Shown one piece after another: positions 1 to 45,111 of a stretch of 45,111 nt of DNA (positions within the stretch are counted from its first letter, which is position 1; each line of letters begins with the position of its first letter). The notes beneath the pieces were generated by a model. That model saw nothing but the letters and a program-made list of their open reading frames with translations, was not told where the DNA came from and ran no database searches. Both the position numbers and the translations under genes were made by a program. This DNA is from Candidatus Heimdallarchaeota archaeon (GTDB taxonomy: Archaea > Asgardarchaeota > Wukongarchaeia > Wukongarchaeales > JBHIFL01), in contig JBHIFL010000035.1 of the NCBI GenBank assembly GCA_046761065.1, forward strand, positions 1-45,111. The letters run 5' to 3'.

Positions 1-39
1 AAGAATGTCATGGAGGCCTTCTTGCATTTCAATTTTTAG

Positions 40-1944
40 GGCAACAAGCTAATAACAAACGACATCGAGGTTGGCCTCTGGACTGGGCTTTGGCTCTTCA
101 ATGGTTCTTCACACAACAACATCTCAGGTAACACCATAACATCAAAAGGGACTGGCATCCAACTTGAGGCTTCTTCAAACTATAATAGCATTTATAGAAA
201 CACCATAATTGCAAACAACGAGACTGGGCTCTGGCTCTTCGATGGTTCTTCACACAACATCATTTATCATAATAACATCATAGACAACGGAAGGCAAGTA
301 ATTGACACAAACCCTACGACCAACAACTGGCATCATCCAGAGCTGCTCGAGGGCAATTACTGGTCAGATTACCCGGGTTCGGATGATGGTAGCGGCGCAG
401 GAAAGCATGCGATCGCGGATGACGGTATTGGAGACACTAGCATCCCATGGCCCGACCCTAACTTTGATTTCTATCCCTTTGTGCAGGAAAACGGTTGGTT
501 AGGCGTGACTACTTACATTACCTTTACCGAAGACCGCTATGAACCTATAGTAGTAACAACAGACAACCTAGTGATAGATGGGAACGGCTATACGCTACAA
601 GGCCCAGGATCTGGTCTTGGCATCTCCTTAATAAGTAGAAACAATGTGACAATCAAGAACCTCATGATCACAGGGTGGAAAGATGGAGTTTATATGGATT
701 CCTGCCAAAAAGTTTCGCTAGGCAATAATATCATAGCTGACAATGATGTTGGCGTTAACATGGGGGAGGAATCCAGTCAAATCACACTTACAGGCAATAC
801 TTTCTCCAAAAATCATCTAGGGGTTTACATGCGGATGTTTTGCAGCGAAATAACTATCTTCAACAATACAATCTCCAACGATGATGGTGTGCACATGGAG
901 TACTGCAGCCGTGTCCGCATCGCAAACAATACCATCTCACATAATCACCTTGGAGTGCGCTTGTGGCCCCAAGTAACTCCCACTTATGTCACCGTTGTCA
1001 ACAATATCATATACAAAAATTATGATGGTATTCATATAGTATATGCCAGTAACATCAATATCACTAACAATCTTATCTTTTGGAACGACATTTATGGCGT
1101 TTACTTGGAGAATTGTAGCGATATTACGATCTTCCTGAACACCGTTATCGATAATATGAATCAAGTGAATGACAATATGGCGAACCACTTTGACAACGGC
1201 ACCATTGGGAACTACTGGAGTGACTATGCTGGTACGGATGCAAATGGAGACGGGATTGGAGATACATTGTATCTGATCGATGCTGATTCGATAGATAATT
1301 ATCCGCTTATGCACTCCCTTAAAACGCTCCCAGTAGCCCCTCCATCCGCGGACTTCACATTTTCCCCCACTGATCCCTCTATAGAAGATGCCATAACCTT
1401 TATGGACACCTCAACAGATCCTGATGGAACTATCACGGCGTGGGATTGGGACTTTGGAGATGGGAAGACTTCAATGGAACAAAATCCCTCTCATCAATAT
1501 ACTGATAAGGGAGAATACATTGTACAGTTGACCGTTACAGACAATGAAGGACTCACAAACACTGTAGAGCAAACCATCACACTTCGAAACCTTCCTCCCA
1601 CCGCGAGTTTCTCCTATTCTCCTAGCAGCCCCACCGTAGGGGAAGAAATCCTATTTACTGATGCATCTTTTGATCCAGATGGAACAATCTCAGCGTGGGC
1701 GTGGGATTTTGGCGATGGGATGACCTCAACTGATATAAATCCAACACACGCCTATGATACTTCTGGTTCGTATTCGGTAACCCTCACAGTGACAGATGAT
1801 GAAGGGTTAGAAGACGCATACTACACAACTGTTGAGGTTAAACCATCCGAGGAAGAAGGGGCCTTCATTCCTGGTTTCTCCCTCGAAATAGGGATCTTAG
1901 CAGCTATAGCTTTGCTAGGGTTGAGAAAGCGACGGCGGGTCTAA
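40..1944 (+). CDS. Surface protein with NosD/CASH parallel beta-helix repeats, 2 PKD domains and a PGF-CTERM-like anchor (5'-incomplete or disrupted)
   Basis: Frame +1 is open from 40, upstream of the ORF-track start at 481. It encodes ...HPELLEGNYWSDYPGSDDGSG..., which aligns with the paralog at 2361. PKD motifs WDWDFGDG/WAWDFGDG; C-terminus FIPGF + hydrophobic helix + RKRRR. An in-frame TAG at 37-39 and no signal peptide mean the true 5' end is broken or outside the window. Confidence 0.85.
   Translation, partial: GNKLITNDIEVGLWTGLWLFNGSSHNNISGNTITSKGTGIQLEASSNYNSIYRNTIIANNETGLWLFDGSSHNIIYHNNIIDNGRQVIDTNPTTNNWHHPELLEGNYWSDYPGSDDGSGAGKHAIADDGIGDTSIPWPDPNFDFYPFVQENGWLGVTTYITFTEDRYEPIVVTTDNLVIDGNGYTLQGPGSGLGISLISRNNVTIKNLMITGWKDGVYMDSCQKVSLGNNIIADNDVGVNMGEESSQITLTGNTFSKNHLGVYMRMFCSEITIFNNTISNDDGVHMEYCSRVRIANNTISHNHLGVRLWPQVTPTYVTVVNNIIYKNYDGIHIVYASNINITNNLIFWNDIYGVYLENCSDITIFLNTVIDNMNQVNDNMANHFDNGTIGNYWSDYAGTDANGDGIGDTLYLIDADSIDNYPLMHSLKTLPVAPPSADFTFSPTDPSIEDAITFMDTSTDPDGTITAWDWDFGDGKTSMEQNPSHQYTDKGEYIVQLTVTDNEGLTNTVEQTITLRNLPPTASFSYSPSSPTVGEEILFTDASFDPDGTISAWAWDFGDGMTSTDINPTHAYDTSGSYSVTLTVTDDEGLEDAYYTTVEVKPSEEEGAFIPGFSLEIGILAAIALLGLRKRRRV
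1561..1733. repeat. Near-identical 173-bp PKD segment, second copy at 4584-4756
   Basis: Direct comparison gives 3 mismatches in 173 bp. The 3' flanks (about 1945-2043 and 4974-5047) are also visibly homologous. Confidence 0.85.
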
Positions 1945-2045
1945 AAAGTGCTTTCTGGCGCTTTTCGATCCGTGTAAGTGGAGAAACATTGGTAGGGTGC
2001 CATTATCAGTAAGTGTTCTCAGACCATATATTTGATGAACTTCCG

Positions 2046-2083
2046 CTTTATCCACAGATCATTATAGATTACCGTGGATAAAG
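2046..2083. promoter_or_regulatory. Intergenic inverted repeat (possible operator or hairpin)
   Basis: CTTTATCCAC (2046-2055) ... GTGGATAAAG (2074-2083): perfect 10-bp arms, 18-nt spacer. Confidence 0.4.
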
Positions 2084-2360
2084 GTAAAATATATCCCCTC
2101 CAACTCAATAACATATTATCGCAATCATCCATAAACAAGAACCGTCGATTATGAACTTTGGGATTTAATGACAAATCTTTAAGTAGAAAGTTATATTAAG
2201 GCATCAGTAAAAATTTAATTGAATAGAAATACTTAATGACGGTATTAGAATGCAAATCCGTAAATAACTTAATTCTTCTCAAAAGAAGTTCTTTCGCATC
2301 TCATACGTTATTTCTTTTTCTCCATTCAAAAAACATCTTTAGGGAAAAAGGTGCAATAAA

Positions 2361-4973
2361 ATGAAGAAATCTCTTAATATAGTAGTTGTTATCGCATTTC
2401 TATCCTCAGCCGTATTTGGCGCGCATGCTCCAACATCAGTAAGTACACAAGCTCCCCTACAAATTTCAACAGACTTCACTTTTACTGAAGACATCCATGT
2501 CACAATCGAGGTGATAGCGGATAACCTTGTAATCGACGGTAACGGTTATACACTACAAGGTCCAGGTCCTGAGTTTTCTCCTCATTTTGGTATATACGTA
2601 AAGGGGAGAAGTGGAGTAACCATAAAGAACATCAAGATTAAAGATTGGAGGTGTGGTATCTTCTTCAACCCAGCGTCAAACAGCAGTATATCTGGGAACA
2701 TTTTCACAAACAACCAGCGATGCATCTGGTTATTAAGAGCTACAAACAATAACATCTCAGGCAATACCCTAACAACCAACGATTGGGGCATCATGATTGA
2801 TGAAGGCTCTTCGAACAATCATATATTTGGTAATGTTATAACTGAAATCGCTGGAGATGGTATCTTAATCCAGAATAATTCAAACAACCGTTTCTCGGGC
2901 AATACCATTACAAACACTGAGAATGGCATCTATTTCCAGTATACTTCAAATAACCGCATCACAGGTAACACTATCACAGACAATGAATGGGGTTTACGAG
3001 CCTATGATGTTTCAAACAACTACATTTCAGGCAATACCATCGCAAACAACATAGAAGATGGAATTGGGATCGAAGGTCGAAAAATGAACAACACCATTTC
3101 TAGTAACACAATCACAAATAACGGGGATGGCATAGGGATCGGTTCACCAAACAACACCATCTCGGGCAACACCATTATAGCAAATAGGGATGGCATCGTG
3201 ATCGCATATTCAGACAACTGTATAGTTGGTAACAATATATCGGCAAGCACCTATCGAGGTATTGTTCTCATCTATTCTTATGATAACCTCATTTACCACA
3301 ATAACATCATTGACAACAAAGTACAAGCTGCAGACGATAATCCTACTGGCAACTACTGGTATCATCCGGAGTTATTAGAAGGCAACTATTGGTCGGATTA
3401 TCAGGGCGTAGATGATGGCAGCGGCACGAACAAGCACGCGATTGCGGGTGATGGCATTGGTGACACGGCCATCCCGTGGCCTAGACCCGACTTTGATGCC
3501 TACCCCTATGTTCAGGAAAGTGGCTGGCTAAGCGCGCCTACGTTCGTTACCTTCCATGAAGATCGTTTTGAACCAATGGTTGTAACAGCAGACAATACCA
3601 TAATAGATGGAAATGGATATACACTAGAAGGTCCTGGTTCTGGCACTGGTATCTACATAAAAAATAGAAGCGACGTAATCATCAAGAATCTCACGATCAC
3701 AGGATGGAAAGATGGTATTTACATTGATCCCTGTACCAATATCATAATAATGAACAATATCATAACTGAGAATGAGTTTGGTGTGAATATGGGGGAGGAC
3801 TCCAGTCTCATCAAACTCTCCAATAATACTATCTCCAATAACCAACTAGGGATTTACATGCGGATGTTCTGCAGTGATATCACCGTCTTCAACAATGCCA
3901 TTTCCCACAATCAGGATGGCATTCACATGGAGTATAGCAGCCATGTCACTATCGTTTTCAACACGATCTCGCACAATCACCTTGGGGTTCGCATGTGGCC
4001 TCCCACCCATGTCACTCTTACCGATAATGACATCTTCAAAAATTATGATGGCATTCACATGGTGTACTCTAGCAATGTCACAATATTCAACAATCTCTTC
4101 TCTATGAATGACAATTACGGCATTTACATGGAGAACTGTAGCGACAATACAATCTTTATGAACACCCTTATCGAGAATACCAATCACGTGTTTGACAATA
4201 GAGCGAACCAATTTGACAACGGTACCCATGGAAACTATTGGAGTGGCTATACCGGGAGCGATACAAACGAGGACGGGGTTGGAGAAACACCGTATCTAAT
4301 TGATACCGACTCGATAGATAATTATCCGCTAATACACCCCCTAAAAACGCTCCCAGTCGTTCCTCCAACTGCAAACTTTACATATTCCCCAACTGATCCC
4401 TCAATAAGAGATTTCATCGACTTTATAGACACCTCCACCGATGCAGACGGAAAGATCACGTCTTGGGAATGGGACTTTGGCGATGGAGCGACTTCTATGG
4501 ACCAAAATTCCTCACATCAATATACAAACAAGGGAGAATACATGGTCAAATTGACTGTCACCGATAACGATGGGCTCTCAGCCACTGTAGAGCAAACCAT
4601 CACGCTTCGTAACCTTCCTCCCACCGCGAGTTTCTCCTATTCTCTTAGCAGCCCCACCGTAGGGGAAGAAATCCTATTTACTGATGCATCTTTTGATCCA
4701 GATGGAACAATCTCAGCGTGGGCGTGGGATTTTGGCGATGGGATGACCTCAACTGAGGTGAATCCAACGCACACCTACGAAACACCTAGGTCGTACCCAG
4801 TAACTCTTAGAGTGACAGATGATGAAGGGCTAGAAGGCATCTTCTCCGTAACTATTGAGGTTAAACCAAAACCCACCGAGGAAGAAGCGGCTTTCATTCC
4901 CGGCTTTTCCCTCGAGATGGGGATCTTAGCAGCCATAGCTTTACTTGGGTTGAGAAAACGACGGCAGGTCTAA
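2361..4973 (+). CDS. Secreted surface protein: signal peptide, two NosD/CASH beta-helix regions, 2 PKD domains, PGF-CTERM-like anchor
   Basis: MKKSLN + hydrophobic signal; many 'NNxISGNTIT..N..GI' repeats; two GNYWS motifs; PKD WDFGDG x2; C-terminal FIPGFSLEMGILAAIALLGLRKRRQV. Confidence 0.9.
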   Translation: MKKSLNIVVVIAFLSSAVFGAHAPTSVSTQAPLQISTDFTFTEDIHVTIEVIADNLVIDGNGYTLQGPGPEFSPHFGIYVKGRSGVTIKNIKIKDWRCGIFFNPASNSSISGNIFTNNQRCIWLLRATNNNISGNTLTTNDWGIMIDEGSSNNHIFGNVITEIAGDGILIQNNSNNRFSGNTITNTENGIYFQYTSNNRITGNTITDNEWGLRAYDVSNNYISGNTIANNIEDGIGIEGRKMNNTISSNTITNNGDGIGIGSPNNTISGNTIIANRDGIVIAYSDNCIVGNNISASTYRGIVLIYSYDNLIYHNNIIDNKVQAADDNPTGNYWYHPELLEGNYWSDYQGVDDGSGTNKHAIAGDGIGDTAIPWPRPDFDAYPYVQESGWLSAPTFVTFHEDRFEPMVVTADNTIIDGNGYTLEGPGSGTGIYIKNRSDVIIKNLTITGWKDGIYIDPCTNIIIMNNIITENEFGVNMGEDSSLIKLSNNTISNNQLGIYMRMFCSDITVFNNAISHNQDGIHMEYSSHVTIVFNTISHNHLGVRMWPPTHVTLTDNDIFKNYDGIHMVYSSNVTIFNNLFSMNDNYGIYMENCSDNTIFMNTLIENTNHVFDNRANQFDNGTHGNYWSGYTGSDTNEDGVGETPYLIDTDSIDNYPLIHPLKTLPVVPPTANFTYSPTDPSIRDFIDFIDTSTDADGKITSWEWDFGDGATSMDQNSSHQYTNKGEYMVKLTVTDNDGLSATVEQTITLRNLPPTASFSYSLSSPTVGEEILFTDASFDPDGTISAWAWDFGDGMTSTEVNPTHTYETPRSYPVTLRVTDDEGLEGIFSVTIEVKPKPTEEEAAFIPGFSLEMGILAAIALLGLRKRRQV

Positions 4974-5278
4974 AAAAGTGCCTGCCGGCTTTCTTCGACC
5001 CGTGTTAGTGTAGGAAGTATTCCAAAACCATATGTTTGATGAGCTTCTGTATAGTCTAAATTTATCGTCTCTCATGTTTTAGTTGATGCCCACAACACAC
5101 ACATAATTTTTAGAGAGGAGAAATAAGCACCCTCTTCCACATCCTTACATTCTGTCCGAGTAATCAATTAAAAAATAAAAATATTTCTCCTCAATTCGAA
5201 AAGAATGGATACTATAATCATACACGTTACCCTGACAATTCACAAGGCAATTAAGGAATTTTCTCAGGAGATAAGAAA

Positions 5279-5800
5279 TTGGCTATTTTTCGATTGAAAG
5301 AAAAAATCCCAAACATTGATCCATCCACCTATGTATTCCCCTCTGCTACGCTGATTGGGAATATTGTAGTTGATAAGCAATGTTTCATTGGGCCAGGTGT
5401 TATCCTTCGAGGAGATAAGAATAAGATTACGATTGGTGAGGAAACAATCATCCAAGATCAAGTTGTTATCCATACAGAGGAAGAATTCTCCACAACAATC
5501 GGTAAGCGAGTCCTTATTGGGACAGGTTCGATTCTTCATTGCGAATGTATCGAAGATGATGCCTCGATTGGACTGGGTGTTGTCCTCGGAATGGGCGCCA
5601 AAATAAGAACAGGAGCTACCGTAATTAACGGGAGCTTAGTTCCACAGATGAAAGAAATTGCAGCTCGAACAACTGTCGCAGGGATTCCTGCAAAAGAAGT
5701 TGAAAATGCCAATGTAATAAATATGGCTGTAAATCAATTCAGTATCCTGCGAGTTGACTTGAGAGAGATCTATAGAACTCAGTTAGAGCGCCTACTGTAA
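5279..5800 (+). CDS. Gamma-carbonic anhydrase family protein A (left-handed beta-helix, YrdA/CaiE/PaaY-like)
   Basis: Hexapeptide repeats, LRGD and QD motifs, His65 and His87 present but Thr at 82. AGGAGA RBS before the TTG start. Confidence 0.9.
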   Translation: MAIFRLKEKIPNIDPSTYVFPSATLIGNIVVDKQCFIGPGVILRGDKNKITIGEETIIQDQVVIHTEEEFSTTIGKRVLIGTGSILHCECIEDDASIGLGVVLGMGAKIRTGATVINGSLVPQMKEIAARTTVAGIPAKEVENANVINMAVNQFSILRVDLREIYRTQLERLL

Positions 5801-5812
5801 GAGGAGAGAAAA

Positions 5813-6328
5813 TTGGGGATCTATAGATTAAAGGGTAAATCTCCACTTATCGCTCCTGAGGCATTTATTCACCCTAATGCTACGATCATTGGAGATGTGC
5901 ATGTTGGAAGGCACTGCTTTGTTGCACCAGGGGCAGTACTCAGAGGAGATCTAGGAAAAATCAGTCTCGGAGATCGGAGCAACGTTCAAGATTATGTCAC
6001 GATCCAAAGCAATGCGCAAGATGAGTTTAAGATCGGCACAAACGTAAATTTAGGTCATGGTGCGATTATTTGCTCAGCAAAGATCGATGATCACGCTTCA
6101 GTTGGTATGCGGGCGATTCTTAGTCACGGGTCGATAATAGGTAGGGGAGCAATAGTCGGGGATGGGTGTCTTGTGCTTCCAAGACAAGCGATTCCTCCGG
6201 AAACTTTGGTTATTGGCAGACCGGCAAAGAAAATTCGTCGAATTAAAAAAGGCGATCCTATCAGAGAATTGATTGATCGTTTCGTCAATTGGTACGCACA
6301 AGCACCTAATCTGTACCATTCAAAATAA
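5813..6328 (+). CDS. Gamma-carbonic anhydrase family protein B
   Basis: LRGD, SNVQD, LGH (His82), G-R-P-A-K; Gln65 and Cys87 replace two His ligands. GAGGAG RBS, 12 bp after the gene A stop. Confidence 0.9.
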   Translation: MGIYRLKGKSPLIAPEAFIHPNATIIGDVHVGRHCFVAPGAVLRGDLGKISLGDRSNVQDYVTIQSNAQDEFKIGTNVNLGHGAIICSAKIDDHASVGMRAILSHGSIIGRGAIVGDGCLVLPRQAIPPETLVIGRPAKKIRRIKKGDPIRELIDRFVNWYAQAPNLYHSK

Positions 6329-6502
6329 GTTCAGGAATAGAATACATTTTGGAAGGAAGAAATTAATCTCAGATGTTCAGCATGTATCCTTGATCACGAG
6401 CCAGATTAGTTTTTTATTAGGCGATCTCATGCCAATAAAAAATTTGACGAAATTCTTTTAAATATCAAACTCTAAACTTAATATGAAAGTGGGTGTTTTT
6501 CG

Positions 6503-9301
6503 TTGGGAATGGAAAACAAGTGGAGAATTCATTTCAAGCGGCGATGGTTAGCTGTATTAAGTATTATTTTCATTCTGATAATGGTTCAAGAAAATCCTTT
6601 CTCTTGGAAACCTGCCACTCTCGTTTATGGACATTTTCCTGGGAGTACTAGGCTGACAAATACCTTAACGAAGGGGAGGAACCCCATGGCTGCCCCTGGT
6701 GACATACAATGGTGGGTAACTTATGGCGGTCCAGATAGGGATGTAGCCTATACAGCGATCCAGACTACTGACGGGGGGTATGCCCTTGCTGGGGAGACTT
6801 GGTCCTACGCAACACGCGGTTCAGACTTCTGGCTATTGAAGTTCGATGCTGAGGGAGCAAAGGAATGGTCGAGGAGCGTTGAAGATTCTTCTGGAAATGC
6901 CCAAGCAGTCATCCAAACCGCTGATGGCGGGTATGCCATGATTGGTAAGTCTTGGTTTTATGGCACTGGGGTCTTCTTATTGCTAAAACTCGATATTAAT
7001 TTGGAATATCAGTGGGGATGGACCTATGGTGGCTCTTCTTCCTATTATCGAGCCGTCTCAGGCGTTCAAACGGCCGATGGTGGGTTTGCTCTCGCGGGCT
7101 CAACCAAGTTCCCCGGGGCGGATAATGAGGACTTCTATCTAGTAAAGACCGATGGGAGCGGAAAAGTCCAGTGGGAGCGAAGCTATGGCGGCTCAGAGGA
7201 TGAAATGGCTTTCTCAATCATCGAAACGACAGATGGGGGCTTTGTCCTCGTTGGTCGGACTGATTCAATCGGAGCAGGGGGGACTGACGCTTGGTTAGTT
7301 AAGACCGATGCCGAAGGGGAGCCACAATGGATGAAAACTTATGGCGGCTCAGCTGCTGATATAGCACGTGTTGTCATCCAGACTCCTGATGGTGGGTATG
7401 CCCTTGCTGGAGAAACTAGGTCCTATGGGGCGAATCAAGCAAATTTCTGGTTGGTGAAGACCGATGCTAGTGGGACGGTAGAGTGGCAGCGGGCATATGG
7501 CGGTAATGAAGATGAGACAGCATACGCATTAACCCAGACGACCGACGGGGGATATGCCCTTGCGGGAGTTATTTGGTTTGTCCCCCCGATAGATACAAAG
7601 GACGCTTGGTTGGTGAAGACCGACTCTCATGGGATGGTCCAATGGGATCGAACCTATGGCGGTTTGGAGGATGATGGAGCATACTCAATTATCGAGACGG
7701 TAGATGGAGGACTCGCGCTGGCTGGCTATACCGAGTCCTATGGAGCGGGTGGGGCTGATTTCTGGCTGTTGAAAATAGCAACAGAACCGATAACAACATC
7801 TGTTACAACCACAGTCACGATCCCAACTACTATACCTGTCACAACTCCTCCCCTCGAAGGTGACTTTTGGCACCTCAAAACGCCCATGCCGACCCCGCGG
7901 GCTGATCTGGCAGCGGTGGTGGTGAATGGACATATTTATGCGATCGGTGGTTATAACGGAACGCATATTCTGGCGACTATGGAGGAGTATGATCCCACAA
8001 CTGATACATGGCGTACTCGAGCCCCTATGCTTACTGCTCGGGGATATCTAGCGGCAACGGCAGTAAATGGAAAGATTTACGCGATTGGAGGCTGGAATGG
8101 TACTAATTACCTACCGACCGTGGAAGAATACGATCCAGTGACTAATACATGGCGCTCCCGGACCGATATGCCGACCCATCGGTATGGCTTGGCTGTGGTG
8201 GCTATTGGTGGACGAATTTACGCTATTGGCGGTCAGAACGAAGTTGGGCTGGGATACCTGCAAACTGTGGAAGAGCATGATCCTACAACCAACACATGGC
8301 GTAGTCGAGCCAATATGGCGACCCGTCGGTATGGTTTAGCCGCAGGAACGATCCGAAGCCGGATCTATGCGCTTGGTGGATTTAATGCAATAGATGGAGC
8401 TTTGGCGACGGTTGAGGAATATAACCCCATTCTCAACACATGGCGCGGTGTGTTCGACAAACCAACTGCCCAGATCAGCTTAGCGGCAGCCGCCATTGGT
8501 GGGCGCCTTTACGCGATTGGAGGCTTAGAAACTTACCCTTCTCCTATGGAGGAATATGATCCGCTCACTAACACATGGGAGAGCCGTACTCCCCTACCTA
8601 CTCCGCGTTCTGGACTGGCTGCCGCGATGGTGCAGGGACGGATCTATGCGATTGGGGGGAATGACGGGAATAGATGGTTGGGGACGATAGAGGAGTACGA
8701 TCCGCCCTTTTTTGACACTGATGGGGATGGGTTCGCGGATGATGACGAGTTACGCTATGGAAGAGATCCTTTGGTGCCCGAATCGGCTACGGAAACGGAT
8801 ACGGATGGCGATGGGCTCCTGGATACGGAGGAAGTTACAAAATATAGGACCAACCCTTGGATCCCAGACACTGAGGCTGACACCGATGGGGATGGACTTG
8901 CCAATGTTGTGGAAGTCGATGAATATGGGACTAACCCCTCAGTAACGGATACAGATGAGGATGGGCTGGCAGATGGGGCGGAGGTACTCACTTACGAGAC
9001 CAACCCTTTGGTCACAGATACAGATAGTGATGGGTTAGGAGATGGAGAGGAGGTGTTCACATACGAGACCGATCCCTTAGTCAAAGACACCGATGGGGAT
9101 AAATATTCAGATAAAGAAGAAGTTATCGCGGGAACGAATCCTCAGGACCCTGAAGATTATCCTAGAACGACTACCAGCATTGTGACAGGCATTACAACGG
9201 GGAAAACCTCCGCTGTTTTCATTCCAGGGTTTACCTTAGTCGAGTTGCTGCTTGCTCTTGCGTGCCTTGTTGTTATGACACGAAGGACAACAAAGCGGTA
9301 G
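6503..9301 (+). CDS. Surface protein: beta-propeller (TxDGGYALAG repeats), Thr/Pro linker, 6 Kelch repeats, DTDGDG Ca-binding repeats, PGF-CTERM-like anchor
   Basis: Repeated QTxDGG(Y/F)xLAG...WLVKTD units; six IYAIGG...EEYDP..NTW Kelch units; DTDGDGL repeats; C-terminal FIPGF + TM helix + RRTTKR. Confidence 0.9.
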   Translation: MGMENKWRIHFKRRWLAVLSIIFILIMVQENPFSWKPATLVYGHFPGSTRLTNTLTKGRNPMAAPGDIQWWVTYGGPDRDVAYTAIQTTDGGYALAGETWSYATRGSDFWLLKFDAEGAKEWSRSVEDSSGNAQAVIQTADGGYAMIGKSWFYGTGVFLLLKLDINLEYQWGWTYGGSSSYYRAVSGVQTADGGFALAGSTKFPGADNEDFYLVKTDGSGKVQWERSYGGSEDEMAFSIIETTDGGFVLVGRTDSIGAGGTDAWLVKTDAEGEPQWMKTYGGSAADIARVVIQTPDGGYALAGETRSYGANQANFWLVKTDASGTVEWQRAYGGNEDETAYALTQTTDGGYALAGVIWFVPPIDTKDAWLVKTDSHGMVQWDRTYGGLEDDGAYSIIETVDGGLALAGYTESYGAGGADFWLLKIATEPITTSVTTTVTIPTTIPVTTPPLEGDFWHLKTPMPTPRADLAAVVVNGHIYAIGGYNGTHILATMEEYDPTTDTWRTRAPMLTARGYLAATAVNGKIYAIGGWNGTNYLPTVEEYDPVTNTWRSRTDMPTHRYGLAVVAIGGRIYAIGGQNEVGLGYLQTVEEHDPTTNTWRSRANMATRRYGLAAGTIRSRIYALGGFNAIDGALATVEEYNPILNTWRGVFDKPTAQISLAAAAIGGRLYAIGGLETYPSPMEEYDPLTNTWESRTPLPTPRSGLAAAMVQGRIYAIGGNDGNRWLGTIEEYDPPFFDTDGDGFADDDELRYGRDPLVPESATETDTDGDGLLDTEEVTKYRTNPWIPDTEADTDGDGLANVVEVDEYGTNPSVTDTDEDGLADGAEVLTYETNPLVTDTDSDGLGDGEEVFTYETDPLVKDTDGDKYSDKEEVIAGTNPQDPEDYPRTTTSIVTGITTGKTSAVFIPGFTLVELLLALACLVVMTRRTTKR

Positions 9302-9432
9302 GACGACTGTCACTGGAAGTGGTATAATCCTGTCCGAAAAGGAATCAACTCGATGCTTTTAGATGGAGCATTTTTAATACTAAGTACTAAAGTTTTTGTA
9401 CAAATGTTCGTATCTAATACAGGGTTAAATTC

Positions 9433-10695
9433 TTATGGGACTCGCATTGCTTTATTGGAACGGAGTCGTAGCCCCTCTACGACCTGTCGGAGACCACCTA
9501 ACAAATAAAAGTACCTTAGTTCTGTTAAAACCTTAAAAAACTTACCAATCTTTCCGAGGAGCCGGATATTTCCCACAAGTGAGGCACCATCATCTCTCCC
9601 CAGGGATATCGCGACCCCACGTCGATGTGGTCGATATTTTTGTTTTGCAATTTTACGTGTCTTAGCTAGTAGATGCTCAACAACATAGTTTGCTTCATTA
9701 ATAGCCATCTGTGCTGATGGAATTACGGATTGACCTGTTTCAGGATCGATAACATCTGAAGCGTCCCCTATTACATACACTCCCTCATGCCCCTCTGCTT
9801 CTAGGAACCCGTTCACAATAGCTCGCCCTTGGTGATTTACTCGGAGATTGGATTTTTCAAGCAGATCATTCCCACTTATACCGCCTGTCCAGATAAGGGT
9901 TTGTGTAGGAATTTTTTTGCCATTACTTAAGTATATCATCTGATTGTCAATAGACGTGATCGCAGCACCGAGGATTAGTTTAATTTCTTTTTCTCTAAGT
10001 ATTTTATATGCATAACGCGCTAATGGCCAGTCGATGCCCATGGACTCCTTTGCTTCCACCGCGACAACTTGAATGTCGTCTTGGTCGATACCATAATGAA
10101 TTCTAAGTTCTCCTATCCAGTCTGCCAGTTCAGTGACAAATTGTGTGCCTGCTGCTCCAACACCCCCTACAACAAATGTCAAGAATTCCTTTTTCTTCTT
10201 TGCGTCTTGTATCAAGGCAGCTAACTCAAACATCTTTAAAACATGATTTCGGATTAACTTTGCATCCACAAGAGTTCTTAAAGGGTACGCGTGTTCAACT
10301 AGATTAGGTATACCATAGAAGTTGGCCTTTGCTCCTAATGCGATGATCAGAAAGTCATAAGGGAGTTTTCTCCCGTTTGCAATGACAATCTTTTCTTCTA
10401 TATCGATCTTAGAGACGGTTGCACAATAAAATTCTATATTCTTATCTTGAAAAATTTCATTTAGTGGGACTTGAACCGCATCCGCACTGATTCGATCAGT
10501 GGCTGCCTCATGAAGATTTGGAATTAATAAGTGATAGTTTTTCTTATCGATGACTTCTATTTCGAACTCTCCCTCCTTACTCAATTTTTCTAAATGTAGA
10601 GCGGCCCTAATCCCAGCTACGCCCGCTCCTAGAACTAATACCGTGGGTACGCGCTTTCCTGAGGTAAGTTTGTTTGATCCTTGAAGAGAATTCAT
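9433..10695 (-). CDS. Type II NADH:quinone oxidoreductase-like FAD-dependent oxidoreductase
   Basis: VLGAGVAG FAD motif, YDFLIIALGA, IWTGG, VYVIGD, AQxA motif and ISLG, as in the NDH-2/YumB family. Confidence 0.85.
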   Translation of the reverse strand: MNSLQGSNKLTSGKRVPTVLVLGAGVAGIRAALHLEKLSKEGEFEIEVIDKKNYHLLIPNLHEAATDRISADAVQVPLNEIFQDKNIEFYCATVSKIDIEEKIVIANGRKLPYDFLIIALGAKANFYGIPNLVEHAYPLRTLVDAKLIRNHVLKMFELAALIQDAKKKKEFLTFVVGGVGAAGTQFVTELADWIGELRIHYGIDQDDIQVVAVEAKESMGIDWPLARYAYKILREKEIKLILGAAITSIDNQMIYLSNGKKIPTQTLIWTGGISGNDLLEKSNLRVNHQGRAIVNGFLEAEGHEGVYVIGDASDVIDPETGQSVIPSAQMAINEANYVVEHLLAKTRKIAKQKYRPHRRGVAISLGRDDGASLVGNIRLLGKIGKFFKVLTELRYFYLLGGLRQVVEGLRLRSNKAMRVP

Positions 10696-10798
10696 ATTCT
10701 ATCAAGTATTCTTTTACTATCTAATTTAATATATATATTTGATGGGGAAAGGATATCATTCATAACAGATATAGATTTTAAATTAAAAAAGATTTAAA

Positions 10799-11668
10799 GT
10801 GCAATCAATGTTTGGTGAAATCTCTTTCAGTCGATTTGGTTTGAGTATTGCCTTAAACGGAACAGGTGTACTGCTTGCTTACTTGAAAAATCATTTAAAA
10901 TTCCCTACCGGCACTTTAGCTGCATATTTAATTGGTTTTATCCTGTTTATTTTTAATCCCTTTGCTTGGCTATTCCTTGCAGCATTCTTCATTTCTTCTT
11001 CGCTCCTTACTAGATTTCGGGCGCAAGCCAAGTTAGAAGTGCAGGATAAATTTGAGAAAGGAGGGCAACGAGATGCGGCACAAGTATTTACAAATAGTCT
11101 CCCTCCTGTGTTTTATGTCATTCTACTCGCATTTTTTTCCCCTACTAACCCGTTATCACCATTATTTGTCGCAATTGCAACGTATTTTGCTTCAGTAAAT
11201 GCGGACACCTTTTCTACAGAAATAGGAACTCTTGCTAAATCCCTGCCCCGATGGATTTTAGATCCTCGACGAACAATAGAAAAGGGGACTTCTGGCGGTG
11301 TAACCATTCTTGGGTCGCTTGCAGGCGCTTTTGGCTCCTTAGAAATCGCGTTATTGTATTTAACAGGTGTTTATCTCATCTCAAGTTCGAGTAGATTGTA
11401 TTCTGATATTGTTATAGTTACTTTTTTCGTTTTTTTGGGTGGTATTCTAGGAAACAGTATCGATAGTTTATTGGGAGCAAGCATCCAAGGCTTCTATTAT
11501 TGCCCGTATTGTCAGATTGGAACCGAAAAACGTATCCATTTAAAATGTGGTGGAACAATAACGTGCTTAATAAGAGGCTGGAAGATTATTTCAAACGATT
11601 GGGTAAACTTACTCTCTCCAACAATAGCAAGTCTTCTCTTTGGCGCGATATTTTATTACTTGATTTAA
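10799..11668 (+). CDS. DUF92 family membrane protein (TMEM19/VTE6-like)
   Basis: KGGQRDAAQVFTN, ADTFSTEIG, GTSGGVT, DSLLGA..Q and NDWVN motifs typical of DUF92. Confidence 0.9.
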   Translation: MQSMFGEISFSRFGLSIALNGTGVLLAYLKNHLKFPTGTLAAYLIGFILFIFNPFAWLFLAAFFISSSLLTRFRAQAKLEVQDKFEKGGQRDAAQVFTNSLPPVFYVILLAFFSPTNPLSPLFVAIATYFASVNADTFSTEIGTLAKSLPRWILDPRRTIEKGTSGGVTILGSLAGAFGSLEIALLYLTGVYLISSSSRLYSDIVIVTFFVFLGGILGNSIDSLLGASIQGFYYCPYCQIGTEKRIHLKCGGTITCLIRGWKIISNDWVNLLSPTIASLLFGAIFYYLI

Positions 11669-11784
11669 AATAAAAAGTCATTACAGTGGGTAAATAAATA
11701 TTTTATTCGTCTACATGCATCTTTAACAATTTACAAAGCATCGAATACAATAACTGACTAATCAAAAAACCAAGATGAAGAAAG

Positions 11785-12240
11785 ATGATTCGTTCAAAAG
11801 TTGATTGGTCCTCTTTGCTTTTTGCACTTACATTTGGGATTAACATTATAATCGGCTTTTTCGATCCGATAAAACTAACCTTTCCAAAGGAAATCGGGGT
11901 CATTCTTTTTATTTTGAGTTGGCTGTTATTCATCTATGTTCTCTTCTACTTGCGAACCGGGTTCTTTGGAGACACTAAGCCAAAGTTGGATATTCTTATT
12001 ACAAAGGGGCCATACCGATTCTGTAGACATCCCCTATATCTAAGCTTTATTCTAATGATTTTAAGCATTGGTCTAATGTTGAGAAGTATACTCAGCCTTG
12101 TGTTTACCGTTCTACTATCGATTCCAACCATGGTCTACCGAGCAAATATTGAAGACAAACTGTTAAAAGATAAATTCGGTGAAGAATGGGAAAATTATGC
12201 GAAAAACATTGGGATCTTGGGTCCAAAGCTTAGACGATAA
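11785..12240 (+). CDS. Isoprenylcysteine carboxyl methyltransferase / phospholipid methyltransferase family membrane protein
   Basis: LITKGPYRFCRHPLY and ED..L..KFGEEW..Y motifs; hydrophobic. Confidence 0.85.
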   Translation: MIRSKVDWSSLLFALTFGINIIIGFFDPIKLTFPKEIGVILFILSWLLFIYVLFYLRTGFFGDTKPKLDILITKGPYRFCRHPLYLSFILMILSIGLMLRSILSLVFTVLLSIPTMVYRANIEDKLLKDKFGEEWENYAKNIGILGPKLRR

Positions 12241-12619
12241 TATCGAACGGGGATATTTAGATAAATTCGGCAACTATAATTAAATACTAGTACTCTGTTA
12301 CACCAATATTAAGGGGAGATATCTAAAGATATGATGAACTCACTTCAAACATTCCTTTGCTGCCAGTTAAACGTATCTGGTTACCTTAACCGAGGTGAAC
12401 GCACCTCATTCAACTAGCATTAGGAAAGAGAAGTAAGAAGGTGGAGCTGACAACGGAATGAGCAGTGGAAAAGAGTGGATTGGCCGTTTATGACGGTTGT
12501 TGCTCGAGTTCGTCTTAAGCGACTTTACCCACCACATTCAGAGTAACTGAGTGCTAGATTTGCATTTAATTTAACAACCGAATCAAAATTTAAGTTGTAT
12601 TACTATAGATATAGATAAA

Positions 12620-13252
12620 CTATGTATAAGTTTCTGCATAAGTAAAATCGCTCATAGAGAAAGGATTAAATATTTCTAAAGAATCTAGTTCTAAGAGATC
12701 TGTGTATACAATTCCGTTGCTGACAAACTTTATAGAGATCTCCTCAAAGTTTGAAATTTTGAGATCAAAAAAAGCCCAATCCGTGTCGTTTGGGGGGTTG
12801 CAATCAAACACAAACCCCGCGAAAACAATTGTGAGTCCATTTTTGGCTTCTTCGAGTTTAAAAGCATGTATAATTCGATAATTCGGTAGCAACTTGTAGT
12901 GCGAACTGTTTTGGCATTGCTTGATATTTGTATTAAGAAGTACAGCAAATCGTGAAAGCGAAAAATGCACCCTATTATGAGAAATGGATGGGATCAAGGC
13001 ATTCCTAAAGTTATCTGCTATATTGTTCTTAATTACTCTCAAAAACTTTGTAAACTTCCTGTTCACGCCATCTTGGTGCTTCTGTGCGAATCTCTTTCGC
13101 ATTTCCTGCACAAAAATTTTTGTAAAACAGACTAAACCTTGTATAATAACATTATCTTCTCGAACAAAACTTAATTCTTCAATTAATGAAAGAGTATGAC
13201 CTGTTAATTTTGGGATTTGTTGTTTAAAATGATCAAACCAAATAGTGGTCAT
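12620..13252 (-). CDS. Hypothetical protein
   Basis: 210-aa ORF in AT-rich DNA with a TGAGG RBS upstream; no motif recognised. Confidence 0.6.
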   Translation of the reverse strand: MTTIWFDHFKQQIPKLTGHTLSLIEELSFVREDNVIIQGLVCFTKIFVQEMRKRFAQKHQDGVNRKFTKFLRVIKNNIADNFRNALIPSISHNRVHFSLSRFAVLLNTNIKQCQNSSHYKLLPNYRIIHAFKLEEAKNGLTIVFAGFVFDCNPPNDTDWAFFDLKISNFEEISIKFVSNGIVYTDLLELDSLEIFNPFSMSDFTYAETYT

Positions 13253-13702
13253 AAGCTTGCCTCATTGAATATCTCTGATAATGACTCTACATTTTTAATC
13301 GGGCGATGAGTATATCCTGATAGCTCATTCGGGATTACTGATTTTGATACAATAAACTTTGGATCTAGCTACCTTTTTAGTCGATTTTTGCTTATTTAAA
13401 GGCCAAGAATTTTAATTGAGTGGGTGATTACGATTCATTGTGATTTTAAATCAGTGGATATCTACGATACGACAAAGTATTTTTAAGCCTTTAACAAAGT
13501 AGAATCCCGATTTTTCCAAAGTAATTTGCAAAAAAACAGAAAAATATGGCTTGAGAAGATTAAAAGGGTATTTTAACTGATAACCAAATTCATATTCTGG
13601 GTGAGAAGTATTTCTCCCTTGTTAAATAGTTTCGAATGGAAAGAAAAGCATTTAAAGGACATACCTAATTCTTCGAAATAATTTAATATCAGGTGAGAAT
13701 GA

Positions 13703-14494
13703 ATGCTTTCTTCTTTATTATATAGTTTGCTTGTTGTTGGTTTAGTTAGTGTAATTTCCTTAATTGGAGTTTTTGCACTTTCATTGAATGAAGCGACGCT
13801 CGATCGCATTCTCTTTTTCCTAGTAAGTTTTGCATCTGGTGCGATCCTTGGTGCAGCTTTTTTTGATTTATTACCAGAGGCTATCGAATTAGGGAAAGGA
13901 TTTGGCTGGGAATCACAAACCATTGGATATATTGTCCTTGGATTTGTCCTCTTTTATCTTCTAGAAAGATTCATTTATTTTTTCCATGGCGATCCCCATA
14001 AAGCACACTGCCCTCCCCCAGAGGAAACTAGTGGAATTAGCGAATTTGCGATTTTAAACTTGGTTGGTGATGGGGCTCATAACTTTCTCGATGGGATGCT
14101 CATCGCTGTTAGTTTTGGAGTTTCCGTTTCGCTTGGAATCGCCGCAAGTATTGCAATCATCTTTCACGAACTCCCTCAAGAAATTGGGGACTTTTCGGTT
14201 CTCTTGTATGGAGGTTTTTCTCGAACAAAAGCCCTAGTCTTCAACTTCATAAGTGCTCTTACTGCTATAGTAGGAGTGATTTTTGCGCATTTTTACACAA
14301 ATCGAGTCCCCGGATTTAATCCTTTTCTGATCGCGCTCACAGCAGGGGGCTTTATTTATATTGCTGCGGTTGAATTAATTCCCCAGATCCAAAAAGAACC
14401 TCATGTAAAACGATCGGCTCTTCAATTTGTTATTTTTCTACTAGGATTACTCTTAATCTGGTCCTTAGGGATCGTGTTTCCAGAAGTCGAATGA
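13703..14494 (+). CDS. ZIP family zinc/iron transporter
   Basis: FASGAILGAAFFDLLPEA, GDGAHNFLDG and HELPQEIGDF signature motifs; His-containing loop; AGGTGA RBS. Confidence 0.93.
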   Translation: MLSSLLYSLLVVGLVSVISLIGVFALSLNEATLDRILFFLVSFASGAILGAAFFDLLPEAIELGKGFGWESQTIGYIVLGFVLFYLLERFIYFFHGDPHKAHCPPPEETSGISEFAILNLVGDGAHNFLDGMLIAVSFGVSVSLGIAASIAIIFHELPQEIGDFSVLLYGGFSRTKALVFNFISALTAIVGVIFAHFYTNRVPGFNPFLIALTAGGFIYIAAVELIPQIQKEPHVKRSALQFVIFLLGLLLIWSLGIVFPEVE

Positions 14495-14622
14495 CTCCTA
14501 TTAAAAAAAAGATAGATTCAACCTGTAAAAAGCTCTAAAATGCTACCATTTTAAAATTAAACACGTGTTTTAAGGGCGTTCTAATGTAGTTTAAGGAATA
14601 TGGCATAAAAAGGGAAGACTCG

Positions 14623-15834
14623 TCAAATCTGCGGGGCATTTCTCCCCGGGTAGTTTAATTCGAATCCCGTGGCTTCTGGCGCCTCCTTCAGGATAACATT
14701 CCCTGCGACCAATCGTTGGATTTCGTTAGTCCCTTCATAGATCTGCAATAACTTTGCATCCCGCATGAGCTTCTCGACTGGATATTCCTCCATGTACCCA
14801 TAACCGCCGAAGATTTGAATTGCCTGGATAGCGGCTTCCATTGCAGTGTCAGAGGCATAAAACTTTGCACAGGCAGATTCCATCGTGTTCCGCATTCCTT
14901 GATCTGCCAACCAAGCGGCGTAGCGCGTCAACTGACGGGAAGCTAAGACTTTTGCTTGTAAATCAGAAAGTTTAAAGAGAACTCCCTGGAAGCGGCCAAT
15001 TGGTTGTCCGAACTGTTTCCGAATATTAGCGAACCGTGCGGCTTCATCGAGAGCGCGTTGGGCAACTCCTGTGGCGATAGCAGCGATACCGGTTCGTGTC
15101 ATATCGAGGGTCTGCATGGCTAAATGGAATCCTTGGCCTTCTTTCCCTACCAAGCAGTCTGCAGGGACACGCACATCCTCAAAAATAACCTCACTTTGCA
15201 CACTATTACGCTGACCAACCTTTTGTTCAATATGCCCAATAGAAATGCCAGGTAAATCTCCAGGAACCATGAAGACACAGATATTCCGATGTGGCTTCTC
15301 GTCAATTGCAGGCTCGATCTTGGCGAATACGCTGTGTAAAGCCGCTAAAGGCGCGGATGTGATGAAACATTTTTCCCCATTGAGGATATATTCATCACCA
15401 TCCTTGGTTGCCCGCGTTGTAATAGCTGCTGCATCACTTGCAGCCATGCGCTCTGTAAGGCAAAAAGAGAAAAATTTCACCTCTTTACCTGTAATGAGGG
15501 GGGTTATGTATTTCCTGAGCTGCACCTCCGTAGCAGCGAGCAGAATGGGCGCTAGGCCTAAGTTATTTACACCAATAGAGGTGGCAATGCCAGCACATCC
15601 ATATCCTATCTCTTCTGCCACCAAGGCTTCCTCGATAAGCCCTAACCCCAATCCCTCTACGGAAGTAGGGACGTGCAGGTTCATCAATCCTAGTTCATAG
15701 GCTTTTTGCACGATGTCGATTGGAACTTCATCGCGTTTCTCCAGGTCATTCGCAACAGGGGTGATATATTCCTGTGTGAAATTACGCGCACGCTCTTGGA
15801 GTTCTTTTTGTTCTAGAGTCAGTTGGAAATCCAT
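14623..15834 (-). CDS. Acyl-CoA dehydrogenase
   Basis: CLTE, LNGEKCFIT, RKQFGQPI, QIFGGYGY..EYPVEKLMRDAK..QIYEGTNEIQR. Confidence 0.95.
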   Translation of the reverse strand: MDFQLTLEQKELQERARNFTQEYITPVANDLEKRDEVPIDIVQKAYELGLMNLHVPTSVEGLGLGLIEEALVAEEIGYGCAGIATSIGVNNLGLAPILLAATEVQLRKYITPLITGKEVKFFSFCLTERMAASDAAAITTRATKDGDEYILNGEKCFITSAPLAALHSVFAKIEPAIDEKPHRNICVFMVPGDLPGISIGHIEQKVGQRNSVQSEVIFEDVRVPADCLVGKEGQGFHLAMQTLDMTRTGIAAIATGVAQRALDEAARFANIRKQFGQPIGRFQGVLFKLSDLQAKVLASRQLTRYAAWLADQGMRNTMESACAKFYASDTAMEAAIQAIQIFGGYGYMEEYPVEKLMRDAKLLQIYEGTNEIQRLVAGNVILKEAPEATGFELNYPGRNAPQI

Positions 15835-15998
15835 TTAACTCAACTCTTACCGGTTCATTTATCAATGTTTTTGGGCTATGATTGAAATAAAACCTTGTCC
15901 ATATGTTCGAAATAATACCTTGTTACATGAGATATTTTGTGCTTCGATAAAATATTCAAGAAAGCATGAACGTGGTTTTCAGAGGGATCTAGCTAGCT

Positions 15999-17249
15999 TT
16001 AGGCATAAAGAGGTGCTTTATCAAGCTGATTGATTCTTAAGAAGCCGGTAATGATGATAAATGCAATGATATTTAGCAATGCACATGTTAGGAACGCCCC
16101 TTCCAAGCTGAAATATTCGATCACAACGCCCACCAAAATTGGGGCAATAAAAAAGGTCGAATCAATTGCTGAGTCAAACAAGGCAAGGGAAATCCCTTTT
16201 CGTTCCGGCGGCACGAGATCTGAGGCAAACGCCGTAGCCTGCGTGAAGGAACCCCCCAGAAAGATGCCTAAAGCACAACTCACTAACAATATTCCCCCAA
16301 ATGATCCAACACGAGTTGCTATGTAGAATATTATCGTTGTAATTCCAGTCATCAGGCATAAAACGATTCTCCGATCTCCAATTTTTCCGCTCAAAATCCC
16401 TATCGGGGTCTGGGTTATGCTGAATATAACCATATAACAAGCAAATAGGATACCTATTTGTTTGAAAGATATTCCCAATTGTGCTCCTCTCAATGGAAAT
16501 AGAAGATCCAGGGCAACAAATGTCAATTCTGCTAGAAATATGGCACCAATTAAAAAGTGGAGTTTTCGGTGTTGTGATAAGATTTTCAATGCCTTACGGA
16601 ATGGTATACCCTTTTCCATCTTGCCTCTTGTTTCAATCAAGAAAATCCCCCCCATTAAGGCAGCAAAAAGCCCCATGAGCCCATTTGCATAGAATGGGAC
16701 GTGGAGACCATAGGAATCCGAAAGAAATCCTCCGATAAATGGGCCAGCTGCAAGTCCAACTCCTTGGCAGGATCGAAAGAAGCCGAAATTCTTGCTACTT
16801 TCTCCAGGGAGTTCTCCAACCAGCGCAATTGCTGGGGAGCCAAACAAAGAGACTCCCGTTCCTTGTAGTGTTCTAAAGAGTAGGAGTTCTGCCATTGTTC
16901 GGGCGTTGCCTACTAAAAGCCCGAAAACTCCATAGACGATCAATCCAAGGACGATGAATCGTTTACGCCCCCACTTGTCAGATAGATACCCAGTGAACAC
17001 TTGCAAAAATACCCAACTGGCAGAATAAGCGCTAAAGAGAGTGCCAATCATTACTGGAGAGGCTCCAAACAGTTTAGCATAAGCAGGAAGAACTGGAGCA
17101 GGAATAGACATACCTAATGCAGATAGGAACCCTATGAGTCCAATGAAATACAACACAGTTTGATATTTTCCAACCAAATAAATCCCTTCTGCATTATTCT
17201 GTCTTTTCTCTTGCACAAATCTACTTGGTTGTATTCTCACGCATAACAC
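15999..17249 (-). CDS. MFS transporter (DHA1-like); start uncertain
   Basis: GYLSDKWGRK motif A, R.LQG, GPFIGG; about 12 hydrophobic segments. Confidence 0.9.
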   Translation of the reverse strand: MLCVRIQPSRFVQEKRQNNAEGIYLVGKYQTVLYFIGLIGFLSALGMSIPAPVLPAYAKLFGASPVMIGTLFSAYSASWVFLQVFTGYLSDKWGRKRFIVLGLIVYGVFGLLVGNARTMAELLLFRTLQGTGVSLFGSPAIALVGELPGESSKNFGFFRSCQGVGLAAGPFIGGFLSDSYGLHVPFYANGLMGLFAALMGGIFLIETRGKMEKGIPFRKALKILSQHRKLHFLIGAIFLAELTFVALDLLFPLRGAQLGISFKQIGILFACYMVIFSITQTPIGILSGKIGDRRIVLCLMTGITTIIFYIATRVGSFGGILLVSCALGIFLGGSFTQATAFASDLVPPERKGISLALFDSAIDSTFFIAPILVGVVIEYFSLEGAFLTCALLNIIAFIIITGFLRINQLDKAPLYA

Positions 17250-17272
17250 AAGTCAAGACAAGAGCTATGAAG

Positions 17273-18478
17273 TCAATGGTGCATAGCCATCACTTCAACG
17301 AATCGCCTAAGATTAGTCATTGTTTGCGTTTCAGAAAACGCTCTAGGATCGTTCATATCACAAGTAAGAACTAATGTGGGTAAGTTGAGTTGATTTTGTA
17401 GCTCAATCTTAAGATCGAGCATCCCCAGTGAATTTGGTCTACAAGAGAGGTTATTATGGAGAATAACTCCATCAAGGGAATATTCTTGAGCAATATGGAC
17501 CATTTCACGCGTGCGTCGCTCCAAATTGAAGTTGTAGCTATTTTCCAGAAGAGCTTGTGCCATACTTCCCAGCGGATTAGCTAGATCTTTCCTAACCGCC
17601 CAGGAATAAGTATAGGGCTCATAAACACTCACAGCTCCTAAATCTTCGAGTAGATTGAACATGCTCAAATTATACCAGGGAGGAATGCCGTCAAACAGCA
17701 AACGATACCGTTCCTCAGGAACTACCCCCATTCCTGTCTCGGCGCGCTGTTTTACTTCCGCATGTAACCGTTCATAGAATTCTATACCTCGGTCTAAGCC
17801 GGGAAGGATAACCATAGGAAAAATATCTCCTGATGTGTCAGCCAACCCAATCGGACAGGGGATCTTCTTTCGATATTCATAGATTTCAAGCCATAGTTCC
17901 GCAAGTCGATCCGATTTCGCAAGCACCTCATGAAACTTTTTCTCATCGATGGGGGAATCAATCTGTTTCTCTATGAATTCAATATAATCATAACTTTGGT
18001 TAATTAGATACTCGTAGTAACGCTCACGCCTGCACTCGTCTCCAGAGACCAAATGGGGGACATCGAAGATAAAGATCGGGGCTTTCCAATACCGACTCAT
18101 CGTCACAAACCATTGCACGTGTGTGTCACATATGGTACCTGTACTGACTAAGAAGTCGGGACGGGGCAACTCCCCTCGTTTGACTGTAGCAATGTTCGTT
18201 TTCATGTAGGAACAACAATCTGGAGAGTAGCCAAGCGCCTCGGCCTCCTCAATATATTCTTTAGCCAATCTTCTTGCGGCTGTGACTGTCGCGGCATTTT
18301 CAGGATGCACCGGTTGCACTCCCATTGCGTATAGTGGTTCAATGGGAGTTCCTGCAGTGACCCATGCGATCGGTTTGGCTGCCATCACTGCTCGTAGAAC
18401 ATCTTTATAGTGAGATTTAACTAAGTCACGTAACTCTTGGGAGGTCTTGAGACTTTTTCTAAGGCGGTCCTGTGACAT
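17273..18478 (-). CDS. 2-hydroxyacyl-CoA dehydratase / benzoyl-CoA reductase family subunit (HgdA/FldB/BzdO-like)
   Basis: AWVT..P.E, HPEN, GYSPDCCSY, ICD, DGVILH..SCR and DMNDPR motifs of the HGD-D family with FeS cysteines. Confidence 0.9.
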   Translation of the reverse strand: MSQDRLRKSLKTSQELRDLVKSHYKDVLRAVMAAKPIAWVTAGTPIEPLYAMGVQPVHPENAATVTAARRLAKEYIEEAEALGYSPDCCSYMKTNIATVKRGELPRPDFLVSTGTICDTHVQWFVTMSRYWKAPIFIFDVPHLVSGDECRRERYYEYLINQSYDYIEFIEKQIDSPIDEKKFHEVLAKSDRLAELWLEIYEYRKKIPCPIGLADTSGDIFPMVILPGLDRGIEFYERLHAEVKQRAETGMGVVPEERYRLLFDGIPPWYNLSMFNLLEDLGAVSVYEPYTYSWAVRKDLANPLGSMAQALLENSYNFNLERRTREMVHIAQEYSLDGVILHNNLSCRPNSLGMLDLKIELQNQLNLPTLVLTCDMNDPRAFSETQTMTNLRRFVEVMAMHH

Positions 18479-18820
18479 AACCTATGAACTCCTTGGAAAG
18501 GTAATCCTATGATTTAACTTTAAAATTTAGGTGATTACTTGAATTTTGGTTTTCACAGGTTTAGAATATAATCTTCGAATGCTTTTGAAAGACATTCGTC
18601 CGAAATCCTAGGACAAAATGTAGGATGATCTTCGCTTAACGTCGCTTTAACTCAAGTTAAAAGAATTAAAATTGATAAAGGGCTTGAAAAAGGGTTTCAA
18701 AGAGTGGAAAGCCCTTATACAGAATAGATTAATAGAATATTTTATACAGGTAAAACTTAATAGAAGAAATACTATTTCATTTTTTATTGCCTGCTTTTTG
18801 AATCTCGAATAAAGGAGAAT

Positions 18821-20122
18821 ATGAAATTGGTGTCTCATCTACATCCACCCAAAAAAAGAGAGCTTGCTGCGTGGACTCAACTAATCCCTGAGTCTGTAAT
18901 CCGAAGGTTACTCTCCTATAAGGTGAGTTATTATTTTGGCGGGGGGAAGCCCGGAGCGCTCCCCACTGGCATCTTTTCCATGATCTTAGAGGAATTGAGC
19001 CAGCGGTATCGACTCCCTCCAGATGGAGCTAAGTCCGCTTTAGCGGATTTGAACTATGGGCCAACCGGCGGCGAGCCGTGGTTCAGACAAACGTTGGTAA
19101 CACGCCTTCGAGAACGGGATAAGTTAGACTTTTTGGATACCGATGAGGGCTGGCAGGATGTCGTCATCACAAATGGCTCGCAACAGTGTCTTTATGCCTT
19201 GTTAGATTCAATCATCAATCCTGGAGATATCATTCTAGCCGCACGACCAGCCTATCTCGGGTTCTTGGTCCCGGTGGTTAAATTAGGCGGTGAGATTGTT
19301 ACCGTCCGAACCGACCTTGAGGGGATTATTCCAGAGGGAGTAGAAGCAGCGATCCGCGCCTGCCAACGGGAACTTCACAAAACGCCTGAGCTTATTTATG
19401 TGGTGGCTGATTCGGACAATCCAAAAGGAACCACCCTGCCCGAAAAAAGGCGAAAACAGTTGTTTGATCTTGCCGAAGAGCATAATATCTTAATCCTCGA
19501 GGATGCTGCCTATAGGGAGATACAATTTCAGGAACAAGTTCCACCCATCAAGAAGTTGGATACCGATAATGAGCGGGTATGTTACTTACGCACTACTTCT
19601 AAAGAAGCGGCCGTGCTTCGAGTGGGCTATTCGGTTCTCCCGTCTGAAATACGAAAGGAAGTGATTAAGGATAAAGGTTACCTTGACCTCTGTACTTCAA
19701 CCTTGATCCAAAGGATCCTTGACATCTATTACCGCGCGTACATCGATCAAGCCTTATCGGAAACGATAGCTGTCTACAAGAAACGACGGGATGCGATGTG
19801 CTCCGCGATTGATGAGTCCTTCCCTGCAGGCGTGAGAACAGATCCCCACGGGGGCTTCTTTGTGTGGTGGGAGGCGGATAATCCCGATTTTGATGCGACA
19901 GTTTTCCTCGAACAAATGGCCATTCCAAATGACATCCTGTACGTCCCCGGACGAGCCTTTTACCCGTTGAAAGGGCGCGCATTCCACATGACAACGGATA
20001 AACTCGGAGAAAACATTGTACATTTCAATTCTATGCGGTTGGGTTACTCTTGGTCAGAACCAGAGGAGATCATCACTGGAATTCATCGCCTTGGGAAGTT
20101 ACTAACTAAAGAACTGGATTAA
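18821..20122 (+). CDS. PLP-dependent aminotransferase, class I/II (LysN/aromatic aminotransferase-like), copy 1
   Basis: ITNGSQQ, NPKG, ILEDAAY, TTSK (PLP lysine), LRVGY, GGFFVW, MRL; AAGGAG RBS. Confidence 0.92.
   Translation: MKLVSHLHPPKKRELAAWTQLIPESVIRRLLSYKVSYYFGGGKPGALPTGIFSMILEELSQRYRLPPDGAKSALADLNYGPTGGEPWFRQTLVTRLRERDKLDFLDTDEGWQDVVITNGSQQCLYALLDSIINPGDIILAARPAYLGFLVPVVKLGGEIVTVRTDLEGIIPEGVEAAIRACQRELHKTPELIYVVADSDNPKGTTLPEKRRKQLFDLAEEHNILILEDAAYREIQFQEQVPPIKKLDTDNERVCYLRTTSKEAAVLRVGYSVLPSEIRKEVIKDKGYLDLCTSTLIQRILDIYYRAYIDQALSETIAVYKKRRDAMCSAIDESFPAGVRTDPHGGFFVWWEADNPDFDATVFLEQMAIPNDILYVPGRAFYPLKGRAFHMTTDKLGENIVHFNSMRLGYSWSEPEEIITGIHRLGKLLTKELD
18941..19097. repeat. 157-bp identical block shared with 20307-20463 (aminotransferase duplication)
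   Basis: Direct comparison from GGGGGGAAGCCCGG to CAAACGTTGG. Confidence 0.85.
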
Positions 20123-20192
20123 TGCTTCATATAAGAAATGAGATTCTATTTTTCATTGTTAAATTTCAAGCGTTTATGTAGGAGAAATTGAA

Positions 20193-21482
20193 ATGGTGTC
20201 TCATTTGCAGCCATCTCGAAAATATACGCTAGCCGCTTGGACGGAAATGATCCCGGAATCCGAAATCCGAAGATTGCTAGCATTTAAAGTGCGTTTCTTT
20301 TTTGGTGGGGGGAAGCCCGGAGCGCTCCCCACTGGCATCTTTTCCATGATCTTAGAGGAATTGAGCCAGCGGTATCGACTCCCTCCAGATGGAGCTAAGT
20401 CCGCTTTAGCGGATTTGAACTATGGGCCAACCGGCGGCGAGCCGTGGTTCAGACAAACGTTGGCAACACGCCTTCGAGAACGGGATCAATTGAGTCTTGA
20501 TGCCGACGAGGGCTGGCAAGATGTCGTCATCACAAATGGCTCGCAGCAATGCCTCTATACCTTGTTAGATTCAATCATCAATCCTGGAGATATCATTCTA
20601 ACCGCACGACCAGCCTATCTCGGGTTCTTGGTCCCGGTGGTTAAGTTAGGTGGCGAGATTGTTACCGTCCGAACCGACCTTGAGGGGATTATTCCGGAAT
20701 GTGTGGAAGCAGCGATCCGCGCCTGCCAGAGGGAACTCCACAAAACGCCCGAACTCCTTTACGTTGTCGCTGATAGCGATAATCCAAAGGGGACCACTCT
20801 CCCCGAAAAACGGCGAAAACAGTTGTATGATCTTGCGGAAACTTACAACATAATTATTCTTGAGGATGCAGCTTATAAGGAGATTCAATTTCAGGAGCGT
20901 GTACCGCCGATCAAAAGATTAGATACCGAAAATGAGCGGGTGTGTTACTTATCCACCACTTCTAAAGAGGCGGCCGTGCTTCGAGTGGGCTATTCGGTTC
21001 TACCTCCAAAATTACGAGATGAAGTGATTAAGGACAAAGGTTACATCGATGCATGTTCATCCACCCTGATCCAGAGGATCCTTGACATCTATTACCGCGC
21101 GTACATCGATCAAGCCTTATCGGAAACGGTAGCTGTCTACAAGAAACGACGGGATGCGATGTGCTCCGCGATGGATGAGTCCTTCCCTGCAGGCGTGAGA
21201 ACGGATCCCCACGGGGGCTTCTTTGTGTGGTGGGAGAGTGAGAAACCCTTTGATGCGACAGTCTTCCTCGAACAAGTCGCCATTCCGAATGACATCCTGT
21301 ACGTTCCTGGAAAAGCCTTTTACCCGTTGAAAGGGTGCGCATTCCACATGACAACGGATAAACTTGGAGAAAACATTGTGCATACCAACTCCATGCGGTT
21401 GAGCTATAGTTACATGGAACCCGAAAAGATCACTACTGGAATATATCATCTTGGGGAGTTATTGACTAAAGAACTGAGTTAA
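20193..21482 (+). CDS. PLP-dependent aminotransferase, class I/II, copy 2
   Basis: Same motifs; close paralog of copy 1 with long identical DNA blocks. Confidence 0.92.
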   Translation: MVSHLQPSRKYTLAAWTEMIPESEIRRLLAFKVRFFFGGGKPGALPTGIFSMILEELSQRYRLPPDGAKSALADLNYGPTGGEPWFRQTLATRLRERDQLSLDADEGWQDVVITNGSQQCLYTLLDSIINPGDIILTARPAYLGFLVPVVKLGGEIVTVRTDLEGIIPECVEAAIRACQRELHKTPELLYVVADSDNPKGTTLPEKRRKQLYDLAETYNIIILEDAAYKEIQFQERVPPIKRLDTENERVCYLSTTSKEAAVLRVGYSVLPPKLRDEVIKDKGYIDACSSTLIQRILDIYYRAYIDQALSETVAVYKKRRDAMCSAMDESFPAGVRTDPHGGFFVWWESEKPFDATVFLEQVAIPNDILYVPGKAFYPLKGCAFHMTTDKLGENIVHTNSMRLSYSYMEPEKITTGIYHLGELLTKELS

Positions 21483-21486
21483 GTGA

Positions 21487-22554
21487 CTAAGATTCTGTCT
21501 TCTGAAGGAGTTCAATGAAGGCCTCCACCCGTGTTCGCAGTTGCCCCCTACCTGTCAGGGTATAACTGGTCTCGAAGACCAACACAGGGACATCAGCCGC
21601 TTGCAAGACCTTGTGAACTGTTACATTATCGATATGATAGGAGTCACAAAACTTCAGCTGATGCAACATCACCCCTTCTACTTGGTATTTTTTAATCAAT
21701 GTACGAAGATACTCGAGTCGTTTCTCCCGAGGTACTTTCGCGGAAAGAATCGGTTTCGTTAGATACCGGGTTGCTATGTCATGCAGGGGATCCCGTGTTA
21801 CGTCAATTGAAGTCCAATAATAACGAGAGCCCACACATAGATCATCTGCGACCACGCTAATTCCGAGATCCTCAATAAACCGAATCAATGCTGAATCGTC
21901 GATTATTGATCCCGAAAGGAGAATTCTAGGTTTTCGATCTCCTATGAGGTCACGGTGGGATAATTCGTTGTATTTTCGCCTCAGAATTTCGTTAACTTCT
22001 TCTTTTGCAGTAGTCTGGCTCATTCGAACGAGTTTGTGCAATTCAGTTCCCGATACAAGCGGTGGGTCCTTCTTTCGTAGCTCGGAGATCTTTCGAAGCC
22101 ATTCTCTGGTCTCATTACAGAGCTCTATACTCCTCTGTAGGTCATCCTGAGTGATTTCTTTTCCCACAAGTTCTTCGAGAGAGGATTTAAAATGAGTAAG
22201 TTCATTTATGAAGAATTTTTTTGCCGTCTCTCCTTCGGTAGTAAGTGGGACATGGAGATAATATAGATACCCTAGGTTCACATGTTTTTTCCAAAGATCG
22301 TAGAATTGGTTGGTAATGTCACATCCATGGGAAATCACGACACCCGCAAAATCCGCATAAAACCCTTTGAGGGCTAAATCTAGGCAACTTCGTGCGAATG
22401 GGCAGAAATGGCTTTGTACATAAGTATCTACGAGGGTAGAAGCCTTTGCTTGGCTCCCAAAAAGCCGCACAGGAATTAGATCTGCGGCTAAAATGAGTTC
22501 TTCTGGTGTATAAGTACAACTATCGAAATACCCGAGCTTTATACTCCCTGACAT
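21487..22554 (-). CDS. 2-hydroxyacyl-CoA dehydratase / benzoyl-CoA reductase family subunit (HgdB/FldC/BzdN-like)
   Basis: YTPEELILAA, FCPFARS, HGCD, VVADDLCVGSRY, KFCD, GQLRTRVEAFIE. Confidence 0.9.
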   Translation of the reverse strand: MSGSIKLGYFDSCTYTPEELILAADLIPVRLFGSQAKASTLVDTYVQSHFCPFARSCLDLALKGFYADFAGVVISHGCDITNQFYDLWKKHVNLGYLYYLHVPLTTEGETAKKFFINELTHFKSSLEELVGKEITQDDLQRSIELCNETREWLRKISELRKKDPPLVSGTELHKLVRMSQTTAKEEVNEILRRKYNELSHRDLIGDRKPRILLSGSIIDDSALIRFIEDLGISVVADDLCVGSRYYWTSIDVTRDPLHDIATRYLTKPILSAKVPREKRLEYLRTLIKKYQVEGVMLHQLKFCDSYHIDNVTVHKVLQAADVPVLVFETSYTLTGRGQLRTRVEAFIELLQKTES

Positions 22555-22572
22555 GATAGTTTCTCCTTCTTT

Positions 22573-23325
22573 TTATTTCTTCATTTCAAGGTGAGTAATG
22601 GATCGTTGGATAGTGCCAATATGTTCTTTTTCGTGTTCGATGAAGCGGCGGAGGACTTTATGAAGGGTCCAAGGCTCATCGGGGTGGCTGGTATACTCAG
22701 CTCGTGTGAAGGTGCCACGTTTCATTTTAGGGTAGATTATTTTGAGAGTTTGGACTGCAACTTGTCTGACTGTGGTAAGGCGATTGAGGGTAGGAAGAGT
22801 ATCAAGCTGAGCCTTAGAGACACCAGTGGCTTGTCTATAAATGGCGTCAGCGTTACGACCAAAACGGGAGATATACCACTCTTCTGTATTGGCAATATGC
22901 TGGATGTCGCTGTCAATAGGGCGTTTATTAGGTATATTTCGCTGATTCCAAGTGGCAACAGGAAGGGTAGTTACAAGTTGAAGAAGATCCTGGCGGGTCC
23001 ATGACATGAGTGTAAGGCAATTGTCGAAAGTTTGCCGGGTGACTGGAATGTTGTCAGTCTTGAAAAGAGCGACAGTGCCACCGCTTTTTCCCAGTTGAGT
23101 AACGCCACGGATTTCCTCAGCGATATTGAAGATAATCGTCGTCTGGGATGAGATGGGACGTTGGCCTTTAGCAACAAGCCAGTTAAGGTGATTTTGAATA
23201 ACTGTGGGAATTTCTTGTAGAATAACGTCTTGGTTGTGGCTACGAGTGAAGCAGCCGAGAAGTTCAGCAACATGAACATACCAGATGCCACCTCCTTCCT
23301 CGAAATTGAGTGAGTATTGAGCCAT
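22573..23325 (-). CDS. DinB family protein with an N-terminal HicB-like segment
   Basis: HIANTEEWY and WTLHKVLRRFIEHEKEH His triad; N-terminal HVAELLGCFT; AAGGTGA RBS. Confidence 0.8.
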   Translation of the reverse strand: MAQYSLNFEEGGGIWYVHVAELLGCFTRSHNQDVILQEIPTVIQNHLNWLVAKGQRPISSQTTIIFNIAEEIRGVTQLGKSGGTVALFKTDNIPVTRQTFDNCLTLMSWTRQDLLQLVTTLPVATWNQRNIPNKRPIDSDIQHIANTEEWYISRFGRNADAIYRQATGVSKAQLDTLPTLNRLTTVRQVAVQTLKIIYPKMKRGTFTRAEYTSHPDEPWTLHKVLRRFIEHEKEHIGTIQRSITHLEMKK

Positions 23326-23772
23326 TGATTGATCACCTTTTTATGGGAGTTAGTCTGGTTTCTTAAAAAATACTCTGTTTAAAGGTTCAAAGGTTCAATA
23401 AGCCGAATCTGAGGATGAATTGGTTTGGTAAGTTTTTGGATTCATTTGAGAAAACCCAAATACGCAATTTGAAAATAATAACTCCTTTTGATAATTAGAA
23501 TGTTGCGGATTTTAAGTAGAAGGAACATGAATCTTGTTAGGTACTTCTTAGAGAAGAATTTAATGAACTTTGATCAGTTGTTATTGTTAAAGAAAGAATA
23601 AAGCCATTGATCATTTAAATATAAAATCACGTTTACCAAACTGATTATTTTCCTAGTCACTACGTGGATAGGTGTCGAAAAAAATTATAATTTTGATCGA
23701 AAAATATATATATAATAAAAAAAATGTCTTGTTAGATAATAATCTTAATAGATTGAAAGATGCATTTCAAAG

Positions 23773-24522
23773 GTGGCATATAAGATGATCAGGAGAGGAA
23801 AAAAATTAAGATTTCGTTCTCCCTCCTTTGTTAATCGCATGGGCGCCGTTCTTTTAGATTCAGAATCGGCTTTCAGAGCAATGATCCATGAACGGGCGAG
23901 TTTGTTTCAAGCAATTCTCATCATGTTCTCTATCGCATTCCTGACCGGAGGGATCCAGATCATCCATCTGGATCGAATTTTGCGATGGCTTGTGGTCATC
24001 CTTCAGCCACCTTACTCAAATCTAGATTCAATAGCTCCAGGGTTTGTGGAATTCCTCCAAGAAATTGAAATAGATTATCCAGAGCCCCCATTAATAAGTT
24101 GGATTATCCTAGGAGCTGCTTTCGTGTCATCAATTATTTATTTCTTTTTTTGGTTCTTATGGGCTACTATTTCATTTATTCTAGCTCGCCTATTTTTCAA
24201 TGGAACTGGATCATGGAGTAATGATCTATGCTTGTTTGCATATTGCTCTGTAGTTGATGTGTTTGTTCTAGTTGTAGGGCTTATAATGTTAGTTGCCCAT
24301 CCAATAGTTGCACTAGGAGCGAGCCTTTTAACACCGATTATTCTATTAACGTGGAAGGTTGTTATGGCTGTACAAGCCCTCAAAGAAAATCACGGACTTC
24401 CCACTGCTCATGCATTCTATTGTGTTTTTTTGATTCCACTAGGGATTCCATTATTGCTCATTTTTCTCGTGGGAGCGATGTACACGGTTCCCTCATTGAG
24501 TTTGATGTTGGGGGTGATTTGA
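23773..24522 (+). CDS. Yip1-domain membrane protein
   Basis: About 5 TM segments; 'ARLFFNGTGSW...L..FAY' and 'W..V..V.ALKENHGL...A' match the prokaryotic Yip1 pattern. Confidence 0.75.
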   Translation: MAYKMIRRGKKLRFRSPSFVNRMGAVLLDSESAFRAMIHERASLFQAILIMFSIAFLTGGIQIIHLDRILRWLVVILQPPYSNLDSIAPGFVEFLQEIEIDYPEPPLISWIILGAAFVSSIIYFFFWFLWATISFILARLFFNGTGSWSNDLCLFAYCSVVDVFVLVVGLIMLVAHPIVALGASLLTPIILLTWKVVMAVQALKENHGLPTAHAFYCVFLIPLGIPLLLIFLVGAMYTVPSLSLMLGVI

Positions 24523-24729
24523 TTGCAAAAAGAAGCCATAATTGGTTGGATGATCGTACTCGTTATGCTATGCTCATTAGTTGTCATTTCTTATTACATT
24601 CAAAGTCATGGAGGCTTGTCCTCACAGGCTGCATCCTTTACCTTTCCAGAAATTAATACCTTAATCAGTAAGATTTCTACTAATTCTAATTGGTGGTGTG
24701 ATCATGGTAAATCAAATTGGGAAAAATGA
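24523..24729 (+). CDS. Small single-TM or secreted hypothetical protein
   Basis: GGGGTGA RBS; TTG directly follows the Yip1 stop; one hydrophobic helix; overlaps the next gene. Confidence 0.5.
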   Translation: MQKEAIIGWMIVLVMLCSLVVISYYIQSHGGLSSQAASFTFPEINTLISKISTNSNWWCDHGKSNWEK

Positions 24730-25372
24730 GCCCTTGAAGGCAAAGCGTGTGATGGAAGCTGTTAGTGATGAGAAACGCCTTGAAATCATTCATGTGCTAC
24801 TTAAGAACGGGCAAATGACGGCCAGTCAAATCTCACAAGCCGTTCAAATCACTGTCCCAACCGTCTTGCATCATCTAGCTCTTCTCGCTGGAGCAGAGAT
24901 CATCCAGTTCAAATATGTAAAGCTCGATAGCGTCGGTCGGGAAGTAAAACATTGGTATGTAGTCGATCCTCTCATATACCTCCAACTTGACCTTGAAACG
25001 TTCTCACTCATAAGATCATGGGAGAACATTCAAGATCTTGCACTTCAATACATCAATGCCGAACGGACAAAACAACTCCTACCCCCTCCTGGAGGGTTTC
25101 GGATAGGCGATATCAAGGAAGCCCTACGTGCCGATTCTCGAGTAGCTGAAGTAGTGTTTGATTGGCTTATGGAGAACACCGAAGAAATTGCCATGCATCT
25201 TGCATTAATTGCTCGAAAACTCTTTGAGGGCCTCCCATTGATAAGTATTGATGATCTCATGAAGAAGCTTCATATAGAGCAGGAATGGGCAATCGCTGTG
25301 TTAAATCAGCTGGTGAGATCTGGAGATTTCAAGCTCGTGGATATGACAACGATTGCCCCAACTCGGGAATAG
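24704..25372 (+). CDS. ArsR-family HTH transcriptional regulator with C-terminal extension
   Basis: AVSDEKRLEIIHVL...TASQIS...PTVLHHLALL..AEII...GREVKHWY winged HTH. ATG at 24704 follows GGTGGTG (ORF track starts at 24698). Confidence 0.85.
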   Translation: MVNQIGKNEPLKAKRVMEAVSDEKRLEIIHVLLKNGQMTASQISQAVQITVPTVLHHLALLAGAEIIQFKYVKLDSVGREVKHWYVVDPLIYLQLDLETFSLIRSWENIQDLALQYINAERTKQLLPPPGGFRIGDIKEALRADSRVAEVVFDWLMENTEEIAMHLALIARKLFEGLPLISIDDLMKKLHIEQEWAIAVLNQLVRSGDFKLVDMTTIAPTRE

Positions 25373-25516
25373 GCACCGTGGCTCAACTCAGTATCACAAA
25401 TAGTTTTGAAGAAACAAGGAATGGGTATATTTTCTAAAGGAACATTGGAGGAAGAAACGGTTCCCGTGGTTCTTGTTATTTGTTGAGGCTTTAAAAACAA
25501 GTAAAGCTACGCCATG

Positions 25517-26008
25517 TCAATAGCGTTCCCTATGGATAAGGTCTCGTAGTTCCTTCCTAAACGGTTTTGAGGGAGATTCTTCTGGAAAGCCCAATGGTGT
25601 TACCGTAATAATGTAGAGCTCATTGGGAACCCCTAAGATCCGTTTTGTCTCTTTAGTATTGAGGTTAGCAATCCAACATGTTCCAAGACCCAATTCCCAT
25701 GCTGTAAGCATTATGTTGTGCGCGGCGCATGCACCATCAATAATATGGGTACTTGATTTGTGGGGATCAGTCACGATGGCAATTGCCACCGGTGCTTGGG
25801 CTAGAAAGCGTCCCCAAAATGAGAGTTCCGATAAGTGATTTCGTGTGTTCTGATCTTTTATCACAATGAACTCCCACGGTTGTGAGTTATCAGAACTCGG
25901 TGCCCACCGGCCTGCTTCTAGAACTCGCATGATCAACTCATCTGAAACCGGTTTTGTACTGTATTTCCTAATGCTCCTTCGTTCAATAATAGCTGCCTGA
26001 ACTTTCAT
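25517..26008 (-). CDS. Nitroreductase family protein
   Basis: RRSIRKY, APSSDNSQPWEFIV, GLGTCWI. Likely start MKVQ at 26008 after TGAGGT (ORF track starts at 26050). Confidence 0.92.
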   Translation of the reverse strand: MKVQAAIIERRSIRKYSTKPVSDELIMRVLEAGRWAPSSDNSQPWEFIVIKDQNTRNHLSELSFWGRFLAQAPVAIAIVTDPHKSSTHIIDGACAAHNIMLTAWELGLGTCWIANLNTKETKRILGVPNELYIITVTPLGFPEESPSKPFRKELRDLIHRERY

Positions 26009-26156
26009 GAACGACCAAACCTCACATTCAGACTTTCTGGCAGTATACATCCTCTTTTTTTATTGATTCTATTCTTCCAATATGAAAAAATGTCAATGTT
26101 CTAATAGGTCTACACATAGCGTTATTTGCGTTTGAGTGTTTGTTCTTTTTAGAGTT

Positions 26157-26357
26157 CTAGAGTTTCATGGGATTACATAGGTTTTCGGCTTTTGCTGCGA
26201 CACGCCCACAGTCCTGACATACGTAATTCGCTGGAGATACAAGCTGCTTAACTCTGTTTAAGTCGATTTTTGTCAACAGGTTTTCACGGACAACCATAAA
26301 ACACAAATGATTCTTATGTTCCGGGGGGAAATGGGACCCGGCGGGTAAGTCAACCAA
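26157..26357 (-). CDS. Small Cys/His-rich putative metal-binding protein, copy 2
   Basis: HKNHLC...CQDCGRVAAKAENLCNP; GAGGTGA RBS; paralog of the neighbour. Confidence 0.8.
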   Translation of the reverse strand: MVDLPAGSHFPPEHKNHLCFMVVRENLLTKIDLNRVKQLVSPANYVCQDCGRVAAKAENLCNPMKL

Positions 26358-26382
26358 CAGATATCACCTCAAATATGGAAAT

Positions 26383-26571
26383 CTAGAGTTTTATGGGATG
26401 GCACAAGTTCTCGGCCCTTTTTGCGGCCCGTCCACAAGTAGAACAAACAAAATTTGCTTTTGAAACGAGATCTACAAGGGTTTTTAAATCCTTTTCCATA
26501 AGTATTCCTTCTCTTGCGACCAGATAGCAGAGATGTCGTTTATGATCATCAGAATAGAACGGTTCAGACAT
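26383..26571 (-). CDS. Small Cys/His-rich putative metal-binding protein, copy 1
   Basis: HKRHLC...CSTCGRAAKRAENLCHP; AAGGTGA RBS. Confidence 0.8.
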   Translation of the reverse strand: MSEPFYSDDHKRHLCYLVAREGILMEKDLKTLVDLVSKANFVCSTCGRAAKRAENLCHPIKL

Positions 26572-26625
26572 GTTATCACCTTAGTTTGAATATTATTGAA
26601 TAAAGTAATTATTTTTAGTATCTTA

Positions 26626-27783
26626 AGAGTCACTTCTAAAAATGGGTTTTCCCTTTTGTCTAAAAATTATGCTCCCATCGGAAGGAGAATAATGTCGGGG
26701 CCTTATGTGGATATTGAGCAACGATGACAATTTCCACAAGATCCCTATTTGAAGAGGAGCGCCAGCTCCTATTTGAATTTCTCGACTCCGACAGCTTCGT
26801 GGCCAAGAGAGCCCAGCTCCTGCTCTTGTCCACGGAAGACCTTTCTCCCCCCAAAATCCAATCATTGGTCGATCTCCATGTCAAAACGGTGCGGAAGTGG
26901 ATCAAACGGTTCAACACCGAAGGCTTCCCAAGGCTCCTGAAGAAAGGTGGGAGCAGGCCCCTCACCTTTGCCCCCGCTGTCAGGAAGCGCATTGTTGAGG
27001 TGGCTCTGACCCAACCGGAGGAGCTCGCCTTCCCGTTCTCCACCTGGAGCCTGTACTCATTACGAACTTACCTGATCCAGGAGAAGGTCAGTGGGGATAT
27101 CTGTCCAGAAACCCTCCGAACCATTTTTGTGGAAGTGGGCCTCCGGTGGAGGCCGCACAAGACGTGGCTTTGGATCTCCGACCCACACTACGAAGTGAAG
27201 AAGCAGCAGGTCCTAGCTCTGTATAAAACCCCGACAGAGGACGTCATGGTCTTGTATGTGGACGAGAAGGGATCGATTGCCGCCAAAACTTATGGAGGGA
27301 GGAACTGGGCCGCGAAGAAGGAGGTGGTTGCGAGGAATCAAAAGATCAAAGGTAAAGTAATGTTGTTCGGCGCGTACAACCCGCACACCAAGGAGTTGCT
27401 GGGTCGGACTGCCGAACGGAAAGATGCGGAAGCCTTCCTTGCATTCCTCGCCGCCTTCGAAAAGGAGATCTCTGGGAAAAAACAGGTGATTTTGGACAAT
27501 TGTAGCGCCGATCATGCCAAGAAAGTGAAGGAATGGCTCAACGCGCATCCCACTCTTGAGCTTGTGTTTCTACCTACTAGTTCGCCCCACTTAAACAGGA
27601 TTGAGCAGGTGTTCGGAGATCTCCAGCGGGAATGTCTCAACAACCGCTCCTTCGAGGCACCGGACAAGGTGGAGGCGGCCCTGACGACCTACATCGCCTA
27701 TTTCAACACCCAGAGAAGAGCCCTGCTGAAAGGAGCCACAAATTATAAGTTAAAAAGGAATACCTATTTTTAGAAATGACTCT
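26626..27783 (+). mobile_element. IS630-family insertion sequence
   Basis: Imperfect terminal inverted repeats: left AGAGTCACTTCTAAAAATGGGTTTTCC, right (reverse complement) AGAGTCATTTCTAAAAATAGGTATTCC. Flanked by TA at 26624-26625 and 27784-27785; interior is more GC-rich than the flanks. Confidence 0.92.
26724..27773 (+). CDS. IS630-family DDE transposase
   Basis: N-terminal HTH (TVRKWIKRFN.EG), WSL..L, catalytic YVDE / ILDN / SPHLNRIE. The stop codon lies inside the right inverted repeat. Confidence 0.93.
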   Translation: MTISTRSLFEEERQLLFEFLDSDSFVAKRAQLLLLSTEDLSPPKIQSLVDLHVKTVRKWIKRFNTEGFPRLLKKGGSRPLTFAPAVRKRIVEVALTQPEELAFPFSTWSLYSLRTYLIQEKVSGDICPETLRTIFVEVGLRWRPHKTWLWISDPHYEVKKQQVLALYKTPTEDVMVLYVDEKGSIAAKTYGGRNWAAKKEVVARNQKIKGKVMLFGAYNPHTKELLGRTAERKDAEAFLAFLAAFEKEISGKKQVILDNCSADHAKKVKEWLNAHPTLELVFLPTSSPHLNRIEQVFGDLQRECLNNRSFEAPDKVEAALTTYIAYFNTQRRALLKGATNYKLKRNTYF

Positions 27784-27884
27784 TAAGGAAGAATCATTTG
27801 ATATATTCAATCTCTTTATTGAATTTAATGTATCGAAACAGTTGTGATTAGTCCATATTGGAAATTGAAAGCAGAAGATACTCG

Positions 27885-28465
27885 TTATAACGCTTTACTA
27901 ACACTACAGGGGATTCTGCTCAATATAGTTAAGGCCTTCTCCTTGTTGTAGAAACCACTGTCTGTCAAGAGGTCAATATTTGCACTTTTCTACCCGTATA
28001 AAGTATTTACTTCTTGTTTCGGAAATAACCACCCATAATTGACATAGATTACACGTGTATTAGTCATTTTCGCTTTTTGTCGGATCTCACCCTTCGTTGT
28101 CTTGATGTTAATCCATTCATTACCTTCGATATTGTATTTACGTGCTGTTTCAGGATGTATCTCTACATAGGGAGTTGATTCGCGATTTCTTAATGCGTGA
28201 ATTTACCTGTGAGCGGAATGGAAATAGTTGGGGCTTTTTAAGGATGTCATAATCAATGGAAATTGATCACCCATATTAGAGATATTCTCATAAGTGGGTT
28301 ACGGGTCATATCCCATCTCTTTAAGTTTAGAGGAGTAGAGTTCAACTTTTTTGGAAGGAGTTCGAAATCCCAAGTGTACATATTTTCTATAGCCTAAAGG
28401 ACTGGATAACATACCACGTTCTTTTAAGTCTTGATAAGTAAGCCCATTTATAGCTACAAGCTTTT
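27885..28465 (-). pseudogene. C-terminal remnant of a molybdopterin/tungstopterin oxidoreductase (DMSO reductase family, acetylene hydratase-like)
   Basis: Manual translation in one frame: GLTYQDLKERG...GFRTPSKKVELYSSKLKEMGYDP*PTY...FPLIMT...YFHSAHR*IHALR...VEIHPETARKYNI...WINIKTTKGEIRQKAK...YGWLFP...YG*KSANIDLLT. Stops at 28299, 28203 and 27990. Confidence 0.85.
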
Positions 28466-29014
28466 TTTAACGCTCTCATTCCCGATGGTGTTCTTGAATC
28501 TTTAATCGTTTATTTTGGCATCATGGGGTTAATTGTTGGTGTCACGATGAAATCATGTTAGATATAGGTGATGAAGTGGGAGTCAAAATGCTTGGCATTG
28601 AAACGTCCTCTACATGATTTGAGCTGAAACCATCTACAAAAGCACCTGTGATTCTCTACGGAATAATACAAATTACGGATCCTTTACCATTCTTCGTATG
28701 ATCGATTCTTGCCTCTATCTGGATTATCTCGTCCTCTTACTCATCCTCATTCCAATTGTATCCTATTTTTTTATCTCTAAATCATTGTTGAGGAATTAAT
28801 CACAAAAGAATATATTCAGATTGAAGGAAAGAATCGTTTTGATCATACATAACGGTAGTATAGCTTATTAATCGGGGTTTTGCTTTGATTATGGAAGTCT
28901 TTGTCAACTATGATATTTGTAGAATACGGCAAAGCGAGCATTCCTGAGTCGGTAAATTGAAAAAGTTACCCTCATGGAAATCAAAGAATAAATATAGATT
29001 GAAGTCCTCTGTAA

Positions 29015-31009
29015 GTGAGAAGCAGCTTAATACCAATGAGGGGCGCTATTATGGATATAGGAGTTTACATTTTAGGTGCAGGTTTTGCGGCAGGTTTTGT
29101 TGAATTATTTGTACTGGTATGGTTCAGTAGCCGAGAAAAAGAGAAATGGCAGCGCTTTAGTGAAATCTTTGCTGGTTTATCAACGTTATTCCTTGCTGTC
29201 GCCTTGGTTCTCTTGATGCGGTACTTCCTAACGGATAATTTCTCGTTCACATATGTAGTTGAACACAGTCAGGCGGACTCACCCGCTTTAATCAAACTAT
29301 CAGGAGTCTGGTCTGGACAAGAGGGAAGTCTTTTGTTGTGGGCAGTTTTAATTTCCTTTTTTGCGTTCCTTTATAAATCGGGGCAAAAAAAAGTAGATGA
29401 ACCGAGGGATGTACAGTTATCATACATAGTTCTTGCAATAGTCAATCTTGTTTTCATCCTTTTTATCTTAATGGACAGCCCATTCAAGACACAACGGGCA
29501 GTTTTGGATGGATACGGTTTGAATCCACTGTTACGAACGAAATGGAACGTTATACATCCAGTCATAGTTTTTGGGGGTTATGCAGCCACTACCGTTCCTT
29601 TTGCCATTGCTCTCTCGCAGTTGTTTTCACGCACTCCTATTAATCGACATCAAAAGATGCATCAAGACTTCCATATGGCTATTGCTTGGCTATTTCTCAG
29701 CCTTGGTATCATATTAGGAGGATATTGGGCTTATATAACCCTTGGCTGGGGTGGCTATTGGGCCTGGGATCCTGTTGAAACCGCTTCGTTGATCCCTTGG
29801 ATTCTTTGTACTGCATATTTTCACACTAAACCAATCTACAAATCAGAAAGTAGGATACCTAGTACACTGGCCGCTGTTCCGTTTATTACAGTTCTCTATG
29901 CAGCATATATCACCCGTGGGGGATCTATTCAGAGTGTGCATGCTTTTGCAGAATCGCCTGTAATATTAGGGATCATAATGCTTCTAGTTGGTTCCTTTGT
30001 CGTTATGATAATTCCATTTGCCCTGCGGCCGCTTCGTATTAGGTTTAGCCTCGTAGAATTCCAGAAGATGTCGCTCTATAAAAAGTCAATGGAGATCGCT
30101 TTCCTTTGTCTCATCGCTTTAGCCATTGTTTGTTTTTTGGGAATTTTTATTCCTTTGCTCCTTTTCATAGCAACGGGAGTGCAATATTCTGTTGAACCCG
30201 CGTTTTATACCTATGGCTGTTCTCCTTTTACATTAATACTGATTATTTCGCTGATATCGTGCCATATAACACGTTTCAAAAAAGCATATGACTTAAAGAG
30301 TCTCGGACGAATCATAATCCCCCCAATAGTGCTCGGAGTTCTTCTATTCTTTTTAAATATCCCTACTTACCATGGAATTGCCAACTTTGGGATACCAATA
30401 CTGGCTGTTGCAGTCGGGATCTCCCTCTACCGAATGCTGCAAAGTTCTTTTTCGATTGAAGCCTTTGATCGAGCCATACGAGAATCTTCACGATCAGCCA
30501 TTCATGCAGGTCTTGCAATAATCCTTTTGGGGGCATTTATCAGTTCAACAACACAACTCCATGAAAATGATGGGCAGACCTTTGAAGTTATCCTTGGGAG
30601 GACAACATTATTGGAGACCACAGGGATTTCAATACGAGTCTTTGATACACAATACCTTCGATTCACTTCAGAACTTGATTTTGAGATGTTAGTGACCATT
30701 GGTGTCATAGAAGGAGGAAGTATCTCTCTGAAGTCTGCCCATCTACTTGTTGATCCGAATTATTTGACAGCAAGTGGTGAGCCTAGACTTTACGCATTCC
30801 CCGCCATCTTTCACAGTTTGTGGCGAGATATTTATGTCTCTGTTGTTGGTATCTCTCAGAATAACTTTCTATTGCGGGTTTCGGTCATGCCATTCGTTTC
30901 ATTGGTATGGATTGGTTCAATTTTACTCTGTGTTGGAATTGTACCATTATTAGGTTACCGAGGAAAGACTCTCTTAGCATCCTCTCCTCCTACGGCTCAT
31001 ACAAGCTAG
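29015..31009 (+). CDS. ccmF: Cytochrome c maturation heme lyase CcmF (start may be 29051)
   Basis: WSGQEGSLLLW, GLNPLL, IHP, LGWGGYWAWDPVETASLIPW (WWD domain), TRGG...SVHAFA, P.V.LVWIG. Confidence 0.95.
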   Translation: MRSSLIPMRGAIMDIGVYILGAGFAAGFVELFVLVWFSSREKEKWQRFSEIFAGLSTLFLAVALVLLMRYFLTDNFSFTYVVEHSQADSPALIKLSGVWSGQEGSLLLWAVLISFFAFLYKSGQKKVDEPRDVQLSYIVLAIVNLVFILFILMDSPFKTQRAVLDGYGLNPLLRTKWNVIHPVIVFGGYAATTVPFAIALSQLFSRTPINRHQKMHQDFHMAIAWLFLSLGIILGGYWAYITLGWGGYWAWDPVETASLIPWILCTAYFHTKPIYKSESRIPSTLAAVPFITVLYAAYITRGGSIQSVHAFAESPVILGIIMLLVGSFVVMIIPFALRPLRIRFSLVEFQKMSLYKKSMEIAFLCLIALAIVCFLGIFIPLLLFIATGVQYSVEPAFYTYGCSPFTLILIISLISCHITRFKKAYDLKSLGRIIIPPIVLGVLLFFLNIPTYHGIANFGIPILAVAVGISLYRMLQSSFSIEAFDRAIRESSRSAIHAGLAIILLGAFISSTTQLHENDGQTFEVILGRTTLLETTGISIRVFDTQYLRFTSELDFEMLVTIGVIEGGSISLKSAHLLVDPNYLTASGEPRLYAFPAIFHSLWRDIYVSVVGISQNNFLLRVSVMPFVSLVWIGSILLCVGIVPLLGYRGKTLLASSPPTAHTS

Positions 31010-31345
31010 TGAAGGATAATTAGCTCACATCTGGTTATAAAATTTGTTCAAGAATATGTGAAGAAGAATTTTTTCCTGTTTAAGCTTTAGTAGCTCCTAA
31101 TATGCTCGTATCATCACAAAATCCTTGTAGTTTTATGATTAGTAGTGAGTATTAGAATTAATTTTCGTAGCTCGTTAATTTATTGATTGGAATTTTAATT
31201 GGTATTCGTATCTGGTTAAATAGAGATTTGACCATTCAGATTACGCTGTGATAGTCTGGTGAGAGGAACCATGTGTAAACAAATATAAAACAAGTCAAAT
31301 CAGGAATCAATGAATCAACGGATAGAAAAAAGGCGGTTAGACTCT

Positions 31346-33401
31346 TTATTTTTTGGTTTTTGGATTTTGGCGGGATGATACAAAGTGTCGACCATAAAGC
31401 CAACTTACTAAGGCAATGATTGCAATGAATCCTTCAAAACTTCCAATTGTCCGCTGCTCTTGTGGAATTTCGAAAGTCATGACATCCGTTACACCTGAAT
31501 TGCCGAAAAAATCGTAGGCTGTGAAGTAGAATTCTACTGTGGAATCACCGGGGAAAGGACCTATTGTGATGTTGAATAGGTTCCCGTTGATTTGGGAGAG
31601 CGCCAGCATTTCCCATTTACCTCCATTTATACGGTAATGAATTGTGACATTCCTTACGTCGATTTGGGGTCGATCATCCACTACATGCACTGTAATCTCT
31701 ACAGGCTCTAAAGCCTGTGGTGTGGGCGGTTTAACTTCGGAAATATGGATTGAAGGGCCCATTTGATCTTCGGTAACTATGAATTCATAGAATTTTCTGG
31801 AGAATTCCTCTCCCATTGAGTTGTTGGCCCACACTACAATTCTTACTAGAGTTCCATTTAAGAATGGTCCAATCTCCGCTTCATATGTATAAGCGGCTTG
31901 GGTTGGTTCCATTAGAATCGATTGCGTTGCCATATTATCATTGAGATTGTATCTGAGAATTACACACTCAATAGGACTTAGACCAAAAGCAGAAACTGAA
32001 ATCGTGATTTTATCGAGTGGTGTTGGGGTGATTGGATGCCATTGGAGATTGGTTACAACTGAGTTGCCCGTATTAAGTGTTTTGAGTAAAATTTCTACCC
32101 CTAACGCTTGAGGAATTGCAAATTTATTCGTGTTTTGGATCTCCCCCATCATATCATGAGCTATGTAGAATCCTTTGTATTCCACATCCCAGAAGTGCTT
32201 AATAACAAATTCAAGGGTTTCTAAAATGATGCGAAATAAGTAGTTGGCGTATTCGAAAGCCCCTGGTACCTCTGTGTTATGCGATAATTCTCGATAGACT
32301 TTAAACGCTTCTAAAAGTGCCAGGATCATATAAAACTGTTTACTTGATGCCTTTGACATGGTTTCATCGACAATCAAGCCATCTTCTGAGGTGTGTGCAA
32401 AGAATCCACCATTATTGGGATCCCTGAGATGGGATAGCGAGAAGGAGATCGTTTTGTTGATGTAATCTAAGTAGCGTTTATCATTAATCTTGTGGTACAT
32501 CTCACTTAAGGCGCGTATCATTAAGGCTTGGGTGACAGTACGTTTCAGTCGACCATCAATCGGGACAGTTCCGTTAGCTGTTGAATATACATAAAACCCA
32601 GTGTTGTTCTTATCCCAAAGATATGTTAAAGCGAACTCTACTGTCTGATGTGCGCGCTCGAGGTATATTTCCGCTCCAAATTGGTCAAACGCAGCAATTA
32701 GCGCACTAATCACGAAAGCTTGGGATTGGGCATCTTTGTACATATCTAAGGTCCCATTGAAATCCGCAAAAAAAAAACCCTCTATTAATATCATCCCAAA
32801 GTTGTTGGAGCATGAATTTGATTGTCCTATTCGCTTGAGACAGATAGAGGGCTGTTCTCGATTCATTATAGGCGGCAATCAGTGCGGATGTAACTATTGC
32901 CTGATAGAGGGCATACTTTATCTCAGCTTGAGGATTATTTACATGCGGGTAAGCACTAAGAACGGCTCCATCTTCTGCCCAAAAATCACGTATCAATGCG
33001 TCCGCAGCACTCGTAAGTCGATTCAATATTATTGCGCGCAACGTCTGGTTCTCAACCTGTGGATACGTGTAAGCCAATGCATTAATACACATCGCTTGCT
33101 CAAACGTAATATATTCGGATCGTATCGTAGGGGTTCCATCACGTCCTACTTCTTTTAAGAAATGGCTTGTTTCCGCGTTCCAAAGGTAATTCAATAATTG
33201 TTCAAGTGTTTCCTGTGCATACTTTGCAAAAGGAGTTGTAGTTCCCCCATATAGAAACTTGCTCGAGTTCACCATCTCAAGAGAGTTTTGTAACGTATGA
33301 GTGGTTCCCACTGTGATTCCGAAAATAAAGAGTTGATTGCAGGTTAGAAGTAAAAGTAGGAAGCAACTGACACAAAAAGATTGAGATCTATGCGTAATCA
33401 T
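31346..33401 (-). pseudogene. Frameshifted surface protein: AGE-epimerase-like (alpha/alpha)6 repeats, two Ig-like domains, C-terminal TM anchor
   Basis: ORFs 32706-33401 and 31346-32878 join at a T10 tract (A10 at 32768-32777). Removing one T gives WDDINRGFFFAD, matching the repeats WDKNNTGFY, RDPNNGGFF and WDVEYKGFY; fused length 684 aa. Confidence 0.8.
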
Positions 33402-33568
33402 AAGGGTATCATCCTTTCAAGAAATATGGTGCCTTTTTTATGTTTTTTAAAATCGGTCCACTGTTTTAATAATGAACTTAAAAACATTGCTTTCAGACCT
33501 AGTGATATTTGAGTAGCAAGCAAACATAACGATTTAGAATAAATAAAAAAGAAAAAGGAGGTGAGAGT

Positions 33569-34936
33569 TTAGGTAGCGCGTCGTCTTCGAAGAGCCGCAG
33601 CTAGTAAGGCGATGCCAAGACCTAACACTGTCAACAACTGTAAACCGGTTTCGCTCACGGTAACTGTTTTTGATGGTTCCATTGCTTCCTCTGAGTATCG
33701 GATAACTTCATGGGCTTCCATAGTGGCTTCATCAAGCATTTCCTCAAGGTGCCAAGGATCATGGAATGCTAGAGTTTCTGAATGTCCAATTTCACCCCAA
33801 ACCTCATCGAGGGTTTCGTAGTGTTCCGCAGCTTTCGCTAGCTTACTGGGATCAACTCCTGTGGTCGTGTTTGCCGTCTCAAATACTTCTTCAGCTTGTA
33901 CCACTGATTCATTGACCTTAGCGAGTTTCTCTTCATATTGCTCTATGAGTGCGTCTTTTGCTGCCCAAGCCGCTTCGGGATCAGTATGGCAACCCGTTTC
34001 GTTTGTGTTAAGGTTTTTTTGGCCACAAGATGCTAACGTGGGAGACATGGTGTGGTTTGTATTTTTGTCCCAAGACTCAGTACGAGTGGAGTAATCTGTG
34101 CCATACATATGGCAGGTAGCACAGGTCACATCTTCATACTCTTCTTCTTCCCAATTGTAGACTTGTCTTTGCAAGTGTGGACCAGTATCCGTTTCGTGCG
34201 AGTGGCAAACTACACACAAATCAAACACGGTTTCCTCTCGGAGGATGTCATGTTCTTTAACTGCGTGAGGGTCATGGCACACCGCACAGGTGATCCCATT
34301 CTCAATTTCAGCGAAGGTATTAACTTCCCACACGGCTCCTTCAGCGGACATACAATGGATACACCGTGGAACTTCAACACCTGATTCAATGATTGTTACG
34401 TTCGAATGCGCATGCCCACTCATCGACCATCGTTCATAGTGTTTACCATGGGTACTGTGAAATGGGGAGTGACATTCACCACACAGCTCGGCAGCGAGGG
34501 TGACTGGCATGTGACCCGGGCCACCGGGTCCTTGGAAGGGTCCATGGCAGGTCTCACAGGACACCCCATCAACTACTGGGTCGTTTGTTGCGGTGAACCC
34601 GTACAAGTCTTCACCGATGAACTTCCCTGTTTCAAAGTTGGTTCCATTGACGTGGCACGTATAGCACTCGCGTTCAGGTGTTATATGAGTCGAAGCATTC
34701 CATGCAAGTTGATGCATCGATCCTTCCCATGCTGCTTTTTGATCTGGGTGGCACCCACCACAAAAATCAGGTCCCATGTATGTACCTTCTTGCATTGTTT
34801 CACTAGTCTCGGTAGCAACGTATGTGGTAGACGCTGAGAACGTTTCACCGATAAGAAGGACTGATGTAAGAAGGATTGAACTCCAGAAGAGTAGTAACAA
34901 TCGCCGTCGTTTGATAATTTGTTTACTTGTTTTCAA
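33569..34936 (-). CDS. Membrane-anchored multiheme cytochrome c 1 (7 CxxCH + CxxCM + CX11CH), NrfA/OcwA-like C-terminal half
   Basis: CGGCH, CYTCH, CETCH, CGECH, CIHCM, CAVCH, CVVCH, CATCH, CGQKNLNTNETGCH; signal peptide; helical tail with FHDP; C-terminal TM + RRRR; AGGTGAG RBS. Confidence 0.93.
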   Translation of the reverse strand: MKTSKQIIKRRRLLLLFWSSILLTSVLLIGETFSASTTYVATETSETMQEGTYMGPDFCGGCHPDQKAAWEGSMHQLAWNASTHITPERECYTCHVNGTNFETGKFIGEDLYGFTATNDPVVDGVSCETCHGPFQGPGGPGHMPVTLAAELCGECHSPFHSTHGKHYERWSMSGHAHSNVTIIESGVEVPRCIHCMSAEGAVWEVNTFAEIENGITCAVCHDPHAVKEHDILREETVFDLCVVCHSHETDTGPHLQRQVYNWEEEEYEDVTCATCHMYGTDYSTRTESWDKNTNHTMSPTLASCGQKNLNTNETGCHTDPEAAWAAKDALIEQYEEKLAKVNESVVQAEEVFETANTTTGVDPSKLAKAAEHYETLDEVWGEIGHSETLAFHDPWHLEEMLDEATMEAHEVIRYSEEAMEPSKTVTVSETGLQLLTVLGLGIALLAAALRRRRAT

Positions 34937-35142
34937 TTATGTTCTCACCTTTTCTATAGTACTATATTGTTCATTGAACAATATGCAAAAAAGGTCATTC
35001 GAGTTCTTAATAAATATTTCTCATGGAAATTATAATGTCATAAAGTGTTTTATTTTAAGACATATAGCCTTGAGAGTGGAGTCTTATTTTCTACAAAAGT
35101 ATATATTATTTATGTTATATAATGGATATAATAACAGAAAAG

Positions 35143-35826
35143 TTAAGTCTCAAAAAGATTTCCAATAAGAAACAAAGATAAAATAAGTATTATGAGAAAA
35201 TGAGACCCAACGAATACAAGTTCAGGGGCAATTTCGTGGAAATTGGCCCCAGCGAGTGTTTTTTCGGTTCCTACCACTACAGGAAGCAAAGCCGGAATGA
35301 TTATTGGAAACATCAGAATGGGGATCAGAATGGATTTAGCTTCGGTGTGCATTGTTAAGGCGCCAACGATGCAGCCAGCAAAAGCAAGATCTAAGGAACC
35401 AATTATCAATAAACCAATAGCTGGAACCACAGCTAATTCATAGTTAAAGAGAATAATACTCAAAGGAACTAATATGATCTCCACACAGGCAACCACAACA
35501 ATGCTGAAAAACATTTTCGCTGCTAAGATTGCTTGGGGCGATATGGGGGTTGATTTCAGTCCGTCAAGTGTTCCTTTGTCAATTTCTCGGGCAAAAGAGG
35601 TAGGAACATTTAACATAATCGTAAAGAATAGTATGACCCAAAGGAGAGCAGGAATCACTTCATCCACATAGAGAAAGAAAGGACCTAACGAATAAGAAAA
35701 TGCCAAAAGAGCTATGGCTGAAAAAAGTATTAAAGAGATCATTTCATGTTTCCGTCGAAATAATAGTCGTATATCTTTCACGGTAAGAGTTTTTATTCTC
35801 TGGAATTCAGATATTGAAGCACCCAT
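35143..35826 (-). CDS. ccmB: Heme exporter permease CcmB
   Basis: KD.RL.FR, LLWV, FAREIDKGTLDGL..P, L.PIL.FP..IP.L; directly downstream of ccmA. Confidence 0.9.
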   Translation of the reverse strand: MGASISEFQRIKTLTVKDIRLLFRRKHEMISLILFSAIALLAFSYSLGPFFLYVDEVIPALLWVILFFTIMLNVPTSFAREIDKGTLDGLKSTPISPQAILAAKMFFSIVVVACVEIILVPLSIILFNYELAVVPAIGLLIIGSLDLAFAGCIVGALTMHTEAKSILIPILMFPIIIPALLPVVVGTEKTLAGANFHEIAPELVFVGSHFLIILILSLFLIGNLFET

Positions 35827-35835
35827 AGAGATCTC

Positions 35836-36567
35836 TCATCGTTTTGGTGCATGTACGTCTTGGATTTTGCCTTTTTTTAGAAGGCAAATCCAATCAGAAA
35901 AGGCATAGGCAAGATCTTTATTGTGAGTTGTTAGAATGATCGTTTTTCTATTTTTCACCTGTCGTAGAAATTTTTGTACTATATCCGTACTTTTTTCATC
36001 CAATCCTGCAAAAATTTCATCAAGAACCAAGAGTTCTGGATTGTGTGCTAGTGTTCGGATTAAATCAACGCGTTTACGCTGTCCACTAGACAATTGAGAA
36101 ACGGGTTCATGTAATAAGGACTCAATGCCGAAAAGTCTTATGAATTTGTCAAGTTGTTGGTTCGGATTTGGTCCCGGTCCCTCTTTTTCTGGCTTACCCA
36201 TCATCTTAAGATAGAAAACTAAATTTTCCAAAGAGGTAAATTCGTCATATAGAAGTGATTGATGAGCAAGATATCCAATTCTTTTCTTAACTTGATAAGA
36301 TGCCTTTGTTACGTCTTTTTGGAAGATATAGAGTCGTCCCGAAGAGGCAGTAAGGATTGTAGCTATCATCTTGATCAGGGTACTCTTTCCCGCCCCATTG
36401 GGTCCCAGGATACTGAATATCGTTCCTCTTGGTACCTGAAGGTTAACCTTATTGACTGCGACCTTATAGCCAAACCGTTTAGTGAGATTTTCTGTCAGAA
36501 CTGCAACGGATTGATCGGAATCAATTGATCCCTGTTGATGCTGATTTCTTTGTTCCATTTTTGTCAT
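35836..36567 (-). CDS. ccmA: Heme exporter ABC ATPase CcmA
   Basis: GPNGAGKST, GYLAHQSLLY, LSSGQRKR, LVLDE, TTH; ccm context. Confidence 0.9.
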   Translation of the reverse strand: MTKMEQRNQHQQGSIDSDQSVAVLTENLTKRFGYKVAVNKVNLQVPRGTIFSILGPNGAGKSTLIKMIATILTASSGRLYIFQKDVTKASYQVKKRIGYLAHQSLLYDEFTSLENLVFYLKMMGKPEKEGPGPNPNQQLDKFIRLFGIESLLHEPVSQLSSGQRKRVDLIRTLAHNPELLVLDEIFAGLDEKSTDIVQKFLRQVKNRKTIILTTHNKDLAYAFSDWICLLKKGKIQDVHAPKR

Positions 36568-36606
36568 CTTTACTGCCAGTTGACCTAGGTCGTGGTATTG
36601 TCATCA

Positions 36607-36990
36607 CTATTCATACTTTGAGGGGCATTGCATCAACAGCTTTTGGGCTTCAAATTCCCCAGCACTTATCAGTTGACCGATCGCCACAATTTTTTGGTTT
36701 TCTTGTAAACCAGTCGGCGGAACATCGTGATAAGTTATCTGAATTGCATCGTTTGAGTGTTTGATGTCTTGGAGAATGAAGTTTGTAATAAGACCTGAGT
36801 AAGTTAAAGAACCACTTGCGACAACTCCGACTAATTGGATGTTTTTACTTAGATACGCAGAGGGATTCTGCTGCAACTCTGAAACTGTTATATAAGGATT
36901 CACAAATGATGACATGGATAGATAGATTGCAACAGATGCTACTACTAGAAAGATTCCTCCAATAACCAGCTTTATTGATTTTTTAGGCAT
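36607..36990 (-). CDS. ccmE: Heme chaperone CcmE, CxxxY type (System I*)
   Basis: N-terminal TM, YITVSEL, C-terminal CPSKY instead of HxxxY. Confidence 0.93.
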   Translation of the reverse strand: MPKKSIKLVIGGIFLVVASVAIYLSMSSFVNPYITVSELQQNPSAYLSKNIQLVGVVASGSLTYSGLITNFILQDIKHSNDAIQITYHDVPPTGLQENQKIVAIGQLISAGEFEAQKLLMQCPSKYE

Positions 36991-37186
36991 TTGAAAATTC
37001 CACTCCTACGTGTCTATTCCTCCGTTACATCTATTCAGGACGGTTCTTGCATGTCTTTCGATGAGATCTTTTTATATTTTAAGAAACACGCCAACACTTG
37101 AAGATTGGTGTTTTGGGAATTAATGTTTGAACCTGTATTAATTAGGTGAGACGGAGAACTCAGCCCTGAAAGCACTATCTTACTGG

Positions 37187-37330
37187 TTAGTTGTCTTTGA
37201 TGGTATTGGTATTGAGAGCAGAAAGGTCTTTTTCCATTTTCTGCAAGCGAATGGTTAGAAAGAATAGGTATGCAGCAATGAACCCCCAAAACACAATTGC
37301 AACGATCAGCAAATTGACAAATATACTCAT
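37187..37330 (-). CDS. ccmD: CcmD-like small membrane protein (47 aa, below the ORF-track cutoff)
   Basis: Manual translation MSIFVNLLIVAIVFWGFIAAYLFFLTIRLQKMEKDLSALNTNTIKDN. Starts 1 bp after the ccmC stop, GAGGAG RBS, lies between ccmC and ccmE; W..I..Y...L..R..K.E pattern. Confidence 0.8.
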   Translation of the reverse strand: MSIFVNLLIVAIVFWGFIAAYLFFLTIRLQKMEKDLSALNTNTIKDN

Positions 37331-37331
37331 G

Positions 37332-38138
37332 TTAGTACGACTCCTCATATTTTCTGATTTTTAAATGGATTTCGGTACGCTCAATTCTGAGGGTTATACG
37401 AAGTAAGTATATAAACAAGAACGTGACAGCCACGACAGAGGCAAGAAGTGTGATCCCCATTTCCGGAACCATTGCGATACCACCCTCCTGGCCGGCAATT
37501 ACTATCGGGTGTAGGGAATAATATATCCGTGTGGATAAATAACTCAATGGCACAGTGGGAAAGATAAGAACCCCGAGAACTGCCGAAATGCGTGCACGCT
37601 GTTCTGGATCCTTCGTTGCAAATCGAAGGGATAAATAAGCGGCGTAGCCGAACCAAAGAATCAAGGTTGTAGTTTGTCGGGGATCCCAATTCCAATATGT
37701 CCCCCATGTCGCGTTCGAAAAGATGGACCCCGTAATGATCGCAATGGTACAAAAGAGAACCCCCAGCTCCACAGAAGATACCGACAAAAGATCATAATGA
37801 TCCGATTTTTCTCTCAAATATAGCAGACTACTTACGAATGTAATTCCAAAGGCGAGATAGCTGACCCAAGCAGCGGGAATGTGTAAATAGATGATACGTA
37901 TATTGTCACCCAAATTGACTTCAGGTGGAGAAAAAACATAAACCATGTATTCGGCCAATAGAAAGATTATAATTGTCGTGATCAAGAGGATTCTGTCGGA
38001 TCTATCGATTTCCGAGAATTTTTGTTGAATACGCGGCTTCTCTGGTTTTTCTTCTAGGTTACGAGTTTTTGTTCTAGGTCTAGTATCGATCTTCATACCT
38101 TTCGCCATTTTTTTGTTTTCACGATCTGTCAAATACAT
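37332..38138 (-). CDS. ccmC: Heme exporter/transfer protein CcmC (start uncertain)
   Basis: RIIYLHIPAAW, WGTYWNWDPRQTT (WWD domain), SLHP. Confidence 0.95.
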   Translation of the reverse strand: MYLTDRENKKMAKGMKIDTRPRTKTRNLEEKPEKPRIQQKFSEIDRSDRILLITTIIIFLLAEYMVYVFSPPEVNLGDNIRIIYLHIPAAWVSYLAFGITFVSSLLYLREKSDHYDLLSVSSVELGVLFCTIAIITGSIFSNATWGTYWNWDPRQTTTLILWFGYAAYLSLRFATKDPEQRARISAVLGVLIFPTVPLSYLSTRIYYSLHPIVIAGQEGGIAMVPEMGITLLASVVAVTFLFIYLLRITLRIERTEIHLKIRKYEESY

Positions 38139-38582
38139 GACATAAAAAGATTAGGTAGTGGACGCATGGATCTCTATAAATCTTTCAAGAAACAATGAGG
38201 AATCAAAACCTTCATGTCTGAAGGAACTGAGCACCCATTATGAAACGACTGATATTGAGGCCAATTAGGACGTAAAGTAATGTAATTCATTTGGGTTCCT
38301 TGCAAATACTTATGAGTATTATCTTCCATTCCCTGCGAGATGTCGGAAGTCGGTACAACTCGGTACAAAAAGTAATAAGAAGTCCAATCCAATCGATAGT
38401 CAATTTCCTCAAGCACGAATTAAATTAAGTTGATTCCACATTTAGATCAAGGTTTTATTCTGAATTGTTATTGAGTTAAGTAATACATCTGTATGCTCTC
38501 AAAACCCGGTTTTTTAATGTATTTGGATCTCTGAAAGTAAAACAATTCAGCATAGTCAGAAAAAAGTTAGGAGAGTCAGAAA

Positions 38583-38881
38583 TCATACCTCTTCCAATGG
38601 CTTTTGAAGATTGGTAACAAGGTTGTCAGGATCTTCAATCCACACCAAAAGGGAACAAGCCCACCCGTGTTCCCGCAAGCGAGCTGGACTTCTCACGGAA
38701 CCGAAACATGGGTCATGCTTGCGGAATGTGTGATCATGGACTCTACTACTCCTAACGACTCGACAAGACTCCACAACTTCACCGGATTCATCAATTTCCA
38801 GCTGACTGTCAGCCCTCCTTCAAGTTCGAAGGAGATTATGCCCCCAAATCCTGTTATTTGCCATTTGGCAATGGTATAATT
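38583..38881 (-). pseudogene. C-terminal remnant of a methionine gamma-lyase / cystathionine gamma-synthase family gene
   Basis: IAKWQITGFGGIISFELEGG...LWSLVESLGVVESMITHSASMTHVSVP* (TGA at 38693), then after a frameshift ..IEDPDNLVTNLQKPL. Confidence 0.85.
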
Positions 38882-39080
38882 TCCGTTAAATTCTGGCCTT
38901 TTCCTTTTTTTCACCTTATGAGGTAGCGACGCCTAAAAGGCGAATCCGCAGCACCAATTAGTCGATCCAGAATTAATGCGCGCTAAGTTTGGTTCTTGGC
39001 TTAGGAGTATGTAAATGCCAGTGTATTGATTGCTATACGCCATTTAGTGGAGCTTGATAAATTTAGAGGGAAGGAAACAA

Positions 39081-40373
39081 TTAATCAAAGCGGTGACGTC
39101 TAAGAACAGCTACTAGTAAAATTGTTATACCAAATCCTAGTACGGTCAAAAGAAGGAAATTTGGTTCGCTCACTGATGCCTCTGAGAGCTGGATAACTTC
39201 ATCACAGTCTATAATGAGTTGGTCTATGGCAGCTGTCATTTCGTCAGGATTATGGAATCCTTGGCTACCCATAAGGCCAATATCATGCCAGAATTTGTCA
39301 ATTTCTTCTATCTTGGCTTCAGCTTGAGCTATTATCGTTGGATCCGCTCCAGCGGTATATTTTGCTTTCTCAAAGGCTTCGTGTGCTTCTGCCACCTTTT
39401 CATCAGCCAACGCATAAATATCAGAATATTCCGCTTGGATGTTATTTTTACCATCCCATGCTGCTTCGGGGTCACGGTGACAACCCTCCTGACCGCACGC
39501 CCCCACCCAAGTGAACATTGTATGATTCGTCACTTGGATCCATTTCCCCTCGGGATCTTGAGCCCACCCATACATATGACAAGTTGTACATTCAGCGCCT
39601 TGTAGATCATGGTGGCTGCCTTTATACATCGCTGTTTGGTGTTCGTGACAAACCGCACACAATTCAGTAGATTCTGCTTCTCGAAGATTGTATGCGTACT
39701 CGGCAGAATGTACATTATGACAAACTGGGCAAGAAATCGAGTTTTCAGTCTCAGTTAAGGTATCGACTCCACCCAGTGGCCAAGGTAGTGCACCTTCGGC
39801 AGTATGGCAATGTACACATTGCGGTTGCTCGAAACCACCTTCCAAAAGATTTTCTCGTGCACGTACGTGATTGGATTGGCTCCATGCTTCGAATGCATTT
39901 CCATGACCCCACGAGTGAAACGGGCTATGACAAGCCCCACACAACTCCGCACTCAAGGTAACTGGCATGTGGCCAGCACCTGCGGTTCCGTCGTATGGGC
40001 CATGACAGGTCTCGCAGGACACCCCATCGTAGACTGGGTCGTTCGTAGCGGTGATCCCGAAATAGTCGGCTCCGATGGTACTGTTGATGTGGCACGAATA
40101 GCACTCTATATCACTATTAGCACCCAAAGCATCAAATGCCGTAGCATGACCCGTCTCGCTCCACGCTTCATACTTCTCCGCGTGGCACGTCTTGCAAGTG
40201 TCGGGACCCACGTACTCAAAGTCTTGAGATGTTTCAACAGTTTCGGTGGTGGCAAGGTGTGTGATAGACATTGAAAACGCTTCGCTGACAATCAGGGCGG
40301 AGGAAAGAAGAATTAAGCTCCAGAAAAGTAATAGTATTCGTCGTCGCTTGACAAATCGATTTATGGGTTTCAA
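39081..40373 (-). CDS. Membrane-anchored multiheme cytochrome c 2 (8 CxxCH + CX4CH), NrfA/OcwA-like C-terminal half
   Basis: CKTCH, CYSCH, CETCH, CGACH, CVHCH, CPVCH, CAVCH, CTTCH, CGQEGCH; SQGFHNP motif; C-terminal EPNF + TM + RRHR. Confidence 0.93.
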   Translation of the reverse strand: MKPINRFVKRRRILLLFWSLILLSSALIVSEAFSMSITHLATTETVETSQDFEYVGPDTCKTCHAEKYEAWSETGHATAFDALGANSDIECYSCHINSTIGADYFGITATNDPVYDGVSCETCHGPYDGTAGAGHMPVTLSAELCGACHSPFHSWGHGNAFEAWSQSNHVRARENLLEGGFEQPQCVHCHTAEGALPWPLGGVDTLTETENSISCPVCHNVHSAEYAYNLREAESTELCAVCHEHQTAMYKGSHHDLQGAECTTCHMYGWAQDPEGKWIQVTNHTMFTWVGACGQEGCHRDPEAAWDGKNNIQAEYSDIYALADEKVAEAHEAFEKAKYTAGADPTIIAQAEAKIEEIDKFWHDIGLMGSQGFHNPDEMTAAIDQLIIDCDEVIQLSEASVSEPNFLLLTVLGFGITILLVAVLRRHRFD

Positions 40374-40506
40374 AACATATTCTCCCCTTTACTATGAGTT
40401 TCTTTTGTTCTTTCTGCATTTACACTAAAAATATTTCTATTAGATCCAGTAAACCTAAAGTAGAAAGTCAATTAAATGAAGTAACTTCAAAAAAGGAGGT
40501 AAGAGA

Positions 40507-40850
40507 TTAGGTAACAATTCATTTTCTAATAGCCACAACTAGTAGGGCTATTCCAATACCTAGCACCACCATAAGCTGCATGCCTAGTTCACTCACGGTT
40601 GATGTTAATGTCACTGTTTTTGGTGTCGCCTTCGGATCCTAAGAAAATCAGATAACTTTTTCAGCTACGCTAATGGCTTCAGTGATCATGTCATTGATAT
40701 GTCATGAATCATAAACCTTATTTTTCTTTGCCCAGTCAACTCGATCATGAGCTATCGGTCTTCAATTTCCTGGATTTTTACTATACTTCGTTAATTTAGC
40801 TGAATCATTGCGAGTGGTCGTGTTTACTTTCTCGAAGGCTTTTTGTACCA
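40507..40850 (-). pseudogene. C-terminal remnant of a third multiheme cytochrome paralog
   Basis: Manual translation VQKAFEKVNTTTRNDSAKL...YDS*HINDMITEAISVAEKVI*FS*...KTVT...VSELGMQLMVVLGIGIALLVVAIRK*IVT* aligns with the tail of the protein at 33569-34936; the 3' flank is also similar. Confidence 0.85.
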
Positions 40851-41191
40851 TATACAATATATATTATACACTTTTCCATAATAGAACTTATTCCAAGGAT
40901 TCTAAAGTGGTTAAAAGAAGTTCTGCGTTCAAGATACTCAAAAACAAGATTAGAAGTATTATATGTTTTTGACTACATTAAAGCCAAAGAGGTGTATTGT
41001 AGCTTTTCTAATTAAGGAAATTCAAATTTATCCAAGATTATAATCTCTCTAAAAGTAACTTTATTTCTATGATTATTTTGGATCCCTCACTATCATCCTA
41101 TCTGAATAATGAGTGACGAGGACGTTATAAAAAAGCATTCATGCAATAGAAATCTCCTCTGAACTGGTGATTTCCAAAAAAAAAGTAGTTT

Positions 41192-42070
41192 TCAAAGCAT
41201 TGGTCCCAGTATAATCACAACATACCGAAGCACGAATCCACCGACCAGTATGAGAAGAGTTGAGAGGTAGAGTGTTAATGAGCCACTGATTCTCATTCCG
41301 AGCAAAGGTAGTCCAATCTTTCCTAATAAAACTCCCCCACCAAGGAAGATTAGTGTGAACAGTGTCCCATATATCGATCCTATATTCAAAAGTGCTGTCC
41401 TTGCATCTATAGGCAGAAAAACCATGTATGCAAGAACTATCAATAATTCGAGCACTCCCAAGATCACCATCAGCTTAGGCAGATGTTGCCACAGCCTTGT
41501 CTGCTCTATCTCTCGTGTGGATTTCGCGATAAACAAAAAAAGTGCATAGCCCATGCCTAGTGTAGAGACGAGGAATAATAGAGGCACTGTGGGATTATTC
41601 CAAAGCGAGTGGCTTGTGTAAGTTAGGAGGACTCCCGAGTAAGTTCCGATCATAAAGGCGATCATTCCACCTAAGGTAACTATTACAGTTCTGTGTCTCT
41701 GTAGCATTTCCCATAAAGACGGTACTCGGTTTTTGATTAGAATACCGGTCTGAGCGAACCAGTAGATAAGGCCAAGTACCATAAGAGTTATTATTAAAAT
41801 AGTACCCCAGCTTATTGGAGAAGTAAGGTGCGGATAGAAAATCATCTTATATGCTCGTTCTGGGTGCCCTAGACTTAAAGCCAACATTATTATTCCAAGA
41901 GTGATGAGGATCAAAGACCAACTGACTCCACGTACGAAGGTTCTCTTGAATGTATTGCTTGGATTGAAGGATTCTAGTCCTGCTATTGCGGCAAATAGCC
42001 CTGCACCGAGTCCACTTAAAAAGAGATAGAGTGTGATTAATCCACCCCAACTGTCCAACTCATGCCCCAC
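41192..42070 (-). CDS. NrfD/PsrC family membrane subunit, copy 2
   Basis: WG..I..YLFLSGLGAG, LGHPER, SPISWG, YSGVLL, LWN.P..P.LFLVS, GGFVLRY; about 8 TM segments. Confidence 0.9.
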   Translation of the reverse strand: MGHELDSWGGLITLYLFLSGLGAGLFAAIAGLESFNPSNTFKRTFVRGVSWSLILITLGIIMLALSLGHPERAYKMIFYPHLTSPISWGTILIITLMVLGLIYWFAQTGILIKNRVPSLWEMLQRHRTVIVTLGGMIAFMIGTYSGVLLTYTSHSLWNNPTVPLLFLVSTLGMGYALFLFIAKSTREIEQTRLWQHLPKLMVILGVLELLIVLAYMVFLPIDARTALLNIGSIYGTLFTLIFLGGGVLLGKIGLPLLGMRISGSLTLYLSTLLILVGGFVLRYVVIILGPML

Positions 42071-42332
42071 ACGCTTAATGATGTTCTGTGCTTCTTCATT
42101 GTAAATGTTTAATCAATTTCTTATATAGTATCTATAAGAAGTTTTGGTGAATTGTTTGATTATAAAAATCATTTCGATTATCTCATAATTTGACATTCAC
42201 TTTTAGCACGAGTTTGAACCTACTCAAGCCTTATAGTCTCATAGCACAATGCCTAATTTTAATAAATTCCTCCGTTGCCATTAATATCACGGAGGATGAA
42301 AAACTAGCAAAGAAGAATGGAAACGGGGGGAT

Positions 42333-43208
42333 TCAGAGCGATTGGCCCAGGAAAACAATTACATATCGGAGTATAAATCCGCCAAACACCACAAGGACAG
42401 TTGAGAGGTAAACTATCTCGGAGCCACCTATTTTCGTCCCAAGCAAAGGTAGTCCAATCTTTCCTAATAATACCCCTCCAACAAGAAAGATCAGTGTAAA
42501 CAACGTTCCATATATGGTTTTTAGACTAAGGAGTGCTGCCTGTGTCCCAGCAGTTAGCAAGCTCAAGTATGTGAGAACTAGCAATAACTCAACTACTCCT
42601 AGGATCATCAACAGACGAGGCAAGTGTCGCCATAACCCCGTCTGTTCCACCTCTCCCGCAAGTTTTGCAAGGAACAGAAAGAGCCCATAACCCGTACCTA
42701 GCGCGGATACGAGGAATAGTAGAGGCAATACTGGACTATTCCAAAGGCTGAACCTAGCGTAGGTTAGGAGAATTCCTGTGTAAGTTCCAGTCATAAAAGC
42801 GAAAATGCCACCAAAAATAACTATTATTATCTTAAATCTATTTAAAAGCCTCCATAAGGGTGGCATCAGTTTTCTAATTAGAAAACCTGTATGAGCGAGC
42901 CAGTATGCAAGACTAAAGATCAAAAACGTTGCGATCGTTATCGAACCCCAACTCATAGGAGAATTAAGTTGTGGGTGGAGCATTGTATTAACGGCTCTTT
43001 CTGGATGTCCTAAGTCTAAAATAAGTGTTATCAATCCAAAAGTTAGAATAATCCAAGAACAAGTAGCCCCCCATGTTAAGGTCTTTTCATACATTACACT
43101 TGGACTGAAGGCTTCTAACCCTGCAACTGAAATGAATAACCCAGCACTTAACCCCCCTAGAAAGAGATCGAATGTGATAAACCAGCCCCAAACGACCAAT
43201 GCATTCAC
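42333..43208 (-). CDS. NrfD/PsrC family membrane subunit, copy 1
   Basis: WGW.I...LFLGGLSAG, DLGHPER, SPMSWG, YTGILL, LWNSP.LP.LFLVSA, GGFILRY. Confidence 0.9.
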   Translation of the reverse strand: MNALVVWGWFITFDLFLGGLSAGLFISVAGLEAFSPSVMYEKTLTWGATCSWIILTFGLITLILDLGHPERAVNTMLHPQLNSPMSWGSITIATFLIFSLAYWLAHTGFLIRKLMPPLWRLLNRFKIIIVIFGGIFAFMTGTYTGILLTYARFSLWNSPVLPLLFLVSALGTGYGLFLFLAKLAGEVEQTGLWRHLPRLLMILGVVELLLVLTYLSLLTAGTQAALLSLKTIYGTLFTLIFLVGGVLLGKIGLPLLGTKIGGSEIVYLSTVLVVFGGFILRYVIVFLGQSL

Positions 43209-43257
43209 ACTCTGTTTACTGAATTTATTATAGCTTCGATCTTAGTTTGATTTTGAG

Positions 43258-44172
43258 TTAGACTTTATCTTCGTTAGTTTCAATAGATTCTGTTACTTCT
43301 TTGATTCTTCTCATTCTCAAGGCACCTAACGTAAGAAGACCACCTATTCCAGCCGCAACAAGCATCGGTGGTCCCCTACCGACAGCTGATACATAGCCTT
43401 CAGTTTCTACTTTTGGAAACACACTGTTCTTTACAGGGTCAAATGTCTTCGGGAAGAGATATAATACTCCAAGTCCCCCAAGTTCTTTAAGACCATATAT
43501 CCAGAGATTTTGGTTTTGAGAGACGGCATTTTGAGCCCTTGCAACAATGTCATCTCTAGGGCCAAATCTAAGAGCACCTGTAGGACAGGCGTTCGCGCAA
43601 GCAGGTAACTTACCATCCTGAACACGCCAATAACAACCGTCGCATTTTCGACTTACGCCATGAGGCGCATACACCCCTACACTTGGCCCCTCATTTTTAT
43701 GAGGACGACCATAGGGACATGCATTCACACAATAGCCGCAACCGATGCAGCGATCTGGATCTATGTAGACTAGACCTTTCCACTTTCTTACCGCCTCGAC
43801 AGGACAAACTAATTGGCACATTGCCTTTTCACAATGCATGCAAGAATATCTGACATATGGGTTCTCTTGAGTCCCCACCTTACTTGGCAAAGCTGATTGT
43901 GCTTTCGAGACATATAACCAATTTGTTGGGGTGAGTTCTAGTTCAACTCTTCCTTTGGGAAAATTGTGTTTATTTTTACAGGCGAAGTGGCAGAGATTAC
44001 AACCGATGCAGGTCTCAGAATCGTACAAGAATGTATATCTCTGATTTTGAGCCGTAGCTGGGTTGAGTGACTGTTCCATTCCAAAAACAGAGGCTGTTGC
44101 GAGCCCTAAAAGTGCTGTCTTGAGGAATGTCCTCCGATCAATTAGCATAGACTCAGTTTCTTCCGCTTCCAA
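43258..44172 (-). CDS. Tat-exported 4x[4Fe-4S] electron-transfer subunit (HybA/NrfC/FdnH-like) with a C-terminal TM helix
   Basis: IDRRTFLK twin-arginine signal; CIGCNLCHFAC, CMHC..AMCQLVCP, CIGCGYCVNACP, KCDGC...PACANACP. Likely TTG start at 44172 after GGAGGT; the ORF-track extension to 44322 is AT-rich promoter-like DNA. Confidence 0.92.
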   Translation of the reverse strand: MEAEETESMLIDRRTFLKTALLGLATASVFGMEQSLNPATAQNQRYTFLYDSETCIGCNLCHFACKNKHNFPKGRVELELTPTNWLYVSKAQSALPSKVGTQENPYVRYSCMHCEKAMCQLVCPVEAVRKWKGLVYIDPDRCIGCGYCVNACPYGRPHKNEGPSVGVYAPHGVSRKCDGCYWRVQDGKLPACANACPTGALRFGPRDDIVARAQNAVSQNQNLWIYGLKELGGLGVLYLFPKTFDPVKNSVFPKVETEGYVSAVGRGPPMLVAAGIGGLLTLGALRMRRIKEVTESIETNEDKV

Positions 44173-44642
44173 TTTTAAACCTCCAACTTTTTTGCGAGAT
44201 GTTATTTCCATGTATCCGGTATAGACTTGACCTATAAATATATTATGATGTATATACTTTATATTTTTTTGGTATTTGAAATTAGATTTTTTTATATATT
44301 GTATATAGCATATTATATGCAAATAGATGATTATTGTTAATCACTATTATAAATTTGCCTTATATATTAGAAGTATTTGGAACCGAATTATATCATAAAA
44401 AAAATAAGTATAATTAAATTAATATTATTATTTAGTCATTTTTATTTATAATTAAATAAGCAAATAGAATAATTTTTCTTTGAAATCTTAGTGAAATAGA
44501 ATACATAACAATAGCAACCACTAAAGTCCTATTAACCATTCTTTATTCCCAGGAATGCACAGCCATCTTTTAAAAGGGATTTTTCCTATATTTCGTGAGC
44601 ATATATAACTTCATAATTCTATAGAGGACTAGGAATCGGTCA

Positions 44643-45005
44643 TCATTCGGTTTTTGCTACCACCTGATCCATTTCCCCTCGGTCTTCTTTGACTTCCCAA
44701 ACAGAACTATCGGGAAAAAAATTCGATAAGATTACGTATAAGAGTATATATGCCCAAATCCTCCTGTAGTGATTGCCTATTTGATTCGATTAGGAGTATA
44801 GACCCCCAATTCCATTCTTACCACTGGACGGGCAAGAACGAAAAAGATTATGATAACTCACTTGATCCACATGCATATATTCATTAGAATAGTGGCAAAA
44901 GACAATCCCCTTTATCATATGTGTCCTCGGAATAGCCAATAGAAAGGCGGGGATAATGAGTCCAATGATTATTACAATATAAAGTAGGAAAGTAAATGAT
45001 TCCTA
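44643..45005 (-). pseudogene. C-terminal remnant of a longer-type NrfD family gene (ActC/QrcD/DsrP-like)
   Basis: Manual translation across frameshifts: IGLIIPAFLLAIPRT..IKGIV / ATILMNICMWIK*VIII..LARP....GVYTPNRIK*AITTGGFG / LLYVILSNFFPIV / VWEVKE. Confidence 0.75.
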
Positions 45006-45111
45006 CCAAATAAAGTTTTAATTTGACAAGAGTTCTTATTACCGTAGTGAAGCTTTTTAATAAAAAAATGTAATCAGAAATAGTAGTTTATTAATACCTT
45101 ATATGAACTGG

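Follow-up and report, generated by a model that had tools for sequence, protein, structure and literature searches.

Two adjacent genes of an Asgard archaeon, designated A and B, encode CamH-type gamma-carbonic anhydrase (gamma-CA) paralogs that have each lost a different part of the active site, and their products probably assemble as an obligate heterotrimer that contains a single, composite metal site, as suggested by the distribution of conserved residues between the two sequences. The genes are located in the window (the whole 45,111-nt stretch of DNA that was analysed), which is a contig of a 4.4-Mb genome that is 91% complete. Given the subunit assignment of active-site residues published for Arabidopsis (PMC8290278), the predicted metal ligands and second-shell residues are jointly complete only across the A-B interface. 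As judged from its residues, the pair is an unfused archaeal form of split-site gamma-CA, and the partition of the second-shell residues between its two members is newly recognised here.

Organization and classification of the gene pair

The positions of the two genes, their putative translation signals, and the predicted active-site residues are listed in Table 1. A and B are arranged head to tail and are separated by 306 and 175 nt from the upstream and downstream genes, respectively; with these flanking gaps, the pair resembles a bicistron. The public sequencing runs that were listed are DNA runs of a single hydrothermal-vent study, probably the source of the contig, and no RNA run was among them. 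TTG start codons are found not only in A (5279) and B (5813) but also at 6503 and in several other neighbouring genes. Among five B genes compared, four start with TTG, and the copy on contig L042 starts with ATG. The 12-bp intergenic distance and the gapless alignment through residue 87 described in the first-pass annotation were both reproduced: BLASTP gave 35% identity between A and B (E 3e-36), with the first gap appearing only at residue 140.

Table 1. Features of the A-B locus (coordinates in the window; residue numbers follow PhCamH)
Feature	Position	Strand	Remarks
Gene A, CamH-type gamma-CA paralog, 'HxH' type	5279-5800	+	TTG start, 173 aa
Gene B, CamH-type gamma-CA paralog, 'xHx' type	5813-6328	+	TTG start, 171 aa
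AGGAG, Shine-Dalgarno-like motif	5266-5270	+	8 nt 5' of the gene A TTG; read from the sequence, putative function
A-B spacer, 12 nt	5801-5812	+	Opens with GAGGAG (5801-5806), putative ribosome-binding site of gene B
A His65, first metal ligand (predicted)	CAT 5471-5473	+	DNA and 1v3w alignment; invariant in 8 A orthologs
A Thr82, middle-ligand position	ACA 5522-5524	+	Ala in the other 7 aligned A orthologs
A His87, third metal ligand (predicted)	CAT 5537-5539	+	DNA and 1v3w alignment
B Asn57-Val-Gln59-Asp60, second-shell motif	5981-5992	+	Equivalent to gammaCA1 N99/Q101/D102 (PMC8290278)
B Gln65, first-ligand position	CAA 6005-6007	+	Read from DNA
B His82, middle metal ligand (predicted)	CAT 6056-6058	+	DNA and 1v3w alignment
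B Cys87, third-ligand position	TGC 6071-6073	+	Tyr in B of L002
B Tyr161, C-terminal helix	TAC 6293-6295	+	Equivalent to plant gammaCA1 Tyr207 (PMC8290278)

Both proteins match the Pfam Hexapep family and have the beta-helix followed by a C-terminal helix, in a chain of ~170-200 aa, by which CamH gamma-CAs are recognised. They align without gaps to PhCamH of P. horikoshii (PDB 1v3w), over 1v3w residues 1-143 for A (E 1.4e-22) and 2-146 for B (E 7.7e-30). In NCBIfam, the best models for both were gamma-CA, PaaY, and CaiE, and every score was far below the respective cut-off: A and B scored 93.6 and 123.3 bits, respectively, with the gamma-CA model NF050158 (cut-off, 250 bits), 89 and 124 bits with PaaY (TIGR02287; 319.6), and 80 and 98 bits with CaiE (NF010150; 305). 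PaaY, CaiE, and YrdA share the fold and length of A and B, and their NCBIfam scores are close to those of the gamma-CA model. A PaaY or CaiE identity was ruled out by the scores and by the gene context, as no paa or cai genes are present near the pair, the neighbours of which encode surface proteins, a DUF92 protein, and a ZIP-family transporter. By fold and sequence, A and B are CamH-type gamma-CAs, and neither chain carries the three His residues per protomer that characterize this class.

The pair is flanked by genes for large surface proteins (2361-4973 and 6503-9301; a further one is located at 481-1944). These proteins contain NosD/right-handed beta-helix and PKD domains or Kelch and TSP3 repeats, and carry 'PGF'-hydrophobic-basic tails similar to archaeal PGF-CTERM sorting signals. 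A gene for a ZIP-family zinc transporter (13703-14494, plus strand; 9058-9849 on contig L001) is located downstream, after genes for the DUF92 protein and a 210-aa protein without a recognised family. This arrangement was not counted as evidence of a functional link and may represent plain synteny: it recurs only in the close relative L001, and L042, L044, and L045 lack it within the sequence that they cover.

Partition of active-site residues between A and B

In PhCamH, the numbering of which is used throughout, His residues are present at positions 65, 82, and 87. Every codon of the ligand sets read at the first pass, i.e. His65/Thr82/His87 in A (HxH) and Gln65/His82/Cys87 in B (xHx), was confirmed in the DNA. 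In a gamma-CA site, the first and third His are provided by one monomer and the middle His by its neighbour (PMC4519908; PMC7447434; PMC7567890; PMC8290278), and the proposal that the split between A and B tracks this subunit origin of the ligands agrees with published structures (PMC4519908, PMC8290278). The complete site of Arabidopsis is composed of gammaCA1_H130 and gammaCA2_H107 and H135, with gammaCA1 N99, Q101, D102, and Y207 and gammaCA2 R86 located nearby (PMC8290278). N99, Q101, D102, and R86 correspond, at a constant offset, to N57, Q59, D60, and R44, respectively, and Y207 corresponds to Tyr161.

The A clade (n = 8) and the B clade (n = 11) were aligned with 109 more distant homologs. 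In all 109 (100%), His65, His82, His87, Arg44, Asp46, and Tyr161 are conserved, so that the loss of any of the ligands is a rare event; Asn57, Gln59, and Asp60 are present in 93, 94, and 88%, respectively. The active-site residues missing from the A clade are Asn57 (replaced by Ile, Thr, or Phe), His82 (Ala in seven sequences and Thr in the window), and Tyr161 (Arg or Gln; Arg in the window, corresponding to Arg158 in the protein's own numbering). No A ortholog found has His at position 82. In the B clade, His65 has been replaced by Gln and His87 by Cys. What remains in A is Arg44, His65, and His87, i.e. all three residues of the two-His face, and what remains in B is Asn57, Gln59, Asp60, His82, and Tyr161, i.e. 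all five residues of the face that donates the middle His. The second shell (Arg44, Asp46, Asn57, Gln59, Asp60, and Tyr161) is complete in B and lacks Asn57 and Tyr161 in A; the partial loss of the N-x-Q-D motif that had been noticed in A (I57-I-Q-D60, compared with N57-V-Q-D60 in B) is part of this pattern.

With the residues assigned to subunits as in PMC8290278, all the losses in A fall on the middle-His-donor face and both losses in B on the two-His face. The probability of such a face-wise partition by chance is about 0.02, according to a rough combinatorial estimate. This second-shell partition is the strongest single argument for the putative split site.

Conservation, linkage, and selection

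H65 and H87 are present in all 8 clusters of A orthologs (63-100% identity), and Q65/H82/C87 in all 11 clusters of B orthologs (64-100% identity). A twelfth B ortholog (partial, on L002) has Tyr at position 87, which indicates that Cys87 is dispensable. The A clade is shallow, with ~46% of its columns invariant, and the invariance of its retained His residues is therefore weak evidence by itself; for the same reason, the invariance of Gln65 in B says little alone. The name given by NCBI to the source of B orthologs that are 78-86% identical is 'Candidatus Hodarchaeota archaeon' (an Asgard lineage).

When every contig long enough to reveal the neighbouring genes was counted, A immediately preceded B in seven cases (the window, L001, L002, L042, L043, L044, and L045). 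In the window, L001, L002, L042, and L044, the two genes are separated by 12-14 nt that include a GAGGAG-type motif; in L045, they were called with a 4-nt overlap. The flanks of the pair vary between contigs and include genes for NosD/PKD surface proteins, POR, HTH, Pyr_redox_2, and FG-GAP proteins. With the split shared by 8 orthologs of A and 12 of B and the A-then-B order on these contigs, the complementarity is conserved in the manner that the first-pass annotation would require.

Both genes are under purifying selection, as dN/dS values were 0.14-0.20 in 10 of 10 pairwise comparisons. A pseudogene or decay reading of either gene was ruled out by these values (about 0.15 for both). Together with the face-wise segregation of the second shell, they support the earlier view that the losses are reciprocal and do not reflect random decay. 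Charge complementarity between A and B was also considered and discarded, since pI is scattered in both clades without a steady pattern.

Origin of the pair

The nearest proteins outside the A and B clades share 47-48% identity with B, have H/H/H and NVQD, and are encoded by single genes (e.g. in Baldrarchaeia). Among 300 other genomes of the same phylum, the top-scoring matches are without exception H/H/H singletons, and the A-B pair is absent from the two other genomes of the same class. A and B form one monophyletic group each in the trees, and both are placed with Asgard H/H/H proteins in one clade (98 SH-aLRT). A single clade of A and B was not rejected by the topology test (p-AU 0.33), and the two may be direct sisters. 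The sequences are in keeping with a tandem duplication in Hodarchaeota, which would have been followed by reciprocal loss.

A third gamma-CA paralog of the same genome (G000) was identified on contig C40 (34204-34659, minus strand; 1447-1968 of L006). It is of the HHH type, has Ala57 and Glu59 ('AVED'), and belongs to a tree clade other than that of A and B. No beta-class CA was detected in this genome, at 91% completeness, and the A-to-B interface is predicted to be the sole fully canonical gamma-CA site that can be assembled from it.

Recurrence of the split in fused proteins

An A-clade profile was searched against 1.84 billion representatives, and the best 150 matches were inspected. The search returned one A-clade representative, and many of these 150 matches are two-domain proteins of about 350-365 aa. 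In nine such fusions, the HxH domain has R44 and lacks N57 and Y161, and the xHx domain has [N/S]QD and Y161; R44 has been lost from the xHx domain in seven of the nine. The HxH domain precedes the xHx domain in eight of the nine, which is the same as the A-then-B gene order. The fusion domains form two mirror-image clades apart from the Asgard clade that contains A and B, which indicates that the split arose independently. By analogy, the independent covalent fusion of both half-site types is a good, if indirect, indication that they would work together.

These uncharacterised fused proteins (e.g. the clusters of P0153, P0160, P0143, P0155, P0171, P0214, P0217, and P0274) share with A and B the HxH/xHx split, the order, and the segregation of the second shell. 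They differ in being single chains of separate origin with an xHx domain that is mostly without R44, whereas A and B are separate ORFs on seven contigs, and B retains R44. Outside the A-B orthologs, no further unfused adjacent split pair was found among the candidates P0189, P0311, and P0200: the gene downstream of P0189 (HYH) is unrelated, P0311 (HSH, Freyarchaeum) is a singleton, and P0200 is located on a 918-nt contig. The earlier statement that no stand-alone prokaryotic equivalent had been described holds for the literature, as no paper on heteromeric, split-site, or fused prokaryotic gamma-CAs, nor on Asgard gamma-CAs, was found in a limited library; it does not extend to sequence databases, where fused HxH/xHx proteins are common.

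A second fused family (P0175, P0241, and P0247; 347-626 aa) has the reverse order, xHx then HPH. In these proteins, Arg44 is located on the xHx domain and the N-Q-D motif is absent, so that they do not follow the rule of the other fusions. A metagenomic protein of 514 aa (P0133) contains three beta-helix domains (HSH, RHH, and HHH). It may represent a 'trimer' within a single chain, in which either one or two sites would be complete according to the handedness with which the domains follow one another.

Proposed assembly and alternative explanations

In the assembly that we propose, an Asgard CamH-type gamma-CA would have been duplicated in a lineage-specific manner, and A and B would have lost opposite halves of the interface. 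The two genes would be co-transcribed and their products co-assembled as a mixed left-handed beta-helix trimer, either A2B or AB2. A complete site would be formed solely where the two-His side of A meets the one-His side of B, with His65, His87, and Arg44 supplied by A and His82, Asn57, Gln59, Asp60, and Tyr161 by B. The B-to-A interface and the A-to-A or B-to-B interface would be dead. A2B and AB2 would alike contain exactly one site, and one Zn or Fe centre would be present instead of three.

The chemistry would be interconversion of CO2 and bicarbonate or binding of bicarbonate, as in other CamH proteins, with Fe as the metal in an anaerobe. CO2/bicarbonate chemistry is the most likely function in view of family membership, and CA activity has not been demonstrated for many CamH-type proteins (PMC4519908). 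Heteromer formation, metal binding, and activity are all inferred from sequence. Structure prediction of the complex of A, B, and Zn, which was run without controls, gave a score of 0.27 against a mark of 0.32 and was weighed neither for nor against the assembly.

Precedents for roles other than CA exist in the beta-helix family (PaaY, which is a thioesterase, CaiE, and YrdA). If A and B did not mix, each could assemble with itself into a homotrimer, the site of which would be degenerate or altered (two His in A; Gln/His/Cys in B), and play such a role. The similarity of the PaaY, CaiE, and gamma-CA scores, all far under their cut-offs, would suit this reading, as would the invariance of Gln65 and near-invariance of Cys87 in B and the occurrence of orphan HxH-type proteins elsewhere. 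We nevertheless regard it as unlikely, because the face-exact losses in both proteins, the strict linkage of the two genes in varied contexts, and the recurrence of the split in covalently fused proteins would all be left unexplained, and because the Tyr in place of Cys87 in one B ortholog speaks against an essential ligand. B taken separately, which keeps Arg44, the invariant Gln65, and the whole 'acceptor' face, might form a homotrimer, the Gln/His/Cys site of which would be unusual. A different objection accepts the A/B heterotrimer and denies that it is an enzyme; it might sense bicarbonate, CO2, or a metal, serve as a scaffold, or bind nothing. Some forms of CcmM are non-enzymatic, as is the gamma-CA domain of Polytomella complex I. 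Activity has not been demonstrated for the plant and algal gamma-CA modules, the Polytomella module is metal-free (PMC8290278, PMC7447434), and CamH lacks Glu62 and Glu84, the proton-shuttle residues of Cam (PMC4519908). However, activity is known for certain CamH-type proteins (TeCcmM209, PMC4519908), and the composite site keeps the full set of catalytic residues under purifying selection, which makes a non-enzymatic heterotrimer quite improbable.

The partner of B (or of A) could also be the unlinked HHH paralog on C40, in which case the adjacency of A and B would be no more than a trace of tandem duplication. A complete canonical site would also arise if the two His came from the C40 protein and the middle His from B. 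This arrangement is nevertheless highly improbable, as it is A-B that is conserved as a unit on all contigs found, with its conserved ribosome-binding spacer, the C40 paralog falls in a different clade, and A, which is constrained to the same extent as B, would be left without a role.

Comparison with known systems

The structurally characterized CamH homotrimers (PhCamH, 1v3w; T. thermophilus, 6ive; G. kaustophilus, 3vnp; and B. cereus, 1xhd) are similar to A and B in size (~170-175 aa), in having a left-handed beta-helix and a C-terminal helix, and in the positions of the ligands and second shell. They carry three His per chain and form three equivalent sites, whereas a complete site of A and B would need two different chains. 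Cam of Methanosarcina thermophila (1thj, 1qrg) is the prototype of the interface site, composed of His81 and His122 together with His117 from the neighbour (PMC4519908). In contrast to A and B, Cam is an exported homotrimer with Glu62 and an acidic loop containing Glu84, and A and B match it only at E values of 1e-8 to 1e-13.

The gammaCA/gammaCAL module of complex I in the mitochondria of plants, algae, and protists (7aqq, 6x89, and 7a23; PMC8290278, PMC7447434, PMC7567890) is a trimer of degenerate paralogs with one complete site. The parallel drawn at the first pass with this heterotrimer extends, by sequence pattern, to the same division of residues as that proposed for A and B, with the middle His and N/Q/D/Y on one subunit and the two His and Arg on the other. 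The two systems also differ. The plant module has N-terminal amphipathic anchor helices, which are absent from A and B (both start at the beta-helix core, at 1v3w residues 1-2), and at least one plant gammaCA chain retains all three His; the loss is fully reciprocal only in A and B. No special kinship of A and B to the plant chains was seen, the plant scores being no better than the bacterial ones. Membership of A and B in a complex I module was rejected on the grounds of this lack of closer kinship and the absence of anchor helices and complex I context.

Implications

Active sites at interfaces are a textbook setting for the dependence of paralogs on each other through complementary losses, and to our knowledge clean natural cases in prokaryotes are few. 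The pair described here is small and soluble and has an intact canonical outgroup, and would thus be a testable case of such interdependence. If the proposed assembly is correct, A-B would be the first stand-alone heteromeric gamma-CA and a simple model for the one-site heterotrimer of plant and protist complex I. The Asgard group that contains A-B is close to the origin of eukaryotes, and no sign of direct descent between A-B and the complex I module was seen. More tentatively, composite-site gamma-CA heteromers could be a widespread and undescribed prokaryotic architecture with at least 2-3 origins, as an operon in Hodarchaeota and as gene fusions elsewhere, in which a homotrimer with three sites was converted to a one-site assembly of two half-site subunits. 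This would be the same end state as that of the mitochondrial complex I gamma-CA module, and repeated convergence of this type would imply that the beta-helix fold is subject either to a neutral ratchet or to selection that favours one site. The label 'Gamma carbonic anhydrase family protein' should be treated with caution in annotation, as it may conceal chains that are unable to act alone.

Other gamma-CA paralogs in Asgard genomes

Four unlinked gamma-CA paralogs were identified in Candidatus Freyarchaeum deiterrae (CP147778; L050 4001-4537, L054, L055, and L056): H-S-H with Phe161, H-H-R with Tyr161, H-H-H, and AED-H-H-H. The H-S-H and H-H-R copies are partly complementary, like A and B, and are located ~1.2 Mb apart; the existence of such unlinked singletons without the middle His indicates that proteins of this kind need no adjacent partner. 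The AED/HHH type, found in L056 as well as on C40, may represent a distinct Asgard subfamily. In two genomes of the same order as that of the window (L038 in G014 and L040 in G002), gamma-CA-like copies have Tyr/Lys/Gln and no ligand His. These copies retain Arg44, Gln59, Asp60, and Tyr161, and a canonical HHH gene is present elsewhere in the genome.

Follow-up and report, generated by a model that had tools for sequence, protein, structure and literature searches.

Cys-x-His-Cys-Met in place of a canonical heme motif in OcwA-like multiheme cytochromes of Asgard archaea

What holds the iron of a c-type heme if the motif that should bind it ends in Met instead of His? This question is raised by a cytochrome gene on a contig of a Candidatus Heimdallarchaeota archaeon (GenBank assembly GCA_046761065.1, contig JBHIFL010000035.1), which we analysed over 45,111 nucleotides (the window). 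The gene for cytochrome 1 (33569..34936, minus strand), delimited by its open reading frame, sequence searches and a structural model, encodes 455 residues with nine heme-type motifs. The fifth motif (34349..34363, minus strand) is a variant, C192-I-H194-C195-M196. The plus strand of this segment reads catacaatggataca, and its reverse complement, TGT ATC CAT TGT ATG, encodes C-I-H-C-M. A paralog, cytochrome 2 (39081..40373, minus strand; 430 residues), is encoded about 4 kb away and is 45% identical over the full length. It has a canonical fifth motif, CVHCH (39804–39818, minus strand; codons tgt gta cat tgc cat), and the distal sequence SHHD. The original prediction had set CIHCM against CVHCH and had pointed out that ATG and CAT are unlike at all three codon positions; re-reading of the sequence confirmed both statements. 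The two residues between Cys192 and Cys195 are the spacing of a canonical c-type heme site. The axial His that should follow the second Cys directly is absent, and Met196 is found instead.

The cytochrome 1 gene showed no letter differences in the per-run contigs of four hydrothermal-vent metagenome runs, which are possibly the source of this DNA. Relatives that are 86% identical and come from other data sets also have CIHCM. A sequencing or assembly error was ruled out on both grounds. Nor is CIHCM a chance pentapeptide, because the alignment of 61 family members, with identities as low as about 25%, shows both Cys residues of this site without exception. The context P-x-C-x-H-C-[M/H]-[S/T] is identical in Met types and His types, and the AF2 model has the usual helix end at residues 190–196, with a local pLDDT of about 95.

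Cytochrome 1 starts with an N-terminal signal or anchor helix and ends with a membrane helix followed by RRRR; with such ends, the protein should face outward. Seven of its motifs are CxxCH, one is CxxCM and one is CX11CH. As had been predicted, CIHCM is followed by four further heme motifs (CAVCH at 217, CVVCH at 241, CATCH at 272 and C304-x11-C316-H317) and by a helical tail, which contains AFHDP at residues 390–394 of cytochrome 1 and GFHNP in the paralog. According to the alignment and the AF2 model (overall pLDDT 83.6; the model carries no heme), the tail is a three-helix bundle (residues 320–419; 33680..33979, minus strand) with helices at 320–357, 363–386 and 394–419 and an invariant F391-H392. 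The long spacer of the ninth motif (33986..34027, minus strand) was recognized from the sequence and the alignment of relatives. Its length varies among close relatives, which have CxxCH, CX4CH (the paralog, 39477–39497), CX10CH or CX11CH (cytochrome 1), and spacers of 3 to 12 residues also occur at motifs 1, 4 and 9 across the Asgard members. The long insert of cytochrome 1 contains an N-x-T sequon.

By sequence, fold and motif order, cytochrome 1 belongs to the OcwA/OmhA branch (clade 3) of the NrfA superfamily and is not an NrfA. Among solved structures, a single-sequence phmmer search ranked OcwA of Thermincola potens first (6i5b; E 1.8e-10). With a profile built from 61 relatives, the match to 6i5b reached E 1.2e-74 and that to OmhA (6qvm) E 6.1e-51. 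Upon superposition with VIA-align, residues 51–409 of the AF2 model matched OcwA with Z 19.1 and an rmsd of 3.2 Å over 296 residues; the value for OmhA was Z 16.9. For several NrfA structures, Z was 15.0–15.6 with an rmsd of about 3.1 Å over about 248 residues (144–423 of the model), and the model shares the five-heme core fold and helical bundle of NrfA. Pfam searches with cytochrome 1 returned generic multiheme domains only, with no match to PF02335 (NrfA) at E 0.01; no NrfA model was among the NCBIfam matches, none of which reached its cut-off. The active-site heme motif has neither the CxxCK nor the CxxCH form found in NrfA. From the Tyr/His/Arg set of the NrfA distal pocket, His has a counterpart in His254, as judged by alignment. 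The relatives bear the database name 'nitrite reductase c552', but this label is unsupported in view of the nine motifs, the Met residue and the missing Pfam and NCBIfam matches to NrfA.

Which heme does CIHCM correspond to? In OcwA, hemes 5–9 superpose on the NrfA core and heme 5 constitutes a second active site; hemes 2 and 5 are five-coordinate, with a proximal His and a distal His-His pair, and the related MccA has no heme 5 at all (PMC6703420). Both the single-sequence and the profile alignment pair CIHCM with CLKCH of OcwA, which is the fifth motif by order. CIHCM thus falls on OcwA heme 5 and hence on the active-site heme of NrfA. This supports the register that had been proposed from the sequence, as does the predicted structure, the fold of which matches both OcwA (Z 19.1) and NrfA (Z 15.4). 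The profile alignment to 6i5b further places His254, within GPHLQ (34175..34177, minus strand), on the distal His381 of OcwA heme 5. The preceding residue is Pro, compared with His (H380) in OcwA, and the paralog has His-His at this place, the assignment resting on alignment.

Cytochrome 1 shares with OcwA the nine motifs in the same order (four c554-like followed by five NrfA-like), the C-terminal three-helix bundle with a G-x-H-N/D-P motif, a putative distal His that aligns with the one over heme 5, and the outward-facing location. It differs from OcwA in the proximal residue of heme 5, which is His (CLKCH) there and Met here, with His kept in the paralog. A β-sheet insertion of about 80 residues between hemes 1 and 2 of OcwA (residues 75–156) is missing from cytochrome 1 in the profile alignment, the ninth motif is CX11CH, and a C-terminal membrane helix serves as the anchor. 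The host, in addition, is an archaeon, with a Ccm system in which CcmE ends in CxxxY. NrfA (2RDZ, 1FS7, 1OAH) likewise has a variant motif at this very heme, CxxCK, so that the position already accepts a ligand other than His, and genes of the NrfC and NrfD type are found in the cytochrome 1 locus; NrfA has, however, five heme motifs rather than nine, and Lys in place of Met. CxxCK of NrfA and CX15CH of MccA resemble CIHCM in that a single, specific heme of an NrfA-superfamily cytochrome has a motif other than CxxCH, but in both of them a nitrogen ligand (Lys or His) follows the second Cys. Dedicated lyases are known for the CxxCK and CX15CH motifs.

To see how widespread Met is at this position, we scanned 400 Asgard species genomes and compared 61 near-full-length family members (median pairwise identity 31%). 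The family occurs in 51 of the 400 genomes and is confined to three families. The residue after the second Cys of motif 5 is Met in 53 of the 61 members, Gln in three and His in three, while two have lost the motif, including its Cys residues. Met is therefore not a peculiarity of cytochrome 1, which had been left as a possibility by the original prediction. The seven electron-transfer motifs (1, 3, 4, 6, 7, 8 and 9) have His in 60–61 of the 61 members. At motif 2, which is poorly aligned in one Asgard family, we found His in 49, Met in 11 and one gap. Residues other than His are thus limited to motifs 2 and 5, the equivalents of the two open-site, five-coordinate hemes of OcwA. Five proteins from five genomes of one Asgard family have CGHCM or CSHCM at motif 2, and one more has CAGCM. 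The variant is C-x-His-Cys-Met as one unit and it recurs at heme 2, neither of which had been noticed in the earlier reading. Five cytochromes (L009, L011, L012, L014 and L015) have C-x-His-Cys-Met at both open-site positions.

These counts bear on whether the site holds a heme at all. It could be heme-free, which would make the protein in effect an octaheme cytochrome; Cys-x-His-Cys-Met would then form a disulfide or bind a different metal, for instance copper, for which Cys, His and Met are all good ligands. The electron chain would survive a loss of heme 5, which is a terminal branch and is absent from MccA; indeed, two Asgard members have lost motif 5 entirely, and CXXCM is not matured by the Ccm system of E. 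coli. On the other hand, those two members have lost the Cys residues as well, whereas an abandoned pocket would not be expected to keep invariant Cys in 61 sequences, the context of a heme motif and, mostly, the distal His. The same variant at a second heme position also speaks against a vacated site, and we consider this explanation unlikely.

Within the own subfamily of cytochrome 1, the residue at motif 5 is labile: it is His in six, Met in five and Asn in five sequences (15 close relatives, 45–86% identical, plus P0033; one of the 15 is labelled Heimdallarchaeota). An exhaustive search gave clusters at 50% identity, the named members of which are Hodarchaeota; 22 of the cluster representatives have Met, and there are isolated cases of Asn, Val, Leu, Gln and Arg and one of Lys. 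A ligand at exactly this residue is thus dispensable in some lineages. A second homolog search with the profile added few family members, and the phylum-wide genome scan was far more informative. In the tree, the ligand residue changes at least five times on well-supported branches, His and Met types are interleaved, and Met predominates in the archaeal clade. A change from His (CAY) to Met (ATG) takes three nucleotide substitutions; it can proceed by single steps through Asn and then Lys, two residues that do occur at this position.

Such a pattern might be produced by relaxed constraint in the own subfamily, where His, Met and Asn would drift without functional meaning and gene conversion between paralogs could account for the patchiness. 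The mixed residues of the close relatives and the interleaving on the tree are as expected from this explanation, and the genome holds a His-type and a Met-type copy as well as a decayed fragment. Plain drift is nevertheless disfavoured by the three changes between His and Met, which force repeated switches onto multi-step paths, by the narrow set of residues and by the strong conservation of Met outside the subfamily; we regard it as very unlikely.

A further regularity concerns the residue just before the second Cys (x2), which is His194 in cytochrome 1. In a set of 119 sequences, x2 His is accompanied by Met after the second Cys in 76 cases and by His in five; with another residue at x2, Met was found once and His 24 times. 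In other words, x2 is His in 76 of the 77 Met types and in five of the 29 His types. The counts are suggestive of an association between x2 His and loss of the canonical His. Owing to the shared ancestry of most Met types, a sign test on independent pairs had only about six contrasts to work with and was not significant (median p 0.25). Most Met types keep the distal His, although one subclade has CLHCM without an aligned distal His. A search of the alignment for columns that could supply a replacement ligand gave no convincing candidate; besides x2 His, the best discriminating columns were Asn294, which precedes the invariant His295, and unrelated gaps. In one Asgard family, three paralogs with canonical His (L062, L063 and L066; CMRCH, CMYCH) have neither x2 His nor the distal His; their distal pair is QY, DQ or EQ, compared with RH or HH in their CMHCM relatives. 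This sequence pattern is a hint that iron ligation has switched from one face of the heme to the other.

Might the heme then be attached and its iron held from elsewhere? The ligand could be His194 (Lys in some relatives) after a shift in register, or a distal His such as His254, with the proximal face open or loosely capped. Such an arrangement would explain why Val, Leu and Asn are tolerated in place of Met while x2 His is mostly kept (CLHCV, CAHCV, CMHCN, CMHCQ, CLHCK), and why x2 is often Lys where neither position is His (CLKCM, CLKCL, CMKCQ). It would also fit the regain of canonical His together with absence of x2 His and distal His in the paralogs just described. In a c-type heme, however, the residue before the second Cys faces away from the iron, so that a His there should be out of reach unless the backbone is rearranged, and x2 His could act as ligand only at this cost. 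Moreover, conservation of Met in 53 of 61 members is far above that of a mere filler, and the CLHCM subclade has no aligned distal His that could step in. Ligation from elsewhere therefore appears rather unlikely, yet it is a stronger rival than an empty site.

The capacity of the host to mature such a site may be judged from its Ccm genes, most of which surround the cytochromes. The ccmF gene for the heme lyase (29015..31009, plus strand) was assigned by alignment to Thermus CcmF, including the WGGYWAWDPVE loop. It converges on a series of minus-strand genes: ccmB (35143..35826), ccmA for the ABC ATPase (35836..36567), ccmE (36607..36990), an ORF for a CcmD-like protein of 53 residues, ccmC (37332..38138), the paralog, two genes for membrane subunits of the NrfD family (41192–42070 and 42333–43208) and the gene for an iron–sulphur subunit of the NrfC/HybA/DsrO type with several 4Fe-4S domains (43258..44322). 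CcmE ends in C-P-S-K-Y (a CxxxY ending); CcmA, CcmB, CcmC and the NrfD-type and iron–sulphur subunits were assigned by domain searches. The gene order reads as a conduit from quinol to a surface cytochrome, equipped with its own maturation genes. A search of the genome, which is 91% complete, for a dedicated heme lyase found none, but one CcmF and two CcmC-like genes, and the alignment of CcmF to the Thermus protein revealed no unusual feature. The second CcmC-like gene (L008, on contig C209 of genome G000) ends at the contig end. Its neighbours encode a small, C-terminally anchored monoheme cytochrome c (CIVCH), a thioredoxin-like fragment and a CcdA-like membrane protein; whether L008 belongs to the genome is uncertain because the estimated contamination is 8%.

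The reading that we prefer is that the heme is bound by thioether bonds to Cys192 and Cys195 and has Met196 as its proximal ligand, to which we give an even chance. It is favoured by the invariant Cys residues, the unchanged motif context and local fold, the distal His kept in most Met types and the presence of Lys at the same position of NrfA. Several points count against it. Engineered CXXCM, CXXCK and CXXCR sites were reported not to be matured by the Ccm system of E. coli (PMC4158909), and the only CcmF found in this genome is an ordinary one. Residues unable to ligate are tolerated in place of Met. Finally, the motif-5 residue is labile in the own subfamily (His 6, Met 5, Asn 5).

In this picture, cytochrome 1 is a nine-heme member of the OcwA/OmhA branch that is exported and held at the membrane by its C-terminus; it is encoded beside Ccm genes and a quinol module of the NrfC/NrfD type. 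Its fifth heme site corresponds to OcwA heme 5 and NrfA heme 1, the heme that is open to solvent and binds the substrate, and carries the conserved Cys-x-His-Cys-Met. The heme would still be held by its two thioethers, and the sulphur of Met196 would take the proximal axial place of the usual His. On the far face, His254 may be non-bonding, as in OcwA, or may serve as the sixth ligand. His194 could serve the Ccm machinery as the nitrogen ligand required for heme attachment, or it could shape the site. With Met as ligand, this terminal heme would be expected to have a higher potential and to differ in what it binds, and the locus would then encode a Met-type and a His-type version of one conduit. 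More generally, the variant lies at the catalytic heme of NrfA-family enzymes and should therefore affect both potential and substrate binding.

Extended to the family, this leads us to propose, tentatively and as something short of an even bet, that Cys-x-His-Cys-Met represents a new class of c-type heme motif. Its heme would be attached covalently by an ordinary archaeal Ccm system that has no dedicated lyase, perhaps with x2 His as a nitrogen handle, and would have Met as the proximal ligand. The motif would mark the two substrate-accessible hemes of Asgard OcwA-like cytochromes, and exchange with His between paralogs would provide for different potential or chemistry.

A conserved heme-type motif of the form Cys-x-His-Cys-Met has apparently not been described. 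Literature searches for a natural CxxCM heme motif found no published case, and papers that we consulted on the metabolism of the Heimdall/Hod group of Asgard archaea mention no multiheme or NrfA-type cytochromes. The host families belong to this group, which is discussed as related to eukaryotes. If the heme-binding motif itself does supply a proximal Met, this would be a new way to hold a c-type heme and would challenge the rule, derived from E. coli, that Ccm maturation needs the His of the motif. Counting CxxCH under-reports the putative hemes of such cytochromes. The locus offers a natural pair of Met-type and His-type paralogs for direct comparison; together with its relatives, it adds a series of His, Met and Asn within one subfamily and the restriction, column by column, of variation to motifs 2 and 5. 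The comparison also adds the link, in one Asgard family, between a proximal His and loss of the distal His.

The same genome encodes a third family member (L003:1495-2388, on contig C34 of G000) in which motif 5 reads CVHCM and no distal His is aligned. Its frame is open over 387 residues, but the first ATG gives only 297 residues. As it lacks heme 1 and the signal peptide, the gene may be truncated or frameshifted. Next to it is the gene for an exported protein of 419 residues with one CxxCH and a tail of the same kind, consisting of V-S-E, a membrane helix and RRRR.

Some further features were observed in the window. Between ccmF and the cytochrome 1 gene lies a gene for a GlcNAc-2-epimerase-like α/α-toroid protein with a CBM-like tail and a membrane anchor. 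It is split into two minus-strand ORFs (32706–33401 and 31346–32878) by a frameshift in a run of ten T (32764–32773). In the per-run contigs of all four metagenome runs, there is one T fewer at 32768 and the ORFs are joined; thus, the split is probably an assembly artefact. The stretch that separates the paralog from the NrfD genes contains a decayed cytochrome copy (40519–40848, minus strand), interrupted by four TGA codons and one TAG codon. Its match to the profile is limited to positions 327–431, which correspond to the C-terminal helical part. Just upstream of the island formed by ccmF and the cytochromes there is a transposase gene (26724–27773, plus strand), the product of which contains DDE_3 and helix-turn-helix domains.
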